DNA from: Phycisphaerae bacterium
GTDB taxonomy: Bacteria; Planctomycetota; Phycisphaerae; UBA1845; Fen-1342
Length of the DNA: 64,000 nucleotides
Direction: 5' to 3'
Assembly: GCA_050115495.1 (NCBI GenBank)
Contig: JASFQK010000001.1
Coordinates: 128,001 to 192,000 of the forward strand
A program made the position numbers and the translations under genes. Below the pieces are notes generated by a model, which ran no database searches, was not told the origin of the DNA, and saw nothing but the letters and a program-made list of their open reading frames with translations. Below are positions 1 through 64,000 of the stretch, in pieces; within the stretch, counting starts at the first letter, position 1; each line of letters begins with the position of its first letter.

Positions 1-1019
1 CCCGGCAGTGGCTCTCCGTCGAGCACATCGACCCCGACCAGATCACGAGTCTGGAGATCTCCAGACTCCGCATCCTCGAGGTCCACCGCCACGGCAACAA
101 GCTCCGCCTCGGCCACCTCAAGGGCAACCGCTTCACCATCAGGGTCCGCCAATCGCACCCCCTGCGCCTTGCCGAACTCCAGGACGGCCTCGCCACCCTG
201 ACCCAGCGCGGCGTACCCAACTACTTCGGCCGCCAGCGTTTCGGCGGTCGCGGCGACACCTGGGCCATCGGCCGGGCGATCCTGCGCGGCCAGCCGGAAG
301 AAGCTGTGAATATCCTGTTAGGAGGACCGGCCCCGACCGATCCGCCCCGCATGCGCGCCGCCCGCGAGGCCTACGACGCCGGCGCCTACGAGCACGCCGC
401 CCGCACGTGGCCGGCGATGTTCCGCGACGAGCGCCGCGCCCTGCGCAGCCTCATCCAGCGCCCGGGCAACCGCCGCCGGGCCCTCTCCGCCATCGACGCA
501 CGCACGCGCCAGCTCTACGTCTCCGCCTACCAGTCGCACCTGTTCAACCAAATCGTGGCCGACCGCCTACCCGAAGGCCTCGGCCAACTGCTGGACGGCG
601 ACCTCGCCTGGCTGCACGCCTCCGGAGCCGTGTTTCACGTGGAGCACGCCGCGGACGAGCAACCCCGTGCCGACCGCTTCGACATCAGCCCCAGCGGCCC
701 GCTCTTCGGCTACCGCATGACCGCTCCCGCCGGCCGCCCCGGCGAGATGGAAACAGCCCTCCTCGCCGGCGAGGCCCTCCCCGACGACGCCTTTCGCGCC
801 GGGGCCCTCCGTGTTAAGGGCGCCCGACGCCCGCTCCGCTTCCAGCCGGCCGACGCCGAGTTGCGCCTTGGCGCGGACGAACGGGGCCCCTATCTTGAAC
901 TCCGGTTCTCCCTGCCGCGTGGCTGCTACGCGACGTCCCTCCTCCGCGAGCTTTTCAGCGAAGAGGGTACCGCTGCCGCCGACGGGGAACCCAGCGGAAC
1001 GGAGGAGTCTCTCGACTGA
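1..1019 (+). CDS. truD: tRNA pseudouridine(13) synthase TruD, 5' end outside window
   Basis: Frame open from base 3: RQWLSV...KLRLGHLKGNRFTIRVR, GVPNYFGRQRFG, SAYQSHLFN, C-terminal FSLPRGCYATSLLREL. Confidence 0.95.
   Translation, partial: RQWLSVEHIDPDQITSLEISRLRILEVHRHGNKLRLGHLKGNRFTIRVRQSHPLRLAELQDGLATLTQRGVPNYFGRQRFGGRGDTWAIGRAILRGQPEEAVNILLGGPAPTDPPRMRAAREAYDAGAYEHAARTWPAMFRDERRALRSLIQRPGNRRRALSAIDARTRQLYVSAYQSHLFNQIVADRLPEGLGQLLDGDLAWLHASGAVFHVEHAADEQPRADRFDISPSGPLFGYRMTAPAGRPGEMETALLAGEALPDDAFRAGALRVKGARRPLRFQPADAELRLGADERGPYLELRFSLPRGCYATSLLRELFSEEGTAAADGEPSGTEESLD
631..646. promoter_or_regulatory. parS-like site inside truD
   Basis: TGTTTCACGTGGAGCA, 2 mismatches to the perfect parS at 15048. 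Confidence 0.6.
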
Positions 1020-1065
1020 CGCCCGCGGCGGGCGCACCGGGGAGACAAGCACACAGCCGGGCGTG

Positions 1066-2388
1066 ATGCGAACCCAGGATCCCCTTCAGTGGAACGCGCT
1101 GCTCGAAGCGGTGCGCGCCGACTACCCGACGCTCTACCGCGCCTGGTTCGATTCGCTCAGCCCCGGCCAACTCGTCGGCGGCGAGCTCACCGTCAACGTC
1201 CCCGACCCGCATTGGGCCCACTACCTCCGCCACGACTGCGCCGAGGCCTTCGCCCGCGTCGCCATGAGCCTGACCGGGCACCTGATCACCCTGTCATTTG
1301 TCGGTCCGGAGCCCGAAACTGTCAGCCCCCCGCGGCGTCCCAGCTCCCCCGACACGCTGACACAGATGCCGTTGAACCCCGATTACACCTTCGCCGAGTT
1401 TGTCGTCGGCCCCTCCAACCGCCTGGCCCACGCCGCCTGCCGGGCCATCTGCGGCCAACCGGGCACCCTGTATAACCCCCTGTTCATCCACGGTGCCTCC
1501 GGCCTCGGCAAGACCCACCTGCTTCAGGCCGTCTGCGCCGAACTGCAGACCAGCCAGCCCGGCGTCCACGTCCTGTTCGTCTCCTGCGAGACGTTCGTCA
1601 ACTGCTTCGTCCGGGCCATCGAGACCGGCGAGCTCCAGGCCTTCCGCGACTCCGTCCGTCACGCAGACGTCCTGATGATCGACGACATCCAGTTCCTGGC
1701 CAACCGCGAGTCCAGCCAGGAGGAGCTGTTCCACACCTTCAACGCCCTTTACCAGACCCGCCGGCAGATCGTCCTTTCAGCCGACTCCCCGCCGGCGGAG
1801 ATCCCGACGCTCGAAGACCGCCTTGTCAGCCGCTTCAACTGGGGCCTCGTCGCCCAGACCGACCCGCCGAACCGCGAGACCCGCCAAGCCATCCTGCAAA
1901 AGAAGGCCCGCATGCGCGGCTGCGAGATTCCTGGCGAGATCCTCGACTTCGTCGCCGAACGCGTCGAATCAAACATCCGCGTCCTCGAAGGTGCCCTGAC
2001 CAAGCTCATCACCGAGAGCCAGCTCAGCGGCAAACCACTTACCCTCGACCTGGCCCGCGAGGTCGTCGCCGGCTTCACCACCCTCGACCAGCGCCCCCTC
2101 CAGGTTAGTGACATTCTCCAGGCAGTCTCGAAGCACTTCGGCATCCGCCTCCAGGAGCTCCTCGGCCGCAAGCGCACCCGCTCTGTCAGTTACCCGCGGC
2201 ACATCGCCATGTACCTCGCCCGCAAGCTGACCCCGCTCAGCCTCGAAGAGATCGGCATGCACTTCGATGGCCGCGACCATTCGACCATCCTCCACGCCGA
2301 ACGCGTCATCGAAAGCGAGCGCAATCACGACCCCCAGACGGCCGAAACGCTCACCGCCCTCACCCGCCATCTGCTGGCCCGCCAATGA
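1066..2388 (+). CDS. dnaA: chromosomal replication initiator DnaA
   Basis: LNPDYTFAEFVVGPSN, YNPLFIHGASGLGKTHL (Walker A), DVLMIDDIQF, RLVSRFNWG, GRDHSTILHA; start chosen at ATG 1066 after truD stop. Confidence 0.97.
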   Translation: MRTQDPLQWNALLEAVRADYPTLYRAWFDSLSPGQLVGGELTVNVPDPHWAHYLRHDCAEAFARVAMSLTGHLITLSFVGPEPETVSPPRRPSSPDTLTQMPLNPDYTFAEFVVGPSNRLAHAACRAICGQPGTLYNPLFIHGASGLGKTHLLQAVCAELQTSQPGVHVLFVSCETFVNCFVRAIETGELQAFRDSVRHADVLMIDDIQFLANRESSQEELFHTFNALYQTRRQIVLSADSPPAEIPTLEDRLVSRFNWGLVAQTDPPNRETRQAILQKKARMRGCEIPGEILDFVAERVESNIRVLEGALTKLITESQLSGKPLTLDLAREVVAGFTTLDQRPLQVSDILQAVSKHFGIRLQELLGRKRTRSVSYPRHIAMYLARKLTPLSLEEIGMHFDGRDHSTILHAERVIESERNHDPQTAETLTALTRHLLARQ

Positions 2389-2833
2389 CAGCGCCGCCCA
2401 CAGCCCATCCACGCCATCCACAACCCGCCGTCCATATCGCCCCTCAACCGCCGACCACCCGCGCCGCCTGTCGTTCGCCTGGTCCAACGTCAGCAACGGC
2501 CACCATCTGCCCACAGTCGGCCCCCATTCCTAAGACCCCGCCAGCCCGCCACTTAAGACCATGTTTCCACGGAACTGCCACGATTGACAGGCTCTTCTAC
2601 GAAGACGACCACATTTTCATTTAGTCAGATAGAGAGTAACGGGCCTGTCGCCTTTCAATAGACGGCTACTGAGTTTGGTCTGCCCGCTGGCGAGAATCGC
2701 TCAGAACCGTAAAATACGGACTGTGTACGGGCAGGCCCGACCCGTATCTGACGTCGGGACCTGCGCTTGCGCGGCCCAGCGGCCGGCCGGAGATAGGACG
2801 CCGCCACAACAGCGTCTGGCAGGGCAAGGTGAT
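2389..2833. promoter_or_regulatory. oriC-like dnaA-dnaN intergenic region
   Basis: Cluster of degenerate DnaA-box-like 9-mers (2394, 2405, 2414, 2507, 2563), then box-GGC-trinucleotide repeat-AT-rich stretch at 2572-2640. Confidence 0.6.
2531..2555. repeat. TAAR-N17-YTTA dyad, copy 1
   Basis: TAAGACCCCGCCAGCCCGCCACTTA. Confidence 0.6.
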
Positions 2834-3949
2834 ATGAAGACAAGACTTCCACGCCAGGAGTTCCAGGACGCCCTCTCCGCCATTACGTCTCTGACCGGCG
2901 GGCGAACCACCAACCCCATTCTCTCGTGCGTCAAGCTCACCGCCGCCGGCGATCGGCTTGAGCTCTGCGCCACCGACGGCGAAGCCGCCTTGCGCTTGGG
3001 CATCGCCGGCTTGGCTATCGATGAACCTGGCGACGTCGTGGTCGGCGCCGACCGCCTCAGCAGTCTCGTACGCGAGATGGCAGATGCGGAGATCGGCCTC
3101 GCCGTCGACGAGCGCCACTGCATCCTTCGCGGGCAGACCAGCGAGTTCAAGCTCTACGTGCAGAGCGCCGCCGACTTCCCGCCCGTTCCCGAATTCGACG
3201 ACGAACCCGACTTCGTCCTCGACGGCCACACGCTGCGCCGTATGACCGGCCTCACGCTCTACGCCGCCGCCCGTGAAACCAGCCGCTACGCCATCAACGG
3301 CGTCCTCTGGGATAAGCACGGCAAAAAGCTCTACATGGTCGCGACCGACGGCCGCCGCCTAGCCCGCGCCGGCGGCGCCCTCAGCGCCTCGCGCAGCGCC
3401 GACTTCGAAATCATCGTCCCCACGAAGGCCCTGAACGTCTTCGAGCGCGTCTTCCCCGCCAGCCGCGACGGCGACCAGCCGATCGACGTCAAGGTTACGC
3501 CGAACCAACTGCTGCTCCGCGGCCAGGAACGCATCCTCTCGACCAACCTGGTCGAAGGCCGCTTCCCGAAATACGACGATGTCATCCCCAAGGAATCCAA
3601 CAAGCGCGCTACCGTCAACCGCGGCGAGTTCTACGCCGCCATCCGTCAGGCTGCGCTGCTGACTACCGAAGACTCGCGAGCCGTCCGCCTCTGCTTCGAG
3701 AAGGGTACGCTGGTGCTGACCTCGCGCTCCCCCGAACAAGGCGAGGCCCGCCTCGAAGTCGGCGTCACCTACGAGGGCGAGCCACTCGAAATCGGCTTCA
3801 ACCCGGCCTTTCTCGGCGACGCCCTGCGAGCCATCCCCTACGAGGAACTGCACATCGAGATGCACGAGAGCTTTCGCCCCGGCGTCATCTGCGGCCCGGA
3901 CAAGACGGAATTCCTCTACGTGCTCATGCCGGTGTCGCTGTCTGCGTGA
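2834..3949 (+). CDS. dnaN: DNA polymerase III beta clamp
   Basis: TNPILSCVKL, ATDGE, RYAINGV, MVATDGRRLA, EIGFNPAFL, YVLMPV; follows dnaA. Confidence 0.97.
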   Translation: MKTRLPRQEFQDALSAITSLTGGRTTNPILSCVKLTAAGDRLELCATDGEAALRLGIAGLAIDEPGDVVVGADRLSSLVREMADAEIGLAVDERHCILRGQTSEFKLYVQSAADFPPVPEFDDEPDFVLDGHTLRRMTGLTLYAAARETSRYAINGVLWDKHGKKLYMVATDGRRLARAGGALSASRSADFEIIVPTKALNVFERVFPASRDGDQPIDVKVTPNQLLLRGQERILSTNLVEGRFPKYDDVIPKESNKRATVNRGEFYAAIRQAALLTTEDSRAVRLCFEKGTLVLTSRSPEQGEARLEVGVTYEGEPLEIGFNPAFLGDALRAIPYEELHIEMHESFRPGVICGPDKTEFLYVLMPVSLSA

Positions 3950-3953
3950 GCCC

Positions 3954-4337
3954 ATGGACACCGCAGGCAACATGAACGAGAGTCAATACGGCCGAACCGT
4001 CCGGAACCGCCGCCGGTACGAGCCGCGTCCCCTCTTCGGCGCGACGGATACGGCGGGCCTGCTGGCGGCCACCACCCGCCGAGCTGCGCGCTGCCGCGCT
4101 GCTGCCACCGCCTGGGCCGAGGTCACCCCGCCGGCCCTTCGCGACGCAGCGACGGTGGCGGATTTCGAAGGTGGCGTCCTCGAGCTCGCCGTCAGCAGCG
4201 CCACCGCCGGCCACTACCTGCGGCAACGCCTCGCCGGCCTGCGCCGGCAAATGGCCGGCCTCTTGCCCGGCCTCCGGCGGATCCGCTTGGTCGCCGGCCG
4301 TCACGACGCTTCTCCGGCCGAAGGGAGACAGGACTGA
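3954..4337 (+). CDS. DciA / DUF721 family helicase-loader-like protein
   Basis: AW..V.P..L...A.V..F..GVLELAVSSA pattern; typical position between dnaN and gyrB. Confidence 0.7.
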   Translation: MDTAGNMNESQYGRTVRNRRRYEPRPLFGATDTAGLLAATTRRAARCRAAATAWAEVTPPALRDAATVADFEGGVLELAVSSATAGHYLRQRLAGLRRQMAGLLPGLRRIRLVAGRHDASPAEGRQD

Positions 4338-4341
4338 GGAG

Positions 4342-6774
<2,433 letters not shown>

Positions 6775-6821
6775 GCACCGCCCGCGATAGCGCCGCCCGC
6801 CGGCGGCAGGAAGGCCGAACC

Positions 6822-7013
6822 ATGTTCAAAGTTGTCAAAATCCTGGTGCTCCTGGCCATTCTCGCCTGCATCGCCGTCGGAGCCTACATGTACGCCCGCC
6901 CCAAGCCCGCGACGACCCCCGGCGGCCCGGCGGAAATCAGCAGCCAGGACAAGGCCGAGCGTTCCGGCGTCGAGGAACCCTACGGCTTCACCTCCGAGGG
7001 CGTCAATCCGTAA
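6822..7013 (+). CDS. small single-pass membrane/exported protein
   Basis: GGAAGG RBS, N-terminal hydrophobic helix, host-like codon use. Confidence 0.6.
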   Translation: MFKVVKILVLLAILACIAVGAYMYARPKPATTPGGPAEISSQDKAERSGVEEPYGFTSEGVNP

Positions 7014-7133
7014 CGGCCCGGCTCCCCGGCCAGCGTCCGCTATCCGCCGCCGGCCCTGCTCCGGTCGACCCCGAAATTCCCCGATATAATCAGGGAACTG
7101 TCGTCCGATTCGCGTGCGGCTCGGGATCTTGTT

Positions 7134-7667
7134 GTGAACCAGGATGAAGTGCTGCTGAAATCTCGGAAATTCTCCATCCGCCGACGGGACGTACCCGTCG
7201 CCGACGGGAGCGTGCACGCTTATGACATTGTCACGCACCCCGGGGCGGCGGTGATCCTTCCCGTGCTGCCCGACGGACGCCTGCTGCTGATCGGCAACTA
7301 CCGCGTCGCCGTCGACCGCGAGCTGCTCGAGCTGCCCGCCGGCACGATCGATCCGCCCGAATCGCCGCTGAGTTGCGCCGAGCGCGAGCTCACCGAGGAA
7401 ACCGGCTACACCGCCGGCCGGCTCACCCCGCTGCTGTCGTTTTTCTCGACTCCGGGCATTTGCAACGAACAGCTCCACGCCTTCCTGGCCACTGAGCTCA
7501 CGCCCGGCCCGACGGCACACGAGCCCGGCGAGCGCATCCGCCTCGTGCCGATGCAACGCGCGGACGCCCTCGACGCCATCCGCCGCCACGAGATCACCGA
7601 CGGCAAGACCATCGTTACGCTGCTCTACTACGACCGCTTCATCCAGGGCCGAGGAGACGGGGCATGA
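7134..7667 (+). CDS. Nudix hydrolase (ADP-ribose pyrophosphatase-like)
   Basis: Nudix box ELPAGTIDPPESPLSCAERELTEETG; HPGAAVILP. Confidence 0.92.
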   Translation: MNQDEVLLKSRKFSIRRRDVPVADGSVHAYDIVTHPGAAVILPVLPDGRLLLIGNYRVAVDRELLELPAGTIDPPESPLSCAERELTEETGYTAGRLTPLLSFFSTPGICNEQLHAFLATELTPGPTAHEPGERIRLVPMQRADALDAIRRHEITDGKTIVTLLYYDRFIQGRGDGA

Positions 7668-8704
7668 ATTTCCTCAACGGCTCATTCCGCGTTGGCAGCC
7701 TCTTCGGCATCAATATCCGCGTGCACATGCTGTTCTTGCTGTACATCGCCTTCCGGCTCATTCAGGCCCAATCCTACTTCACCGTCCAGGCGGCCTTTCT
7801 CGCCATGCTGTTCGGCATCGTGCTCCTCCACGAGTTCGGCCACTGCCTCGGCGCCCGCTCCGTCGGCGGCGACGCCCGCGACATTCTCATGTGGCCCCTC
7901 GGCGGCTTGGCCTACGCTCACGCCCCGATGCGCCCCTGGCCGCAGTTCGTCACCATCGCCTGCGGCCCGCTCGTGAACCTGATCTTCGTCGTCATCAGCG
8001 GCATGTATGTCCTCACACAGACAGGCGCGTGGGAGCTCCTTCTGCTGAACCCGTTCGGCGGTCTCTATTTTCCCAACGAATCCATCAACTTCCTCGTCGC
8101 GGCCTGGATCTTCTACCAGGTCAACTTGATGCTTCTCGCTTTCAACCTGCTGCCCATCTATCCCCTCGATGGCGGGCAGATCTTTCAGGCCATCATCTGG
8201 CCTTTCGTCGGCCTCCAGCGGGCGACGTACATCGCCTGCCACGTCGGCCTCGCCGGCTCCATCGGCCTTGGCGTGTGGAGCCTCGCCGGCGGCGGCAACA
8301 CGCTCCTCTTCATCGCCATCTTCGGCGGCTACACCTGCTACCAACGCTTGCAGATGTTGCGCTATGGCGCGATCATCGACGACGACCGCTTCCGAACCTA
8401 CGGCGACACCGCTCGCTATTCCCGTCGGCGCAGCTTCTGGTCGCGCCTCTGGCGCCGCGGCAGCAGCAAGGGTCCCAGCACCCCCCTCGAACATCCCTGC
8501 CGCCCCCCGTCCCCAAACCCCAATCCCGGCGGCTGGGCGGCCCGTCAGTCCGAACGCGCCGCTCAGGACGAAGAGCTCGACCGCATTCTCAAGAAAGTCT
8601 CCGACCGCGGCATCGCCAGCCTCACCTACGTCGAGCGCCAAACCCTCGAACGCGTCACCCGCCAACGCCAACAGGAAGAACGCGAACTCAATCGCCATTC
8701 CTGA
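7664..8704 (+). CDS. site-2 (M50) membrane metalloprotease with C-terminal DUF6576-like tail
   Basis: HEFGH, GPLVN, FNLLPIYPLDGG; tail ELDRILKKVSDRGIASLTYVERQTL; ATGA overlap. Confidence 0.9.
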   Translation: MNFLNGSFRVGSLFGINIRVHMLFLLYIAFRLIQAQSYFTVQAAFLAMLFGIVLLHEFGHCLGARSVGGDARDILMWPLGGLAYAHAPMRPWPQFVTIACGPLVNLIFVVISGMYVLTQTGAWELLLLNPFGGLYFPNESINFLVAAWIFYQVNLMLLAFNLLPIYPLDGGQIFQAIIWPFVGLQRATYIACHVGLAGSIGLGVWSLAGGGNTLLFIAIFGGYTCYQRLQMLRYGAIIDDDRFRTYGDTARYSRRRSFWSRLWRRGSSKGPSTPLEHPCRPPSPNPNPGGWAARQSERAAQDEELDRILKKVSDRGIASLTYVERQTLERVTRQRQQEERELNRHS

Positions 8705-8754
8705 CGCTCGTTGCCTGCGCGCAAGTGAAGCGTGTTTGGACGGCCGGCACTTGG

Positions 8755-9303
8755 TTACGTGGCCGGCCTTTCCCCCTGACCGCTCTCCAACTCGCTCGTC
8801 GGAGCAGTCATCGCTGACGCCTGCGGCCCGGCCGAACCGAGGCGAAACACAGGCACCACCAGGCCCGGTAGGCCCATCCGCGACGTTATGCTCTGCAAGA
8901 GCTCTCGCCAGTATGGCCAGGCGTTGAAGACGCCATTGAATGTGCCGAAGCTGCGGAGATGCTCCTCTCCGAGACCGTTCATGCTGCTCGCCGCATACGT
9001 CAGCAGGAATGTCGCTTCGATCGCGATGGACGGCTGGTCACCCGTACTTCCCTCGCGATTTGCCGAGAAGCGAAAGCGCGCCAGCACAGCGATATGTGTG
9101 CCGTCGGGCTTGGCTTGTGTAGACGCGTTGTGCGCGAAACTCCACCGAAACCGCATCGGCGCCGGCAGCGCCAGCGCCGCCGGCTGCATCTGGCAGTTGC
9201 ACCGCACCAGCCGCACATCCTGAATCTGCACACGGTCCGATACCTGGACCGCGAGTTCCATGCGCGGCGTCACGCCTACCATCTTGGGTTCCGTCATGCT
9301 CAC
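8755..9303 (-). CDS. SecB-like chaperone (TAC chaperone)
   Basis: IEATFLLTY...NGVFNAWPYWRELLQSITSRMGLPGLVVP SecB-like signature; GTG overlaps antitoxin stop (alternative ATG 9297). Confidence 0.8.
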   Translation of the reverse strand: MSMTEPKMVGVTPRMELAVQVSDRVQIQDVRLVRCNCQMQPAALALPAPMRFRWSFAHNASTQAKPDGTHIAVLARFRFSANREGSTGDQPSIAIEATFLLTYAASSMNGLGEEHLRSFGTFNGVFNAWPYWRELLQSITSRMGLPGLVVPVFRLGSAGPQASAMTAPTSELESGQGERPAT

Positions 9304-9902
9304 GCCGCCATCCCGGAACAACTTGTGCCAACGGTCGCGGGATGTTGATCTTCCACAAAGGTCACCGCCGTCGGCCATTGCTCATACAGGGCCCGCGAAG
9401 ACGCCGGATCGATGAAGACATCGGTTATCGCGGGCCACGTGATGGATGCCCAACCAGTCAGATCGGCGGCGGAATCGCCGCCGAGCATGGCGCGCGCGTC
9501 CGCGCTGTCGAAATACAAGCGAAGCAGCGTGTTCATCGCTCGCCCTTGAATCAACAGGCCGGACTCCCAGCGGGACAGTGTCTCCGCTGCAACGCCGATG
9601 TGCCCAGCCAACGCCCTCTGCGTGAGCCGAAGACGCACACGCTTCGCCCGAATTTCGTCAGGCTGAAGCAGACCCAACTGCGTGCGCAAGGCACGGTTGA
9701 TCTGCTCGTCCGTGTCATTGGAGAAGACCAGTTCCCCACACGCCGAGCACTTCGGCACGACCAGCTCGGGCACAGTCACGTCGTGCAAGCGGCCGTCGAG
9801 TCGCACCTGCGACGTGTACGGGATCGTGACCGGGCGTACCTCGCCTTTCAGGCATCTCGGACACGACCACGGGAAGGGCTTTGTCTTGTGCCTACGCTTC
9901 AT
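9300..9902 (-). CDS. MqsA-family antitoxin (zinc finger + XRE HTH) with C-terminal extension
   Basis: CPRC...CSACGE zinc ribbon, LLQPDEIRAKRVRLRLTQRALA...SRWESG HTH, ~60 aa extra tail. Confidence 0.88.
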   Translation of the reverse strand: MKRRHKTKPFPWSCPRCLKGEVRPVTIPYTSQVRLDGRLHDVTVPELVVPKCSACGELVFSNDTDEQINRALRTQLGLLQPDEIRAKRVRLRLTQRALAGHIGVAAETLSRWESGLLIQGRAMNTLLRLYFDSADARAMLGGDSAADLTGWASITWPAITDVFIDPASSRALYEQWPTAVTFVEDQHPATVGTSCSGMAA

Positions 9903-10239
9903 GGATGTTCACCACATCGATGGTGGTATCATCGATATCACGTTTCATCATCAGCCGCGTTTCTATGTATAGCGACCGTTTGTTGATGATCAGCCGAAAA
10001 TCGTGATGGAACTCGTGCTCGCTCCACTGCTCGCGGCACTCCTTCACCTCGTCGACTTCTCCTCCACCCTGCACGTGTCTCCACATGAGTTTCGCGATTT
10101 CGCGCGGCGTATAGCCGTCCAGGTTGGTTCGGACCCACTCCTCCGCCAGCCGCGTCCACGTCACGTACCCAGTACAGTCCCATTGACTCAAGGCTGCCTG
10201 ATAATGCCTCAGCCGCTCCGGGTCCGTCAGCGGCGCCAT
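9892..10239 (-). CDS. MqsR-like mRNA interferase toxin
   Basis: 115 aa, overlaps mqsA-like start, LYIETRL and terminal VVNIHEA resembling MqsR C-terminus; GAGG RBS. Confidence 0.7.
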   Translation of the reverse strand: MAPLTDPERLRHYQAALSQWDCTGYVTWTRLAEEWVRTNLDGYTPREIAKLMWRHVQGGGEVDEVKECREQWSEHEFHHDFRLIINKRSLYIETRLMMKRDIDDTTIDVVNIHEA

Positions 10240-10286
10240 CGGCCAGACCTCCCCTCAGGTCGGTGGAGACGCCGCACGTCTGTACG

Positions 10287-10318
10287 AGTATACGTTCTAT
10301 AATTGACGTAAGTCAATT
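10287..10318 (-). promoter_or_regulatory. sigma70-type promoter of the TAC operon overlapped by a palindromic operator
   Basis: Minus strand TTGACT-N18-TATACT; AATTGAC-GTAA-GTCAATT at 10301-10318 covers the -35. Confidence 0.75.
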
Positions 10319-10482
10319 TCGGCATGATCGTTTCTGATCTTGACTGATGTGCCTGCCGGAACCGATAACGGTGTCCTCTTCCATCGGTAGTATCATACCC
10401 ATTCGCTGTGGTCCAGACGATCCACGGCGGCACAGGCGTTCAAGCAAGGTCTCAAGAGCCGACGGTTTTCCCTATCCGGTTA

Positions 10483-10507
10483 TAAGCTACAGTCATAAAA
10501 CGACTTA
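10483..10507. repeat. TAAR-N17-YTTA dyad, copy 2
   Basis: TAAGCTACAGTCATAAAACGACTTA. Confidence 0.65.
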
Positions 10508-10596
10508 TGGAATACACCCTTCTCGGTGTCGGAGTCAGAGAACGACAGGATCAGGTGTTCGCGACGAGCGATCGGCTGTGCTTTCGCCAGGTGCAG

Positions 10597-13062
10597 TCAG
10601 CGCACGCGCAAATTCACCACGAACACCAGGGACTGCCCGTCATCCGTCGTTAGCCATTCGCCACCCGGTCCGCGGACGCCGACCAGTAGCGGGTGTTCGC
10701 CCCGGGGTGCGTCGGGCGGCAACGTGACGCTGACGGTCTCCACCACGATCTCCCCCGGCGGCCACGCGTGCATCGGATACGTCCTATAACACGACGGTCC
10801 GCGCCACTGAACGATCGCGTCGTCTCCGCCGCTCGTCGCGAGCCGAACCTCCACTTCAGTCCCTTCAGGCAACTCACCGCCCGCCAGCCGCCGCCAATGC
10901 AGCGTCCAGACGAGCTTCCCGCCCGCCGGCGCCGCCGGCAGGTCTATCTTCACCCCGATCAACTCCACTGCCTCGCCAAAGGTGCGCTCCACACGGATGG
11001 GCACGTCGAGCTCCGCTGCCGTCCAGCGCCACTCAGCCGCCTCCGCGCTCGACATGAGCACGTGCCAGAGCCGCCCGCAACCGCGATCGACGATGGATGT
11101 GACCACGCGAGGTCGGTTCCCGCCGGCGTCATCGGCCAGCGCTGCCGCCAGCTCCTCTTCTCCTACAACCGGATAGCGGTGCAGCACGGCCGCCGCGAAC
11201 TGAAGCCGCTCCAGCGGATTCCCCGCCGACGGACAAGGCCCGAGCGGATCCGGCGTTGCGCCGGGCGGCAGCGCCTGCCAGATGGCATAACTCTGCGCCT
11301 CGTCCAGCGACGTTGGGCTGTTCGGAAACACCCACCATCGCAGGAGTTCCATCGTCCGAATCTGGAAGCCCTCTGCCCACCCCTGCGTCCCGCCGTAGTC
11401 GGCGAAGTACTTGATGTCTTTGTCCCGCAGATACGCCTGCACGCCCTCTGTCCAGCCGCGCGGCAGATAGTCCTCGAAGTACTCCACGTCGTTCATCAGC
11501 CCGTCGAGGTTGAACACCCGGTGGTTCGGGGCGAAGAAGCCGAGCAGCCCCGCACTGAACGCACCAATCCGCTGCCCCGCCGGCAAACGCTCGTTAAACC
11601 AGCGGCCGCTCGTGACGAACGTGTTCGGCGCGGCGGTAGCCGCCCACGCGCCGGAGCGCCAGATCGGTTTCACGCCCACCAGTAACAGCAGTACCGCCGC
11701 GACTCCCGCCAGCAGCGAGGCCGTCCGCCCGGGCAACCCTCCTTCCCGCGCCTTCCCCAGCAGGCGCAGCGGTGCCGTCAGCACCTGCGCCACCCCGTAC
11801 ACACCCAGCCCAAGCAGCGACCACACCAGCAGCACCTCCGGCGTGAAATACCACGTGCAGTAGCGCGTGAAGTGCGGAAGCAGCAGCGAGAACATGCCGA
11901 AGTGCACGATCACGAACAGGACGAGCAGCGCCAGCAGCGTCTTGCGGGGAGACCAGAATCGCGGCGACCGGCGCCACTGCCAGGCGGACGCTGCCACCGC
12001 ACACAAACCACCAAAGCATGCCAGCGCCGCACACGCCGCCTGCAACCGCGGCACCCCGACCGCCAGACCGAACGCGCGGAACAGCAGCGCATCGACCCAG
12101 CGTGTCACCGGCGTCGTCGCCAGATCGCCGACGAAGCCCGCGTGCCAGCGCAACGCTTCAGCAGCACCGCCCGCAAACGGAAAGCCCCACTGGTCTTCAT
12201 AGAACATCTTGACCTTGCCACTGATCGGCGTGAACGTGCCGAAATACAGCTTGCTGAAGACACACCAGCCGCCCACCAGCAGCAAACCCGGCAGGGCGAA
12301 CAACACCGCGCCTGCCCAGTTCAGACGCCAGCGCGCCGCGCGTGCCGGGCTCAACAGCGAAAGCCATACGGCCAGCCCCAGCAGCACCGCCAACACGCCC
12401 CCCTCTACGCGGGCCAGCACAAACAGCGCCGTGAGTGTCCCGAGAACCAGGTGACCGCGCACAAGGTCGCTTCGAGTTGCGATACTCTCGCGTGGTGCCA
12501 GCCACGCCGCACCGTATGCCGCGATCAGAACCAGCAACAGACCATAGAGGCCGTTCTCCATACCCTGTAGCGCCAGCCGGTCGACGAAAGCGGTCAATAG
12601 CCAGCCGATCGACACGAACAAGGCGGCACCGCGATCCACACATGACAGTGCGCGATACAACAGCACGCCCGCAAGTCCCCACAGTACGGCGGAGAGCGCG
12701 CCCAGCAATCGCAGGAGGAACTCGTGGTCGTGGGTCAATCCCGCCAGAACGACAGCGATCATCGCCCACAACGGCTGCACGCCGCCGCTGCGGTGCTCCC
12801 CGTCAAAGGCATAGCCGTGGCCTGCGAGAAAATGCTCGGCTGGAACGAGGTAGTAGACGGCATCGTCGACGATCACGTTCCCGGAGAGTACATCGATCGG
12901 CAGGCTGCACAGGCGCACCACGCCGGCCGCATAGAACAGCACGGCCAGCCCCAACACGACAGCAGCGCCGCTGCGCCACACGCTGTCCGTCCGCGTGGAC
13001 CGCTCCTGGTCGCGCAGGTTCGCGACCGTCGGACTCGCTTCGTGCATCATCAACTGCCCCAT
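10597..13062 (-). CDS. polytopic membrane protein, probable GT-C fold glycosyltransferase with soluble C-terminal domain
   Basis: VDDAVYY, QPLW, GMENGL, LARVEG, PISGKVK, NLDGLMN motifs; many TM helices. Confidence 0.65.
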   Translation of the reverse strand: MGQLMMHEASPTVANLRDQERSTRTDSVWRSGAAVVLGLAVLFYAAGVVRLCSLPIDVLSGNVIVDDAVYYLVPAEHFLAGHGYAFDGEHRSGGVQPLWAMIAVVLAGLTHDHEFLLRLLGALSAVLWGLAGVLLYRALSCVDRGAALFVSIGWLLTAFVDRLALQGMENGLYGLLLVLIAAYGAAWLAPRESIATRSDLVRGHLVLGTLTALFVLARVEGGVLAVLLGLAVWLSLLSPARAARWRLNWAGAVLFALPGLLLVGGWCVFSKLYFGTFTPISGKVKMFYEDQWGFPFAGGAAEALRWHAGFVGDLATTPVTRWVDALLFRAFGLAVGVPRLQAACAALACFGGLCAVAASAWQWRRSPRFWSPRKTLLALLVLFVIVHFGMFSLLLPHFTRYCTWYFTPEVLLVWSLLGLGVYGVAQVLTAPLRLLGKAREGGLPGRTASLLAGVAAVLLLLVGVKPIWRSGAWAATAAPNTFVTSGRWFNERLPAGQRIGAFSAGLLGFFAPNHRVFNLDGLMNDVEYFEDYLPRGWTEGVQAYLRDKDIKYFADYGGTQGWAEGFQIRTMELLRWWVFPNSPTSLDEAQSYAIWQALPPGATPDPLGPCPSAGNPLERLQFAAAVLHRYPVVGEEELAAALADDAGGNRPRVVTSIVDRGCGRLWHVLMSSAEAAEWRWTAAELDVPIRVERTFGEAVELIGVKIDLPAAPAGGKLVWTLHWRRLAGGELPEGTEVEVRLATSGGDDAIVQWRGPSCYRTYPMHAWPPGEIVVETVSVTLPPDAPRGEHPLLVGVRGPGGEWLTTDDGQSLVFVVNLRVR

Positions 13063-13219
13063 GGCCGAACACTCGCCAGCTCGACCGCCGGCACTGAGGG
13101 CAGTGATAAACGCGAGGTGGTTTCGTCGTCAATTGGGATAGTAACTAATATTACGATCTTTAAAGTTTAAACTCTTGTTACCTCTAATCAATCCATCGAC
13201 GTCGCCTTGGCGAGTGCAG

Positions 13220-13249
13220 TTGACAGCGCAACCTCCACGTACGTACCTT
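13220..13249 (+). promoter_or_regulatory. putative parB promoter
   Basis: TTGACA-N18-TACCTT downstream of an AT-rich patch (13131-13195). Confidence 0.5.
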
Positions 13250-13270
13250 GCGCAAACCAAGGAGGTAACC

Positions 13271-14173
13271 ATGTCCAAACCCGCCCCGCGCCTCGGCAAG
13301 GGTCTCAGCGCCCTGATCTCCCCGCATAGCCCCCCTGCCGAGCCGCCCGCAGCCACCGAACCCAACGCCGGCAGCGCCCTGCGCGAGCTGCCGACTAGCA
13401 GCATCCAGGCCAACAGCCGGCAGCCGCGCAAGCAGTTCGATACGGCCGCCATCGAAAAGCTCGCCGACTCCATCCGCCGAACGGGCGTCCTCCAACCCGT
13501 CCTCGTTCGGCCCGTCCAGGACGGTCGCTTCGAACTGCTCGCCGGCGAACGCCGCTGGCGTGCCGCCACCGCCGCCGGCCTCGAGCACGTTCCGGCGATC
13601 ATCCGCGACGCCACCGACGCCCAGGCCATCGAAGTTGCCCTGATCGAGAATCTCCAGCGTGAGGACCTCCGCCCGCTCGAACGCGCCACCGCCTATCGCG
13701 AATACATGAGCCGCTTCGACGTCGGCGCCGACGACCTTGCTCAGCGCCTCGGCGAGAGCCGGGCAAACGTCTCCAATTACATACGCCTGCTGAAGTTGTC
13801 CGACGACATCCGCGCTATGATCGAGTCAGGCGAGCTCGGCATGGGCCAGGCCCGCGCCATCGCCGGCATCGAAGACCCGCAGCGCCAACTGGCCATCGCA
13901 CGACTGGCCGTTCGCCGGAACCTGGCTGTTCGGCAGGTCGAGGCCCTGGCCCAGGCGCGGCAGGTGGAGCACGAACGTAAGCAGGCTACGCCGGACGGCG
14001 CGGCGCGTCATCTCGAAGAGCTGGCCGGCGGCTTCAGCCGGTCGCTGGGTTTGCGGGTTCAGTTGCAGTCCGGCAAGAAGAAGAACTCAGGTCGCGTGAT
14101 CATTCACTTCGACAACCTGGATCAGTTCGATCGTATCGCCGAGGCTATTGGGGGTGCCAAGGCCGTGGAGTGA
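13271..14173 (+). CDS. parB: chromosome partitioning protein ParB
   Basis: LGKGLSALI, QPRKQFD, GVLQPVLVR, LAGERRWRAA, ALIENLQREDL, SRANVSNYIRLL; AAGGAGG RBS. Confidence 0.96.
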   Translation: MSKPAPRLGKGLSALISPHSPPAEPPAATEPNAGSALRELPTSSIQANSRQPRKQFDTAAIEKLADSIRRTGVLQPVLVRPVQDGRFELLAGERRWRAATAAGLEHVPAIIRDATDAQAIEVALIENLQREDLRPLERATAYREYMSRFDVGADDLAQRLGESRANVSNYIRLLKLSDDIRAMIESGELGMGQARAIAGIEDPQRQLAIARLAVRRNLAVRQVEALAQARQVEHERKQATPDGAARHLEELAGGFSRSLGLRVQLQSGKKKNSGRVIIHFDNLDQFDRIAEAIGGAKAVE

Positions 14174-14179
14174 CCCATC

Positions 14180-15040
14180 ATGTCGCACGAACGGGTTCCG
14201 GCGCAGGCCGGTCGCTTCTATCCAAGCAGCCGGACCGAATGCGAGAGCATGTTGGACGAGTTCGTAGCAGGGGCGAAGAAGCGTGACGGCATAGCGGCGA
14301 TCATCCCGCATGCGGGCTGGGTGTACAGCGGGGCGACTGCGGCGTTGGGGATCGCGGGTGTGGCGGAGACGCCTGCGGATACGGTCGTCGTCTTCGGGGC
14401 GGTTCACGTACAGACCCGGTCGGAAGCCAGCCTGTGGGCGAAGGGCGTCTGGCGAACGCCGCTGGGGGCGATGGACATCGACGAGGAATTGGCGGCGGGG
14501 ATTGCCACGTGCGACCACGTGAGCGTGGACGAATCTGCCCATTTGCGAGAGCACGCCATCGAGGTTGAGGTCCCGCTGATTCAGCGACTGCTCGGTGACA
14601 AGCGCATCGTGCCGCTCATGGTGCGACCGGGGCCGAACGGGCCGGAGATCGGCCGACAGTGCGCGGAGAAGGCGAGAGAATTGGGCAAGAAGGTTGTGTT
14701 CCTCGGCTCGACGGATCTGACGCACTACGGTCCCGGATTCGGCTTTGAGCCCGAGGGAAGGGGGGCGACGGGGATCCGTTGGGCGAAGGAGGTCAACGAT
14801 CGGCGGTTCGTGAAGCTCATCGAGGAGTTGAACGCGCCGGCGGTTGTGCCGGAGGCGACGGCCCGCCGGAATGCCTGCGGAGCGGGAGCGGTTGCAGCAA
14901 CCATCGGGGCAGCGTTGGAGTTCGGGGCGACCCGATACGAGGAGCTGGCCCACACCAGCAGCGCTGAAATCGAGATCGCCGAGGGCGGATACCCACTCAA
15001 TTCGGTCGGCTACGAGGCGGGTATATTCCTGACGAAGTGA
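14180..15040 (+). CDS. MEMO1-family protein (AmmeMemoRadiSam protein B)
   Basis: AGRFYP, PHAGWVYSG, WRTPLG, EHAIEVEVP, STDLTHYG, NACG, SVGY. Confidence 0.92.
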   Translation: MSHERVPAQAGRFYPSSRTECESMLDEFVAGAKKRDGIAAIIPHAGWVYSGATAALGIAGVAETPADTVVVFGAVHVQTRSEASLWAKGVWRTPLGAMDIDEELAAGIATCDHVSVDESAHLREHAIEVEVPLIQRLLGDKRIVPLMVRPGPNGPEIGRQCAEKARELGKKVVFLGSTDLTHYGPGFGFEPEGRGATGIRWAKEVNDRRFVKLIEELNAPAVVPEATARRNACGAGAVAATIGAALEFGATRYEELAHTSSAEIEIAEGGYPLNSVGYEAGIFLTK

Positions 15041-15047
15041 GCAAACG

Positions 15048-15063
15048 TGTTTCACGTGAAACA
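15048..15063. promoter_or_regulatory. parS centromere site
   Basis: Perfect TGTTTCACGTGAAACA (palindrome extends over 15046-15065), about 0.9 kb after parB. Confidence 0.93.
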
Positions 15064-15128
15064 CGCCCAACCCACCGGCGGCCCGCCGGGCGCCAGATCT
15101 ACAATTTCTATATAATCTAGAAACCACC

Positions 15129-15659
15129 CTACGGGGCCGCGATCGTCGTCAACCGCACCAGCTCGGCCTCCCGCTCGTACGGGCGGAGATAGTGCCGCTC
15201 GCGGGCAACCTCGCGCATTCCCGCGGAAAAATAGCAGGCCACGGCCGCGCGGTTCTCCGGAAACACCACGAGGCTGACCCGATTCGCCCCCCGCCGATGA
15301 AACGCCCGCCGCAACAGCGCCTCCGTCAACGCCCGCCCCACGCCACGGCCGCGCCTCGCCGGCGCCACCAGCAGATGACCCAGCCAAAAATGCCCCGCCG
15401 ACCGGCTGAGCACGTTCAACTCGCCATACGCCACGGGCGGTTCGCGCCGCGCCCGACAGAGCATTAACGGCTCATGTCCAGGCGTCGTCCAGTCGCGAAC
15501 CTGCTCCGCCGTGATCGGCGGCGGCGTCTTCGGTGCTAACCACAACGCTTCCGCATCGTCGACGACCCAGGACGCGACCAGGTCGGCGTACTGCGCGTCA
15601 AACGGCAGTAGCCGCAACGTGGACGCTTCCAGTGGTCGCCGGGCAGGGCGGGTTGTCAT
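15129..15659 (-). CDS. GNAT family N-acetyltransferase
   Basis: LLVAPARRGRGVGRAL, VFPENRAAVACYFSAG. Confidence 0.88.
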   Translation of the reverse strand: MTTRPARRPLEASTLRLLPFDAQYADLVASWVVDDAEALWLAPKTPPPITAEQVRDWTTPGHEPLMLCRARREPPVAYGELNVLSRSAGHFWLGHLLVAPARRGRGVGRALTEALLRRAFHRRGANRVSLVVFPENRAAVACYFSAGMREVARERHYLRPYEREAELVRLTTIAAP

Positions 15660-15767
15660 CGCCGAGGTCCTGGATTGCCTGGATCGCACCGCGCGAGATA
15701 ATGCTCGCCCGGGCGGGCGCGGCGGCCCGCGCCGGCCTCATTCTAACGAGTGCGGAGCAGGCATCCT

Positions 15768-16460
15768 ATGGCGGATCAACCGCAGCAGCTTCACGGCTAC
15801 CCGGTAATGTGCCGGCGGATCGAGGTCGGCGGGCACGTGTACGAACTGCTCGGGCCGGCGAACTACAACACGCTCGTCGACGACCCGCGCGTCGAGGCCA
15901 AGTTCGCTCGCGACGAGTACATGCCGTATTGGGCCGAGCTCTGGCCGGCGTGCCTGCTCCTTGCCGACGCGATCACGCAGTGGCCGGCGACGGGCAGTGA
16001 TGGTAAATTATTGACGTTACTAGATTTAGGTTGTGGCCTGGGCATAACCGCCCTGGTGGCGGTTCGCCGAGGCTTCTCCGTAACCGCTTCCGACTACGAG
16101 CCGGACGCGCTGAAGTTTGTGGCGGACAGCGCCCGGCGGAACGGCTTGGCCGTACCGACGCTCGAGTGCTTCGATTGGCGGGAGCGCTACGAGGGGCTCT
16201 CGTTCGACCGGATCGTCGGGGCAGAGCTGCTCTACGAGATACGGAACCTCCGCCCGATCGCCACGTTCATCAAGGCACACCTGCGGCCCGACGGGCTCGC
16301 GCTGCTGAGCGACGCTCGGCGAACGACGGCGGACGAGTTCGCCACTGTCGCGTGGGAGTGCGGGCTGACGGTTCGCGAGGAGGTCGGCGAACGCGCGGCG
16401 GAGGGAGACACGCCGGCGGTGCGCGGTCGGCTGTTCTACTTGCAGCACGCCGGCGCGTGA
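15768..16460 (+). CDS. class I SAM-dependent methyltransferase (protein/lysine methyltransferase-like)
   Basis: PYWAELWPA, LLDLGCGLG, ASDY, DW, IVGAELLYE. Confidence 0.88.
   Translation: MADQPQQLHGYPVMCRRIEVGGHVYELLGPANYNTLVDDPRVEAKFARDEYMPYWAELWPACLLLADAITQWPATGSDGKLLTLLDLGCGLGITALVAVRRGFSVTASDYEPDALKFVADSARRNGLAVPTLECFDWRERYEGLSFDRIVGAELLYEIRNLRPIATFIKAHLRPDGLALLSDARRTTADEFATVAWECGLTVREEVGERAAEGDTPAVRGRLFYLQHAGA
16004..16028. repeat. TAAR-N17-YTTA dyad, copy 3 (intragenic)
   Basis: TAAATTATTGACGTTACTAGATTTA encoded with AAA TTA TTG ACG TTA CTA GAT TTA codons. Confidence 0.7.
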
Positions 16461-16576
16461 GCGGAACGGCCGCTCGAAGCGGCGCATGTGGCGGGGGAGG
16501 ACACTTGGTCTGCGGGCGCCGGCTGCGGGCGTCCGGGTATCTTATGCCCCGGTGTCCGAATAGAGGGGTAAGAATA

Positions 16577-16601
16577 TAAATCCTTTTGTGATAAAGATTT
16601 A
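16577..16601. repeat. TAAR-N17-YTTA dyad, copy 4
   Basis: TAAATCCTTTTGTGATAAAGATTTA. Confidence 0.7.
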
Positions 16602-16654
16602 TCATATAATCCCCCAACGATCTTCCGGAATCGGGACCGGTCGCGCTTGACGAG

Positions 16655-16683
16655 TTGCAGCCGCTTGGAACTTACGCTATACT
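16655..16683 (+). promoter_or_regulatory. putative promoter of sigma factor gene
   Basis: TTGCAG-N17-TATACT. Confidence 0.55.
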
Positions 16684-16853
16684 TCACGAGTAAGGCTCCC
16701 CTGAAGTGCCGTGCCCGGCGCTAGTCTGGCTCCCCTTAGTCGGGCAAACGGCTTCTGCACCACAATTGTGTCGCCGCATTTTGCGGCAGCGCGCAGCGTG
16801 CCCTAATGGTTGCGCTGTGAGGCAACAGGGTCGTTGGGCCCTGTGGGAGGTTA

Positions 16854-17867
16854 GTGGTTGTGGGAACGGAGCAAGCAGTGCTGACGCCTCCGAGGGAGAA
16901 GGGTGAAGTCGTCGCCGAGCTGCGCAAGGTCGGGCCGGCGGCCAAACTGCCCGCGGGAGCCGTGTTGAAGTCGCTGTCGGCGTCGGATCGGCGGCTGCTG
17001 CGCCGGCGGGTCACCGAGCCCGTCGAGTGCATGTTCGATCCAAGCTTTCTTGGCTGGAATGGCCAGGTGGCGCGGCCGCCGAAGGAAAGCGACAACGCAG
17101 CGCGGGGGGCGCAGGCGAATGACGACAGTGGGCTGAACCTGTTGGGGAATGTGTGCTCGAGCGACGTCCGGTCGGACGACGAGAAGCACATGTTCCTCTG
17201 GTTGAACTACTGCCGCTATCGCGTCCTGCGGATCATCGAGCAGAACTCGGGGCAGCGGCTCACGGCGCAGTCCGTGGCCGAGCTGCTGCGCTGGGAGCAT
17301 GCGGCGGCGCAGGTGCGCGAAGAGCTGGTACGGTCCAACGTGCCGCTGGTGCTGGCGATGGCCAAGCGGGCGCGGGCGACGCGGGTCGACTTCGCCGACC
17401 TGGTCAGCGAGGGCAACCTGGCGCTGTTGCGGGCGGTGGACAAGTTCGACTGCCGGCGCGGCTACAAGTTCAGCACGTACGCCTGTCGCGCGATCCTGAA
17501 GAGCTTCTCGCGCGTGGCGACGCGGGCCTCGCGCTATCGCGGTCGCTTCCCGACGGAGTTTGATCCGACGCTGGAGAAGAGCGACCACGTCGAGCGAAAG
17601 CGCGTCGACGCCGAGGAAGATTGCCTCTCCGAGTTGCGGAGCATCCTGGGCAAGAACGTGGCCGAGCTCAGCGACGTCGAGCAGAAAGTTATTCGGGCGC
17701 GGTTCTCACTGGAAGGAACGTCCGAGAACGGCGAACCGCTGCAGGGCAAGACGCTCGAGCAGGTGGGGACGATGATCGGCGTGACGAAGGAGCGGGTCCG
17801 CCAGATCCAGAACAAGGCGCTCGGCAAGCTGCGGAAGGTGTTGGAAGACGGCTTCCTGCGGCCGTAG
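16854..17867 (+). CDS. sigma-70 family RNA polymerase sigma factor (regions 2 and 4)
   Basis: LVRSNVPLVLAMAKR, DLVSEGNLALLRAVDKFD..RGYKFSTYA, KTLEQVG...GVTKERVRQIQNKAL; GGGAGG RBS. Confidence 0.92.
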   Translation: MVVGTEQAVLTPPREKGEVVAELRKVGPAAKLPAGAVLKSLSASDRRLLRRRVTEPVECMFDPSFLGWNGQVARPPKESDNAARGAQANDDSGLNLLGNVCSSDVRSDDEKHMFLWLNYCRYRVLRIIEQNSGQRLTAQSVAELLRWEHAAAQVREELVRSNVPLVLAMAKRARATRVDFADLVSEGNLALLRAVDKFDCRRGYKFSTYACRAILKSFSRVATRASRYRGRFPTEFDPTLEKSDHVERKRVDAEEDCLSELRSILGKNVAELSDVEQKVIRARFSLEGTSENGEPLQGKTLEQVGTMIGVTKERVRQIQNKALGKLRKVLEDGFLRP

Positions 17868-17910
17868 ACGCGATGAAACGGGCGGCGCCGCGCGTCGCCC
17901 TGGCGATGAA

Positions 17911-17964
17911 ACCCGGACGGCAGTGGCGTCGGTGGCGACAAAACGGCCGTCCGGGTCTTTTTTT
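17911..17964 (+). terminator. intrinsic terminator
   Basis: ACCCGGACGGC...GCCGTCCGGGT stem followed by a 7-T run. Confidence 0.75.
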
Positions 17965-18082
17965 GTCCGCGTTAAGCCTGGGGGCCTCAAAAACGTTTGA
18001 CGCCAGAGCGCGGCGAGCCATACGATCAGATGCAAACCCTGTACGCCGCTGCGTTGGCTCCCGCAGCACTCCGGGATAACCA

Positions 18083-18817
18083 TTGAGTGGGCGTACCATG
18101 AACGTGGCCGTTGTGGGCCGCGGACGGAGTAATAGTGTGCCGATCGGGCAGGGAGTAGTTCCCGTGGTTCGCGACAACGCCGGAGAGCAAGTACTCGAAC
18201 CCGGTGGCGAGCTCGCCGGCGGCGCTGTTGTCCAGTTATTGCTCTCGCGTTGCACGCCTGACGGATTGACGGCCCTGGCGGCCTGCGAGGTGGGGGATAT
18301 GCAGTGTGCGGCGGTCGTGTGCCTGGGGATGAAGGGCACGATGCGGCACTGCTTGCCATTGGCGACGCTGCTGCATCACGAGGACGCGCGGCTGGTCGCC
18401 CTGGCTGAGAACAGCCTGTGGCAGATCTGGATGCGAGCGGGCAGTGATTATGGGAACACGGTTCTGGCCCGCGCCGTGGATCTGATTAGCCACGAGCGCT
18501 ATGAGCATGCCTTGCGCGTGCTCGACGGCTTGTGTGCCCTCGAGCCGCGTTTCGCCGAGCCGCGGCATCAGCGGGGCATCGTGCTGTTCTCCATGGGGCG
18601 GATCGCCGAGGCGGCGGCGGCTTTCCGGGCGGCGTTGCGGCGGAACCGGCATCACTTCTCGGCGGCGCTGAACCTGGGACATACGTTCGCGGAGCGTGGG
18701 AACCTGCGGGCGGCGTTGCGGCACTACCAGTACGCCTTGCATCTGCATCCGCGGCTCGAAGGCATTCCGGAGGTGGTCCGGGAACTCGAGGCGGCGCTGG
18801 GGCGCAAGGGCGCGTAG
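18083..18817 (+). CDS. HEAT/TPR repeat protein (start uncertain)
   Basis: AENSLWQIW, then TPR-like repeats (PRFAEPRHQRG, HHFSAALNLG, YQYALHLHP). Confidence 0.75.
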   Translation: MSGRTMNVAVVGRGRSNSVPIGQGVVPVVRDNAGEQVLEPGGELAGGAVVQLLLSRCTPDGLTALAACEVGDMQCAAVVCLGMKGTMRHCLPLATLLHHEDARLVALAENSLWQIWMRAGSDYGNTVLARAVDLISHERYEHALRVLDGLCALEPRFAEPRHQRGIVLFSMGRIAEAAAAFRAALRRNRHHFSAALNLGHTFAERGNLRAALRHYQYALHLHPRLEGIPEVVRELEAALGRKGA

Positions 18818-18831
18818 GCTGGGCGGCGCCG

Positions 18832-18888
18832 GGCACTGGTGGGCAAGCCACCAGTGGCACCCGCATGCGGCAAGCCATCGGTGGCACC
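18832..18888. repeat. REP-like palindrome plus degenerate tandem half copy
   Basis: GGCACTGGTGGGCAAGCCACCAGTGGCACC identical to 47167-47196. Confidence 0.8.
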
Positions 18889-18928
18889 CATCCGGATCCA
18901 TTCGGGGGAAAGGCAGGGAGTTGCGGCG

Positions 18929-19546
18929 GTGGAACGGGTCCTGCTCTATGGCGGGTCGTTTGATCCGATTCACTTCGGTCATCTGATTATCAGTCGTTGG
19001 GTCGCCGAGACGCTGGGGGTGCAGCGCGTTGTGCTCGTGCCGGGGGCGGTTCCGCCACACAAGCAGGATGTTCGGCTGGCGCCGGCGACGGACCGGCTGG
19101 CGATGTGCCGGCTGGCGGTGGAGGGGGATGCGCAGTTCGGGGTAAGCGACTGGGAGCTTGGGCAGCCGGGGCCGAACTACACGCTGCGCACCATCCGCCA
19201 CTTCCGCGAGGCGCTGGGGACGGGTGTGGAGTTGTGTTGGCTCATCGGGCTGGACAGTCTGCCGGAGCTGGCGACGTGGTATCACGTGGCGGAGCTGGTC
19301 GACGAGTGCACGATCGTGACCGCGGCGCGCCCGGGATATGAAGATCCCGACCTCGCGCGTCTGAATGGTGTGTTGTCGGCGGAGCAAGTGCGGCGGCTCC
19401 GCGAGAATGTGCTGGCCAGCCCACGTATTGATATCAGCGCCACGGAGATTCGAGCGCGGTTGCGCGCGGGGCGTGATGTGCGGTATCTCGTGCCGGAAGC
19501 GGTGCAGGCGTACATCGCGGAGCGGGGGTTGTATCGCGCGTTGTGA
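18929..19546 (+). CDS. nadD: nicotinate-nucleotide adenylyltransferase
   Basis: YGGSFDPIHFGHL, PPHK, LIGLDSL, ISATEIR. Confidence 0.95.
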   Translation: MERVLLYGGSFDPIHFGHLIISRWVAETLGVQRVVLVPGAVPPHKQDVRLAPATDRLAMCRLAVEGDAQFGVSDWELGQPGPNYTLRTIRHFREALGTGVELCWLIGLDSLPELATWYHVAELVDECTIVTAARPGYEDPDLARLNGVLSAEQVRRLRENVLASPRIDISATEIRARLRAGRDVRYLVPEAVQAYIAERGLYRAL

Positions 19547-19673
19547 CGCGCGGTACGCGGCGGGGGTCTTCACCGTCCGAGTATGTTCGCTATACTGGCG
19601 GCGCATTTGGGTGTGGATGGTCGCCGACCCGTTCCGGCCGGGGCGGCCCAGGGCGCTGCATAGCGAGGTAGGT

Positions 19674-20828
19674 ATGAAAATCGCGGTACCGAAGGAGATT
19701 CGGGCGGGGGAGCGACGTGTCGGGCTGGTGCCTGAGTCGGTGAAGAAGCTGGTGAAGGCGGGGATCGAAGTCGCCATCGAAGCGGGGGCCGGCGACAGCG
19801 CGTACATACCGGATCGGAATTACGAGGAAGCCGGGGCACGCATCGAGCGCGACCTGGCGACGCTGTTGCGCGAGGCGGACTTCGTGCTGAAGGTTCAGCC
19901 GCCCGTGGCGGACGCGCCGGCCGAGGTGGAGCAGTATCGCGAGGGGGCGATGCTGCTGTGCACGCTGATGCCGACGGTGAACCTGGACGTCGTGCGACAG
20001 CTCGTGTCGCGAAAGATCAGCGCGTTCGCGACGGACTGTATTCCGCGAACGACGCGGGCGCAGTCGATGGACACGTTGAGCTCGATGGCGAACATCGCCG
20101 GCTACAAGGCGGTGCTCATCGCGGCGAACGAGCTGGCGAAGTACTTCCCGATGTTCATGACGGCGGCGGGGACGATCTTCGCGGCGAAGGTGTTCGTGAT
20201 CGGGGCGGGCGTCGCCGGCCTGCAGGCCATCGCCACAGCGCGCCGGTTGGGGGCGACGGTGGTGGCGACGGACACGCGCAAGTCGGTGGGCGAACAGATT
20301 CAGAGTCTGGGCGCGAAGTTCGCCGGCGTGGAGAGCGAAGAGGACGCCGAGACGGCGAGCGGTTACGCGAAGGCGCTGTCGGAGGACTTCTACCGGCGGC
20401 AGGGGCAACTGATCGCCGAGCATTGTGCGGGGAGCGACGTGGTGATCACGACGGCGCTGATCGGCGGCGTGAAGGCGCCGCGGCTGATCACGGCGGAGAT
20501 GGTGAAGGCCATGCAGCCGGGGTCGGTGATCGTGGACCTGGCGGCGACGGCGGGCGGCAACTGCGAGCTCACCGAGCCGGGTAAGACGGTGGAGAAGAAC
20601 GGCGTGAGAATCTGTGCTCCGCTGAACCTGCCGTCGGACATGCCGCTGCACGGGAGTACGTTGTACTCGCGGAACCTGACGACCTTCGTGCTGGAGTTCT
20701 GGAAAGAGGGGGCGTTCAAGCTGGATCCTGAGGATGAGATCATTTCCGGGGCGCTGGTGACGCACGCGGGCGAGGTGCGGCACGAGCCGACGCGCAAGGC
20801 CCTGGGTGGTAGTGAGGCGACATCATGA
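19674..20828 (+). CDS. pntA: NAD(P) transhydrogenase alpha subunit part 1
   Basis: MKIAVPKE..GERRV, RAQSMDTLSSMANIAGYKAV, GAGVAGLQAI, GGNCELT. Confidence 0.95.
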   Translation: MKIAVPKEIRAGERRVGLVPESVKKLVKAGIEVAIEAGAGDSAYIPDRNYEEAGARIERDLATLLREADFVLKVQPPVADAPAEVEQYREGAMLLCTLMPTVNLDVVRQLVSRKISAFATDCIPRTTRAQSMDTLSSMANIAGYKAVLIAANELAKYFPMFMTAAGTIFAAKVFVIGAGVAGLQAIATARRLGATVVATDTRKSVGEQIQSLGAKFAGVESEEDAETASGYAKALSEDFYRRQGQLIAEHCAGSDVVITTALIGGVKAPRLITAEMVKAMQPGSVIVDLAATAGGNCELTEPGKTVEKNGVRICAPLNLPSDMPLHGSTLYSRNLTTFVLEFWKEGAFKLDPEDEIISGALVTHAGEVRHEPTRKALGGSEATS

Positions 20829-21136
20829 CGTGGTTACTGGCCGAAGGGGGAGACATACTGGGTCCATTGTCGACGCACCTGGTGGTGTTCCTGTTGGCGA
20901 TTCTGCTCGGCTTCGAGGTGATCTCGAAGGTGCCGGCGACGCTGCACACACCGCTGATGTCGGGGTCAAACGCGATCTCGGGCATCACCATCGTCGGGGC
21001 GCTGGTGATTGCCAGCGTCAGCGTGGGCTGGGTGCGCTACGTGTTCGGCTTCCTGGCGATGGTGTTCGCCACGATCAACGTGGTGGGCGGGTTCATGGTG
21101 ACCGACCGCATGTTGGCGATGTTCAAGAAGAGATAG
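20825..21136 (+). CDS. NAD(P) transhydrogenase alpha subunit part 2
   Basis: VPATLHTPLMSGSNAISG, INVVGGFMVTDRMLAMF. Confidence 0.95.
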   Translation: MTWLLAEGGDILGPLSTHLVVFLLAILLGFEVISKVPATLHTPLMSGSNAISGITIVGALVIASVSVGWVRYVFGFLAMVFATINVVGGFMVTDRMLAMFKKR

Positions 21137-21146
21137 GAGGGCGAGC

Positions 21147-22619
21147 ATGACGGTAGCGATGATGCTGACGACGATGCTGGCCCAGGCGACGAGCGAACCG
21201 GCGACGATGCCGGCCGCGACCGGTGGGGCACGCGTCTTCTTCGTGAACCTGATCTACGCGGTGTCCGCGATCTTCTTCGTGTTTGGTTTGAAGATGCTGT
21301 CGTCGCCGCGGACGGCGCGGAAAGGCAATCTCGTGGCGGCGATCGGCATGCTGATCGCCGTGGTGACCACGCTGGCCAGCGAGGTAGGGTTGGACTGGGG
21401 CGTGATCATCGCCGGCCTGGTGGTCGGCGCAGCGGTGGGCGGCTACGCGGCGCGGGCCGTGCCGATGACGGGGATGCCGGAGATGGTGGCCCTGTTCAAC
21501 GGCTCAGGCGGTCTGGCGTCGGCGGTGGTGGCGATGGCGGAGTATTGGCAGAAGGGCCTGTCGACGCATCTGCTGGACGCTCGGATCACGATTTCGCTGA
21601 CGCTATTGATCGGTATGGTGACGTTCACCGGCAGCGTGGTGGCCTTCGGGAAGCTGCGCGGGTTGACGGTGGCCGGCGTGCGGCTGGGCAATCCGCTGAC
21701 GTTCCCGTGGCAGCATCCGCTGAACCTGGCGATGATCCTGGTCGTGGTGCTGCTGGGCGTGGCGGTGGCGATGAACCCGACGGCGTGGTGGGCGGTGGTA
21801 CTCATCATCCTGCTGGCCGGGGTGCTGGGCGTGCTGATCACGGTGCCGATCGGCGGGGCGGACATGCCGGTGGTCGTGTCGCTGCTGAACTCGTATTCGG
21901 GTCTGGCGGCGTGCGCGGCGGGCTTCGTGCTGCACAACACCGGGCTCATCATCAGCGGCTCGCTAGTCGGGGCGTCGGGATTGATCCTGACGAAGATCAT
22001 GTGCAAGGCCATGAACCGTTCGCTGATCAACGTGATGGCCGGCGGGTTTGGCCAGGACATCTCGGCGGCGGGCGCGACCACCGGCGGCGATCGGACCGTC
22101 CGGCAGATGGACGCCGAAGAGGCGGCCATGGTGCTCGAAGACGCCCAGACCGTATTCATCATTCCGGGTTACGGCATGGCCGTGGCCCAGGCGCAGCACG
22201 CCGTGGCGGAGATGGCGGCGCAGCTCGGCAAGCGCGGCGTGACGGTGAAGTATGGTGTGCACCCGGTCGCGGGCCGCATGCCGGGGCACATGAACGTGCT
22301 GCTGGCCGAGGCGAACGTGCCGTACGAGCAACTGGCCGACCTCGAGTTGAACTCGGAGATCGAGCGCTGCGACGTCGCCCTGGTCATCGGGGCGAACGAC
22401 GTGGTGAACCCCGACGCCCGGCGGCAGGGCAGCCAGATCTACGGCATGCCCATCTTCGACGTCGACAAGGCCCGGACGGTGATGGTCTGCAAGCGCAGCC
22501 TCAACCCTGGTTTTGCCGGCATCGAGAACCCGCTGTTCTTCCTGCCGAACACGGTGATGCTGTTCGGCGACGCGAAGAAGATGGTGAGCGAGATCGTCAA
22601 CGAGCTGAAGGCGGATTGA
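21147..22619 (+). CDS. pntB: NAD(P) transhydrogenase beta subunit
   Basis: IGGADMPVVVSLLNSYSG, MCKAMNRS, GYGMAVAQAQH, HPVAGRMPGHMNVLLAEA. Confidence 0.96.
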   Translation: MTVAMMLTTMLAQATSEPATMPAATGGARVFFVNLIYAVSAIFFVFGLKMLSSPRTARKGNLVAAIGMLIAVVTTLASEVGLDWGVIIAGLVVGAAVGGYAARAVPMTGMPEMVALFNGSGGLASAVVAMAEYWQKGLSTHLLDARITISLTLLIGMVTFTGSVVAFGKLRGLTVAGVRLGNPLTFPWQHPLNLAMILVVVLLGVAVAMNPTAWWAVVLIILLAGVLGVLITVPIGGADMPVVVSLLNSYSGLAACAAGFVLHNTGLIISGSLVGASGLILTKIMCKAMNRSLINVMAGGFGQDISAAGATTGGDRTVRQMDAEEAAMVLEDAQTVFIIPGYGMAVAQAQHAVAEMAAQLGKRGVTVKYGVHPVAGRMPGHMNVLLAEANVPYEQLADLELNSEIERCDVALVIGANDVVNPDARRQGSQIYGMPIFDVDKARTVMVCKRSLNPGFAGIENPLFFLPNTVMLFGDAKKMVSEIVNELKAD

Positions 22620-22753
22620 CCGCCGGCCGGGCGCCGGCGGACGGGGGTTTGACAGGGTTCGTGGCGGGGGCCGCAGGGGCTGTGCGCCACCATTTCAGAC
22701 GCTCGCGGAACGGGTCGATAGAGCCGGGGTCAGGCGCGAAGAGCGGTAATGCG

Positions 22754-23545
22754 ATGACTCTGGACCTGGAAGATCTGCTGGCTGATTGGGTGTGCCCCGC
22801 GGGCGAGATTTGCGCCCGCATGGTGGTCGGCCGCGACGGGGCGGAACTGCTGCAATTGCGGGTGGACCTGGGCGTAATGCAGATGTTTCCGGACGGTGGT
22901 CCGGACGGCCGCCGGTATGGCGGGCTGCCGACGGTGCTGGACTACATCCGGCATGAGTTGCGCTTGTCGGACGGCGAGGTACGGGAGGAGGATTGGCAGG
23001 AGCTGGAGCGGGAACTTCACCAGACGAACTATCGGCGGCTGGCCCTGTCCAGCTTGGCCGAAGATGCGCTGGGACGGAACGAGGTGGACGAGGCGATCGA
23101 CCACCTGACGCGGGCCCGGCGGGACACGGGGGCCTGCCTGGAGATGCTGCGGGTGGCCGCGGAGAACGACGGCGCTTTCGGGCGGGCGAGCCTGGCCCTG
23201 CGGCCGACGCTGGTGTTCCACCACGGGCGCCTGCTCGTGCAGTTGCGGATCACCGAGGCGCTGTACGAGGAGGCCGTCGAGGCGGCCGGGCAGGCCGCGG
23301 ACGAACTGGCCGAACTGCTGACCGACCTCGGCTTCGACGACGAGCAGGGCGAGCAGGATCCGGGCGTGGTGTTCCTGCGGGATCTGGAGCAGCGATTGCG
23401 GCGGGAGTACGGGATCTCGGAGACGCTGCGCGAGCGACTGGCAGTGGCGATTGAGCAGGAGGACTTCGAGGCGGCGGCGCGTCTACGCGACGAGCTGCGC
23501 CGGCGGAGCCTGGGCGAAGCAACGGAAGGGGACGACCTGGACTAG
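22754..23545 (+). CDS. hypothetical protein with C-terminal UvrB/UvrC (UVR) motif
   Basis: LQLRVDLGVMQM...GPDG, LAVAIEQEDFEAAARLRDEL. Confidence 0.8.
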   Translation: MTLDLEDLLADWVCPAGEICARMVVGRDGAELLQLRVDLGVMQMFPDGGPDGRRYGGLPTVLDYIRHELRLSDGEVREEDWQELERELHQTNYRRLALSSLAEDALGRNEVDEAIDHLTRARRDTGACLEMLRVAAENDGAFGRASLALRPTLVFHHGRLLVQLRITEALYEEAVEAAGQAADELAELLTDLGFDDEQGEQDPGVVFLRDLEQRLRREYGISETLRERLAVAIEQEDFEAAARLRDELRRRSLGEATEGDDLD

Positions 23546-23678
23546 CAGGTCACGCGGGGGAGCATCAGCGCAAAACAAGACTGGGCCGTACAGCGGCGTT
23601 GCGCGAGCAGGGAGAGCGGAGCAACAGGCCGCGGGCGGCGCCCGCCGGTGGGACAGGCGCCGCGCGGCCGAAGTCCGA

Positions 23679-24023
23679 CTAGCAGACCATGTCCTTGAGG
23701 CCCTTGAGCGGGCGGATGCGGACGACCTTGCGCGAGGGCTTGGCCTTGAACATCATCTCCTCGCCGGTGCGGGGATTGATGCCCTTGCGCGCCTTGGTGG
23801 CCGGCTTGACGACGACCTTGACCTTCATGAGGCCGGGGACGGTGAAGATCTTGGGGCCTTTGGTGAGGTCCTTCTTGATCATACCGGTCATGCCGTCGAA
23901 GACTGCGGCGACCTGCTTGCGGGTGATGCCGACGGATTCGGCCAGTTCCCCGAAAATGGCCGACTTCGTACGGGGCTTGCTGGCGGCGGTCTTCTTGGCC
24001 GCCTTCTTGGTTGCCTTCGCCAT
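23679..24023 (-). CDS. HU family DNA-binding protein with Lys/Ala-rich N-tail
   Basis: TKSAIFGELAESVG, KPATKARKGINPRTGEEM..KAKP..VVRIRPLKGLKD. Confidence 0.92.
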   Translation of the reverse strand: MAKATKKAAKKTAASKPRTKSAIFGELAESVGITRKQVAAVFDGMTGMIKKDLTKGPKIFTVPGLMKVKVVVKPATKARKGINPRTGEEMMFKAKPSRKVVRIRPLKGLKDMVC

Positions 24024-24284
24024 CCTTGCTGTTCCTCCGGGACAGGGCGAGTGTACCTGGCGAACTCGCTGTCCGCTTGTGAATCCTGCCTGTCGGAGGC
24101 GGCGGAACATGCCGGAGGGCGCACACCCATCCGTCGCCGACCTCAACAGGGCCAGGCCGCGCCACAAACGATTGATTTCACTGCGGCAACTTCTGGCTCA
24201 GTTTTGCCGCGGCGTCAAGGGGTCTGACGCGGAAACCGGCCGGAAACGACGATTTTTTCGGGAAATGCGGTGGCGGCGGGTCGC

Positions 24285-25406
24285 TTAGGTGCTGCGCCGG
24301 CGGGGACGGCGCGGTGCCCGCTTGCGTCGGATGCGCGTCGGGTGAAGCGGTTCCGGGACGGCCGGGACCGGCTCCGCGTTCACGGTATCGAGCAGACGGC
24401 GCAGGCCGGCGAAGCTGCGGCGGTCGAAATGCAGGCGCAGGTGCGGCAGTTCGGCGAAGCGGGGGTCGTCCTCGGGCAGCCCGAGGTGCTGCTCGATGTG
24501 GCCGTCGACCAGCAGGCCGCCGTACTCGTCGTTGAGGAGGGTCAGCGTATTGGGGGAAACGGGCCGTTGCAGGCGGAGGATCAGGTCGTCGCGGACGTAG
24601 CGCATCGAGTGGTAGACGCGGTAGAAGTCGCGGATGACGCGGACGGCCTTTTCGACGTCGTCGGTGATGTGGAACAGGTTCAGGTCGCCGGGATCGATCA
24701 TCCCGCCGCGGGCGAGTTCCGCGGCGACGTAGGCGCGCCACTGGAGCCAGTAGGTGCCGCCCGGCTGTTCGACCATGACGATGGGGATCATGGGAGCCTT
24801 TCCGGTCTGGATGAGGGTGAGGGCCTCGAAGCCCTCGTCCTGCGTGCCGAAGCCACCGGGGAAGAGGACGACGGCGGAGGCCTCCTTGATGAAGATGAGT
24901 TTACGGGTGAAGAAGTAGCGGAAGTTGACGAGCTTGCTGTCGGCGGCGATGACGGTGTTGGTCTTCTGTTCGAAGGGCAGGCGGATGGCGACGCCGAAGC
25001 TGGCCTGCCTGCCGGCGCCGTGGTGGCCGGCCTTCATGATGCCGTCGCCGGCCCCGGTGATAACCATCCAGTTGTTCTCGCACATGCGGCGGGCGAACTC
25101 GACGGCGGCGAGATAGTCGGGGTGGTCTTCGGGCGTGCGGCTGGAGCCGAAGATGCTGACCTTGCGGATGTGCGTGTAGGGGGTGAAGACCTTCAGGGCA
25201 TAGCGCAGCTCGGCCAGGGCCCGGCTGAGCAGCTTGACGTCGCCGCGGCCGGCCTTGTCGCGGGCCAGGCGGCAGAGCGTGGCCAGCATCTCGGCGAAGA
25301 GGTGCTGGTTCTCGCCGGCGAAGTAGCGGGCGGAGAAATCGGCGATGGCGGCGTCGCGCTCAGCGCGAGAGGCGGCGACGGACAGTGGTTCCGCGCGTTC
25401 GGGCAC
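24285..25406 (-). CDS. LOG family (TIGR00730) Rossmann-fold protein
   Basis: VSIFGSSR, ITGAGDGIM, LPFEQ, YFFTRK, PGGFGTQDE. Confidence 0.92.
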   Translation of the reverse strand: MPERAEPLSVAASRAERDAAIADFSARYFAGENQHLFAEMLATLCRLARDKAGRGDVKLLSRALAELRYALKVFTPYTHIRKVSIFGSSRTPEDHPDYLAAVEFARRMCENNWMVITGAGDGIMKAGHHGAGRQASFGVAIRLPFEQKTNTVIAADSKLVNFRYFFTRKLIFIKEASAVVLFPGGFGTQDEGFEALTLIQTGKAPMIPIVMVEQPGGTYWLQWRAYVAAELARGGMIDPGDLNLFHITDDVEKAVRVIRDFYRVYHSMRYVRDDLILRLQRPVSPNTLTLLNDEYGGLLVDGHIEQHLGLPEDDPRFAELPHLRLHFDRRSFAGLRRLLDTVNAEPVPAVPEPLHPTRIRRKRAPRRPRRRST

Positions 25407-25506
25407 GGCTTGCTCCTGGATCGTAAACTGGGTTGGGCGCGTCGAAACCGCCCGTGGAAGCGGATTCTACGTTCGTGTCGGGAGTTGCGAAATCGCCGTC
25501 GGCGGA

Positions 25507-25536
25507 TTGACAGCCTTGCCTAAGCTGTTCTAGCAT
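25507..25536 (+). promoter_or_regulatory. putative promoter of GT2 gene
   Basis: TTGACA-N18-TAGCAT; overlapped by near-match dyad TAAG-N17-CTTT (25521-25545). Confidence 0.55.
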
Positions 25537-25575
25537 AAGCTCTTTCGATCGTGGAAGGCTGAACGTCTCGGCGCG

Positions 25576-27117
25576 GTGGGTACGTTCATGGACTGGGCGT
25601 CACTAAGTTCGTTCACACTAATGGCTTACCTCATTGTGTTGAGCCTGGTGTGCATTTACGGTGTGCACCGGTACTTCCTGGTCATGCTGTATTACGGGGT
25701 GAAACGCCGCGGGCCGAGGGTCCAGCGAGAATTTTCTGACCTCCCCCCAGTGACCGTCCAGTTGCCGATGTTCAACGAGCGGTATGTGGCTCGGCGGATC
25801 ATCGAGGCGGCCTGCCAGATCGACTATCCCCGTGACCGCTTGCAGATCCAGGTGCTGGACGATTCGACGGACGACACGCAGGAGATCGCCCGGGAGACGG
25901 TCGATCGGCTGCGGGCCGCCGGCCACGACGTCGTCTACCGGCACCGGGACAACCGTGTCGGCTACAAGGCCGGCGCCCTGGAAGAGGGTACGCGCGAGGC
26001 CACCGGCGAGTTCATCGCCATCTTCGACGCCGACTTCCTGCCGCCGGCGGAAATCCTCCGGCGGACCATCCACCACTTCACGGATAAGAGGGTGGGGATG
26101 GTGCAGACCCGCTGGGCGCACCTGAACCGTGATATCTCCGTGCTGACCGAGGCCCAGGCCGTACTGCTGGACGGGCACTTCGTCATCGAGCACACCGCCC
26201 GCAACCGCTCCGGCCGCTTCATGAGCTTCAACGGCACCGCCGGCATCTGGCGCAAGTCGACGATCGCCGCCGCCGGCGGCTGGCAGCACGACACGCTGAC
26301 CGAGGACCTGGATCTTTCGTACCGGGCTCAACTCGGCGGGTGGAAGTTCGTCTTTCTGCCCGAGCTGACCTCGCCGGCGGAACTCCCGCCGGAGATGAAT
26401 GCTTTCAAGGCCCAGCAGCACCGTTGGACGAAGGGCGGGGCACAGACCTGCCGCAAGCTGCTGCCGAAGGTCCTGTGGAGCAGGTCGCCCTGGCGCGTGA
26501 AGCTGGAGGCTTTCTTCCATCTGACCAGTTGGGTCGTGTACATCCTGATCGTGGTGCTGAGCCTGCTGATCGGGCCAGCGATGTACGCCAAGTTGCTCGA
26601 CAAGACCCAGCAGCCGGTCTGGCAGACGGCCCTCGAGTTCGTGCTGTTCATCGTCGGCTTCGGCTCGGGCCTGCTCTTCTACGTGTGCAGCCAGCGCGAG
26701 TTGCGGCGGTCGTGGTACCAGAGCACGAAATACGTCCCGGCGCTGATGGCCGTGGGCATCGGTATCGCCTTCAACAACGCCATCGCCGCCGTCGAGGCCT
26801 TCGTGACGAAGACCGGCGAGTTCGTGCGGACGCCGAAGTTCGGGGAGGAGGCCGGCAAGGGTGGCCGGTGGCGGAATCGGATCGGCAGCTTCCGGCACCG
26901 CAAGAGCTGGCAGACCTGGGCGGAGCTGGGTATGGCCCTCTACCTGACGGCGTGCCTGGTGGGCCTGTTCTTCTTCGATGACTGGTTCAAGCGGATTTCG
27001 GCGGCGATTCCGTTTCTGCTGGTCTTCATTGGCGGGTATTACTACGTGTCGATCCAGACGCTATATACGCAGTGGGCGTCGCGGCGGGAGGCGTCGCGGG
27101 CGGCCGCCGCCGGCTGA
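25576..27117 (+). CDS. GT2 processive glycosyltransferase (cellulose-synthase-like)
   Basis: QLPMFNE, DDSTD, GYKAGAL, FDADF, TEDLDLS, QQHRW; TM helices. Confidence 0.92.
   Translation: MGTFMDWASLSSFTLMAYLIVLSLVCIYGVHRYFLVMLYYGVKRRGPRVQREFSDLPPVTVQLPMFNERYVARRIIEAACQIDYPRDRLQIQVLDDSTDDTQEIARETVDRLRAAGHDVVYRHRDNRVGYKAGALEEGTREATGEFIAIFDADFLPPAEILRRTIHHFTDKRVGMVQTRWAHLNRDISVLTEAQAVLLDGHFVIEHTARNRSGRFMSFNGTAGIWRKSTIAAAGGWQHDTLTEDLDLSYRAQLGGWKFVFLPELTSPAELPPEMNAFKAQQHRWTKGGAQTCRKLLPKVLWSRSPWRVKLEAFFHLTSWVVYILIVVLSLLIGPAMYAKLLDKTQQPVWQTALEFVLFIVGFGSGLLFYVCSQRELRRSWYQSTKYVPALMAVGIGIAFNNAIAAVEAFVTKTGEFVRTPKFGEEAGKGGRWRNRIGSFRHRKSWQTWAELGMALYLTACLVGLFFFDDWFKRISAAIPFLLVFIGGYYYVSIQTLYTQWASRREASRAAAAG
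25604..25628. repeat. TAAR-N17-YTTA dyad, copy 5 (intragenic, 5' end of GT2)
   Basis: TAAGTTCGTTCACACTAATGGCTTA with rare codons CTA AGT ACA CTA GCT. Confidence 0.65.
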
Positions 27118-27271
27118 TCCGGGTTCCCCGGGGGGTTCACCGAGGCGAGTTGGGGGGAAAATGTGCAAGCGGGGCGCGAGCCGACTAGAATACATATTAA
27201 TCAGGGTGTGGCGCGGGGCGCGGTCGCCGCGCCCGTAGCAGGGCCCGCAATTCCGGTTTCGGTGCCGACGG

Positions 27272-30064
27272 ATGAGCGCGCAGGCAGATCTGCCCAACTC
27301 GACCAACCTCGCTTTTGTCGAGCAGCTTTACGCGGAATACGTGCGTGATCCGGCGGCGGTAGAGCCCCGCTGGCGGGCGTATTTCGACAGTCTCGGTGAC
27401 GGCGTCGATGGACGGCCGCCCCGGCTGGGGCCCTCGTTCCAGCCGAGCAGCCTGTTCAATCCGCCGGGGGGCCGGGCAGACGCGGCGGTGGTGGTGCCGC
27501 TCGGGCCGAAGGTGCTCCAGGACCGTGTCGACCAGTTGGTGCGGGCGTACCGGGTGCGTGGGCACAAGGCGGCCCTGCTGGACCCGCTGGCCCGGCCGCG
27601 ACCCCACCGGCCCGAGCTCGAGCCGGGATTCTACGGCTTCTCCGAGGCCGACCTGGGCCGGCCGTTTTCGAGCCGTACGATCTCGGGGGCGGGCGTGCGG
27701 ACGCTGGGGGAGATCCTCGCCTTGCTTCAGGCCACGTACTGCGGGGCGATCGGCGTGCAGTTCATGCACATCGACGACTATGTCTCGCGGCACTGGTTGC
27801 AGGAGCGGATGGAGGCCACGCAGAACCGCCTCAGCCTGACCCGCGAAGAGCAGCTTCGCATCCTCACCCGCCTGACCGACGCGGTCATGTTTGAGGAGTT
27901 CATTCAGAAGAAGTACATCGGGGCCAAGCGCTTCTCGCTCGAAGGCGGAGAGAGCCTCATCCCGCTGCTGGACCTGGCCATCGGGCGGGCCTGCGAGCAG
28001 GGGATCGAAGAGATCGTGCTCGGCATGGCCCACCGTGGTCGGCTGAACGTCCTGGCCAACATCCTCGGCAAGAGCCCGCGGCTGATCTTCCGTGAGTTCG
28101 AGGACCGCGACCCGCGTTTGCACACGGGCAAGGGCGACGTGAAGTACCACCTCGGCTACCACGGCGACTGGACCACGCCGTGCGGGCGGAAGATGCACCT
28201 GGCCCTGGCGTTCAACCCAAGCCACCTCGAGTTCGTGAACCCGGTCGTGCTGGGCCGCTGCCGGGCGAAGCAGGATCGGCTGGGCGATCCGCAACGGTGC
28301 ATGTCGTTGCTGATCCACGGTGATGCGGCATTCGCCGGCGAGGGCGTCGTTCAGGAGACGTTGAACCTGAGCGAACTGGGTGCCTACCGCGTGGGCGGCA
28401 CACTGCACGTTGTCGTGAATAACCAGATCGGCTTCACGACCGACCCCTCCCAGGGCCGGTCGAGCACCTACGCCACCGATGTGGCCAAGATGCTGCAAAG
28501 CCCCATCGTGCACGTCAACGGTGAGGACCCGGTGGCGGTGGCGACGGCGGTGCGGCTGGCCATGGACTTTCGGCAGGAGTTCCACCGCGACGTGGTCGTG
28601 GACATGTACTGCTATCGCCGGCACGGGCACAACGAGGGCGACGAGCCGGCGTTCACGCAGCCGGCCCTCTATCGAGCCATCGAGCAGCGCAAGTCGGTCC
28701 GCGACGGCTACCTGGACAACCTGCTCAAGCTGGGCGAGGTGAGCCAGCAGGAGGCGGACGAAATCGCGGCCCATCGGCGGGCACTGCTGGAAGAAGAGTT
28801 ATCGGGCGCTAAGCGATCGTCGCCGGAGCCGACGGCCCGACCGAGCATGCTGGGCGAGGTCTGGAGCGCGTTTCGGGGCGGGTCGGACGCCGAAGTGCCC
28901 GACGTGGATACGGCGGTGCCGGCTGAGCGGCTGGTTGAGCTGATCGGTCGGATGACGCGCGTCCCGGACGGGTTCCGACTGCTGACGAAGGCGCAGCGCC
29001 TGCTGGGTCTGCGGCAGAGCATGGCGCGTGGCGAGCATCCGGTTGACTGGGCCGTGGCCGAACTGCTGGTCCTGTCCAGCCTGGCGACGGAGGGGACGCG
29101 CGTGCGGCTCACCGGGCAGGACAGCGAGCGGGGCACGTTCAGCCACCGGCACGCGGTCTGGCACGATTTCGAGACCGGTGAGGCGCGTTACCCGCTCCAG
29201 CATATCGAGTCCGGGCAGGCCCCGGTCGAGATCCACAACAGCCCGCTGTCGGAGGTGGCGGTGCTCGGCTTCGAGCACGGCTACAGCATCGGCTATCCCG
29301 ATGCGCTCGTGATGTGGGAGGCGCAGTTCGGCGACTTCAACAACGTGGCCCAGGTCATCATCGACCAGTTCATCGTCAGCGCCGAGGACAAGTGGCACAG
29401 CCTGAGCGGGCTCGTGCTGCTATTGCCGCACGGGTTCGAGGGGCAGGGGCCCGAGCATTCGAGCGCTCGGCCCGAACGCTTCCTGATGATGGCGGCCGAC
29501 GACAACATCCAGGTGGCGATGCCGTCGACGCCGGCGCAGTACTTCCATCTGCTTCGGCGGCAGGTGCGGCGTCCGTGGCGCAAGCCGCTGATCGTGATGA
29601 CGCCGAAGAGCCTGCTGCGGCACGCCCGTTGCGTGTCGAGCCTGGCGGAGTTGGCGACGGGGCGGTTCCAGCGAATCCTGCCGGATGACCTGGCGCGGAA
29701 GGATCCGCCGAAGCGCGTGCTGCTGTGCAGCGGCAAGATCTACTACGAGCTGCACCAGGAGCGGGCGGACCGCGGGCGCGACGATGTGGCCATCGTGCGG
29801 GTTGAGCAGTTGTACCCGCTGGCGAGTGAGGCGCTGGCGGCGGCGCTGGCCGACTGCCCCGACGGCACCGAGGTCTGGTGGGTGCAGGAAGAGCCAGAGA
29901 ACATGGGCGCCTGGCGTCACATCTACTACACATATGCGGAGACGGCGCTGAAGCGGTTCGCCCTGGGGCGCGTGTGCCGGCCGGCATCGGCCAGCCCGGC
30001 GACCGGATCGAGCGCGCGGCACAAGCAGGAGCAGCAGGAGCTGCTGGCGCGGGCGCTGAGCTAG
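27272..30064 (+). CDS. sucA: 2-oxoglutarate dehydrogenase E1
   Basis: KRFSLEGGE, GMAHRGRLN, GDVKYHLG, HGDAAFAGEG, WEAQFGDF, GPEHSSAR. Confidence 0.97.
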   Translation: MSAQADLPNSTNLAFVEQLYAEYVRDPAAVEPRWRAYFDSLGDGVDGRPPRLGPSFQPSSLFNPPGGRADAAVVVPLGPKVLQDRVDQLVRAYRVRGHKAALLDPLARPRPHRPELEPGFYGFSEADLGRPFSSRTISGAGVRTLGEILALLQATYCGAIGVQFMHIDDYVSRHWLQERMEATQNRLSLTREEQLRILTRLTDAVMFEEFIQKKYIGAKRFSLEGGESLIPLLDLAIGRACEQGIEEIVLGMAHRGRLNVLANILGKSPRLIFREFEDRDPRLHTGKGDVKYHLGYHGDWTTPCGRKMHLALAFNPSHLEFVNPVVLGRCRAKQDRLGDPQRCMSLLIHGDAAFAGEGVVQETLNLSELGAYRVGGTLHVVVNNQIGFTTDPSQGRSSTYATDVAKMLQSPIVHVNGEDPVAVATAVRLAMDFRQEFHRDVVVDMYCYRRHGHNEGDEPAFTQPALYRAIEQRKSVRDGYLDNLLKLGEVSQQEADEIAAHRRALLEEELSGAKRSSPEPTARPSMLGEVWSAFRGGSDAEVPDVDTAVPAERLVELIGRMTRVPDGFRLLTKAQRLLGLRQSMARGEHPVDWAVAELLVLSSLATEGTRVRLTGQDSERGTFSHRHAVWHDFETGEARYPLQHIESGQAPVEIHNSPLSEVAVLGFEHGYSIGYPDALVMWEAQFGDFNNVAQVIIDQFIVSAEDKWHSLSGLVLLLPHGFEGQGPEHSSARPERFLMMAADDNIQVAMPSTPAQYFHLLRRQVRRPWRKPLIVMTPKSLLRHARCVSSLAELATGRFQRILPDDLARKDPPKRVLLCSGKIYYELHQERADRGRDDVAIVRVEQLYPLASEALAAALADCPDGTEVWWVQEEPENMGAWRHIYYTYAETALKRFALGRVCRPASASPATGSSARHKQEQQELLARALS

Positions 30065-30122
30065 CGGTGGCGAGGTCGGCGGCGCGGCCGGCCGAACGAC
30101 GTAGCTGAACCAACACGGGAAC

Positions 30123-31358
30123 ATGCCGATGGCTGTCGAGCTGAAGATTCCGCAGGCGGGCGAGTCGATCACGCAGGTGCAGATCGGCGGTTGGCTGAAG
30201 GCCGAGGGCGATTACGTCCACGTGGACGAGCCCGTGGCGGAGATCGAGACCGACAAGGCCTCGATGGAACTGCCGGCACCGGCGAGCGGGCGGATCACCA
30301 AGCTACTGAAACAGGTGGGCGAGGTCGTGCCCGTCGGCGCGGTCATCTGCCTAATCGACGAGACGGCAAAACCTCCGGCCGGTGGCGACGGAGCGCAAGC
30401 TGCGGCGAAGCCCGCGGCGGCCCCTGCGGCTGCTCCGGCTCCCGCCGGCGGCGAAGCGCGGGTCATGCCCGCAGCGCGGCGGGCGCTCGCCGAAGAGGGA
30501 CTCACGCCCGAGCAGGTGAAGGCGACCGGTCCGGGCGGCCGACTGCTCAAGGAGGATGTGCAGCGTGAGGTTGAGTCGCGACGGCAGAGTGCGCCGGCGT
30601 CAGCACCGGGCGCCCCCGCTGGCGGCGCACCGCGTCAGGAAGAGGCCGTGCCCATGACCATGCTCCGCCGGCGGATCGCCGAGCGGCTGGTCGCTTCGCA
30701 GCAGAACGCAGCCCTGCTAACCACGTTCAACGAAATCGACATGTCGGCGATCATGACCCTGCGCAAGCAGCGGAACGAGGCCTTCGAGCGGAAGTACAAG
30801 ATCAAGCTCGGCTTCATGTCGTTCTTCGTGAAGGCGGCGATCGACGCGTTGAAGCAGTTCCCCGCGGTCAACGCCGAGATCCGCAACCTGCCCGGCTCGG
30901 ACGGACAACCGCAGCCGCACGTCGTGTACAGGAACTACTACGACATCGGCGTCGCGGTGAGCACAGAGCAGGGGCTGATCGTTCCCGTGATGCGCAGTGC
31001 CGAGCGGCTGAGCTTCGCCGAGGTCGAGCAGGTGATCGCCGACCTGGCCCAACGGGCCCGCGAGCGGAAGATCACGGTGGATGAGTTGCAGGGTGGGACG
31101 TTCACGATCAGCAACGGCGGTGTGTTCGGCTCGCTGCTGTCGACGCCGATCGTGAACCCGCCGCAGAGTGCGATCCTCGGGCTGCACGCGATACAGGAGC
31201 GGCCGGTGGCGCGGGACGGTCAGGTGGTGATCCGGCCGATGATGTACGTGGCACTGTCGTACGATCACCGTATCATCGACGGGCGCGAGTCGGTGAGCTT
31301 CCTCAAGCGGATCAAGGAATGTGTGGAGGACCCGACGCGGATGCTGGTCGAGGTGTGA
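30123..31358 (+). CDS. sucB: dihydrolipoamide succinyltransferase E2
   Basis: Lipoyl [33 protein letters not shown]. Confidence 0.97.
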
Positions 31359-31388
31359 TCGGCGGCGCGGAGCGGTGGAGACGACGTA

Positions 31389-32774
31389 GTGAAAGAGCAT
31401 GATCTGGTGGTGATCGGGGCGGGGCCGGGCGGGTATGTGGCGGCGATTCGGGCGGCGCAGCTCGGGCTGAACGTGGCCTGCGTCGAACGCGAGAAAGCGC
31501 TCGGCGGCACGTGCCTGCGCGTGGGCTGTATTCCGAGCAAGGCGCTGCTCGAATCGAGCGGGCGCTTCGTAGCGGCGCGCGACGTCTTGGCGGAGCACGG
31601 CGTGCAGGTCGGCGAAGTTGGCCTTGATCTGAAGGCGATGCTCAAACGCAAAGACCGCATCGTCAGCACGCTCACCAAGGGCATCGACTCCCTATTCAAG
31701 AAGAACAAGATCGCGCGCTATCTCGGGAACGGGCGACTCGCTGGCGATGGACGGGTCGTCGTCGAGGGTGGCGACGCCAGCGAAGAGCTGCACGCCAAGC
31801 ACATTCTCATTGCGACGGGAAGCAAGTCGGCACCGCTCGCCGGCGTTGAGGTTGACGGCGAGCACATCGTCACGAGCACCGAGGCGCTGGCGTTCACGGA
31901 CGTGCCGAAGCGGCTCGTCGTCATCGGGGCGGGGGCGATCGGGCTCGAGCTGGGGCAGGTTTGGCAACGGCTCGGTTCGCAGGTGACGCTGCTCGAATAC
32001 CTCGACCGCATCCTGCCGGGGACGGATGCTGAGATCGCGGCCGAGGCGCACAAGCTGTTCCAGAAGCAGGGGCTCACGTTCCGGCTCGGCTCGCGGGTGA
32101 CGGCGGCGCGCGTCGTCGACGGCGAGTGCGTCGTCGAATGTGCCGACGCGGAGCCGGTGCGGGCCGACCGCGTGCTGCTGGCGGTCGGCCGAGCGCCGAA
32201 CGCGGACGGGCTCGGGCTCGACGCCGTCGGGCTGAAGCTCGACGAGCGCGGGCGCGTGCCGGTCGATGACCATTTCGCGACCGCCGTCCCGGGTATCTAT
32301 GCCATCGGCGACGTGATCCGCGGACCGATGCTCGCTCACAAGGCTGAGGAGGAGGGGATCGCCTGCGTCGAGCGGATCGCGACCGGTTTCGGCCACGTCA
32401 ATTACGACGCGATACCGGCGGTTTGCTACACGCACCCCGAAGTCGCCGGCGTCGGGCGGACCGAGGAGCAATTGCGCGAGGCGGGCGTCGAGTACCGCTC
32501 GGGCGTGTTCCAGTTCCGCGGCAATGGGCGGGCCCGGGCCGTCGGCGAGGTCGACGGGCGAGTGAAGGTGCTCGCCGACGCGAAGACCGATCGGCTGCTG
32601 GGTGTGCACATTCTCGGACTACAGGCAGGTGATCTCATCGCCGAGGCGACGGTCGCGATGGAGTTCGGGGCGAGCGCCGAGGATCTGGCGCGGTGCTGCC
32701 ACGCGCATCCGACGCTGGCGGAGGCGTTGAAGGAGGCGGCGCTGGCGGTCAGTGGGCGGGCGATTCACGCCTGA
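31389..32774 (+). CDS. lpdA: dihydrolipoyl dehydrogenase E3
   Basis: GAGPGGYVAA, GGTCLRVGCIPSK, HAHPTLAE. Confidence 0.97.
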   Translation: MKEHDLVVIGAGPGGYVAAIRAAQLGLNVACVEREKALGGTCLRVGCIPSKALLESSGRFVAARDVLAEHGVQVGEVGLDLKAMLKRKDRIVSTLTKGIDSLFKKNKIARYLGNGRLAGDGRVVVEGGDASEELHAKHILIATGSKSAPLAGVEVDGEHIVTSTEALAFTDVPKRLVVIGAGAIGLELGQVWQRLGSQVTLLEYLDRILPGTDAEIAAEAHKLFQKQGLTFRLGSRVTAARVVDGECVVECADAEPVRADRVLLAVGRAPNADGLGLDAVGLKLDERGRVPVDDHFATAVPGIYAIGDVIRGPMLAHKAEEEGIACVERIATGFGHVNYDAIPAVCYTHPEVAGVGRTEEQLREAGVEYRSGVFQFRGNGRARAVGEVDGRVKVLADAKTDRLLGVHILGLQAGDLIAEATVAMEFGASAEDLARCCHAHPTLAEALKEAALAVSGRAIHA

Positions 32775-32784
32775 CGCGCGGGCG

Positions 32785-33888
32785 TCATTGCCCGCCAGAA
32801 GCCGCCAGTTGGTACGCTTCGAGCGTCTTCTCCGCGGCGGCAGACCAGGTGTACTCGGTCCGCACGCGCTCGGTCAGTCGCGCCGGCGGCGGGGCGGCGA
32901 GGGCGGCTTCGACGGCTCGGCGGATCGACGCCACATCGTTCGGCGTGCAGTAATGGGCGTTGTCGCCGAAGTACTCGCGCGTTGACCCGCCGGGGGTGAT
33001 GACCAGGTTGCAGCCGCACAGGGCCGCTTCGAGGCTGGCCAGGCCGGGGGTTTCGTACCAACTGACGCAGGCGTGCACGCGGGCCCGGCGGTAGAGATCG
33101 CCGAGGGCCCGCGGCCGCTGCTGGCCGAGGAACGTGACGTTCGGGCCGGCAGCGCGAAGACAGCGGCGGTAGTACGTGTGGCTGTAGCGCCCGGGCTGGC
33201 CGACCAGCGTCAGCGGAGTGCCGGCGGGATTCAGGGCTTCGATAAGGGCGAGTTGGTTCTTCCGCGGCTCGATCCGGCCGACGCAAAGAACGCCGGCTCG
33301 CTCCGGTGGTGCGTCGGATGATGGCGCGTCGAACGCGCTGGCGTCGGCGGCGTTGGGCACGACGACGGTCGGGCGATCGACGCCGAAGTGTTGGCGAATG
33401 GCGTCCTGTTCGGCGCGGCTGTTGGGCAGAATGACGGCGGCGGTCTCCAGGACGTGGCGGGCGGCGTCGTGGAAGCCCCAGCGGCGCGCTCGCAGGGCGG
33501 CCGCCGACGGATGTCGGGCAACGTGCAGCACCCAGCGCTGAAACAGGCGGAGGTTTTCGTACGTTCGGCTGCCGGCGAGGCGGGCGAGTCGGCCTTGAAC
33601 CCCGGCCCGACCGCCCCGATCGAACTCGTCCGGCGGCCAGTAGATCGTGCTGAGGACGGCGGGTCGGCCGGCGGCGCGGATGCGCCGGCAATGCGCCTCG
33701 TTCTCCCACAAGCGGTCGAGGTGGAAGAGGTGGACGACGTCGCAGCCGGCAAGCGGCGCCGCCGATTCACTGCTGAGTTCGACCTCGACCCCTCGCGCCC
33801 GCAGCGCGTCGGCGGTGCGCAGGATCTGCGTTGTATCCCCGCCGGGGTGTTGCGTCAGGTTCTCTCGAACGATCCAGAGGGCGCGCAT
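32785..33888 (-). CDS. GT4 family glycosyltransferase
   Basis: GGDTTQ, VGRIEPRKNQ, SWYETPGLASLEAA. Confidence 0.9.
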   Translation of the reverse strand: MRALWIVRENLTQHPGGDTTQILRTADALRARGVEVELSSESAAPLAGCDVVHLFHLDRLWENEAHCRRIRAAGRPAVLSTIYWPPDEFDRGGRAGVQGRLARLAGSRTYENLRLFQRWVLHVARHPSAAALRARRWGFHDAARHVLETAAVILPNSRAEQDAIRQHFGVDRPTVVVPNAADASAFDAPSSDAPPERAGVLCVGRIEPRKNQLALIEALNPAGTPLTLVGQPGRYSHTYYRRCLRAAGPNVTFLGQQRPRALGDLYRRARVHACVSWYETPGLASLEAALCGCNLVITPGGSTREYFGDNAHYCTPNDVASIRRAVEAALAAPPPARLTERVRTEYTWSAAAEKTLEAYQLAASGGQ

Positions 33889-33958
33889 GCTGGTCTCGGG
33901 AAGGCGGTCCGTTCGGGCATGCTGGAGCCGGGCGCGCCCGGCGTCAAGTGAGTGTGAT

Positions 33959-34483
33959 CTAGCTGGGAATGCGTGGATTGTGTCGTACGGTGTGCCGGCG
34001 GGCGGGATTGCGTCGGGCCGTCGAGCGACGGACGGCGCCGCACTCCGGGCACCGCCCGCTGACGTTCCCGGTTAGGTCGTAGCCGCACGCTCGGCACCGT
34101 CCGGTCGGGTGTCGTCGCCGGGCGCAGAACGCGAGCAGGCCCGTTGCCGCACCCATCGCGAGAACGATGGGCCACAGCGGCACCGGCTCGCGGTCTGACA
34201 GGAGCAGGAGACTCTCCGAGCTGCTGGGCGCGGCGTGGGCCATCCCGTAGCTCTCCAGTGTGGCCAGCGCGCAGGCCCCTTCGAAGATGTACAGCGCGCC
34301 CTGCCCTACCGTTATGACAACCGGCGAGACGAAGCTCGCCGCGAACACGATCAGGAGCAGAAGAGACACGGCCCCCGCGAGCCACCCACAAACTGTGAGA
34401 AACCGCTTCACGACGTGCACCCTGGCCATCGCGGCTCTTGCCCCCGCTCGCTTCATTCTGCGATTTTGGCGGTGCGGCTGCAA
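33959..34483 (-). CDS. membrane protein with C-terminal zinc ribbon (start uncertain)
   Basis: Two hydrophobic helices then CRACGYDLTGNVSGRCPECG. Confidence 0.65.
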   Translation of the reverse strand: MQPHRQNRRMKRAGARAAMARVHVVKRFLTVCGWLAGAVSLLLLIVFAASFVSPVVITVGQGALYIFEGACALATLESYGMAHAAPSSSESLLLLSDREPVPLWPIVLAMGAATGLLAFCARRRHPTGRCRACGYDLTGNVSGRCPECGAVRRSTARRNPARRHTVRHNPRIPS

Positions 34484-34858
34484 TAGCAGGTTCCGCCGAC
34501 CGGGCAGTCTCGGTGGGTGCTCGTCGGCGCTGGATCAAGTGGTTACGACCGAAGCGGGGCGCCTGGATGGTTTCTTCGCGCCAGACGTCACAGGAAAAAA
34601 CAGAAATTAATAGAAATTATTTTGGCTATGCCGTTGGGGTCTGGATCTCATTTAGTGCTATACATAGGAGTTACTTTGGAGATAATCTACCGGATATAGT
34701 ATATCCTAACATCCTGCGTACTTTATAGAGTGATATAGTGAAATATAGATGTTAAATTTCGATGTATGATCTAGCAGTGGCACTCCGTGGTCTGCGCTCG
34801 TGTGCGCTCAGCCGGGTCACTGGCGGGGTTGCCCAGTCTATCACTAGCTCGGTGCCGG

Positions 34859-35416
34859 ATGTCTGTTGAGCCTATGACATTCTGGGAGCTGTGCAAAGAG
34901 AAGCGCCGGGGCAACGGCTGGACGCAGGGCTACGTCGCCGAGCAGATCGGCACGCACCAGTCGTCGATCAGCGCGTTCGAACGCGGACGGCTCGACGTCC
35001 TGGCGCGGGGGAAGATCGTGCAACTCGGCGAACTGCTCGGCCTGGATGTCGAGGCCGCGCTCGATGACTACGACCTCTCGGGGCGGGCGGGGCTGCGGCT
35101 GTGTCCGTCGCGCGATTGCCCGACGGCGGAGGCGTGGCCAGCTGGTGACCGGATCGTGCTGGCGCCGCGGCTGGTGCGGATTACCTCGCGGAAGCAGAAG
35201 TACTGCCCGGCGTGTGGCGAGGTTCTGGCTGTCGCTACCTGCCCGAATTGCGGGATACCCTGGGAGGAGCACCAGGCCGTTTGTCCGGAGTGTCGTTATC
35301 AGCTTCTGGCGCCTCTGACGGCGGCGGAGCGCCGGCAGGTTGCGGAGGCGGTGCAGTTTGTGCAGCAGCGCCAGGCGGTTGTTCCGCCGCTGGCGGGGAG
35401 TGTGAGACAGCGCTAG
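34859..35416 (+). CDS. XRE-family HTH regulator fused to zinc-ribbon domains
   Basis: RRGNGWTQGYVAEQIGTHQSSISAFERG; CPSRDC, CPAC, CPNC, CPEC. Confidence 0.8.
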   Translation: MSVEPMTFWELCKEKRRGNGWTQGYVAEQIGTHQSSISAFERGRLDVLARGKIVQLGELLGLDVEAALDDYDLSGRAGLRLCPSRDCPTAEAWPAGDRIVLAPRLVRITSRKQKYCPACGEVLAVATCPNCGIPWEEHQAVCPECRYQLLAPLTAAERRQVAEAVQFVQQRQAVVPPLAGSVRQR

Positions 35417-35442
35417 TGTAGCAGCGATCACAGGGGAGTGAC

Positions 35443-37008
35443 GTGACTGTGCAGTTGACGGGGCCGACGGGCAATCGGGGAGCCGGTGGCACACCCCCCG
35501 GTCAGCCGCAGCCGGGCGGATCGTTCGACTGGAAGGCGCCGCTCGCCGCCGTGGCTGAATGGCTCGGTGGGCCGTGCAAGGTCATTGCCAGCGTCATTGC
35601 CAGCGTCATCTGCGTTCCCTGGAGGCTGGTTCGGCGCGGCGACAACTGGGCGAAGCGCGTCGTGGGTGCGGTCCTGTTGCTCATGCTGCTGCTCTCAGCT
35701 TGGGAGGCCTTGGCGCTTACGCCGTACAGCCAGTTCGCGTTGCACCCGCTGATCGCGGCGTGCTTCCAACCGGATCCGTCATTCGACGTGCAGACGGGTG
35801 TTCTTCGACCGCGCTACTGCAACGTCCTGCTCGCGCTGCAGGGCATCCCGGACAAGACGACCGTGGATTCCTTCAGCGTCAGTGTAGGCGAGAAGTGCGT
35901 GGATCCATCGGATCTCACGCTGCGCACGGGCGTTCTGGTCGTGCCGGCGTCCGCGTTTCGGTGGGGCATGTACGCGGACGACAAGCAGACCATCGAGCTG
36001 TTCTACAAGGAGGAGTGGATCGGGCGGAAGCAGGTTGCCTTGGCTGAGGAGCCGCTATTCGTCGCGAGGGAATCACAAACCGTCCACGCCCTGGATGGTT
36101 CGCGGCCGGCCCTGCGCGAGCTCGAGCAGTCCCTGCGATCGGCCGGGGCAGACGGGGCGATGTACTTGGTCGGGCGGGATGGTGTTGACGTGAACTTGCC
36201 GTCGGAGGTCGCGAAGGCGCCGAAACACTTCGCACTGCGGCTGTTTCGCGGCATCGCGAACGCAGACCTGCCGCTGGCCGGGGACAAGGTGCATCTTAGC
36301 ACGGAGCAACTGCTGCTGGGTGTGCGCGCGCCGTACGGCCACACCTACGGAAACCTCTGCTGCGACGGCGAGCCGCATGCGGTCATCGACTTTGTTCTCT
36401 TCGCTGCACCGCTGCTGGAGAACCGAAGGCTTCCGCCCGGGAAGGACGCTCACTGGGACTACGATGCCCAGGGTTCCCCCGATATGGTGCGGGCGCATGA
36501 CGATCTGATCATCACGCCGAGACGAGACCCACCGCACTACAACGTGTACTTCGAGGCACAGCGCGTGCCCGCTGCCGAGGGACTCTGGATCCTGGAGTTG
36601 AATGTTCAGGGTCTGGGTGAAGGGACGATGGCCCTAGCGATCCGCGATGTGCTCGAGTTCGTCATGCCGGCCGGCGTGGGCGAGCGACACGCCGACCTGA
36701 AGCTGCACGAGCAGTTGTTCGCGGCCGCCGGGCCGGAAGCGTGGTCCCTCAGATTCGCTCCGTGGAATGGCGTGGTGACGCTCGACGACGACCTCTGGCA
36801 CACGCTCACGTTGGTTGTGCGCATTTGGTGGGAACCCGACACAGGGCTGTACTGCTGGAAGGTGAGAGGCTACATCGACGACGTCTGCATCGGCGAGGCG
36901 ACCGTTTGCAGCGAGACACTGCCGGCGTCGCTCGAGCCGGAGTTCCGGCTCCGCGGGGCGCGCGGCACCATCGTGCACGGCGTCCGGGAGTACTTCGTGC
37001 CGGCGTAG
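35443..37008 (+). CDS. hypothetical membrane-anchored protein, beta-rich C-terminus
   Basis: 521-aa ORF, GGGGAG RBS, TM helix VVGAVLLLMLLLSAW, DDLWHTLTLVV...YIDD resembling a ConA/LamG-like strand pattern. Confidence 0.6.
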   Translation: MTVQLTGPTGNRGAGGTPPGQPQPGGSFDWKAPLAAVAEWLGGPCKVIASVIASVICVPWRLVRRGDNWAKRVVGAVLLLMLLLSAWEALALTPYSQFALHPLIAACFQPDPSFDVQTGVLRPRYCNVLLALQGIPDKTTVDSFSVSVGEKCVDPSDLTLRTGVLVVPASAFRWGMYADDKQTIELFYKEEWIGRKQVALAEEPLFVARESQTVHALDGSRPALRELEQSLRSAGADGAMYLVGRDGVDVNLPSEVAKAPKHFALRLFRGIANADLPLAGDKVHLSTEQLLLGVRAPYGHTYGNLCCDGEPHAVIDFVLFAAPLLENRRLPPGKDAHWDYDAQGSPDMVRAHDDLIITPRRDPPHYNVYFEAQRVPAAEGLWILELNVQGLGEGTMALAIRDVLEFVMPAGVGERHADLKLHEQLFAAAGPEAWSLRFAPWNGVVTLDDDLWHTLTLVVRIWWEPDTGLYCWKVRGYIDDVCIGEATVCSETLPASLEPEFRLRGARGTIVHGVREYFVPA

Positions 37009-37051
37009 TTGATTTTGCGCAGACTCGCCGCAGGTGGTGGCCGCCGCCGCG

Positions 37052-38041
<990 letters not shown>

Positions 38042-38131
38042 CGTTTGCGCTCCTTTCGCGCCTGATGGCGGGGATTGTTCGCGAATGCGAGATTATAGCC
38101 CCGGCGCGCAACGGGACGCGAAAGGACGGGT

Positions 38132-40435
38132 TCAGGACTGCTGAGGCGGCGTCGACGGTCGGCGAGGCAGGAGGACGTGTGCAGTCGTTTCCTGGTCGGC
38201 GATGCTTTCGAGCCAGATGCGCCCATTGTGGCCTTCGACGATGCGGAAGGCACGGGGCAGGCCGAGGCCGCGGCTGCGACCGGCCCGGCGGTGGGAGAAG
38301 AACGGGTCGAAGGCCCGCTGGAGGACGGCGGGCGACATGCCGCAACCGGTATCGCGGACGATCGCCTCGACGAAGTCCGGAGCCACCGCTGGCCGGCAGG
38401 TCATGACGATGCTCCCGCCGCCGGTGACGGCCTCGCCGGCGTTGTCGAGGAGTTCGGTGAAGACGGCCAGGAGCTGCTCGCGATCGCCGCGGATCCAGGT
38501 GTCGGCGTCATCCGGGCCGGCGGACCATGGCTCGAGCCTCAGCCGTTCCGCGGGGTAATCGTGCCGAGCCAGCCAGGTGTCACGGGCGTCGGCGAGCACT
38601 TCGGCCAGATCGACGTCGTCGAGCGTGGGCGATCGCGGCCGGGCGAAGTCCATCAGCTCGGAGACGATGTGGCTGCACTCGTGAGCCTTCAACTGGATCA
38701 TCTCGAGCGCCCGGCGGGCTTCCGGATCCTCGTGGGTGGCGGCGAGCATCTGCGCCCGGCCGGAGATCACCGTCAGCGGGCTGTTCAATTCGTGGCCCGC
38801 GCCGGCGGCCATCTCGGCGATCATGGAGAGCGTGCGTGAACGCAGCAACTCGCCCTGCATCTGCTGTAACCGGCGATTCGCCTCGGCCAGATCGTCGGAG
38901 AGCCGGCGGGCCGCGGCCTGCGCGTTCGCCCGCCCGAGCGCCAGCCCCAGGCTGGCCAGGAAGCAGCGCAGGTCGTCCTGCTCCTCCAGCAGCCGGCTGC
39001 GCTCGTCGGCCTCGGACCAGTAGATCAGGCCACCGATGACCTGACCGTCGTGCACGATCGGGACGAGCCACGGCGTGCCGGCGTCGGGGCGCGGGCCCAG
39101 CGGGTCGAGCTCGGCGAGGATCACCGCCGGCGCTCGCGTGACGGTCGTGCCCAGAATGCCGCCCGGCTCGCGCAGCCAATCGGCCAGCGTCGCGTTGACG
39201 CTCTGCGACTGGCAGAGGCCCGGCGTCATTTCGGCCCGGGCCTGGCAGACGTCGATGGTCCCGCGGTCATCACGCAGGCCGAAGGCGGCGACGTGCGACC
39301 GCTGAAATGCCGTGGCGCCGGCCCGCACCATCGCCGTCACGACGGCGGGCGGGTCGGACCACGCGTTGAGTTGTTTGTCGAAGACGGTGATCGCGCGGAA
39401 GTACCGGGCGCCGGCGGCCAGTCGCTGGCCGTTCAGAGCCAATTCGGTGTTCAGCTTGCCGAGCTCGCGGTTCGCCTGCGCCATGGCCTGCACGTACAGC
39501 GTCTCGGTCCCTTCGCGGTGCAGGCCCAGCAGCTCGGCGTGGTGCTCGACGTCGGAGATCAGTTCAGTGACGGCCTCGGCGACCTGCTTGTCGCTGAACC
39601 CCAGCCGTGCGGCCAGTCGTGGGGAATTCTCGTAGAACGTGTGGTTGCCGGAGTACCCGACACGCTGCTCGCGGGCCAGCGTATCCGCCAACTGCACGAT
39701 GCTGATCATCTCCCGCGAGATAACCGAAGACGGCAGCGTCTCGGCGGCGAGGTGATGCAGCCAAACCACTTCCTGGAGCATGCGCGGCAACCGCCAGCGC
39801 TCGGCGAGCTGCCGGCCGGCGACGGTGTGATCGGCGCCGAGCACCGCCCGCTCCGCGTCGGCGATGTCGCCGCGCGACTCGTTTACACGCGAGGCGGCGC
39901 GGTCGTAAGCTTTGGGAAAGACCGCGCTTAGGGCGACCTTGCCGATGTCGTGCAGCAGGCCGGCGACGAAGGCGTCCTGCGGCTCAATGTTCATCTCGGG
40001 TCGGGCGGCGCACAGCCGCTGTGCCACGCAGGCCACCGCCAACGAATGCTTCCAGAACCGCGCCCGATCGAACGCGCCCGTCACAGGGTCGGCGTCGGTG
40101 ACCGGGAAGCAGTCGAAAACGCTCACGGACAGGACGATGCTGCGGACGGCGGCGAAGCCCAGCAGCGGCACCGCCTTCTCCAGCGTCGAGACCGGAGCGC
40201 ACACGCCCGCCCACGACGAGCCGGCGATCGACAGGATTCGAGTGGTCAGCGACTGGTCGCCGCGCAGCACCGAGACGAGGCTCTTTGTGTCGCTGGAGGG
40301 GTCGCCGGTGACTTGCAAGACGCGGACTGCAATGACCGATAATGTTGGCAGGCTGTCGAGATGGGTGAGGACGAGCTCGGCGTTGGGTCGCCCGCTCGTT
40401 TCGACGCTCAGTCCAGGCTGGCGCTCTTCATGCAC
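38132..40435 (-). CDS. HDOD-domain sensor histidine kinase
   Basis: LPTL, FWKHSLAVA, AGLLHDIGK, DHTVAG..LAERWRLP; H-box GAGHELNSPL, DTGCGM, FDPFF, GLGL. Confidence 0.9.
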   Translation of the reverse strand: MHEERQPGLSVETSGRPNAELVLTHLDSLPTLSVIAVRVLQVTGDPSSDTKSLVSVLRGDQSLTTRILSIAGSSWAGVCAPVSTLEKAVPLLGFAAVRSIVLSVSVFDCFPVTDADPVTGAFDRARFWKHSLAVACVAQRLCAARPEMNIEPQDAFVAGLLHDIGKVALSAVFPKAYDRAASRVNESRGDIADAERAVLGADHTVAGRQLAERWRLPRMLQEVVWLHHLAAETLPSSVISREMISIVQLADTLAREQRVGYSGNHTFYENSPRLAARLGFSDKQVAEAVTELISDVEHHAELLGLHREGTETLYVQAMAQANRELGKLNTELALNGQRLAAGARYFRAITVFDKQLNAWSDPPAVVTAMVRAGATAFQRSHVAAFGLRDDRGTIDVCQARAEMTPGLCQSQSVNATLADWLREPGGILGTTVTRAPAVILAELDPLGPRPDAGTPWLVPIVHDGQVIGGLIYWSEADERSRLLEEQDDLRCFLASLGLALGRANAQAAARRLSDDLAEANRRLQQMQGELLRSRTLSMIAEMAAGAGHELNSPLTVISGRAQMLAATHEDPEARRALEMIQLKAHECSHIVSELMDFARPRSPTLDDVDLAEVLADARDTWLARHDYPAERLRLEPWSAGPDDADTWIRGDREQLLAVFTELLDNAGEAVTGGGSIVMTCRPAVAPDFVEAIVRDTGCGMSPAVLQRAFDPFFSHRRAGRSRGLGLPRAFRIVEGHNGRIWLESIADQETTAHVLLPRRPSTPPQQS
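39906..39930. repeat. TAAR-N17-YTTA dyad, copy 6 (intragenic)
   Basis: TAAGCTTTGGGAAAGACCGCGCTTA; minus-strand codons CTA, AAA, GCT. Confidence 0.6.
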
Positions 40436-41024
40436 CGACCAGTTCCGTTATCCGGCTCACAAGCTGTTCAATGTTAAACGGCTTCTGAATGAAGTCGTCC
40501 GCGCCGTCTTCGAGTAGCTTATCTCTGTCTTCCGGATCGACGACGCCGGAGACAATGATGATCTTAACGTCTTGCAGCGAATCATCGTTACGGATGCTGC
40601 GGCAGACGGCGTTTCCGTTGATATCGGGCAACATGTAATCGAGCACGATCACGTCGGGCTTGAACTCGCGCGTTCGCAGGCCGGCGTCGAAACCGGTTAC
40701 TGCCGTCTGGACCTCGAACCGCCCGTCGCGCTCCAGAACTTCGACCAGCATTTCCACGATCGCCGGATCGTCATCCACCACCAGCACGCGCGTCTTCCCG
40801 GTCTCGAGTTGATCGAGCGGGATGCTGTTCTCTTTCATGAACTGAATGAGGCTGTCGCGTGGGATTCGGCGGAAGCGCGAACCGGGTACACGAAACCCCT
40901 TTAGTCGTCCACTGTCGAAGCAGCGGATAACCGTCTGCTGGCTCAGATTACAGATCTCCGCCACCTCGCCCGTGGTGAATATGCTCTTGGCGAGCGTGGG
41001 GCCGGTCTGATGATTTCTACGCAT
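40428..41024 (-). CDS. response regulator with N-terminal excisionase-like HTH (HTH_17) and REC domain
   Basis: FTTGEVAEICNLSQQTVIRCFDSG, VLVVDDD, LDYMLPDING, KPF. Confidence 0.9.
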   Translation of the reverse strand: MRRNHQTGPTLAKSIFTTGEVAEICNLSQQTVIRCFDSGRLKGFRVPGSRFRRIPRDSLIQFMKENSIPLDQLETGKTRVLVVDDDPAIVEMLVEVLERDGRFEVQTAVTGFDAGLRTREFKPDVIVLDYMLPDINGNAVCRSIRNDDSLQDVKIIIVSGVVDPEDRDKLLEDGADDFIQKPFNIEQLVSRITELVGA

Positions 41025-41112
41025 GGGTTGCTCGCAGGGTTATCTATGTTACCCACATTGACAATTATACATCGTGGTGGGTGTCCTGGCAAGCTGGGAA
41101 AACATGGACAGG

Positions 41113-42954
41113 TCAAGCAGAATTTGCGCTACCTGTGCGTTGGTGGGCGGAGAGGTGGACAATGAGCATCGAGACGTCCGTTGGGTGGATGCCGCTGACG
41201 CGGGCGGCCTGGCCGATGCTACGGGGTTGGACGGCGGACCAGCGCTCGACGGCCTCGCGTCGGAGGTGGGGAATGCTCGCGAAGTCGAAGTCGGCGGGGA
41301 GGAGTTGGTCCTCGAGCTGGCGGAACCGCTCCACGGCGCGCTGTTCGCGTTCGAGGTAGCCGGCGTACTTCACCTCGACCAGCCCACGCGCCCAGACGTC
41401 GGCCTCGCTGGCGTAGACCGCCAGCTCGGGGAAGAGGGCGACAAATCGGCGGCCGTCTTCCTCGGGGCGCTTCAGCCACTCGTGCAGCGTACGGCCTTCG
41501 TGACGGAGCGTGCGGAGGGCGGCGAGCAGGTCCATTGTCCGGGAGCGCTTACGCTCGAAGCGCGCCCAGCGTTCATCGTCCACAAGGCCGATCTCGCGGC
41601 CGAGGGGTGTCAAGCGGGTGTCGGCGTTGTCGTAGCGCAGGTGCATGCGGTGCTCAGCGCGCGACGTGAACATGCGGTACGGCTCAGTGATTCCACGAGT
41701 GACGAGGTCGTCAATCATTACGCCGATGTAGGCCTGGTCGCGGCCGAGCGTAACCGGTTCCGAGCCGCCGATGTGCCGGACAGCGTTTACGCCGGCGAGG
41801 AGCCCCTGCCCTGCTGCCTCTTCGTAACCGCTGGTGCCGTTGATCTGGCCGGCGAGGAAGAGGTTAAGGATCGTCTTTGTCGCGAGGCCGGGAGTGATCT
41901 GTTCCGGAGGGATGAAGTCGTACTCGATGGCGTAGCCCCACTGCACGACGTGCGCGAGCTCGAGGCCGGGGATGCGGGCGACGATCGCCGCCTGGACGTC
42001 CTGCGGCAGTGACGTGCTGACGCCGTTGAGGTAGATGCGGTCGCTGTCGCGGCCCTCGGGTTCGAGGAAGAGTTGATGTTGCTTCTTGTCGGCGAAGCGG
42101 ATGATCTTGGTCTCGATGCTCGGGCAGTAGCGCGGGCCCTGCGATTGGATTTGGCCGGAGAAGAGCGGGGCGCGGTGCAGGTTGGCGCGGATGATCTCGT
42201 GGACGTCGGCGTTCGTAGCGCTCAGCCAGCAAGAGACTTGTGGCTGGGTGATGTGGTCGGTGAGGAAGGAGAACGGTGCCGGGTCGACGTCGCCGGCTTG
42301 TTCGGTGAGGCGCGAGAAGTCGATCGAGCGGCGATCGATGCGGGGCGGCGTGCCGGTCTTGAGGCGTTCGAGGCGCAGGCCGAGGGCGGCGAGCGAGGTG
42401 CTGAGGTCGTTCGCGGGCGGTTCGCCGATGCGGCCGCCGGGGGTCTGCTCTTCGCCCGTATGCATCAGCCCGCGGAGGAACGTGCCGGAAGCCACCACGA
42501 CGGCGCCGGCGGATAGCGTCCGGCCGTCGCCAAGTGTGACGCCGGTAACGCGACGTGTGTCGTCCGCAGCGACGATGGCGGACGCTTCGCCTTCGATGAT
42601 GTCGAGGTTGGGGCAGTTTTCGAGGTATCGCAGAAGGACGGCGGGGTAGAGGTCGCTGTCGATCTGGGCGCGCGGGGCCCAGACGGCGGGGCCCTTGCGG
42701 CGGTTGAGCATGCGGAACTGGATGCCGGCCTCGTCGGTGACGCGGCCCATGAGACCGCCGAGGGCGTCAATCTCGCGGACGATTTGTCCTTTGCCGATGC
42801 CGCCGACGGCGGGGTTGCAGGAGGGTCGGCCGATGGCGGCGCGGGCGAAGGTGATGAGCGCGGTCTTGGCGCCGAGGCGGGCGGCGGCCCAGGCGGCTTC
42901 GGCGCCGGCGTGTCCGCCGCCGATCACGATGACGTCAAAACAGGGCGCGGGCAT
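41113..42954 (-). CDS. mnmG: tRNA uridine 5-carboxymethylaminomethyl modification enzyme
   Basis: IGGGHAGAEAA, SCNPAVGGIGKG, RLKTGTPPR, GPRYCPSIE, GQINGTSGYEEAA, EPYRMFTSRAE. Confidence 0.97.
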   Translation of the reverse strand: MPAPCFDVIVIGGGHAGAEAAWAAARLGAKTALITFARAAIGRPSCNPAVGGIGKGQIVREIDALGGLMGRVTDEAGIQFRMLNRRKGPAVWAPRAQIDSDLYPAVLLRYLENCPNLDIIEGEASAIVAADDTRRVTGVTLGDGRTLSAGAVVVASGTFLRGLMHTGEEQTPGGRIGEPPANDLSTSLAALGLRLERLKTGTPPRIDRRSIDFSRLTEQAGDVDPAPFSFLTDHITQPQVSCWLSATNADVHEIIRANLHRAPLFSGQIQSQGPRYCPSIETKIIRFADKKQHQLFLEPEGRDSDRIYLNGVSTSLPQDVQAAIVARIPGLELAHVVQWGYAIEYDFIPPEQITPGLATKTILNLFLAGQINGTSGYEEAAGQGLLAGVNAVRHIGGSEPVTLGRDQAYIGVMIDDLVTRGITEPYRMFTSRAEHRMHLRYDNADTRLTPLGREIGLVDDERWARFERKRSRTMDLLAALRTLRHEGRTLHEWLKRPEEDGRRFVALFPELAVYASEADVWARGLVEVKYAGYLEREQRAVERFRQLEDQLLPADFDFASIPHLRREAVERWSAVQPRSIGQAARVSGIHPTDVSMLIVHLSAHQRTGSANSA

Positions 42955-42978
42955 AGGACTAATGAATATGGTAGCGGG

Positions 42979-44217
42979 TCATGGCGTGGGTGGGTTGGCC
43001 GGTTGTTGAAGGTGGAAGGTCTGGTGGACGGCCTGAAGGGCGCGGTCGGCGTTTGCTGTTCGCACCAAAACGCTGATTACGATTTCACTGGTGGAGATGT
43101 TCTCGATGTTGATCTCTTCGGCGGCGAGGGCGTCGAAGAGGCGGGCGGCGACGCCGGTGTGCGTGCGCATGCCGAGGCCGACGACGCTCAGCCGGGCGAG
43201 GTCGGGTTCGACGGCGACTTCGGCGGCGGTGTGGCGGGTGGCGATGAGCTCGGCGGCGGCCTGGGCGGCACCGATGACCTGGGCGTCGACGGTGAAGGCG
43301 ATGTTGGCCTTGGTACCGCCGGCGGAGGCGGTCTGGATGATGTCGTCGACGTTGATGCCCTGGCGGGCGAGGGGTTCGAAGATGGCGGCTTCGATGCCGG
43401 GGCGGTTGGGGAGGCCGACGATCGTGACGCGGCCGACGTCGCGCTTGAGCGAGCAGCCGCGGACGACCACTTCTTCGAGGTCGGGGGATTCGTTCATGAT
43501 GATGGTTCCGGGGTTGTCGGTGAGGCTGCTGCGCACGTGGATCGGGATGTTGAAGCGCTTGCCGAGTTCGACGGAGCGCGTGTGCATGACGCCGGCGCCG
43601 AGGGAGGCCAGCTCGAGCATCTCGTCGTAACTGATGCGCTCGATCCGGCGGGCGGTCGGGACCAGCCGCGGGTCGGCGGTGTAGACGCCGTCGACGTCGG
43701 TGTAGATCTCGCAGGCTTCGGCGTGCAGAGCGGCGGCGAGGGCGACGGCGGCGGTGTCGCTGCCGCCACGGCCGAGCGTGGTGATATTGAAGTCGGGGTC
43801 GACGCCCTGGAAGCCGGCGATGATGACGATGCGGCCCTGGTCGAGCAGCCGGCGGATGCGGTCGGCGTTGATGGAGCGGATGCGGGCCTGCGTGTGGTGG
43901 CTGTCGGTGAGCATGCCGACCTGGGCGCCGGTCAGGCTGATGGCGTCGTAGCCGGCTTCGTGGATCGCCATGGCAACGAGGGCGATGCTGACCTGCTCGC
44001 CCGTGGCCAGGAGCATGTCCATTTCGCGCTTGGAGGGGTGGCGGGTGACCTGGTAGGCGAGGCGGACGAGTTCGTCCGTCGTGTCGCCCATCGCCGAGAC
44101 GACGAGGACGACCTGGCGGCCTTCGAGCATCGCGCGCACGGCCCGCCGGGCGGCGAGGTGGATGCGAAACGCGTCGCCGACGCTGGTGCCACCGAATTTT
44201 TGGACGAGGATGGGCAT
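42979..44217 (-). CDS. lysC: aspartate kinase
   Basis: [38 protein letters not shown], two ACT domains. Confidence 0.96.
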
Positions 44218-44219
44218 GG
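44147..44219. repeat. 73-bp direct repeat, copy A (lysC 5' end)
   Basis: Matches 46895-46967 with 2 synonymous mismatches. Confidence 0.95.
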
Positions 44220-46894
44220 CATTTTGGGGCGGCGGGGTCTCCGATTCCGCGGTGACATTATACCGCGGGGAAGGCGGGAGGCCTGGCGCGCGTTTGCGGC
44301 AGCCCCAAGTCTGAGGTTTTCGGTCACGGCGAGTGCATGAGGCGGGCGTTGAGTGGAGGAGGGGTCGCCGCGGAACCGGGGTTGTCTGCGAGCGTGGTCA
44401 TCGCACGTTGCGGCACCGCGTTTCAGGATGTCGCTGCGAGCGACGCCCACGGCTCGGCTCGCAGGTTGGGCATTTGCAGGAGCAGGGACCGTACTTCGGA
44501 GTTGCGGGCTCGGACAGGATGGACAACGAAGTTGCCGCGTCCGTCACTTCGTTTGCTCAACCACCCTTGCCGTTCAAGTTTGGTGGTTATTCGTCTGGCC
44601 AAAGCGACCATTCCCGGGTCAATGCCCCGAAGGAGGGCCGACATGTTCCGTCCCCTGCCGTGTTGGAGGTAGACCTTCCTGAGGACAATAATGCCGAGCT
44701 TGACAGCGTCCGGCACCGCCATCTCCATGACCTCGGCGTTCGTGTTCGGAAAGTTGAATCGTAACACCGTCGCATGAAGCCACGTTGGCAGTTCGCCCTG
44801 CTGTGATGCCCCATCCAAGACACCGATGAGGCAATCGACGAAGCGGACGCCATCGGGGGCGGAGGCGCTCCCGATGCTAAGCAGGTCGAAGCAGCAATCC
44901 TCGAACGTGACGTCCCGGATGCTCCAGTCGTCAAGCACCACCGCACTGATGAAGGCATTTGCAATCACCAATTCTCGGTAGCTAACCGACCCAGCCATGT
45001 GTGCACTTGTACATACCGCATCAGCAAGTAACGTTGGGTCACACGAGTGACGTGCGCTTTCGTGCGCCCAGGTTACGAGGTCCTTTGCCTTTGCGCTGGA
45101 TGCGCAGAGCACGCTCGACGCGACCATTTGCCCGAGTGTGCCCAGAGGGTGCCTAATGGGCTGATCCTGCATACTGTCATTCAGAACTCCCCGCACGAGA
45201 CGTGCGATCCCCATTCCCGCCAGCGCATCAGCCCATTCCTCATCCACGAACCACTTGCGTCCTTCTCCGCGAAATGTGATTCCTGGAAGACGCTGCAGTA
45301 TAGTCCAAGCGTCTTGGTCGGGCTGATGGCCGGTGGCGAGGCGAAACGCATGTTCCAGGTCTGTGTCTGCGATCGGTCCGAGGATCTGTGGCTCTCGTCG
45401 CATGACATGCGCAAGGCTGGCCAGGACGCCCACAATTGCGTCCTTGTCCATGGCTGTCGCGATCTTCGCCTCTCGACCACAGATCATGTTGATGACCTGT
45501 CGCCAGGCATCTCCAACATCGTCCTCTTCCACGATGCCGGTTATTTCGTTGATGTAGCCAGTCTGCGCGAGATAGCTGAGAAGCAGTGGCCGCCGAGGTA
45601 ACCATCGGGAGAGCCGCGCTTCGATATTGTACTGCTTGAGGAATGTAGCGGCTTCGTTGGCCGCAAGCTCGCGAAGCTCCAGAATGGTTACCGCATCTGG
45701 GCTGATATCGAGAGCTTGACAGAGTTCCTCTTCGGACGGAAAGTAGTGTGTGCGGCCACTGATCAACACGCCGCACTTGCTGGGTCGCTGCTCCAGTATA
45801 CGCCGGACTGCAGTCAGCGCTTTCCGACGTACTTTGTCCAATGTAAGGCGATCGTATGCCCAAGGTTGAGGGGCAACCTCGTCGAAGCCGTCGAGAAGCA
45901 GGGTGATGAAGCCCTCCTGCCATGCCCGAAACAACTGCAGTCCGGCGATGCTCCCAAGCTTCTGTGCATGACGGAGGAACACTTCATCTGGGGACTCCTG
46001 GCCCCAGTGTTCGCGGAGGTTAATGGCCACGGGGAAGGGGGCCAACAGCGTTTGATCGGACTCGAGGCGGCGGTATACATCACGGGTGGTCAGGCTCTTG
46101 CCCGCGCCGAAATCCCCCAGCAAGATGACGACCTTGCCGGCGCGCAGTTGTGCGACAATCCAGTCGATATCTACGTCCTTGCTTGCAGAGCGCAGCAGTA
46201 TGGGCGTTGCATATCGAGGAAGGTCGTTCGTGGCCACTTTGCCGAGGGGATCTGCCGCGCTGCCAAAGCTGTGTAGTGGACGCAGATGTTGATACTCGGT
46301 TCGGCACAGGACTGGCTCGCTGAACTCTTCGGCGCTGACCAAAGACACGCCCGAGGAGCGGGCAAGTTGCCGCTGCTGGGGTGTGGGATCCACGAGCATG
46401 ACCATCCACGGTTCGACAACGAAGGCTGTCTTGCCCTCTTCGCGCTTCGCGGCCACGAGTTTGTTCATGTCGGCGCGGACTTTTTCCATGTCGCGCTCAA
46501 TTGTGGCCTCAACGAGGTACGTACGGTCGTTCAGCCGCAAGACGCCGTCGATTTGGCTTCCGGCGAGGGTCTCAGAGCCGCCGCTTGCGCCTGGCCAGCG
46601 GACTTTGGCCAAGCGGCGCACATATGCCTCAAACTCATCTGGTCGCATGGGCGGTTGCCTCCAAACATGGTGGCTGGAAGGGCAAAACTGATAGTTCAGA
46701 CGGCCTTGGGTAAGAGCCAAGCCTGTCGGATACCGCACTGCAACATCTGAAGAAGGCAGAACACCCCAACTGCATGTCCACCAGAATGAGTATACCGCGA
46801 GGGGGGGCGCGGCACAAGAGACCTCAAGGAAGGGAGCTGTCGCGCCAGGGTTGGTCCCGTGGTTCTGGTGTGCGTTGGAGGCGTTTTCGCGTCG
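44220..46894. mobile_element. integrase-less genomic islet inserted at the lysC 5' end
   Basis: Flanked by 73-bp direct repeats 2748 bp apart; lower GC and foreign codon use; single cargo gene. Confidence 0.75.
44423..46648 (-). CDS. restriction-endonuclease-like domain + NACHT (STAND) NTPase, putative anti-phage protein
   Basis: DEFEAYV...IDGV...LVEAT N-terminus, Walker A GDFGAGKS, INLR, Walker B LLLDGFDEV, ISGR..YF, RPLLL; GGAGG RBS before ATG 46648. Confidence 0.82.
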   Translation of the reverse strand: MRPDEFEAYVRRLAKVRWPGASGGSETLAGSQIDGVLRLNDRTYLVEATIERDMEKVRADMNKLVAAKREEGKTAFVVEPWMVMLVDPTPQQRQLARSSGVSLVSAEEFSEPVLCRTEYQHLRPLHSFGSAADPLGKVATNDLPRYATPILLRSASKDVDIDWIVAQLRAGKVVILLGDFGAGKSLTTRDVYRRLESDQTLLAPFPVAINLREHWGQESPDEVFLRHAQKLGSIAGLQLFRAWQEGFITLLLDGFDEVAPQPWAYDRLTLDKVRRKALTAVRRILEQRPSKCGVLISGRTHYFPSEEELCQALDISPDAVTILELRELAANEAATFLKQYNIEARLSRWLPRRPLLLSYLAQTGYINEITGIVEEDDVGDAWRQVINMICGREAKIATAMDKDAIVGVLASLAHVMRREPQILGPIADTDLEHAFRLATGHQPDQDAWTILQRLPGITFRGEGRKWFVDEEWADALAGMGIARLVRGVLNDSMQDQPIRHPLGTLGQMVASSVLCASSAKAKDLVTWAHESARHSCDPTLLADAVCTSAHMAGSVSYRELVIANAFISAVVLDDWSIRDVTFEDCCFDLLSIGSASAPDGVRFVDCLIGVLDGASQQGELPTWLHATVLRFNFPNTNAEVMEMAVPDAVKLGIIVLRKVYLQHGRGRNMSALLRGIDPGMVALARRITTKLERQGWLSKRSDGRGNFVVHPVRARNSEVRSLLLQMPNLRAEPWASLAATS

Positions 46895-46967
46895 CGGGCG
46901 GCGAGGTGGATGCGAAAGGCGTCGCCGACGCTGGTGCCACCGAATTTCTGGACGAGGATGGGCATGG
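46895..46967 (-). pseudogene. duplicated lysC 5' fragment (direct repeat copy B)
   Basis: Encodes [24 protein letters not shown], then diverges into non-lysC sequence (ORF to 46696). Confidence 0.9.
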
Positions 46968-47166
46968 GGTTAGGGTGCGGACGATTCAGTTGGTGCCGCG
47001 CGGGGGATTATACCGCGGCGGGAGGAGGGAGTCAGAAGTCAGGAGTCAGAAGGCGCGAGGGCGGGCGCGTGATGAGGAGGACGGAGGAGATTTGAGATCT
47101 CAGATTGGCGGCCGCCCAGGGCGAGCGGCGGTTGCGTAGAGATACAGGCGAGGAGATGCGGATTGA

Positions 47167-47196
47167 GGCACTGGTGGGCAAGCCACCAGTGGCACC
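47167..47196. repeat. REP-like palindrome
   Basis: Identical 30-mer at 18832-18861; just after queA stop. Confidence 0.8.
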
Positions 47197-47213
47197 GAGC
47201 GATGGTTGGTGCG

Positions 47214-48251
47214 TTAGAGGATCAGCATGGCGTCGCCGTAGCTGTAGAAGCGGTAGGCGCGGGTGATGGCTTCGGTGTAGGCGGTGAGGATTTGGTCGCG
47301 GGTGGCGAAGGCCATGACGAGGGCTAGTAATGTGCTGCCGGGGAGGTGGAAGTTGGTGATCAGGCGGTCCACGTGGCGGAACGTGTACGGGGGGTAGATG
47401 AAGATGTTGGTCCAGCCCGAGGCCGGGGCGGTGTCGAGGGCTGGTAGGGATTCGAGGACGCGGACGGACGTCGTGCCGACCGCGACGAGACGGCCGCCGG
47501 CGGCGCGGGTCTGACGCAGCGTGGCGAGCGCGGGGGCGGCGATGTCGTACCACTCGGCGTGCATGGGGTGATCGGCGAGGTCGTCCACCTCGATCGGGGC
47601 GAAGGTGCCGAGGCCGACGTGTAGGGTGACATTCGCCTGGCCGACGCCGGCGGCGGACAGGTGGGCGAGCAGCTCGGACGTGAAGTGCAGGCCGGCGGTC
47701 GGGGCGGCGACAGCGCCGGGACGGTTGGCGAAGACGGTCTGATAACGCTCGCGGTCCGCCTGGTCGGGCTCGCCGTGGCGGCCGGCGGTGTCGGGACGGA
47801 TGTAGGGCGGCAGGGGCGGCTGGCCGGCGCGGTCGAGGAACTCGATCGCGGGGACATCGGGGTCGGGCCGGGCCTGCCAGGCGCCACGCTGGCCGCGGTC
47901 GGTTAGGATGAGGTCGCCGCCGGCGTCGCAAGTCAGGCGTTCGCCGACCTTCAGCCGGGCGGAGGGCTTCAGGAGCAGGTGCCAAAGCCCGGCCTCTTCG
48001 CGGAGGAAAAGGGCCTCGATCCGACCGCCGGTGGCGCGGCGGCAGAAGAACCGGGCGGGTATGACGCGGGTGTCGTTGAGGATGAGGCAGTCGCCGGGAT
48101 CGAGGTATTCGGGCAGGTCGCGGAAGGTGCGGTGCTCGATGCGGCCGGTGTCGCGGTGGAGGACGAGGAGTCGGGAGGCGTCCCGGGGCTCCGCCGGCCG
48201 CTGGGCGATGAGGTTGGGGGGCAGGTCGTAGTGAAGATCAGCGAGGCGCAT
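47214..48251 (-). CDS. queA: S-adenosylmethionine:tRNA ribosyltransferase-isomerase
   Basis: LIAQRP, NDTRVIPAR, PLPPYI, AAPTAGLHF, TLHVGLGTF, TNFHLP, RFYSYGDAM. Confidence 0.97.
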   Translation of the reverse strand: MRLADLHYDLPPNLIAQRPAEPRDASRLLVLHRDTGRIEHRTFRDLPEYLDPGDCLILNDTRVIPARFFCRRATGGRIEALFLREEAGLWHLLLKPSARLKVGERLTCDAGGDLILTDRGQRGAWQARPDPDVPAIEFLDRAGQPPLPPYIRPDTAGRHGEPDQADRERYQTVFANRPGAVAAPTAGLHFTSELLAHLSAAGVGQANVTLHVGLGTFAPIEVDDLADHPMHAEWYDIAAPALATLRQTRAAGGRLVAVGTTSVRVLESLPALDTAPASGWTNIFIYPPYTFRHVDRLITNFHLPGSTLLALVMAFATRDQILTAYTEAITRAYRFYSYGDAMLIL

Positions 48252-48372
48252 GGGTGGCGGGTCACCATTCCAATCGAGGGCACGGTCTATAAGCGCATCG
48301 CCGAGGATGCTGCTCTAGAATAGGCGGTGGTTTGGTGGGAAACCAGCCACCCGTGGCCGATGGAGGCGAGAC

Positions 48373-49476
48373 ATGGATCGGCCGGACACTGTCGTGGTTC
48401 GGGGTCGTTGTGCGTGCGGGAAGCGGTATCGGATCGCGAACGCCCGCCCGGACGTGGTGGTGTCGTGTCCGCATTGCCGACGGGCGATACGGATCACGGC
48501 GGCCGACCTGCAAGCCGCCGCCGCCGGGATGCAGCTCAAGCCGATGCAGCCGACGGATTCATCGGACCTGGAGCTGGTCCCGATGGAGTCGCAGACGCTA
48601 CGGCCGGCGGGTGTGGGGAGCGAGGTGGGGTTGACGGGTCAGCGGGAGGTGGGGTCGGACGAAGTGGCGGCGTCGGGGGCGCAGCAACGGGTGCCGTCGC
48701 GGCCGCCGGTCATGGCGATGGCTGGGGGGCCGGACGGCTCGCCGATGGGGCGGCGGGGGTTCGTGAGTGACCTGGTGTCGAGCTTCTGGTTCGCCGGGCA
48801 GGCCCAGAATGCGTTCAACCTGCTGGCGGTCGCCGCCGGTCTGTCAGTGCCGCTGATCGCGGCGAGTCTGCTCGGCATGGTGTTCGGCCTGTTCGGGGCG
48901 ATCATCGGGTTGTTGTTCGTGGCTTTTGCGGTCGTCTACGCGGTGCAGTTCTATTGGCGGACGATGACGGACACGGCCGGGGGCGAGGATAACATCCCGC
49001 TGATTCAGGCAGACGTCGACATCGTGGACGATGCGGTGAAGCCCGCGATGTGGATGTTGGTGATCACGCTGGCGTGCACGTTTCCGGCGATCCTGACGTA
49101 CTGGTACGCGCCGGACGTCCCGTGGCGGCAGGCGGCGGTGCTGGGCGTGCTCGGGGTGGGCTCGCTGCTGTGGCCGATGGCGTTGCTGTCGGTGGCCATC
49201 GGGCAGAACCTAGCGTTTCTCCGGCCGGACTGGCTGGTGCGGAGCATCGTGGCGGTGGGGCCGGTGTACCTGCTGGCCTGCGCGCAGACGGCGGCGGTGC
49301 TGGTGGCCCTGTACCTGCTGCTGACCACGGACGTGGACACCGGTTTGCCGTCGATCGTGCAGTTCGTGTACATGGTGCTGTGGATCCTCGGGGGGCTGTA
49401 TCTGGGCTACGTGCTGTTTCGGACGCTGGGGCTGCTATACCGCCATTTCGGTCATCGGTTTCCCTGGCAGTTCTGA
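48373..49476 (+). CDS. membrane protein with N-terminal zinc finger
   Basis: CACGKRY...CPHC, then 5-6 TM helices; GGAGG RBS. Confidence 0.75.
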   Translation: MDRPDTVVVRGRCACGKRYRIANARPDVVVSCPHCRRAIRITAADLQAAAAGMQLKPMQPTDSSDLELVPMESQTLRPAGVGSEVGLTGQREVGSDEVAASGAQQRVPSRPPVMAMAGGPDGSPMGRRGFVSDLVSSFWFAGQAQNAFNLLAVAAGLSVPLIAASLLGMVFGLFGAIIGLLFVAFAVVYAVQFYWRTMTDTAGGEDNIPLIQADVDIVDDAVKPAMWMLVITLACTFPAILTYWYAPDVPWRQAAVLGVLGVGSLLWPMALLSVAIGQNLAFLRPDWLVRSIVAVGPVYLLACAQTAAVLVALYLLLTTDVDTGLPSIVQFVYMVLWILGGLYLGYVLFRTLGLLYRHFGHRFPWQF

Positions 49477-49571
49477 GGCGGGGCGCGCGGGGGACGATAA
49501 TTCACTTGTGCGTCTGCGCGCCTGAGTTATACTCCGATCAGGATGCGGACACGGAGGTCTGCGAGCAAAAC

Positions 49572-50552
49572 ATGCGTTCACGACACGTCCAAGTAGTTGT
49601 TTCCCTCGATCGAGTTCGTGCTTCCGCCGAAGCGATCCGCCGATCCGTGCGGGCGCGGCTGATTGCCGTGGTGAAGGCGGATGCGTACGGGTTGGGCGCG
49701 CCGCAGGTGGCGGATGCGCTGGCCTCGGTCGTGGATGAGTTCGCGTATTTCTCGATCCACGAAGCCCGCGAAGTCGGCCGGGCCGGAGTGGTACTCGGAC
49801 CACCCGATTGCGACGCGGCCGCGTACCGCGAGTTGAACCTGCGCCCGCCGGTGGCGAACCTCGAACAGGCGGCGCGCTTCGCGGGTCTGCCCGTCGCGGT
49901 GAAGGTGGACACGGGCATGCAACGGTTCGGCTGTCCGCCGGAGGGGCTGGACGCGCTGTTGAAGAGCTGCCACGCGGTGGACATCTTCACGCACGCGATG
50001 GAGCTGCCGGCGGTGCGGCGGCTGCGCGAGCTGTGCGGCGGACGCGGGCCGTGGCTGCACGCGGCGTCGACGTCGCTGTTGGGTTGTGAGGAGGCGTGGC
50101 TCGACGGCGTGCGGCCGGGACTGGCGCTGTATCGCGGCGCGGCGCGCGTGTCGGTGCCGCTGCAACTGGTGCGGGACACGTCCGGCGGCGTCGGGTATAC
50201 GCAGTTCACCTGTCCGCGCGTCGGCGTCATTCTTGCCGGCTACAGCAATCACCTGCGCCAGGCGCCGGTGGTCATCAACGGGCGTCGGCAGCAGTTGCTC
50301 GAAGTGGGCATGAACACGGCGTTCGTCTCGGTCGATCCGCGTGACCGGGCGGGCGACGACGTGGTGCTGCTGGGCGACGGGCTGACCGAGGCGGAACTCG
50401 CTGGACACTTCGGCTGCCGCGAGCACGAAATTCTGTGCATGTACACGGCGATGGGTCAGCGCAGCCACGTGACGGCGCCGGCGGGTGGAACGCCGACGGA
50501 GGGTTGCTGCCGGGCGCCGGCGACTGGACAGGCCTGTACGTCGGGCTCGTAG
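49572..50552 (+). CDS. alr: alanine racemase (compact)
   Basis: AVVKADAYGLG, KVDTGMQRFG, VRPGLALY, VGY, GY, VGMN, E..C. Confidence 0.82.
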   Translation: MRSRHVQVVVSLDRVRASAEAIRRSVRARLIAVVKADAYGLGAPQVADALASVVDEFAYFSIHEAREVGRAGVVLGPPDCDAAAYRELNLRPPVANLEQAARFAGLPVAVKVDTGMQRFGCPPEGLDALLKSCHAVDIFTHAMELPAVRRLRELCGGRGPWLHAASTSLLGCEEAWLDGVRPGLALYRGAARVSVPLQLVRDTSGGVGYTQFTCPRVGVILAGYSNHLRQAPVVINGRRQQLLEVGMNTAFVSVDPRDRAGDDVVLLGDGLTEAELAGHFGCREHEILCMYTAMGQRSHVTAPAGGTPTEGCCRAPATGQACTSGS

Positions 50553-50566
50553 CGACGGGGGATGGT

Positions 50567-51511
50567 TCAGGGTGAGGCGGGGGCCTGCTGTTCTATTGTG
50601 CGCATCATGCGCTTGGCGTCGGCGTTGCCGGGCCAGATGCGAAGGGATTCTTCGAGGTGGCGGCGGGCTTCGGTCCAGTTGCCCTGGCGGCCGTAGATGA
50701 ACGCCAGGTGGTTGTGCGTCTTGGCGATCTCGGGGTCGTGCTCCTGGAGCTGGCGGATGAGCTCGACGTCGTAGCGGGCGAACTCTTCCGGGCTGATGGG
50801 CTGGGCGGCGAGGGCTTCGACGGCGGCCAGTCGCGCGGGGTCCTCGGCGTATGCTTCGCGGCTGCGGAGGATCATCTGCTGATAGGACCGGCGCACGTCC
50901 ATCTGGGCGGCGAGCGCGGTCTCCAGGGCACGGAGGGCTTCATCGAACCGTTCCGTCTGGCTGTAGAGCGCGCCGAGGCGGGCGTAGACGTTGCCCGCTT
51001 CGAGGCCGGCGTCGGCGGCTTGTTGGAAGCACGCGATGGCTTCGTCGGGTTGCTGGGCGGTTTCGTGGATGTCGCCGAGGTGGTACTGAATGACGCCGCG
51101 CAGGTGCGGGCCGGGGTCGAGCTGCAAAGCCTGTTCGAGCAGTTGGCGGCCGGCGTCGGTCTGGCGGGCGCGGACGCGGGCGATGCCGAGATTGGCCACG
51201 ACCTGGGGTTGATCGGGTTCGATCTCAAGTGAGGCGTCGTACTGGGCGATGGCGGAGCCGTAGTTGCCTTTGCGCAGCTCGGCGTCGCCGTAGTTCTTGT
51301 AGGTGCGGGCTTCGGCGGTCTTGCCGTGCTGGGCGGCGGGCTGGATCCACTGCGGGCGGCGCCAGGCGATGACGCCGAAGGACATGAGCAGGGCCCAGAC
51401 GATCAGCAGCGCCCAGGTGAAGAGGGTGCGCGTGTGCGACCGGCCGTCCGCGGGCGGTAGCGGGGCCGGCGCGGGGCGATCAGCACGTGCTGTGAAGGAC
51501 GAATAGAACAC
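50567..51511 (-). CDS. membrane-anchored TPR protein (start uncertain)
   Basis: TM helix then TPRs (YGSAIAQYDASLEIEP, ANLG, HNHLA, SLRIWPGNADA). Confidence 0.8.
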   Translation of the reverse strand: MFYSSFTARADRPAPAPLPPADGRSHTRTLFTWALLIVWALLMSFGVIAWRRPQWIQPAAQHGKTAEARTYKNYGDAELRKGNYGSAIAQYDASLEIEPDQPQVVANLGIARVRARQTDAGRQLLEQALQLDPGPHLRGVIQYHLGDIHETAQQPDEAIACFQQAADAGLEAGNVYARLGALYSQTERFDEALRALETALAAQMDVRRSYQQMILRSREAYAEDPARLAAVEALAAQPISPEEFARYDVELIRQLQEHDPEIAKTHNHLAFIYGRQGNWTEARRHLEESLRIWPGNADAKRMMRTIEQQAPASP

Positions 51512-52736
51512 GCTTGCCCTCGCGTTTGAGGCGGTTGAAGACCTGGCAGGCCTCGGGGGTGTTGAGGATGATGACCTGCGTGGCGCGGCCGGTGTAGCGG
51601 TTGAAGATGAACTGGTTCGCGGCCCTCTCCGGGAAGCCGTAGCCGCCGCGGCCTTCGTGGCCGGCGCCGATGAGGATGATGTCGGGCTCGCGGCGCAGAA
51701 GGAAAGCCTGGTCGCGGTAATTGAAATCGTGCTTCTTGTCGACGGGACGGAAGGAGCCGTCGGGGAAGATGAGCACGTCGTAGTACGGGATGGGGATGCC
51801 CTTGTAGACGGTCAGGCCGAAGCTGCTGTGGACGATGTTGTCGCCGCGGTGGCGGATGTAGAAGAAGGCCTGAACGGCGACGATGACGAGGCACGCCGCG
51901 AGCAGAACACGTCCGATTCGGCGGTGCTGGCTGAAGTGCAGCACGGCGAAGAAGACCGCGAACATGGCGGCCGTGAAGGCGATCACGATGGGCCAGTGCT
52001 CGAAGTCGCTCAGCAGCGAGGCGTTGATCAGCAAGAGCAACGTGAGCGCGATGAGCAGGACGAGCAGGCTGGCCGGGTGTCGCACGTAGTCGCCCAGCCG
52101 CGGGTGGCGCAGGCGCCGCGCGTCGGCCGGGGCGTCGCTCGCGGGCGGGTTGCCGAAGAGCAGGACGACGAGGCCCATGAGCGTGCCCCAGACGTCCTTG
52201 GCGATGTCGCTGACGTCGAAGACGCGGCTGCTCATGTGCATCTGGAAGGCTTCGTCGAGCGTGGAGTACAGCATCGCCGCGATGTAGGTGATGAGCATGA
52301 TGTGGGCCGGTGACACGCCGCGCGGGGCGAGGTCGCGGTACATCATGAAGGCGAAGAGGCCGTAGGCGAAGTAGTGCCAATTCTGCTGGAGGTCGTAGAA
52401 CTTGTGATCGAAGTAGTAGTCGGTGATCTGCTGGGCGAGGGCGATCATCAGTAGCGCCGCAACCGTCGCGGCCAGGCGGCGCCAGGTGATGTACGCGTGC
52501 AGGGCGATCGCCAGGCCGATCACGATGAGCAGGGCCAGCACGGGCACGATTGGGATGTTGTGGCCGGCGAGGGGGACCGTCGTGCCGGAAGCGGCGCCGA
52601 TGGCCTCAACCAGGAAGCTGCGCAGGAGGATGAAGGGCGTGGCCAGCAGCAGCAGGCTGTAGAGCACGACGTGCAGCCGAGAGGAGTGCACCCAGCTCAG
52701 GCGCTGCGGCGGTTGGTAGGCACGCTTGCGGGACAT
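51480..52736 (-). CDS. VanZ-like membrane protein fused to Mth938/DUF498-like domain
   Basis: HYFAYG, STLDEAFQ...RVFDVSDIAKDVWG; PDIILIGAG...NTPEACQVFNRL...LHSTC. Confidence 0.72.
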   Translation of the reverse strand: MSRKRAYQPPQRLSWVHSSRLHVVLYSLLLLATPFILLRSFLVEAIGAASGTTVPLAGHNIPIVPVLALLIVIGLAIALHAYITWRRLAATVAALLMIALAQQITDYYFDHKFYDLQQNWHYFAYGLFAFMMYRDLAPRGVSPAHIMLITYIAAMLYSTLDEAFQMHMSSRVFDVSDIAKDVWGTLMGLVVLLFGNPPASDAPADARRLRHPRLGDYVRHPASLLVLLIALTLLLLINASLLSDFEHWPIVIAFTAAMFAVFFAVLHFSQHRRIGRVLLAACLVIVAVQAFFYIRHRGDNIVHSSFGLTVYKGIPIPYYDVLIFPDGSFRPVDKKHDFNYRDQAFLLRREPDIILIGAGHEGRGGYGFPERAANQFIFNRYTGRATQVIILNTPEACQVFNRLKREGKRVLFVLHSTC

Positions 52737-52806
52737 TGGCTTCCCGGACGCGGGCGGCTGAGGTCGTCATCGACGGCCGACACGGAGGTCGGCCGCTACA
52801 TGTGCG

Positions 52807-53745
52807 TCAGGAGGGATTCTGGCGATACCACTCGATCGAACGAGCCAGCCCCTCCTGGAAAAAGATCTTGGGCTCGTAGCCGATCACGCGCTTGGCGGCG
52901 GCGACGTCGGCCAGGCTGTGGCGGACGTCGCCCACACGCGGGTCCTGGTGCTCCGCGGCGAGGTCGGTGCCCAGTTGCCCGTTGATCAGGCGGACGATTT
53001 CGTTCAGCGTGGTGCGCTCGCCGCAGGCGATGTTCACCACCGCGCCGCCCAGCTCGGCGGCCTCGAGGGCGAGCAGGTTGGCGTTGACCACATTGTCGAT
53101 GTAGCAGAAGTCGCGCGACTGCTCCCCGTCGCCGAAGATGACCGGCCGACGGCCGGAGACCATGTGCGTGACGAAGGCGGGGATGACGGCGGCGTACTGG
53201 CTGTTGGGATCCTGGCGCGGGCCGAAGACGTTGAAGTAGCGCAGCGAGATCGTCTGGAGCCCGTAGCAGGTGTGGAAGCACGTGCAGTAGTTCTCGGCGG
53301 CGAGCTTGCCGACGGCGTAGGGGCTCAGCGGCTGGGGCGTCATCGTCTCGATCTTGGGCAGCGTCGGCGTGTCGCCGTAAGCGCTGCTGCTGGCGGAGTA
53401 GATGACGCGCTCGGCGCCGGCGTCGCGGGCGGCGAGCAGGACGTTGAGCGTGCCGGTGATGTTCACATCGTTGGCGGGCAGCGGCTCGGCGACGCTGCGC
53501 GGCACGCTGGCCCGGGCGGCCAGGTGAAAGACGGCGGCGGTGCCGGTAGCGGCCCGCTGTACCGTGGGCAGGTCGCGAATGTCGCCCTCGACGAAGTCGA
53601 CGTCGGCCCGGATGTCGGCGAGGTTCGCCGGCCGGCCGGTGCTCATGTCGTCCAGGATGCGGACGCGGTCGCCGCGGGCGAGCAGTCGGCGGACGACGTG
53701 GCTGCCGATGAAGCCTGCGCCGCCGGTGACCAGGTATAGATTCAT
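52807..53745 (-). CDS. NAD-dependent nucleotide-sugar epimerase/dehydratase
   Basis: TGGAGFIGSH, SSSAYG, YAVGK, RYFNVFGPRQDP. Confidence 0.93.
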   Translation of the reverse strand: MNLYLVTGGAGFIGSHVVRRLLARGDRVRILDDMSTGRPANLADIRADVDFVEGDIRDLPTVQRAATGTAAVFHLAARASVPRSVAEPLPANDVNITGTLNVLLAARDAGAERVIYSASSSAYGDTPTLPKIETMTPQPLSPYAVGKLAAENYCTCFHTCYGLQTISLRYFNVFGPRQDPNSQYAAVIPAFVTHMVSGRRPVIFGDGEQSRDFCYIDNVVNANLLALEAAELGGAVVNIACGERTTLNEIVRLINGQLGTDLAAEHQDPRVGDVRHSLADVAAAKRVIGYEPKIFFQEGLARSIEWYRQNPS

Positions 53746-54587
53746 CCGTGCACCTCCGGCAGGCGGAAGAAGGTTATCGCGTTGGCGGTCGTGGCGGCGG
53801 CGAAGCGGTCGAAGGGCTCGCCGCGGAGATTGGCGAGGAAGCGGGCCGTGTGGGCCACGAACGCCGGCTCATTGGGGAAGATCTTACGCACGGGCTCGGG
53901 TGAGAGATAGGGGGCGTCGGTCTCGATCAGCAGGCGTTCGAGGGGGGCGTAACGGGCCGAGGCGCGGATGGGCTCGGCCTTCTGGAACGTCACGACGCCG
54001 GTGAAGGATAGCCAACCGCCAAGGTCGAGGATGTAGCGGGCGGTTTCCACGTCGGCCGAGTAGCAGTGAAAGACGAAGCGGCCGAGAAGCGGCGGGTACT
54101 CGCGCAGGATGTCGGCAACGCGGCGTTCGGCCTTGCGGGCGTGGAGCACGACGGGCATATCGCGCTCGGCGGCGATCTCGAGGTGTGCCCGGAAGATCTG
54201 CTCCTGCTCAGCGGGCGGAGCGAAGTCGTAGTGGAAATCGAGACCGGTTTCGCCGACGGCGACGATCCGATTCCGCGGGACGCCGCCGGGCTCGGATTCG
54301 TCGAGCAGGGCGCCGAGGGCCAGCAAGTCGTCCTTCTGGCACTTGGCGGCGTGGTGCGGGTGGATGCCGGCGATGAGGCAGATCTGCGGGAACTCGCCGA
54401 CGAGCTCGAGCCCGCGGCGGGCGTCGGCGACCGTCTCGGAGACGGTGAGGACGCGGGTGACGCCGGCCTGGGCGGCCCGTTTCAGCACGTCACGGGTTTG
54501 CCCGGCGAGGTCTTTGAAGGTCAGGTGGCAGTGGGTGTCGATGAGCATCGGTGGCGGGGTCGGTCCAGGGGGTGGCGTCGTGTTCAT
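53742..54587 (-). CDS. tatD: TatD family hydrolase
   Basis: IDTHCHL, GIHPH, VGETGLDFH, HAR, HCYS, ETDAPYL. Confidence 0.93.
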   Translation of the reverse strand: MNTTPPPGPTPPPMLIDTHCHLTFKDLAGQTRDVLKRAAQAGVTRVLTVSETVADARRGLELVGEFPQICLIAGIHPHHAAKCQKDDLLALGALLDESEPGGVPRNRIVAVGETGLDFHYDFAPPAEQEQIFRAHLEIAAERDMPVVLHARKAERRVADILREYPPLLGRFVFHCYSADVETARYILDLGGWLSFTGVVTFQKAEPIRASARYAPLERLLIETDAPYLSPEPVRKIFPNEPAFVAHTARFLANLRGEPFDRFAAATTANAITFFRLPEVHG

Positions 54588-55465
54588 TCCACGTTCTGCA
54601 CCTGCTCCTTGATGCGGTCGATGGCGCTCTTGATGTCGATGATGTGGCGGGCCAGTTCGGGGTCGCCGGACTTCGAGCCCATCGTGTTCGCCTCGCGGAG
54701 CATTTCCTGGGCGATGAACTCCATCTTCCGGCCGGCGGGCTCGGGGTCGGCGGCGGCGGATTCGAACTGGGCGACGTGGGCGGCGAGGCGGCTGAGCTCC
54801 TCGCTGATGTCGCTGCGTTCGGCGTAGATGGAGACTTCCTTGAGGAGGTCGCCCTCGGCCAGTTGGGCGTTGCTGCCGGTGAGGAGCTCGCGGACGCGGC
54901 TGGCGAGGCGGTTGCGGTATTCCTCGATGACGAGCGGGCCGCGGGCCCGGACGGCCGCGAGGTGCTCATCGATGCGCCGGCAATGCGTTTGCAGGTCGGC
55001 GGCGATCGTGCGGCCCTCGGTGCAGCGCATCTCGATGAGGCGGTCCAGGGCCTGCGTGGCGAGCGTGCGGGTGATCTCCCAGTGATGCTCGCGCTGGGCC
55101 TCGGTGAGCTCGCGGGGCTGGCAGACGCCGGGCAGAGCGGCCAGCGTGGCCAGGTCGATCGTGGCGCGGGGGTCGTCGCCGCCGGCGGCCTTGAGCTGCG
55201 CGACGTAGGCGCGGATGGCGGCGGCGTTCAGCTCCTGGGCGGCAGAGGCGGTCAGGTCGCGAATGTGCAGGCGGACGGTGACGCTGCCGCGGGTAAGCCG
55301 CTCGCGGAGAAGACGTTCGGCGTCGGTTTCGAGGAAGGCGAAGCCTTCGGGCAGGTGGACCGAGGCTTTGAGATAACGGTTGTTAACGCTGCGGGCTTCG
55401 AGGTGATAGACGTGACCGTTGTCTTCGAGCTGCGCCTCGCCGAAGCCGGTCATCGAACGGATCAT
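54584..55465 (-). CDS. YicC/YloC family endoribonuclease
   Basis: MIRSMTGFG, RSVNNRYL, DISEELSRL, GRKMEFIAQEMLREANTMGSK, KEQVQNVE. Confidence 0.94.
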   Translation of the reverse strand: MIRSMTGFGEAQLEDNGHVYHLEARSVNNRYLKASVHLPEGFAFLETDAERLLRERLTRGSVTVRLHIRDLTASAAQELNAAAIRAYVAQLKAAGGDDPRATIDLATLAALPGVCQPRELTEAQREHHWEITRTLATQALDRLIEMRCTEGRTIAADLQTHCRRIDEHLAAVRARGPLVIEEYRNRLASRVRELLTGSNAQLAEGDLLKEVSIYAERSDISEELSRLAAHVAQFESAAADPEPAGRKMEFIAQEMLREANTMGSKSGDPELARHIIDIKSAIDRIKEQVQNVE

Positions 55466-55506
55466 GCATATGGCCCCGCAGGGGGTCGATGGCGGAGCGA
55501 GAGGCG

Positions 55507-55905
55507 CTACGCGGCGCCATCGCCGAAGATATCGAGCATGGCGTAGTCCGGGGCGGCGGTGGGGTCGATCAGGAGGCCGGAGCCGCCGGCCGGAGGCGTC
55601 TGGCCCGGGGGAGGAGCCGGCGTGTTCGCTGCGTTGTTTCCGAGATCAGGGGGCCCCTGGACGAAGACGAAGTTGAGCAGGATGGCGAAGACGAGCAGGA
55701 CGCCGGCGCCGATGATGGTGACCCAGGTGAGGAAGTCGCCGGTCTTGGCGCCGAAAGCGGCAGTGGCGCCGCCGGCTCCGCCGAAGGCCCCGGCAAGGCC
55801 GACGCCCTTTCCGCGCTGGAGCAGGATCACGATCATGAGGAGGATCGCCACGACGGCGAAGAAGAAGGCGAGAATGAAATGGAATGTGGTGGCCGCCAGC
55901 AACAT
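55507..55905 (-). CDS. secG: preprotein translocase subunit SecG
   Basis: ILLQRGKGVGLAGAFGG...FGAKTGDFLTWVT; downstream of tpiA. Confidence 0.9.
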   Translation of the reverse strand: MLLAATTFHFILAFFFAVVAILLMIVILLQRGKGVGLAGAFGGAGGATAAFGAKTGDFLTWVTIIGAGVLLVFAILLNFVFVQGPPDLGNNAANTPAPPPGQTPPAGGSGLLIDPTAAPDYAMLDIFGDGAA

Positions 55906-55996
55906 CCTGATGTCAACCTTTCCGTTCGAGCGTGTCGTCGCCCGTTAGCGCACGTGCCCCGCTGACACGCTGGGCGAACCTCACAGTATAACAAGG

Positions 55997-56770
55997 TCAG
56001 CGGTGGGCTGCCACCGCGGCCTGGACGATGCCGAGGAAGGAATCGGCCTTGAGGCTGGCCCCGCCGATGAGGCCACCATCCACGTCGGGTTGGGCCATGA
56101 TGGCCGGGGCGTTATCGGGGGTCACACTGCCGCCGTAGAGGATGCGGACCTGGTCGGCGACGTCGCCGGCGATGGTGCGGAGGTGCTGGCGCAGGTGGAG
56201 GTGGGACTCCTGAGCCTGCTCGGGGGTGGCCACCTGGCCGGTGCCGATGGCCCAGACGGGCTCGTAGGCGATGACGAGGTCGGCGGGGGTGCTGACGTCG
56301 ACGCCGACGAGGGCCGCGGAAAGCTGGAAGGTGATGACGTCGAGGGTCTGCTCGGCCTTGCGCTCGGTGAGGGTCTCGCCGACACAGAGGATGGGAGTGA
56401 GGCCGACGGCCCGGACGGCGCGGACCTTCAGGTTGATCATGCGGTCGTCTTCGAGGTGGCCGATGGTGTGTCGGCGTTCGCTGTGACCGATAATGACGTA
56501 CCGCACGCCGATGTCCTTGAGCATCGCGGCAGAAACCTCGCCGGTGAAAGCGCCCTTGGCTTCGTAGTAGACGTTCTGGGCGCCGAGCTGGATCGGGCCG
56601 CCCGCCAGTGCCTCGCCGACGGGGTAGACGTAGACGGTGGGGGGACAGACGGCCACGTCAGCGGCGTTGCCCGCGGAGCCGAGGCCGGCGGCGATGCCGC
56701 CCACTAGGTCGCGAGCCTGCGCCAGGTTCAGATTCATCTTCCAGTTGCCGGCGATAAGGGGGCGTCGCAT
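55997..56770 (-). CDS. tpiA: triosephosphate isomerase
   Basis: AGNWKMN, GHSERR, AYEPVWAIGTG, YGGSV, IGGASL. Confidence 0.97.
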   Translation of the reverse strand: MRRPLIAGNWKMNLNLAQARDLVGGIAAGLGSAGNAADVAVCPPTVYVYPVGEALAGGPIQLGAQNVYYEAKGAFTGEVSAAMLKDIGVRYVIIGHSERRHTIGHLEDDRMINLKVRAVRAVGLTPILCVGETLTERKAEQTLDVITFQLSAALVGVDVSTPADLVIAYEPVWAIGTGQVATPEQAQESHLHLRQHLRTIAGDVADQVRILYGGSVTPDNAPAIMAQPDVDGGLIGGASLKADSFLGIVQAAVAAHR

Positions 56771-57075
56771 GTCGGTTCTCCAAGTGATCGCGGAAGGGCA
56801 GAGTCTACCACGATCGGCCGATCGCCGCACGATCTGCCACCCCGCCACAAAAACGACAAGATTTATCTGTAATCTCTGCGCGTGACCCCCGCGTAGCTGA
56901 CGGCAATCGCGGTTAGTGCTCCGGGAGCGTTTTTGGGCCCGGTAAGGTTTCTCTGGACAGCCGCCGAGGAGAGACTACAATTCCGGGCTTTGTCCTGGCG
57001 TGGTGACAGGGCCCGTGAATGTGGGCTGGGTCCAAGGTCCCCTCCGGGACAACAGGGTAACGGAGAGAGTGGGCG

Positions 57076-57651
57076 ATGTACGTGTTTCGCAGAAGCACGC
57101 TGTGGTTAGGCTGCGCCGTGCTCACGGTGTGCTACGTCGTGGCGGATGCCGCCTTGAGCCCGCCGGCGCGGCCGGCGGAGATCGGGGTGGTCGCCGAGGT
57201 TCCCGACCTGCTGACGGCCGACGAGGCTGACGAGCCGCTGGTGATTGAGGCGGCGACGCTGCATGAGCCCGTGGAGCTTGTGGAGCCAGTCGAGCCGGCG
57301 GAGGCCGAGGAGGAAGGCCCCATCCACGTGACCCTGCCGCCGCGGAGGGTGCGGCGGGTGCAGCGTGTGACGGCGTACTGCGACCGGGGCCTAACGGCGG
57401 CGGGGGTGCCGAGCGGTTACGGACAATGTGCGGCGCCGGCGGATATCCCGTTCGGGTCGAAGGTCTACATCCCGGCCCTGGGGAAGACGTTCATCGTGAC
57501 CGATCGCACGCACAAGCGGTTCCGGCACAATACGGTGGACATCTTCATGCCGTCCTCCTGGTCGTGCCGGCAGTTCGGGCGTAAGTACCTAGAGTGCGAG
57601 TACACGCTCGTCCGGGAGGAGCCGGACTACGGCGATGTGAAGGTGAACTGA
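57076..57651 (+). CDS. exported 3D-domain (lytic transglycosylase-like) protein
   Basis: Signal/TM, VTAY, TAAG, AAPADIPFGSKVYIP, VTDR, VDIFM. Confidence 0.8.
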   Translation: MYVFRRSTLWLGCAVLTVCYVVADAALSPPARPAEIGVVAEVPDLLTADEADEPLVIEAATLHEPVELVEPVEPAEAEEEGPIHVTLPPRRVRRVQRVTAYCDRGLTAAGVPSGYGQCAAPADIPFGSKVYIPALGKTFIVTDRTHKRFRHNTVDIFMPSSWSCRQFGRKYLECEYTLVREEPDYGDVKVN

Positions 57652-57665
57652 GGCACCGGCGGGGA

Positions 57666-58001
57666 TTACCAAGTTACCTGGCCATAGTTGACGCAGGCCG
57701 CGAAGAGGGTGGCGTGGTAGCTGCGCAGGACGCCGGCGTCGTCGAAGGTGAGGCGCCAGAGAGCCCGGCCGCCGGCCTCGGGGCGGTCCCAGGTGAGGAC
57801 GAGGCCGTCATCGGCGTGGCGGGTGGCGCGGGGGTGCCCCCAGTAGCCGAGGAAGTAATCCTGGCAGGGCTGGCCCAGGTGCTCATCGAGCCGGTGGGCC
57901 AGTTCGGGGGACGTCGCCGGTCCGCTGGCGGCGCAGCCGGCGAGGAGCAGGAGAGCCAGGGCGAACAGGCAAATGCGGGCAGCGTTCATGGGGGGTCTCA
58001 C
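57666..58001 (-). CDS. small lipoprotein
   Basis: Lipobox LAGC. Confidence 0.6.
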   Translation of the reverse strand: MRPPMNAARICLFALALLLLAGCAASGPATSPELAHRLDEHLGQPCQDYFLGYWGHPRATRHADDGLVLTWDRPEAGGRALWRLTFDDAGVLRSYHATLFAACVNYGQVTW

Positions 58002-58006
58002 GGGTA

Positions 58007-59545
58007 TCAGGGCGCGACGGCGGGCAGCACACCTACGTCACGCAATTGAACGACGATAGCGTCGGCGTAGGCGCGGGCGCCGGCGACGTTGGGGTGGCCG
58101 ACTGAGCTGTAAATGCACATGACCGCCTGGTTGACCATGTCCGCGCCGAGGCAGGCGTCAGCGCGGACGCCCTGGAGGGGGTCCTCCGGGAACAGGTCGA
58201 TCCCGAGGTTGAGGCTCTGGAGGAGCACGCTGCTGGAAGCCAGGCTCCAGAGCCAGCGGTCATCGGTGAAGATGGCGTTCTCCGGCTGGAAACCGGGGTC
58301 GGCGAAGGCGACGCGCGCCGGGGGATCGGCGGCCTGGTTGACCGTGTCCACGGCGGCCTGGAGGCTCTGGCGGGCGGTGTCGTCGAAGAGGACGGACTGG
58401 TGGACGAGTTCGTTGAAGATGACGGAGCCGCCTTCGAGCGTGGCCAGGCCCTGGGTCTGGGTCCAGGCCTTGAGCGAGAGCAGGTCACTGTCGGGGCCGA
58501 CGATCTGGTAGTAGCCGGTGACGACGATCGTCGCCTGGGGGGCGACGGCCCGGACGTTCTGGAGGAGCGTGAGCATCTCGTCGTGGCAGAACCGTTCGGT
58601 GAGCTCGACAAGGTCCTGGTCGGTCGTGTCGGGGTCGATGACGGCCGCGGTGGTGACGTCGTTGATACAGCCGTCCAGGAGGATGAGCTCGAGCAGCTCG
58701 GGTTGATCGAGCAGGCCGACCTGTGTCGTGATGGACGTGGGGACGCGCGGGGCCTCGCCAAAGCAGGTTCCGTTGCAGATGCCGTCATCGTCGGTGGGGA
58801 CAATGGTTGCCCCGGACTGGGCGTAGCGCTGGAGGATGACCCGGCGGTGGGTTTCCTGCTCGATAACGTCGCTGACCAGGGTCGTGAACTTGTCCGGCTC
58901 CTCAAGGCCGTTGCCCCACATGACCGAATCGCCAATGACGGCGAGATAGAAGAAGTCGCGGACGAGCTCGATCCGGGCGGCGACGGCGGGGGAGCCGTCG
59001 CTGGCGACGCTGACATAGATGTCGAGGCGGGAGAAGTCGGTGAGGAGCGCCTCGGGGATCAGGGCGGTGAAGCGCTGTTCGAGGCCGCTGGTGCCCACCC
59101 CACCGGCGTCGAGCCAGAAACAGGCCTGGCCGGCGGCGAGCAGGTTGCGGACGGTGTCGTTGAAGGGGCGGGTCTCGGCGGCGAGGGCTCGCTCGGCGTC
59201 GGTGGCCGGTGGCGCTACACGTTCGACGGACACGGCGGCGAGCGTGGACCGGTTGAGCAGGCGCATCTTCACTGCCGACGCGTCCTCGACCGCGACGGTG
59301 ACCATCAGTCCGGTTGCCTGGGGGCCCTGCGGGTCGGCGTCGTTGACGGGGAACCACGACGCGGGGCGGTAGATGTTGTAGGTCTCGCCGGCGGCGGGCG
59401 CTTCGAGCCCGGCGGTGCCGAGGAGGAGGACGGGGGAGAATGTCCCGGTATTGTCAGTTGTCTCTTCGGTCGGGCAGCCGCCCGGGAGGATGACGAGCAG
59501 GACCGCGGCGAGACAGACAAGTTGTACAGATTGTTGCGTGTTCAT
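58007..59545 (-). CDS. SGNH/GDSL hydrolase lipoprotein
   Basis: GGC lipobox-like, IGDSVMWG, SGA, GCIND, GHPN..G. Confidence 0.82.
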   Translation of the reverse strand: MNTQQSVQLVCLAAVLLVILPGGCPTEETTDNTGTFSPVLLLGTAGLEAPAAGETYNIYRPASWFPVNDADPQGPQATGLMVTVAVEDASAVKMRLLNRSTLAAVSVERVAPPATDAERALAAETRPFNDTVRNLLAAGQACFWLDAGGVGTSGLEQRFTALIPEALLTDFSRLDIYVSVASDGSPAVAARIELVRDFFYLAVIGDSVMWGNGLEEPDKFTTLVSDVIEQETHRRVILQRYAQSGATIVPTDDDGICNGTCFGEAPRVPTSITTQVGLLDQPELLELILLDGCINDVTTAAVIDPDTTDQDLVELTERFCHDEMLTLLQNVRAVAPQATIVVTGYYQIVGPDSDLLSLKAWTQTQGLATLEGGSVIFNELVHQSVLFDDTARQSLQAAVDTVNQAADPPARVAFADPGFQPENAIFTDDRWLWSLASSSVLLQSLNLGIDLFPEDPLQGVRADACLGADMVNQAVMCIYSSVGHPNVAGARAYADAIVVQLRDVGVLPAVAP

Positions 59546-59584
59546 GGGTTGACCGTCGTTTGCGGCAGGAGCGGGGCGTTCATG

Positions 59585-59944
59585 TTACGGCTCGTCGATT
59601 TCGAGAACGCGCTGGACCTCGACGACGGTGCCGACCTGGCCGACGACCTGGAGGTCGGTGCGCGTGGCGAGTTGCAGGCGCGAGGTCGTGCCGGGAGTCG
59701 TGACACGATCGAAAGCGTCGTTGTCCAGTTGGGTGGCCTGGAACAGGTGATAAGTGAAGCCGTTCTCGCCGATCCAGACCAGTTGGGGGCCGTTGTTGTC
59801 CTGGATGGTGGCGGTGCCGGTGAGGATGAAGGACTCGCCGGTGACGAAGAGGGAGTTGCCCTCGCCGAGAAGACTGACGTTGATGCAGCCGCCGACGGCA
59901 TACAGGACAAGCAGAAGCGACAGGGAGCAGAGCAGACGTGGCAC
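59585..59944 (-). CDS. putative lipoprotein
   Basis: Hydrophobic leader with VGGC, host-like codon use. Confidence 0.6.
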   Translation of the reverse strand: MPRLLCSLSLLLVLYAVGGCINVSLLGEGNSLFVTGESFILTGTATIQDNNGPQLVWIGENGFTYHLFQATQLDNDAFDRVTTPGTTSRLQLATRTDLQVVGQVGTVVEVQRVLEIDEP

Positions 59945-60213
59945 GGGTGGATCTCCGCTGAGTTGGTTGCTTGTACGCGAATCGAGTGGTCGCATGCTAC
60001 CAGCCGGTGGTGGGCATGTCACTGGGGCCAGCTTGCGTACGCCGTCGCCAGCCGGTTCAATGTGACCGCCGACGAGCAGTTCCTTTGTGTCAGCAGCGTT
60101 AAGAAATCATGCGGACCAGTATGAATTCGTGACGGGCGACGGCGCCGCACGGGCACGGCCGGTATGACGGCTGGAGCGCCGGCGGGACGCGTGGACAAGG
60201 AAGGAGAAGATCT

Positions 60214-60423
60214 ATGGGCGACAGTGTCTACAAGGTGATCGAGCTGATCGGGACGAGCGAGCGGTCGTGGGAAGAGGCGGCCCGGAACGCGGTGGAGGTG
60301 GCCGCTAAGTCGCTGAAGTACCTGCGGGTGGCCGAGGTGAAAGAGCTGGACATGACCGTCGAAGACGGCAAGGTGACGACCTATCGGGCCAAGGTGCACC
60401 TGTCGTTCAAATACGAGACGTAG
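60214..60423 (+). CDS. dodecin family flavin-binding protein
   Basis: SVYKVIELIGTS..SWEEAA..AV..A.KSL..LR...YRAKV.LSFKY; AAGGAG RBS. Confidence 0.93.
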   Translation: MGDSVYKVIELIGTSERSWEEAARNAVEVAAKSLKYLRVAEVKELDMTVEDGKVTTYRAKVHLSFKYET

Positions 60424-60526
60424 GCGGAAGAAGGCAACCCGTTCGGCTTCGCTCAGGGTGCCGAGGCAGCCGGGCGACGAGGGGAGGCGGCGGAAGCGCG
60501 TCCACGAGTTCCGGACAGCACACAAG

Positions 60527-61033
60527 TTACGGATGGGGTGGCCAGAGTTCGCTCGGGGTGATACCCAACGCAGCGGCGAGTTTCTCGACCGTGGAGCGCT
60601 GGGGATGACACCTGCGGCTCAGCATCATGGAGATTGCGGGCTGCTGCACTCCGATCGCGCTGGCCAGTTGCGCCTGCGTCATACCCTTGTCGTGCATGAT
60701 GGCCTTCAGGCGTTCGGCAAAGGCGCTGTCCTGAGCGTCGAGGGCCTCGACGTCGTCTCGGAAATCACTGGACGCTTGAAGCGATTCGCCCAGGTCCTCG
60801 ATGTCGACGCCCACACTGCCGTCGTAGGAAGTTGGGAAGAGGGCCTCTACGAGCGTGGCGACGGCAGCCTCGCGATCGTCGGGGTCAGTCTCGGGTGCAT
60901 TGATGACGGCGCACATGTCGCGGATGACGGCCTGTACATCATCAGGCGCCTCGCTGTAGGCGCGAAACACCTGGGCGAAGCTCTCACTCAGTATCCGCTC
61001 GGCCTGTTTCGTCTCTGCTGCCCGGAGACTCAT
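60527..61033 (-). CDS. XRE-HTH antitoxin-like regulator (HigA-like) with long N-terminal region
   Basis: FAERLKAIMHDKGMTQAQLASAIGVQQPAISMML...KLAAALG. Confidence 0.75.
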   Translation of the reverse strand: MSLRAAETKQAERILSESFAQVFRAYSEAPDDVQAVIRDMCAVINAPETDPDDREAAVATLVEALFPTSYDGSVGVDIEDLGESLQASSDFRDDVEALDAQDSAFAERLKAIMHDKGMTQAQLASAIGVQQPAISMMLSRRCHPQRSTVEKLAAALGITPSELWPPHP

Positions 61034-61069
61034 GATCCTTGACGCCCTTTCGCGTAGCACGCTCCAACG

Positions 61070-61495
61070 TCACTCGAACAGACGGTTCTCATAGAAGCGC
61101 TGGATGATGAGCGCGCGGCGTGCATTGAACGTTCGGATGTTCGCCGTCGTCCACTCATCTCGTTTCTTCTGCAGCACTGCGATAACCCAGATGATTGGCA
61201 ATGGGGCCCGGACCGAGGGGTCGCCTCTGTAGAAGACGATCCTGATGTTGTCGTGGCCGCCGACCCGGTCATGAACACGCAGTTCTCCGATGCCCTTGTG
61301 GCACGCCTTGATCCAGCACCAGTCGAGATCGAGCAGTCGTCCTTGCTGGTCAGCCGGGTCGGGCAGTGGCCAAAACCGCAGCTTGAGTGCGTGGCATCGA
61401 ATCTCGACCCGGTCGCGGGTCCTCTTGAACCAGTGATGGGCGTCTGCCCAGGCCGGCCCGAATACACGGACCCGATAATCACCGTCCAATGGCAT
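61070..61495 (-). CDS. RelE/HigB-like toxin
   Basis: IGELRV...NIRIVFY...IWVIAVLQKK pattern; precedes HTH gene. Confidence 0.65.
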   Translation of the reverse strand: MPLDGDYRVRVFGPAWADAHHWFKRTRDRVEIRCHALKLRFWPLPDPADQQGRLLDLDWCWIKACHKGIGELRVHDRVGGHDNIRIVFYRGDPSVRAPLPIIWVIAVLQKKRDEWTTANIRTFNARRALIIQRFYENRLFE

Positions 61496-61538
61496 CTCAT
61501 GTCTCGACTACCACTCGGCGACAACGTCTCTGCGTAAA

Positions 61539-61590
61539 TGATATCACACAATCATACTATCGACCAGTGAATATCACTTATTATGTGATT
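61539..61590. promoter_or_regulatory. AT-rich operator region of TA pair
   Basis: ATCAC-TTATTAT-GTGAT dyad (61573-61589), TGATATCA, repeated ATATCAC. Confidence 0.55.
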
Positions 61591-61721
61591 TTCAGGCTCC
61601 GCCGGGCGGGGCCATCGTTCTCGGTGTGTGACGTTGGGTGGCTGCCGCCAGCGCGGCCGACGGTGACGCCATCGGTCGCTTCTGTTACCGTGCGCGCGGT
61701 TGAGTTTGGCTGAGGTGGCGC

Positions 61722-62441
61722 GTGCGGAAGAATACGCTCAACTTCGTGGTGGATCTGGCGGCGCTGGTGGTCATGCTGGCGCTGGTGGCGACGGGGTTGC
61801 TGCTGTACTTCATTCTCGTGCCGGGCAGCCGGGGCGGACAGGGGCTGGCGCTGTGGGGATGGAGCCGACACGACTGGGGCGACCTGCACTTCTGGCTGTC
61901 GCTGAGCCTGCTGGCCCTCATCATCCTGCACGTCATCCTGCACTGGGACTGGGTGTGCTTCACGGTCCGGCGGTGGGTCAGCCCGGCGGCGGCGCGGACG
62001 TGCAAGATGTCCGTTGGGGCGCAATGGCTGTGGGGACTGGCGCTTACCGTGGCGGTGGTCGGGCTCGTCGGCGGTTTCCTCGGGCTGGCGGTGGCGAACC
62101 TGACGCGCGGGGCGGACGACGAGCACGGACATCTGAATAATCGTCGACCGGCGCAGAATACTGCCGAGCCCGGCGCCGGTCTCGCCACGGGTGAGGGCGC
62201 GGGCGGCGCGCACGATGCGGAAGAAATTCGCGGGTCGATGACGCTGCGGTCGGCGGCGGCGGTCGCCGGCGTCGATGTGGAGCTGCTGAAGCGGGAACTG
62301 GGGCTGCCGGCGAGCGTATCAGGCGAGGAGCGGCTCGGCCGACTGTGCAAGGATTACGGGCTGGAGATGTCCGCCATTCGGGCGGCGGTGAGCCGGCTGG
62401 CGAAATCTGGGTCTGAGTCGTCCGATAACAGCAAACCATAG
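61722..62441 (+). CDS. DUF4405 (flavinylation-associated cytochrome-like) membrane protein
   Basis: NFVVDL...TGLLL...W.W.RHDWGDLHFW...LHVILHWDW. Confidence 0.82.
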   Translation: MRKNTLNFVVDLAALVVMLALVATGLLLYFILVPGSRGGQGLALWGWSRHDWGDLHFWLSLSLLALIILHVILHWDWVCFTVRRWVSPAAARTCKMSVGAQWLWGLALTVAVVGLVGGFLGLAVANLTRGADDEHGHLNNRRPAQNTAEPGAGLATGEGAGGAHDAEEIRGSMTLRSAAAVAGVDVELLKRELGLPASVSGEERLGRLCKDYGLEMSAIRAAVSRLAKSGSESSDNSKP

Positions 62442-62608
62442 GACTTGCCGGGGTGTCAATAATGGGGGGAGCGGTATCAAAACGGGCGCCCGGCGCGCGT
62501 GGCGCAGGCTGGGTGCGGTACGTGGATTGCACGGACGATAAGGTCGGGACGGGAGGGGACAGCATGTCCCTGGTCGGCTACCGTACAGTTTCGGAGGATG
62601 TTTCCCGG

Positions 62609-63757
62609 ATGGCAGTGACACCCGGTACACAATCTGAGCAAACCTCGAAGGCGCGCGGCTGGGGCCGGCGGGTCGTGCCGGCGCTGCTGCTCGTCGTGGT
62701 CGCCGGCCTGGTGGGCGTCGTGGCGCTGATGCCGTCGGATCCGGCGCCGGTGCCGCCGGTGGTGGCCGTGCCGGTGAACGTGACGGTTGAAACGGTGGCG
62801 CTGGAGGACGTGAAGGACGCCCTGACGCTGACGGCGGTCGTGGAGCCGAACCGGGTGGTGCGGGTGGCGGCGGAAGTCGCCGGTCGGATCGAGCGCTATG
62901 GAGAAAGCACGTCGTCGGCCGGTGGCGAGAGCACGCCGCTGGTGGAGGGCGAGCAGGTTCAGAAGGGCCAGGCGATCATTCACCTGAACAAGGACCTGTT
63001 GCAGGCCCGCTATGACCAGGCGCTGGCCCAGGCCGACTACGATGACCGCGAGTATCAGCGGCAGCTCGATCTGTACGAGCGGGCCGTGGGGTCGAAGACC
63101 GAGCTGGATGATGCGCGGACGCGGCGGGAAGTGAGCCGCGCAGCGCTGGAGGGAACCGAGCACGAACTGGCCCGGACGACGATCTGCGCGCCGCAGGCCG
63201 GCGTGCTGAACAAGCTGCCGCGGGAGGTGGGCGAGTACGTCACTCCCGGGGACGAAGTCGCCGAGATCGTCGAAGTGGACACGGTAAAGGTGGTGGTGAA
63301 CGTTCCGGAGCGGGACGTGCGCTGCTTCCAGGTGGGGCAGGAGGCGGAGCTGGTGCCGTTCGTGGAGGGGCAGGCGGCGCTCGTGGGCGAGATCACGTAC
63401 GTCAGCGCCCTGGCGGACGAGGGTACACGGACGACGCGACTGGAGATCACCGCGGACAACCGTAAGGGCCTGTTGCGCAGCGGGCAGATCATCAACGCCC
63501 GGCTGATTCGCCAGCAGATTCCGGGCACGATCATGATTCCGCTGGCGGCGGTGATTCCGCTGGAGGTGGGGCATGTCGTGTACGTGGTGAACGACGAACA
63601 CGCCGAGCGGCGGGACGTGGTGCTGGGCCTGCTCCAGGGCCGGCGGGTGCAGGTGTTGAGCGGGCTGGCTCCGGGCGATCGGCTGATCGTGGCCGGGCAT
63701 CGCTACGTGGGTCCCGGGCAGCCAGTGGACATCGTTGACGCCGAGCCTACACCGTGA
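62609..63757 (+). CDS. RND efflux periplasmic adaptor subunit
   Basis: VAAEVAGRI, TTICAPQAG, TRTTRLEI, GLAPGDRLIVAG; GGAGG RBS. Confidence 0.9.
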   Translation: MAVTPGTQSEQTSKARGWGRRVVPALLLVVVAGLVGVVALMPSDPAPVPPVVAVPVNVTVETVALEDVKDALTLTAVVEPNRVVRVAAEVAGRIERYGESTSSAGGESTPLVEGEQVQKGQAIIHLNKDLLQARYDQALAQADYDDREYQRQLDLYERAVGSKTELDDARTRREVSRAALEGTEHELARTTICAPQAGVLNKLPREVGEYVTPGDEVAEIVEVDTVKVVVNVPERDVRCFQVGQEAELVPFVEGQAALVGEITYVSALADEGTRTTRLEITADNRKGLLRSGQIINARLIRQQIPGTIMIPLAAVIPLEVGHVVYVVNDEHAERRDVVLGLLQGRRVQVLSGLAPGDRLIVAGHRYVGPGQPVDIVDAEPTP

Positions 63758-64000
63758 TTCTCTCCGACGCAGCCATTGGCAATCGTACGACGGTCGGCGT
63801 GCTGAGCGCCGTGATCTTCATATTCGGTGTGTACAGCTACATCGTGCTGCCGCGCGAGTCGTCACCGGATGTGCCGGTGCCGTACATCGTGGTGACGACG
63901 GTGTACGAAGGGGTGGCGCCCGAGGACATCGAATCGTCGGTCACGATCAAGATCGAGAAGGAGCTGGGTGGGCTCAAGGGGGTGAAGGAAATCACCTCGT
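63754..64000 (+). CDS. RND efflux permease subunit (3' end outside window)
   Basis: GTGA overlap; LPRESSPDV.VP...TTVYEGVAPEDIESSVT..IEKEL. Confidence 0.9.
   Translation, partial: MILSDAAIGNRTTVGVLSAVIFIFGVYSYIVLPRESSPDVPVPYIVVTTVYEGVAPEDIESSVTIKIEKELGGLKGVKEITS

Follow-up and report, generated by a model that had tools for sequence, protein, structure and literature searches.

The 64,000-nucleotide stretch analysed here (hereafter the window; positions 128,001 to 192,000 of contig JASFQK010000001.1, assembly GCA_050115495.1, a Phycisphaerae bacterium) contains a small islet between queA and lysC, bounded by two copies of the lysC 5' end. The features of this locus are the following, numbered from the first position of the window:

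41113..42954, minus strand: mnmG (gidA), 24 bp downstream of lysC and co-oriented with it (Pfam GIDA, E = 2e-159)
42979..44217, minus strand: intact lysC, a monofunctional aspartate kinase of 412 aa (TIGR00656 and NF005155 above cut-off; Pfam AA_kinase and ACT)
44147..44219, minus strand: repeat copy A, the 5' end of intact lysC
44257..44268, minus strand: islet-borne promoter-like -10 box CCGCGGTATAAT, 39 nt before the ATG of intact lysC, missed by the sigma-70-like site call and with no adequate -35
44423..46648, minus strand: cargo gene, 741 aa, a predicted NLR-like defence protein with a restriction-endonuclease-fold N-terminus, a NACHT NTPase and a beta-rich C-terminal region
46789..46817, minus strand: predicted promoter-like box of the cargo gene, TTGTGC-17-TATACT, read from the sequence and below the threshold of the sigma-70-like site call
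46895..46967, minus strand: repeat copy B, a displaced lysC 5' fragment of 24 codons that continues into an 89-aa chance ORF (46965-46696)
47007..47035, minus strand: promoter-like site of the resident lysC, CTGACT-17-TATAAT (10/12 matches), now before the fragment and with genome-wide repeats on its flanks
47214..48251, minus strand: queA, a host gene and the ancestral upstream neighbour of lysC (Pfam Queuosine_synth, E = 5e-127), adjoining lysC in 11 relatives

The two direct repeats (44147-44219 and 46895-46967) are spaced by 2,748 bp and match at 71/73 bp, with mismatches confined to offsets 23 and 53, which leaves identical blocks of 23, 29 and 19 bp. Both mismatches are synonymous, as the initial annotation had noted: codon 6 reads CAA in intact lysC and CAG in the fragment, and codon 16 reads GCG and GCC, respectively. 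Each copy starts 2 nt ahead of the ATG, takes in 23 whole codons and breaks off after the second nucleotide of codon 24, which specifies Arg in both, and the 24 N-terminal residues of LysC are identical between copies. Identity thus extends over at most 29 nt at a stretch, and homology stops sharply at codon 24. A search of the 5.97-Mb assembly located the 73-mer at two places only, both at the lysC locus (E = 1e-29). The 2,748-bp insert comprises a single gene, with a GC content of 59% (cargo) versus 67% for the genome. On the other side of the locus, mnmG may be co-transcribed with lysC and share its promoter.

The genome is a metagenome-derived assembly of 85 contigs, in which such a repeat could in principle reflect mis-assembly or a two-strain chimera. 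We nevertheless consider this very improbable: no identical run exceeds 29 nt, a 17,607-bp contig of run X1 covers both repeats at flat depth with 0 differences, and a second study (run X2) supplies a 597-bp contig that reads across the lysC-side junction, from lysC through the repeat into the end of the cargo, again with 0 differences, although X1 is possibly the source sample of the genome itself. The repeat can therefore be taken as real. A 2,748-bp excised circle had also been suggested; among the joints listed for contigs of two runs, none skips these 2,748 bp, so that neither a circle nor an empty allele was seen; this says nothing on immobility, because contigs drop rare variants.

Comparison of the queA-lysC interval across relatives indicated that the islet is an insertion, since queA lies within 138 bp of lysC in ten of them (a gap of 7-138 bp in 10 of the 11 relatives where the two genes adjoin). 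The empty arrangement was seen in other species only, two of the same genus and eight of the family; an arrangement shared by all relatives, which would have spoken against insertion, is thus not what we observed. A single other genome holds accessory genes in this interval, without a lysC repeat, and the proposal of a recombination-driven hotspot between queA and lysC is accordingly unsupported. No second lysC 5' fragment was detected in the 43 family genomes with a match (71 searched) or in the 147 phylum genomes with a match (400 searched), both being one-per-species samples. Second lysC matches in two relatives turned out to be longer aspartokinase frames on other contigs, and that in a third belongs to a paralogue. 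A metagenome pattern scan returned 3 contigs only, with neither queA nor a lysC duplicate.

Upstream of the repeats, CCGCGGTATAAT was found exactly twice in the genome, both times here, 39 nt before the ATG of the intact copy and 41 nt before that of the fragment. The spacer between box and ATG is identical at 21/41 positions, which is not above shuffles (P = 0.067), confirming the early observation of a shared box with diverged sequence between, and the next 100 nt upstream of the boxes are unrelated (P = 0.41 against shuffles). The box and its spacing are therefore the only upstream features common to both copies, and the shuffle comparison gave no significant homology between the two lysC promoters beyond the -10 box. 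The site at 47007..47035 was the sole sigma-70-like site called in 43900-47400, where 0.7 would be expected by chance. CGCGGTATA sites number 20 in the genome, three of them at the lysC locus, with the cargo-gene box included. Neither structured RNA nor a riboswitch-like fold was indicated in any of five leader segments (z between -0.94 and 0.90), and searches for the source of the 246-nt cargo leader and the 205-nt lysC leader found none.

The sequence preceding the fragment copy lies next to queA and matches 128 other places in the genome, while the sequence preceding the intact copy matches none. Judged from sequence, this supports the view, put forward in the initial annotation, that the intact lysC start and its predicted promoter region are islet-borne rather than resident. 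The corollary that a housekeeping gene now depends on islet DNA holds in part: the start is islet-borne, and the dependence is soft, because lysC would again be in frame and preceded by the resident promoter if the islet were cleanly excised. The replacement start may plausibly have come from a relative.

The cargo gene, which like its promoter-like box is absent from the initial annotation's account of the islet, has a GC content of 0.593 and a GC3 of 0.67, the GC3 of lysC and queA being 0.90. Its only Pfam matches are NACHT/AAA, with NACHT (E = 9e-5) below cut-off. The top fold matches of its structure model (pLDDT 86) were NLRP3, NOD2, NLRC4 and Avs4, and residues 1-114 matched 8z4i (Z 11.3, rmsd 2.4, 106 aligned) and 1y88 (Z 11.6). 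A Walker A (GxFGxGKS, with K184) and a Walker B (LLDGFDE) conforming to the D[GAS]hDE signature are kept in 24 cargo homologs. In the nuclease-fold region, E7, D34 and T49 are invariant and K56 and K63 nearly so among 35 sequences; the canonical ExK lysine is absent. No methyltransferase match was obtained in the insert with PADLOC, Pfam or NCBIfam, the cargo being a lone nuclease-fold NACHT gene. On domain architecture only, we predict an NLR-like anti-phage protein. Its effector-NACHT-sensor layout, restriction-nuclease-fold effector and Walker B DGFDE resemble those described for bNACHT25 and Avs3/Avs4 (bioRxiv 10.1101/2022.07.19.500537; PDB 8dgc, 8dgf). In contrast to these, it has no PADLOC match, lacks the ExK lysine, has a beta-rich C-terminal part instead of TPR or HEAT, and is mostly solitary, clear defence neighbours being present at only 1 of the 26 homolog loci scanned.

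The cargo thus belongs to a widespread NACHT family without a PADLOC match. Its closest homologs are 43-71% identical, in matches that carry neither genomic context nor accession. The donor search recovered a homolog in only 1/278 genomes of the order and 1/400 of the class, at 31% identity, and no donor with the cargo adjoining lysC was seen in these order and class genomes. We also considered the homologs as a repeat-bounded cassette family and rejected this: a bracketing repeat was present at 10/78 loci, only one of them (L113) a clear protein-gene-end duplication, the others including two tRNA att sites and, for the rest, intergenic or dispersed repeats.

As first noted, no integrase or transposase was found inside the islet: the 741-aa ORF matches NACHT/AAA only in Pfam, and neither this ORF, nor 7 alternative-frame ORFs, nor the fragment ORF matched a mobility family in NCBIfam. 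Elsewhere in this 92%-complete genome, there was no Resolvase-family match and there were 12 tyrosine-integrase matches, the nearest 60.5 kb from the islet and 7/12, by position, within ~1.5 kb of a tRNA. No tyrosine integrase adjoins lysC in 58 relatives, and the single one across the lysC loci of these relatives and 3 metagenome contigs lies ~11 kb upstream of lysC, without a lysC repeat. A degenerate lysC 5' pattern had no match in viral contigs, and 50,697 phage records gave only two weak matches, annotated thrA. Integrases beside lysC 5' fragments had been suggested as something to look for; no tyrosine integrase was found there in these relatives and, together with the absence of second fragments from the family and phylum genomes, this leaves the claim that the islet targets lysC unsupported.

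The lysC islet is not isolated. Eight more islets without a tyrosine integrase occur in this genome, nine counting lysC, at nine unrelated targets: the lysC 5' end, a tRNA-Lys, and seven gene 3' ends (pyrB, thuA-like, aspartokinase-homoserine dehydrogenase, radical SAM, hexapeptide acetyltransferase and two unnamed ORFs). Repeat length is about 70-170 bp and insert length 1.1-4.4 kb, and many of the sister islets have non-nuclease cargo (thioredoxin, glycosyltransferase, PEP-CTERM-like, TA pairs). An MGMT-like assignment of the C53 gene was dropped, there being no Pfam match. Among the junctions listed, no shared motif was seen by eye. Second gene tails were absent from relatives for both pyrB (0/64 with a match; one apparent case was a contig overlap) and thuA (0/13 with a match). 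A typA 5' duplicate islet was found in one relative only among 64 genomes with a match, plus one partial match of 69% identity in another; its repeat is 99.7% identical over 320 bp, yet leader and start are unrelated. Every target checked in this way was confined to a single genome. Over 10 repeat pairs, 43/68 mismatches between copies fall at third codon positions (P = 0.004-0.009 against self-duplication and drift), a signal owed largely to two internal ABC-permease repeats; gene-terminal repeats alone were not significant (21/35, P = 0.06-0.11; 29/53, P = 0.11-0.18). The tRNA-Lys islet starts near the anticodon loop, where integrase att sites typically lie, and at least one of the nine islets is therefore probably an integrase relic.

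Taken together, we lean towards an origin of the lysC islet in a circularised fragment that came from a related lineage and was integrated by a host-catalysed single crossover. The donor fragment would have contained the cargo gene and, from lysC, a promoter and codons 1 to 24, and would have been cut back inside lysC before its ends were joined, at a joint now lying at 46894/46895. Recombination of the circle with the resident lysC via the ~70-bp lysC anchor would then strand the resident promoter and 24 codons upstream and rebuild lysC behind the incoming promoter, and the predicted anti-phage benefit of the cargo would keep the islet in place. A single crossover fits because homology ends sharply at codon 24 and because the DNA upstream of the intact copy is no copy of the resident leader. 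Under such a mechanism, anchors would always be gene termini, since the fragment consists of an accessory gene plus the end of the gene next to it, and crossovers of no other kind keep the host gene whole. For RecA, an anchor of 73 bp is short. The genome has members of the ComEC and DprA families. Donor DNA that was trimmed and re-circularised in E. coli has been described to yield single-crossover inserts with partial duplications of 109-950 bp in 56/60 clones, 14 of them sequenced (PMC3240628). Some eight comparable inserts at the ends of other genes likely entered this genome in the same way. For the typA case, an origin by single crossover calls for a donor of almost identical sequence, or for homogenisation afterwards.

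The main rival reading is that the islet is what remains of an IME, ICE or prophage with site-specific integration, which would have inserted at the lysC 5' end, supplied a replacement start in the manner of dusA and prfC elements and since lost its integrase, or that the islet is mobilised in trans in a CIME-like manner. This we regard as possible, if doubtful. The sharp homology boundary speaks for it, the genome has its 12 tyrosine-integrase matches and an integrase-less islet at tRNA-Lys, and an Acinetobacter prophage named 54.lysC excises, according to a preprint (bioRxiv 10.64898/2026.02.16.706188). However, the lysC 5' fragment did not recur in family or phylum genomes, the lone integrase near lysC lies far from it and without the repeat, viral and phage sequences were essentially silent, and 7/12 integrase matches sit close to a tRNA; moreover, eight protein-gene targets would require eight integrases, each vanished without trace. 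A true target duplication, the model put forward for restriction genes, in which recipient DNA was copied during break repair or template switching as the cargo inserted and the copies then drifted apart, appears distinctly improbable. It would accord with the nuclease fold of the cargo, with the nearly perfect 320-bp typA repeat, with the failure of terminal repeats alone to reject drift, and with the inserts described in PMC2853133, whose long variable duplications, often over start or stop codons, include that of a lone mcrA. But duplication and drift would erode coding part and leader together, whereas the former is 71/73 identical and the adjoining 41-nt leader no better than shuffles; the pooled codon-position bias is significant, and many sister islets carry no nuclease. 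With nine islets at unrelated gene ends, some of them with non-nuclease cargo, a general route by host recombination is favoured, rather than one driven by the cargo or by site-specific recombination.

One could extend single-crossover entry much further and propose that integrase-free cassettes anchored at gene ends renew their own mobility: each islet would excise between its gene-end copies as a circle, spread through DNA uptake and enter relatives anew via the same gene end by host recombination only. At about nine per genome, such islets would be a main channel by which these planctomycetes acquire single genes for defence or toxin-antitoxin systems, and the lysC cargo would found an uncharacterised cross-phylum nuclease-NACHT immune-receptor family with a beta-rich sensor. 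We consider this extension rather unlikely. The lysC islet alone is no new system; it is a real but fairly ordinary gene gain, of interest as a clean case in which a single gene was acquired without mobile-element machinery while an important gene stayed unbroken. Several of the islets are natural substrates for a direct test of the host-recombination route, and the cargo can be tested for phage defence.

The closest published parallel class is insertion with long target duplication (Furuta, Abe, Kobayashi 2010, PMC2853133, which cites Nobusato et al. 2000), whose mechanism that paper leaves open. The class is defined there by an insert <20 kb without another mobile element, a duplication >30 bp, restriction and methyltransferase genes, and a same-species empty site. 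With its 2,748-bp insert free of any other mobile element and its 73-bp duplication, the lysC islet falls within the first two of these limits; it resembles the class in being small, lacking mobility genes, having a repeat >30 bp over a translation start or stop and keeping the gene intact, and the class also includes single-gene nuclease cargo (mcrA). The islet differs in that its cargo is a nuclease-fold NACHT protein and not R-M, and that the leader beside the repeat was replaced, not copied. It thus behaves like this class, yet stands outside its strict R-M set.

Other known systems share single traits with the islet. The 13-kb H47 genomic island of E. coli likewise has no integrase, the long, imperfect direct repeats on its flanks comprise several identical segments, and its host-supplied mobility has been demonstrated for both excision and integration, also in recA cells (PMC3191183); in contrast, the lysC islet has one gene, its repeat is a core-gene 5' end, and any mobility would be putative. 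In PMC3240628, too, foreign DNA was inserted without an integrase beside a partial copy, variable in length, of the homologous gene, but those inserts arose from a laboratory plasmid substrate with duplications of 109-950 bp, whereas ours would be a natural event. CIMEs, as described in PMC7563491, have no mobility proteins and are bounded by direct repeats of the target gene end, but their parents are ICEs or IMEs whose integrase for the site is known, and no such integrase was found for the lysC site. Our literature search on this exact combination surfaced only preprints on Acinetobacter prophages; integration-site tables in supplements lay outside its scope and may list lysC sites.

Replacement of a gene 5' end has been published for dusA-targeting IMEs and for the SXT ICE at prfC (bioRxiv 10.1101/2021.06.18.448947), which, like the lysC islet, insert at a gene 5' end and bring a replacement promoter (putative here) and N-terminus. 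Those elements are described as encoding an integrase and a directionality factor, recurring at the same site and bringing a diverged N-terminus (61% identity), whereas for the lysC islet we found neither an integrase nor recurrence, and the 24 residues are identical. At insertion, the lysC frame and N-terminus were restored, and a -10-like box is present upstream.

The arrangement between queA and lysC is an insertion in which the front end of lysC has been replaced. The 2.75-kb insert (the islet) is bounded by two copies of the lysC 5' end; in order, the features of the locus are:

48251-47214, minus strand: queA, host gene, first in order
between queA and the lysC 5' fragment, minus strand: promoter-like site
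46967-46895, minus strand: lysC 5' fragment
46648-44423, minus strand: cargo gene, 741 aa
between the cargo gene and intact lysC, minus strand: second promoter-like box
44217-42979, minus strand: intact lysC
after intact lysC, minus strand: mnmG

The near-identical repeats described in the initial annotation were confirmed: the two lysC starts lie 2,748 bp apart, 71/73 bases are identical, both mismatches are synonymous, and the 73-mer has no further copy in the 5.97-Mb assembly. The shared upstream box with diverged sequence behind it was likewise recovered, the 12-mer CCGCGGTATAAT occurring twice in the assembly, upstream of the two lysC starts only. From box to ATG the leaders are identical at 21 of 41 positions, inside the shuffle range (P=0.067), and farther upstream of the boxes the sequences are unrelated. 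The cargo gene has 59% GC and a GC3 of 0.67 (lysC and queA, GC3 0.90).

We compared the lysC region of 40 genomes of the family and 18 of the order. Among these 58, queA lies upstream of lysC in 11 relatives, and in ten of them, two from the same genus, the gap is 7-138 bp. The eleventh, G010, has a 1.5-kb interval (L034:9649-11146) without the lysC repeat, holding a DUF6941 gene, a 73-aa ORF and a PemK-like toxin gene. Sequence preceding the fragment is contiguous with queA and has 128 other matches in the genome, and that preceding intact lysC has none, which suggests that the resident promoter now sits on the fragment and that intact lysC starts from incoming DNA. An insertion bringing a replacement start, as initially proposed, is thus supported. 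The proposed dependence of lysC on islet DNA holds in part: its start lies on incoming DNA, but a crossover between the repeats would, as read from the sequence, put lysC in frame again, so that the dependence would be reversible. The genome also holds an aspartokinase-homoserine dehydrogenase gene.

An assembly artefact, raised earlier as a possible refutation, is made unlikely by contigs from two sequencing runs, which match the islet without differences. The longest identical run inside the lysC repeat is 29 nt. In run X1, possibly the source sample, a 17,607-bp contig covers both repeats with zero differences and flat depth; in run X2 (a separate study with matching year and habitat type), a 597-bp contig crosses the lysC-side junction, a 151-bp contig lies at the start of the cargo, and both are identical to the islet. 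Among the joints listed for these contigs, which drop rare forms, there was neither an empty-site nor a circle joint.

The second lysC copy likely derives from a related lineage, the stronger argument for lysC being the contrast between its 97% identical coding part and its unrelated leader. Over ten repeat pairs, mismatches at codon positions 1/2/3 numbered 6/19/43; under a simulated null in which the locus duplicated itself, the fragment then drifting and the gene staying constrained, at least 43 third-position changes had P at most 0.009. Two internal ABC permease repeats contribute 14 of the 43, and without them the excess is not significant (21/35, P 0.06-0.11; 29/53, P 0.11-0.18). These two segments (142 and 184 bp; 95%), from an ABC-3 permease gene on contig C44 of the same genome (L181:125-2348), recur next to each other some 1.7-1.9 kb off, as an internally deleted 3' copy, with 14/15 differences at third codon positions.

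The earlier suggestions that the element targets lysC, or that the queA-lysC interval is a recombination hotspot, are not supported. A separate lysC 5' fragment was found in 0/43 family genomes with a LysC N-terminus match (71 searched), and a short-frame second copy in 0/147 phylum genomes with a match (400 searched); each species is represented once in these collections, so reuse at the level of strains could go unnoticed. Three second LysC matches in family genomes proved to be longer aspartokinase frames. Among the relatives compared, the G010 interval is the only one holding accessory genes. As to integrases beside lysC 5' fragments, a tyrosine-integrase profile gave a single match in all of the lysC loci fetched, lying some 11 kb from the gene; in the islet's own genome there are 12, the closest 60.5 kb from the islet, and the Resolvase family has no match in the genome. 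A degenerate lysC 5' pattern matched no viral contig, and 50,697 phage records yielded only two weak lysC 5' matches, both annotated thrA. In Acinetobacter, lysC is a prophage site, '54.lysC' (bioRxiv 10.64898/2026.02.16.706188).

Comparing the genome with itself yielded 48 low-copy direct-repeat pairs; the 20 regions fetched cover roughly half of these. Nine, lysC included, were judged to be gene-end duplications flanking an insert of 1.1-4.4 kb and 57-65% GC; the other inspected pairs resembled paralogues, dispersed repeats or overlapping contig ends. The eight further islets are:

C49:19534-20885 (L175)
C13:84938-87860 (L172)
C10:5854-7237 (L170)
C26:38687-40634 (L169)
C30:23293-27969 (L173)
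C53:4057-7163 (L177)
C5:167156-168457 (L186)
C27:23233-25471 (L174)

Their targets are the 3' ends of pyrB, a ThuA-family gene, the aspartokinase-homoserine dehydrogenase gene, a radical SAM gene, a hexapeptide acetyltransferase gene and two ORFs without Pfam match, plus tRNA-Lys. Their cargo is toxin-antitoxin-like and metabolic, and includes an MqsR/MqsA-Panacea-like pair, a PIN gene paired with a TIGR04255 gene, a P-loop protein, a thioredoxin cluster and a glycosyltransferase. For each target checked, the duplication is confined to one genome: a second pyrB tail was found in 0/64 and a second thuA tail in 0/13 other genomes with a match. A Y1 (IS200/RAYT-like) gene adjoins the C26 islet (L169:2050-2499).

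In a relative, G027, the 5' end of typA/bipA (C7, L194:3500-6400) is duplicated over 320 bp at 99.7% identity around a 2.2-kb insert (55% GC) that holds two unknown genes, a faint OST-HTH match being seen in one; intact typA has a new start codon and leader, the same 5' build as in the lysC islet. Comparable repeat pairs occur in fetched loci L041, L058, L101, L113 and L114, of which only L113 was inspected further, so the pattern appears common rather than peculiar to this genome.

We infer that nine private gene-end duplications of varying length are most simply explained together by host recombination. A donor fragment made up of an accessory gene plus the neighbouring end of a core gene would be trimmed, then circularised, and the circle would integrate through one host-catalysed crossover. 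PMC3240628 describes such a trimmed, circularised single-crossover outcome in E. coli, with partial duplications of 109-950 bp in 56/60 clones. ComEC and DprA families are present, which would permit DNA uptake. The pathway need not be RecA, since the H47 island (PMC3191183), which lacks a recombinase, excises and integrates via long imperfect repeats in recA cells too. A decayed att element of dusA/prfC or CIME type is the main rival, and the tRNA-Lys islet is probably one; by profile search, all nine islets lack a tyrosine integrase. Less likely for lysC is a break-repair duplication of the sort discussed in PMC2853133. The lysC islet belongs to a known kind, integrase-less islets with long gene-end repeats, and its points of interest are the mobility route and the cargo function.

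From its architecture, the cargo is predicted to act in defence. Walker A and a NACHT-type Walker B (LLDGFDE; signature from bioRxiv 10.1101/2022.07.19.500537) are conserved across 24 aligned members, and the structure model (pLDDT 86) matches NLRP3, NOD2, NLRC4 and Avs4. The modelled N-terminal domain resembles restriction-nuclease folds (8z4i, Z 11.3, rmsd 2.4 A, 106 residues; 1y88, Z 11.6); nuclease activity is uncertain because the customary ExK lysine is missing, though E7 and D34 are invariant in the homologs. In the ESM Atlas the cargo groups with NACHT clusters, of which some carry pentapeptide or inactive-REase domains. PADLOC gave no match to the cargo itself and, for the 24 aligned members, five matches to CARF-nuclease or Csx1 models. 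Comparison with PMC13581612 yielded no assignment to a named family. Database searches matched 547 proteins at E <=0.001 among 8,000 candidates; 78 homolog loci spread over many phyla, but a homolog is carried by only 1/278 order and 1/400 class genomes, and four viral contigs (L200-L203) encode distant relatives (26-28% identity). Among neighbours (116 ORFs at 26 of the 78 loci), clear defence genes occur at one locus; three other matches are to MADS models and may be generic.

In other phyla, cargo homologs lie inside a 63-bp gene-end duplication (L113:9100-14762), alone between 106-bp intergenic repeats (L121:9524-12404) and inside tRNA-bounded islands (L148, L149). At the lysC locus, three of the genome's 20 CGCGGTATA motifs fall within 2.8 kb (window 46789-46799, 44257-44268 and 47007-47018), and the box belonging to the cargo may be left over from a previous insertion that landed behind a promoter of lysC type. 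The queA-lysC spacer (window 47000-47200) holds several genome-wide repeats with more than 100 matches elsewhere, including a GAGTCAGAA-type tandem and a palindrome near 47167-47200. An alanine-racemase-like gene (49578-50468, plus strand; about 296 aa, only the N-terminal Pfam domain detected) is kept near queA in several relatives.
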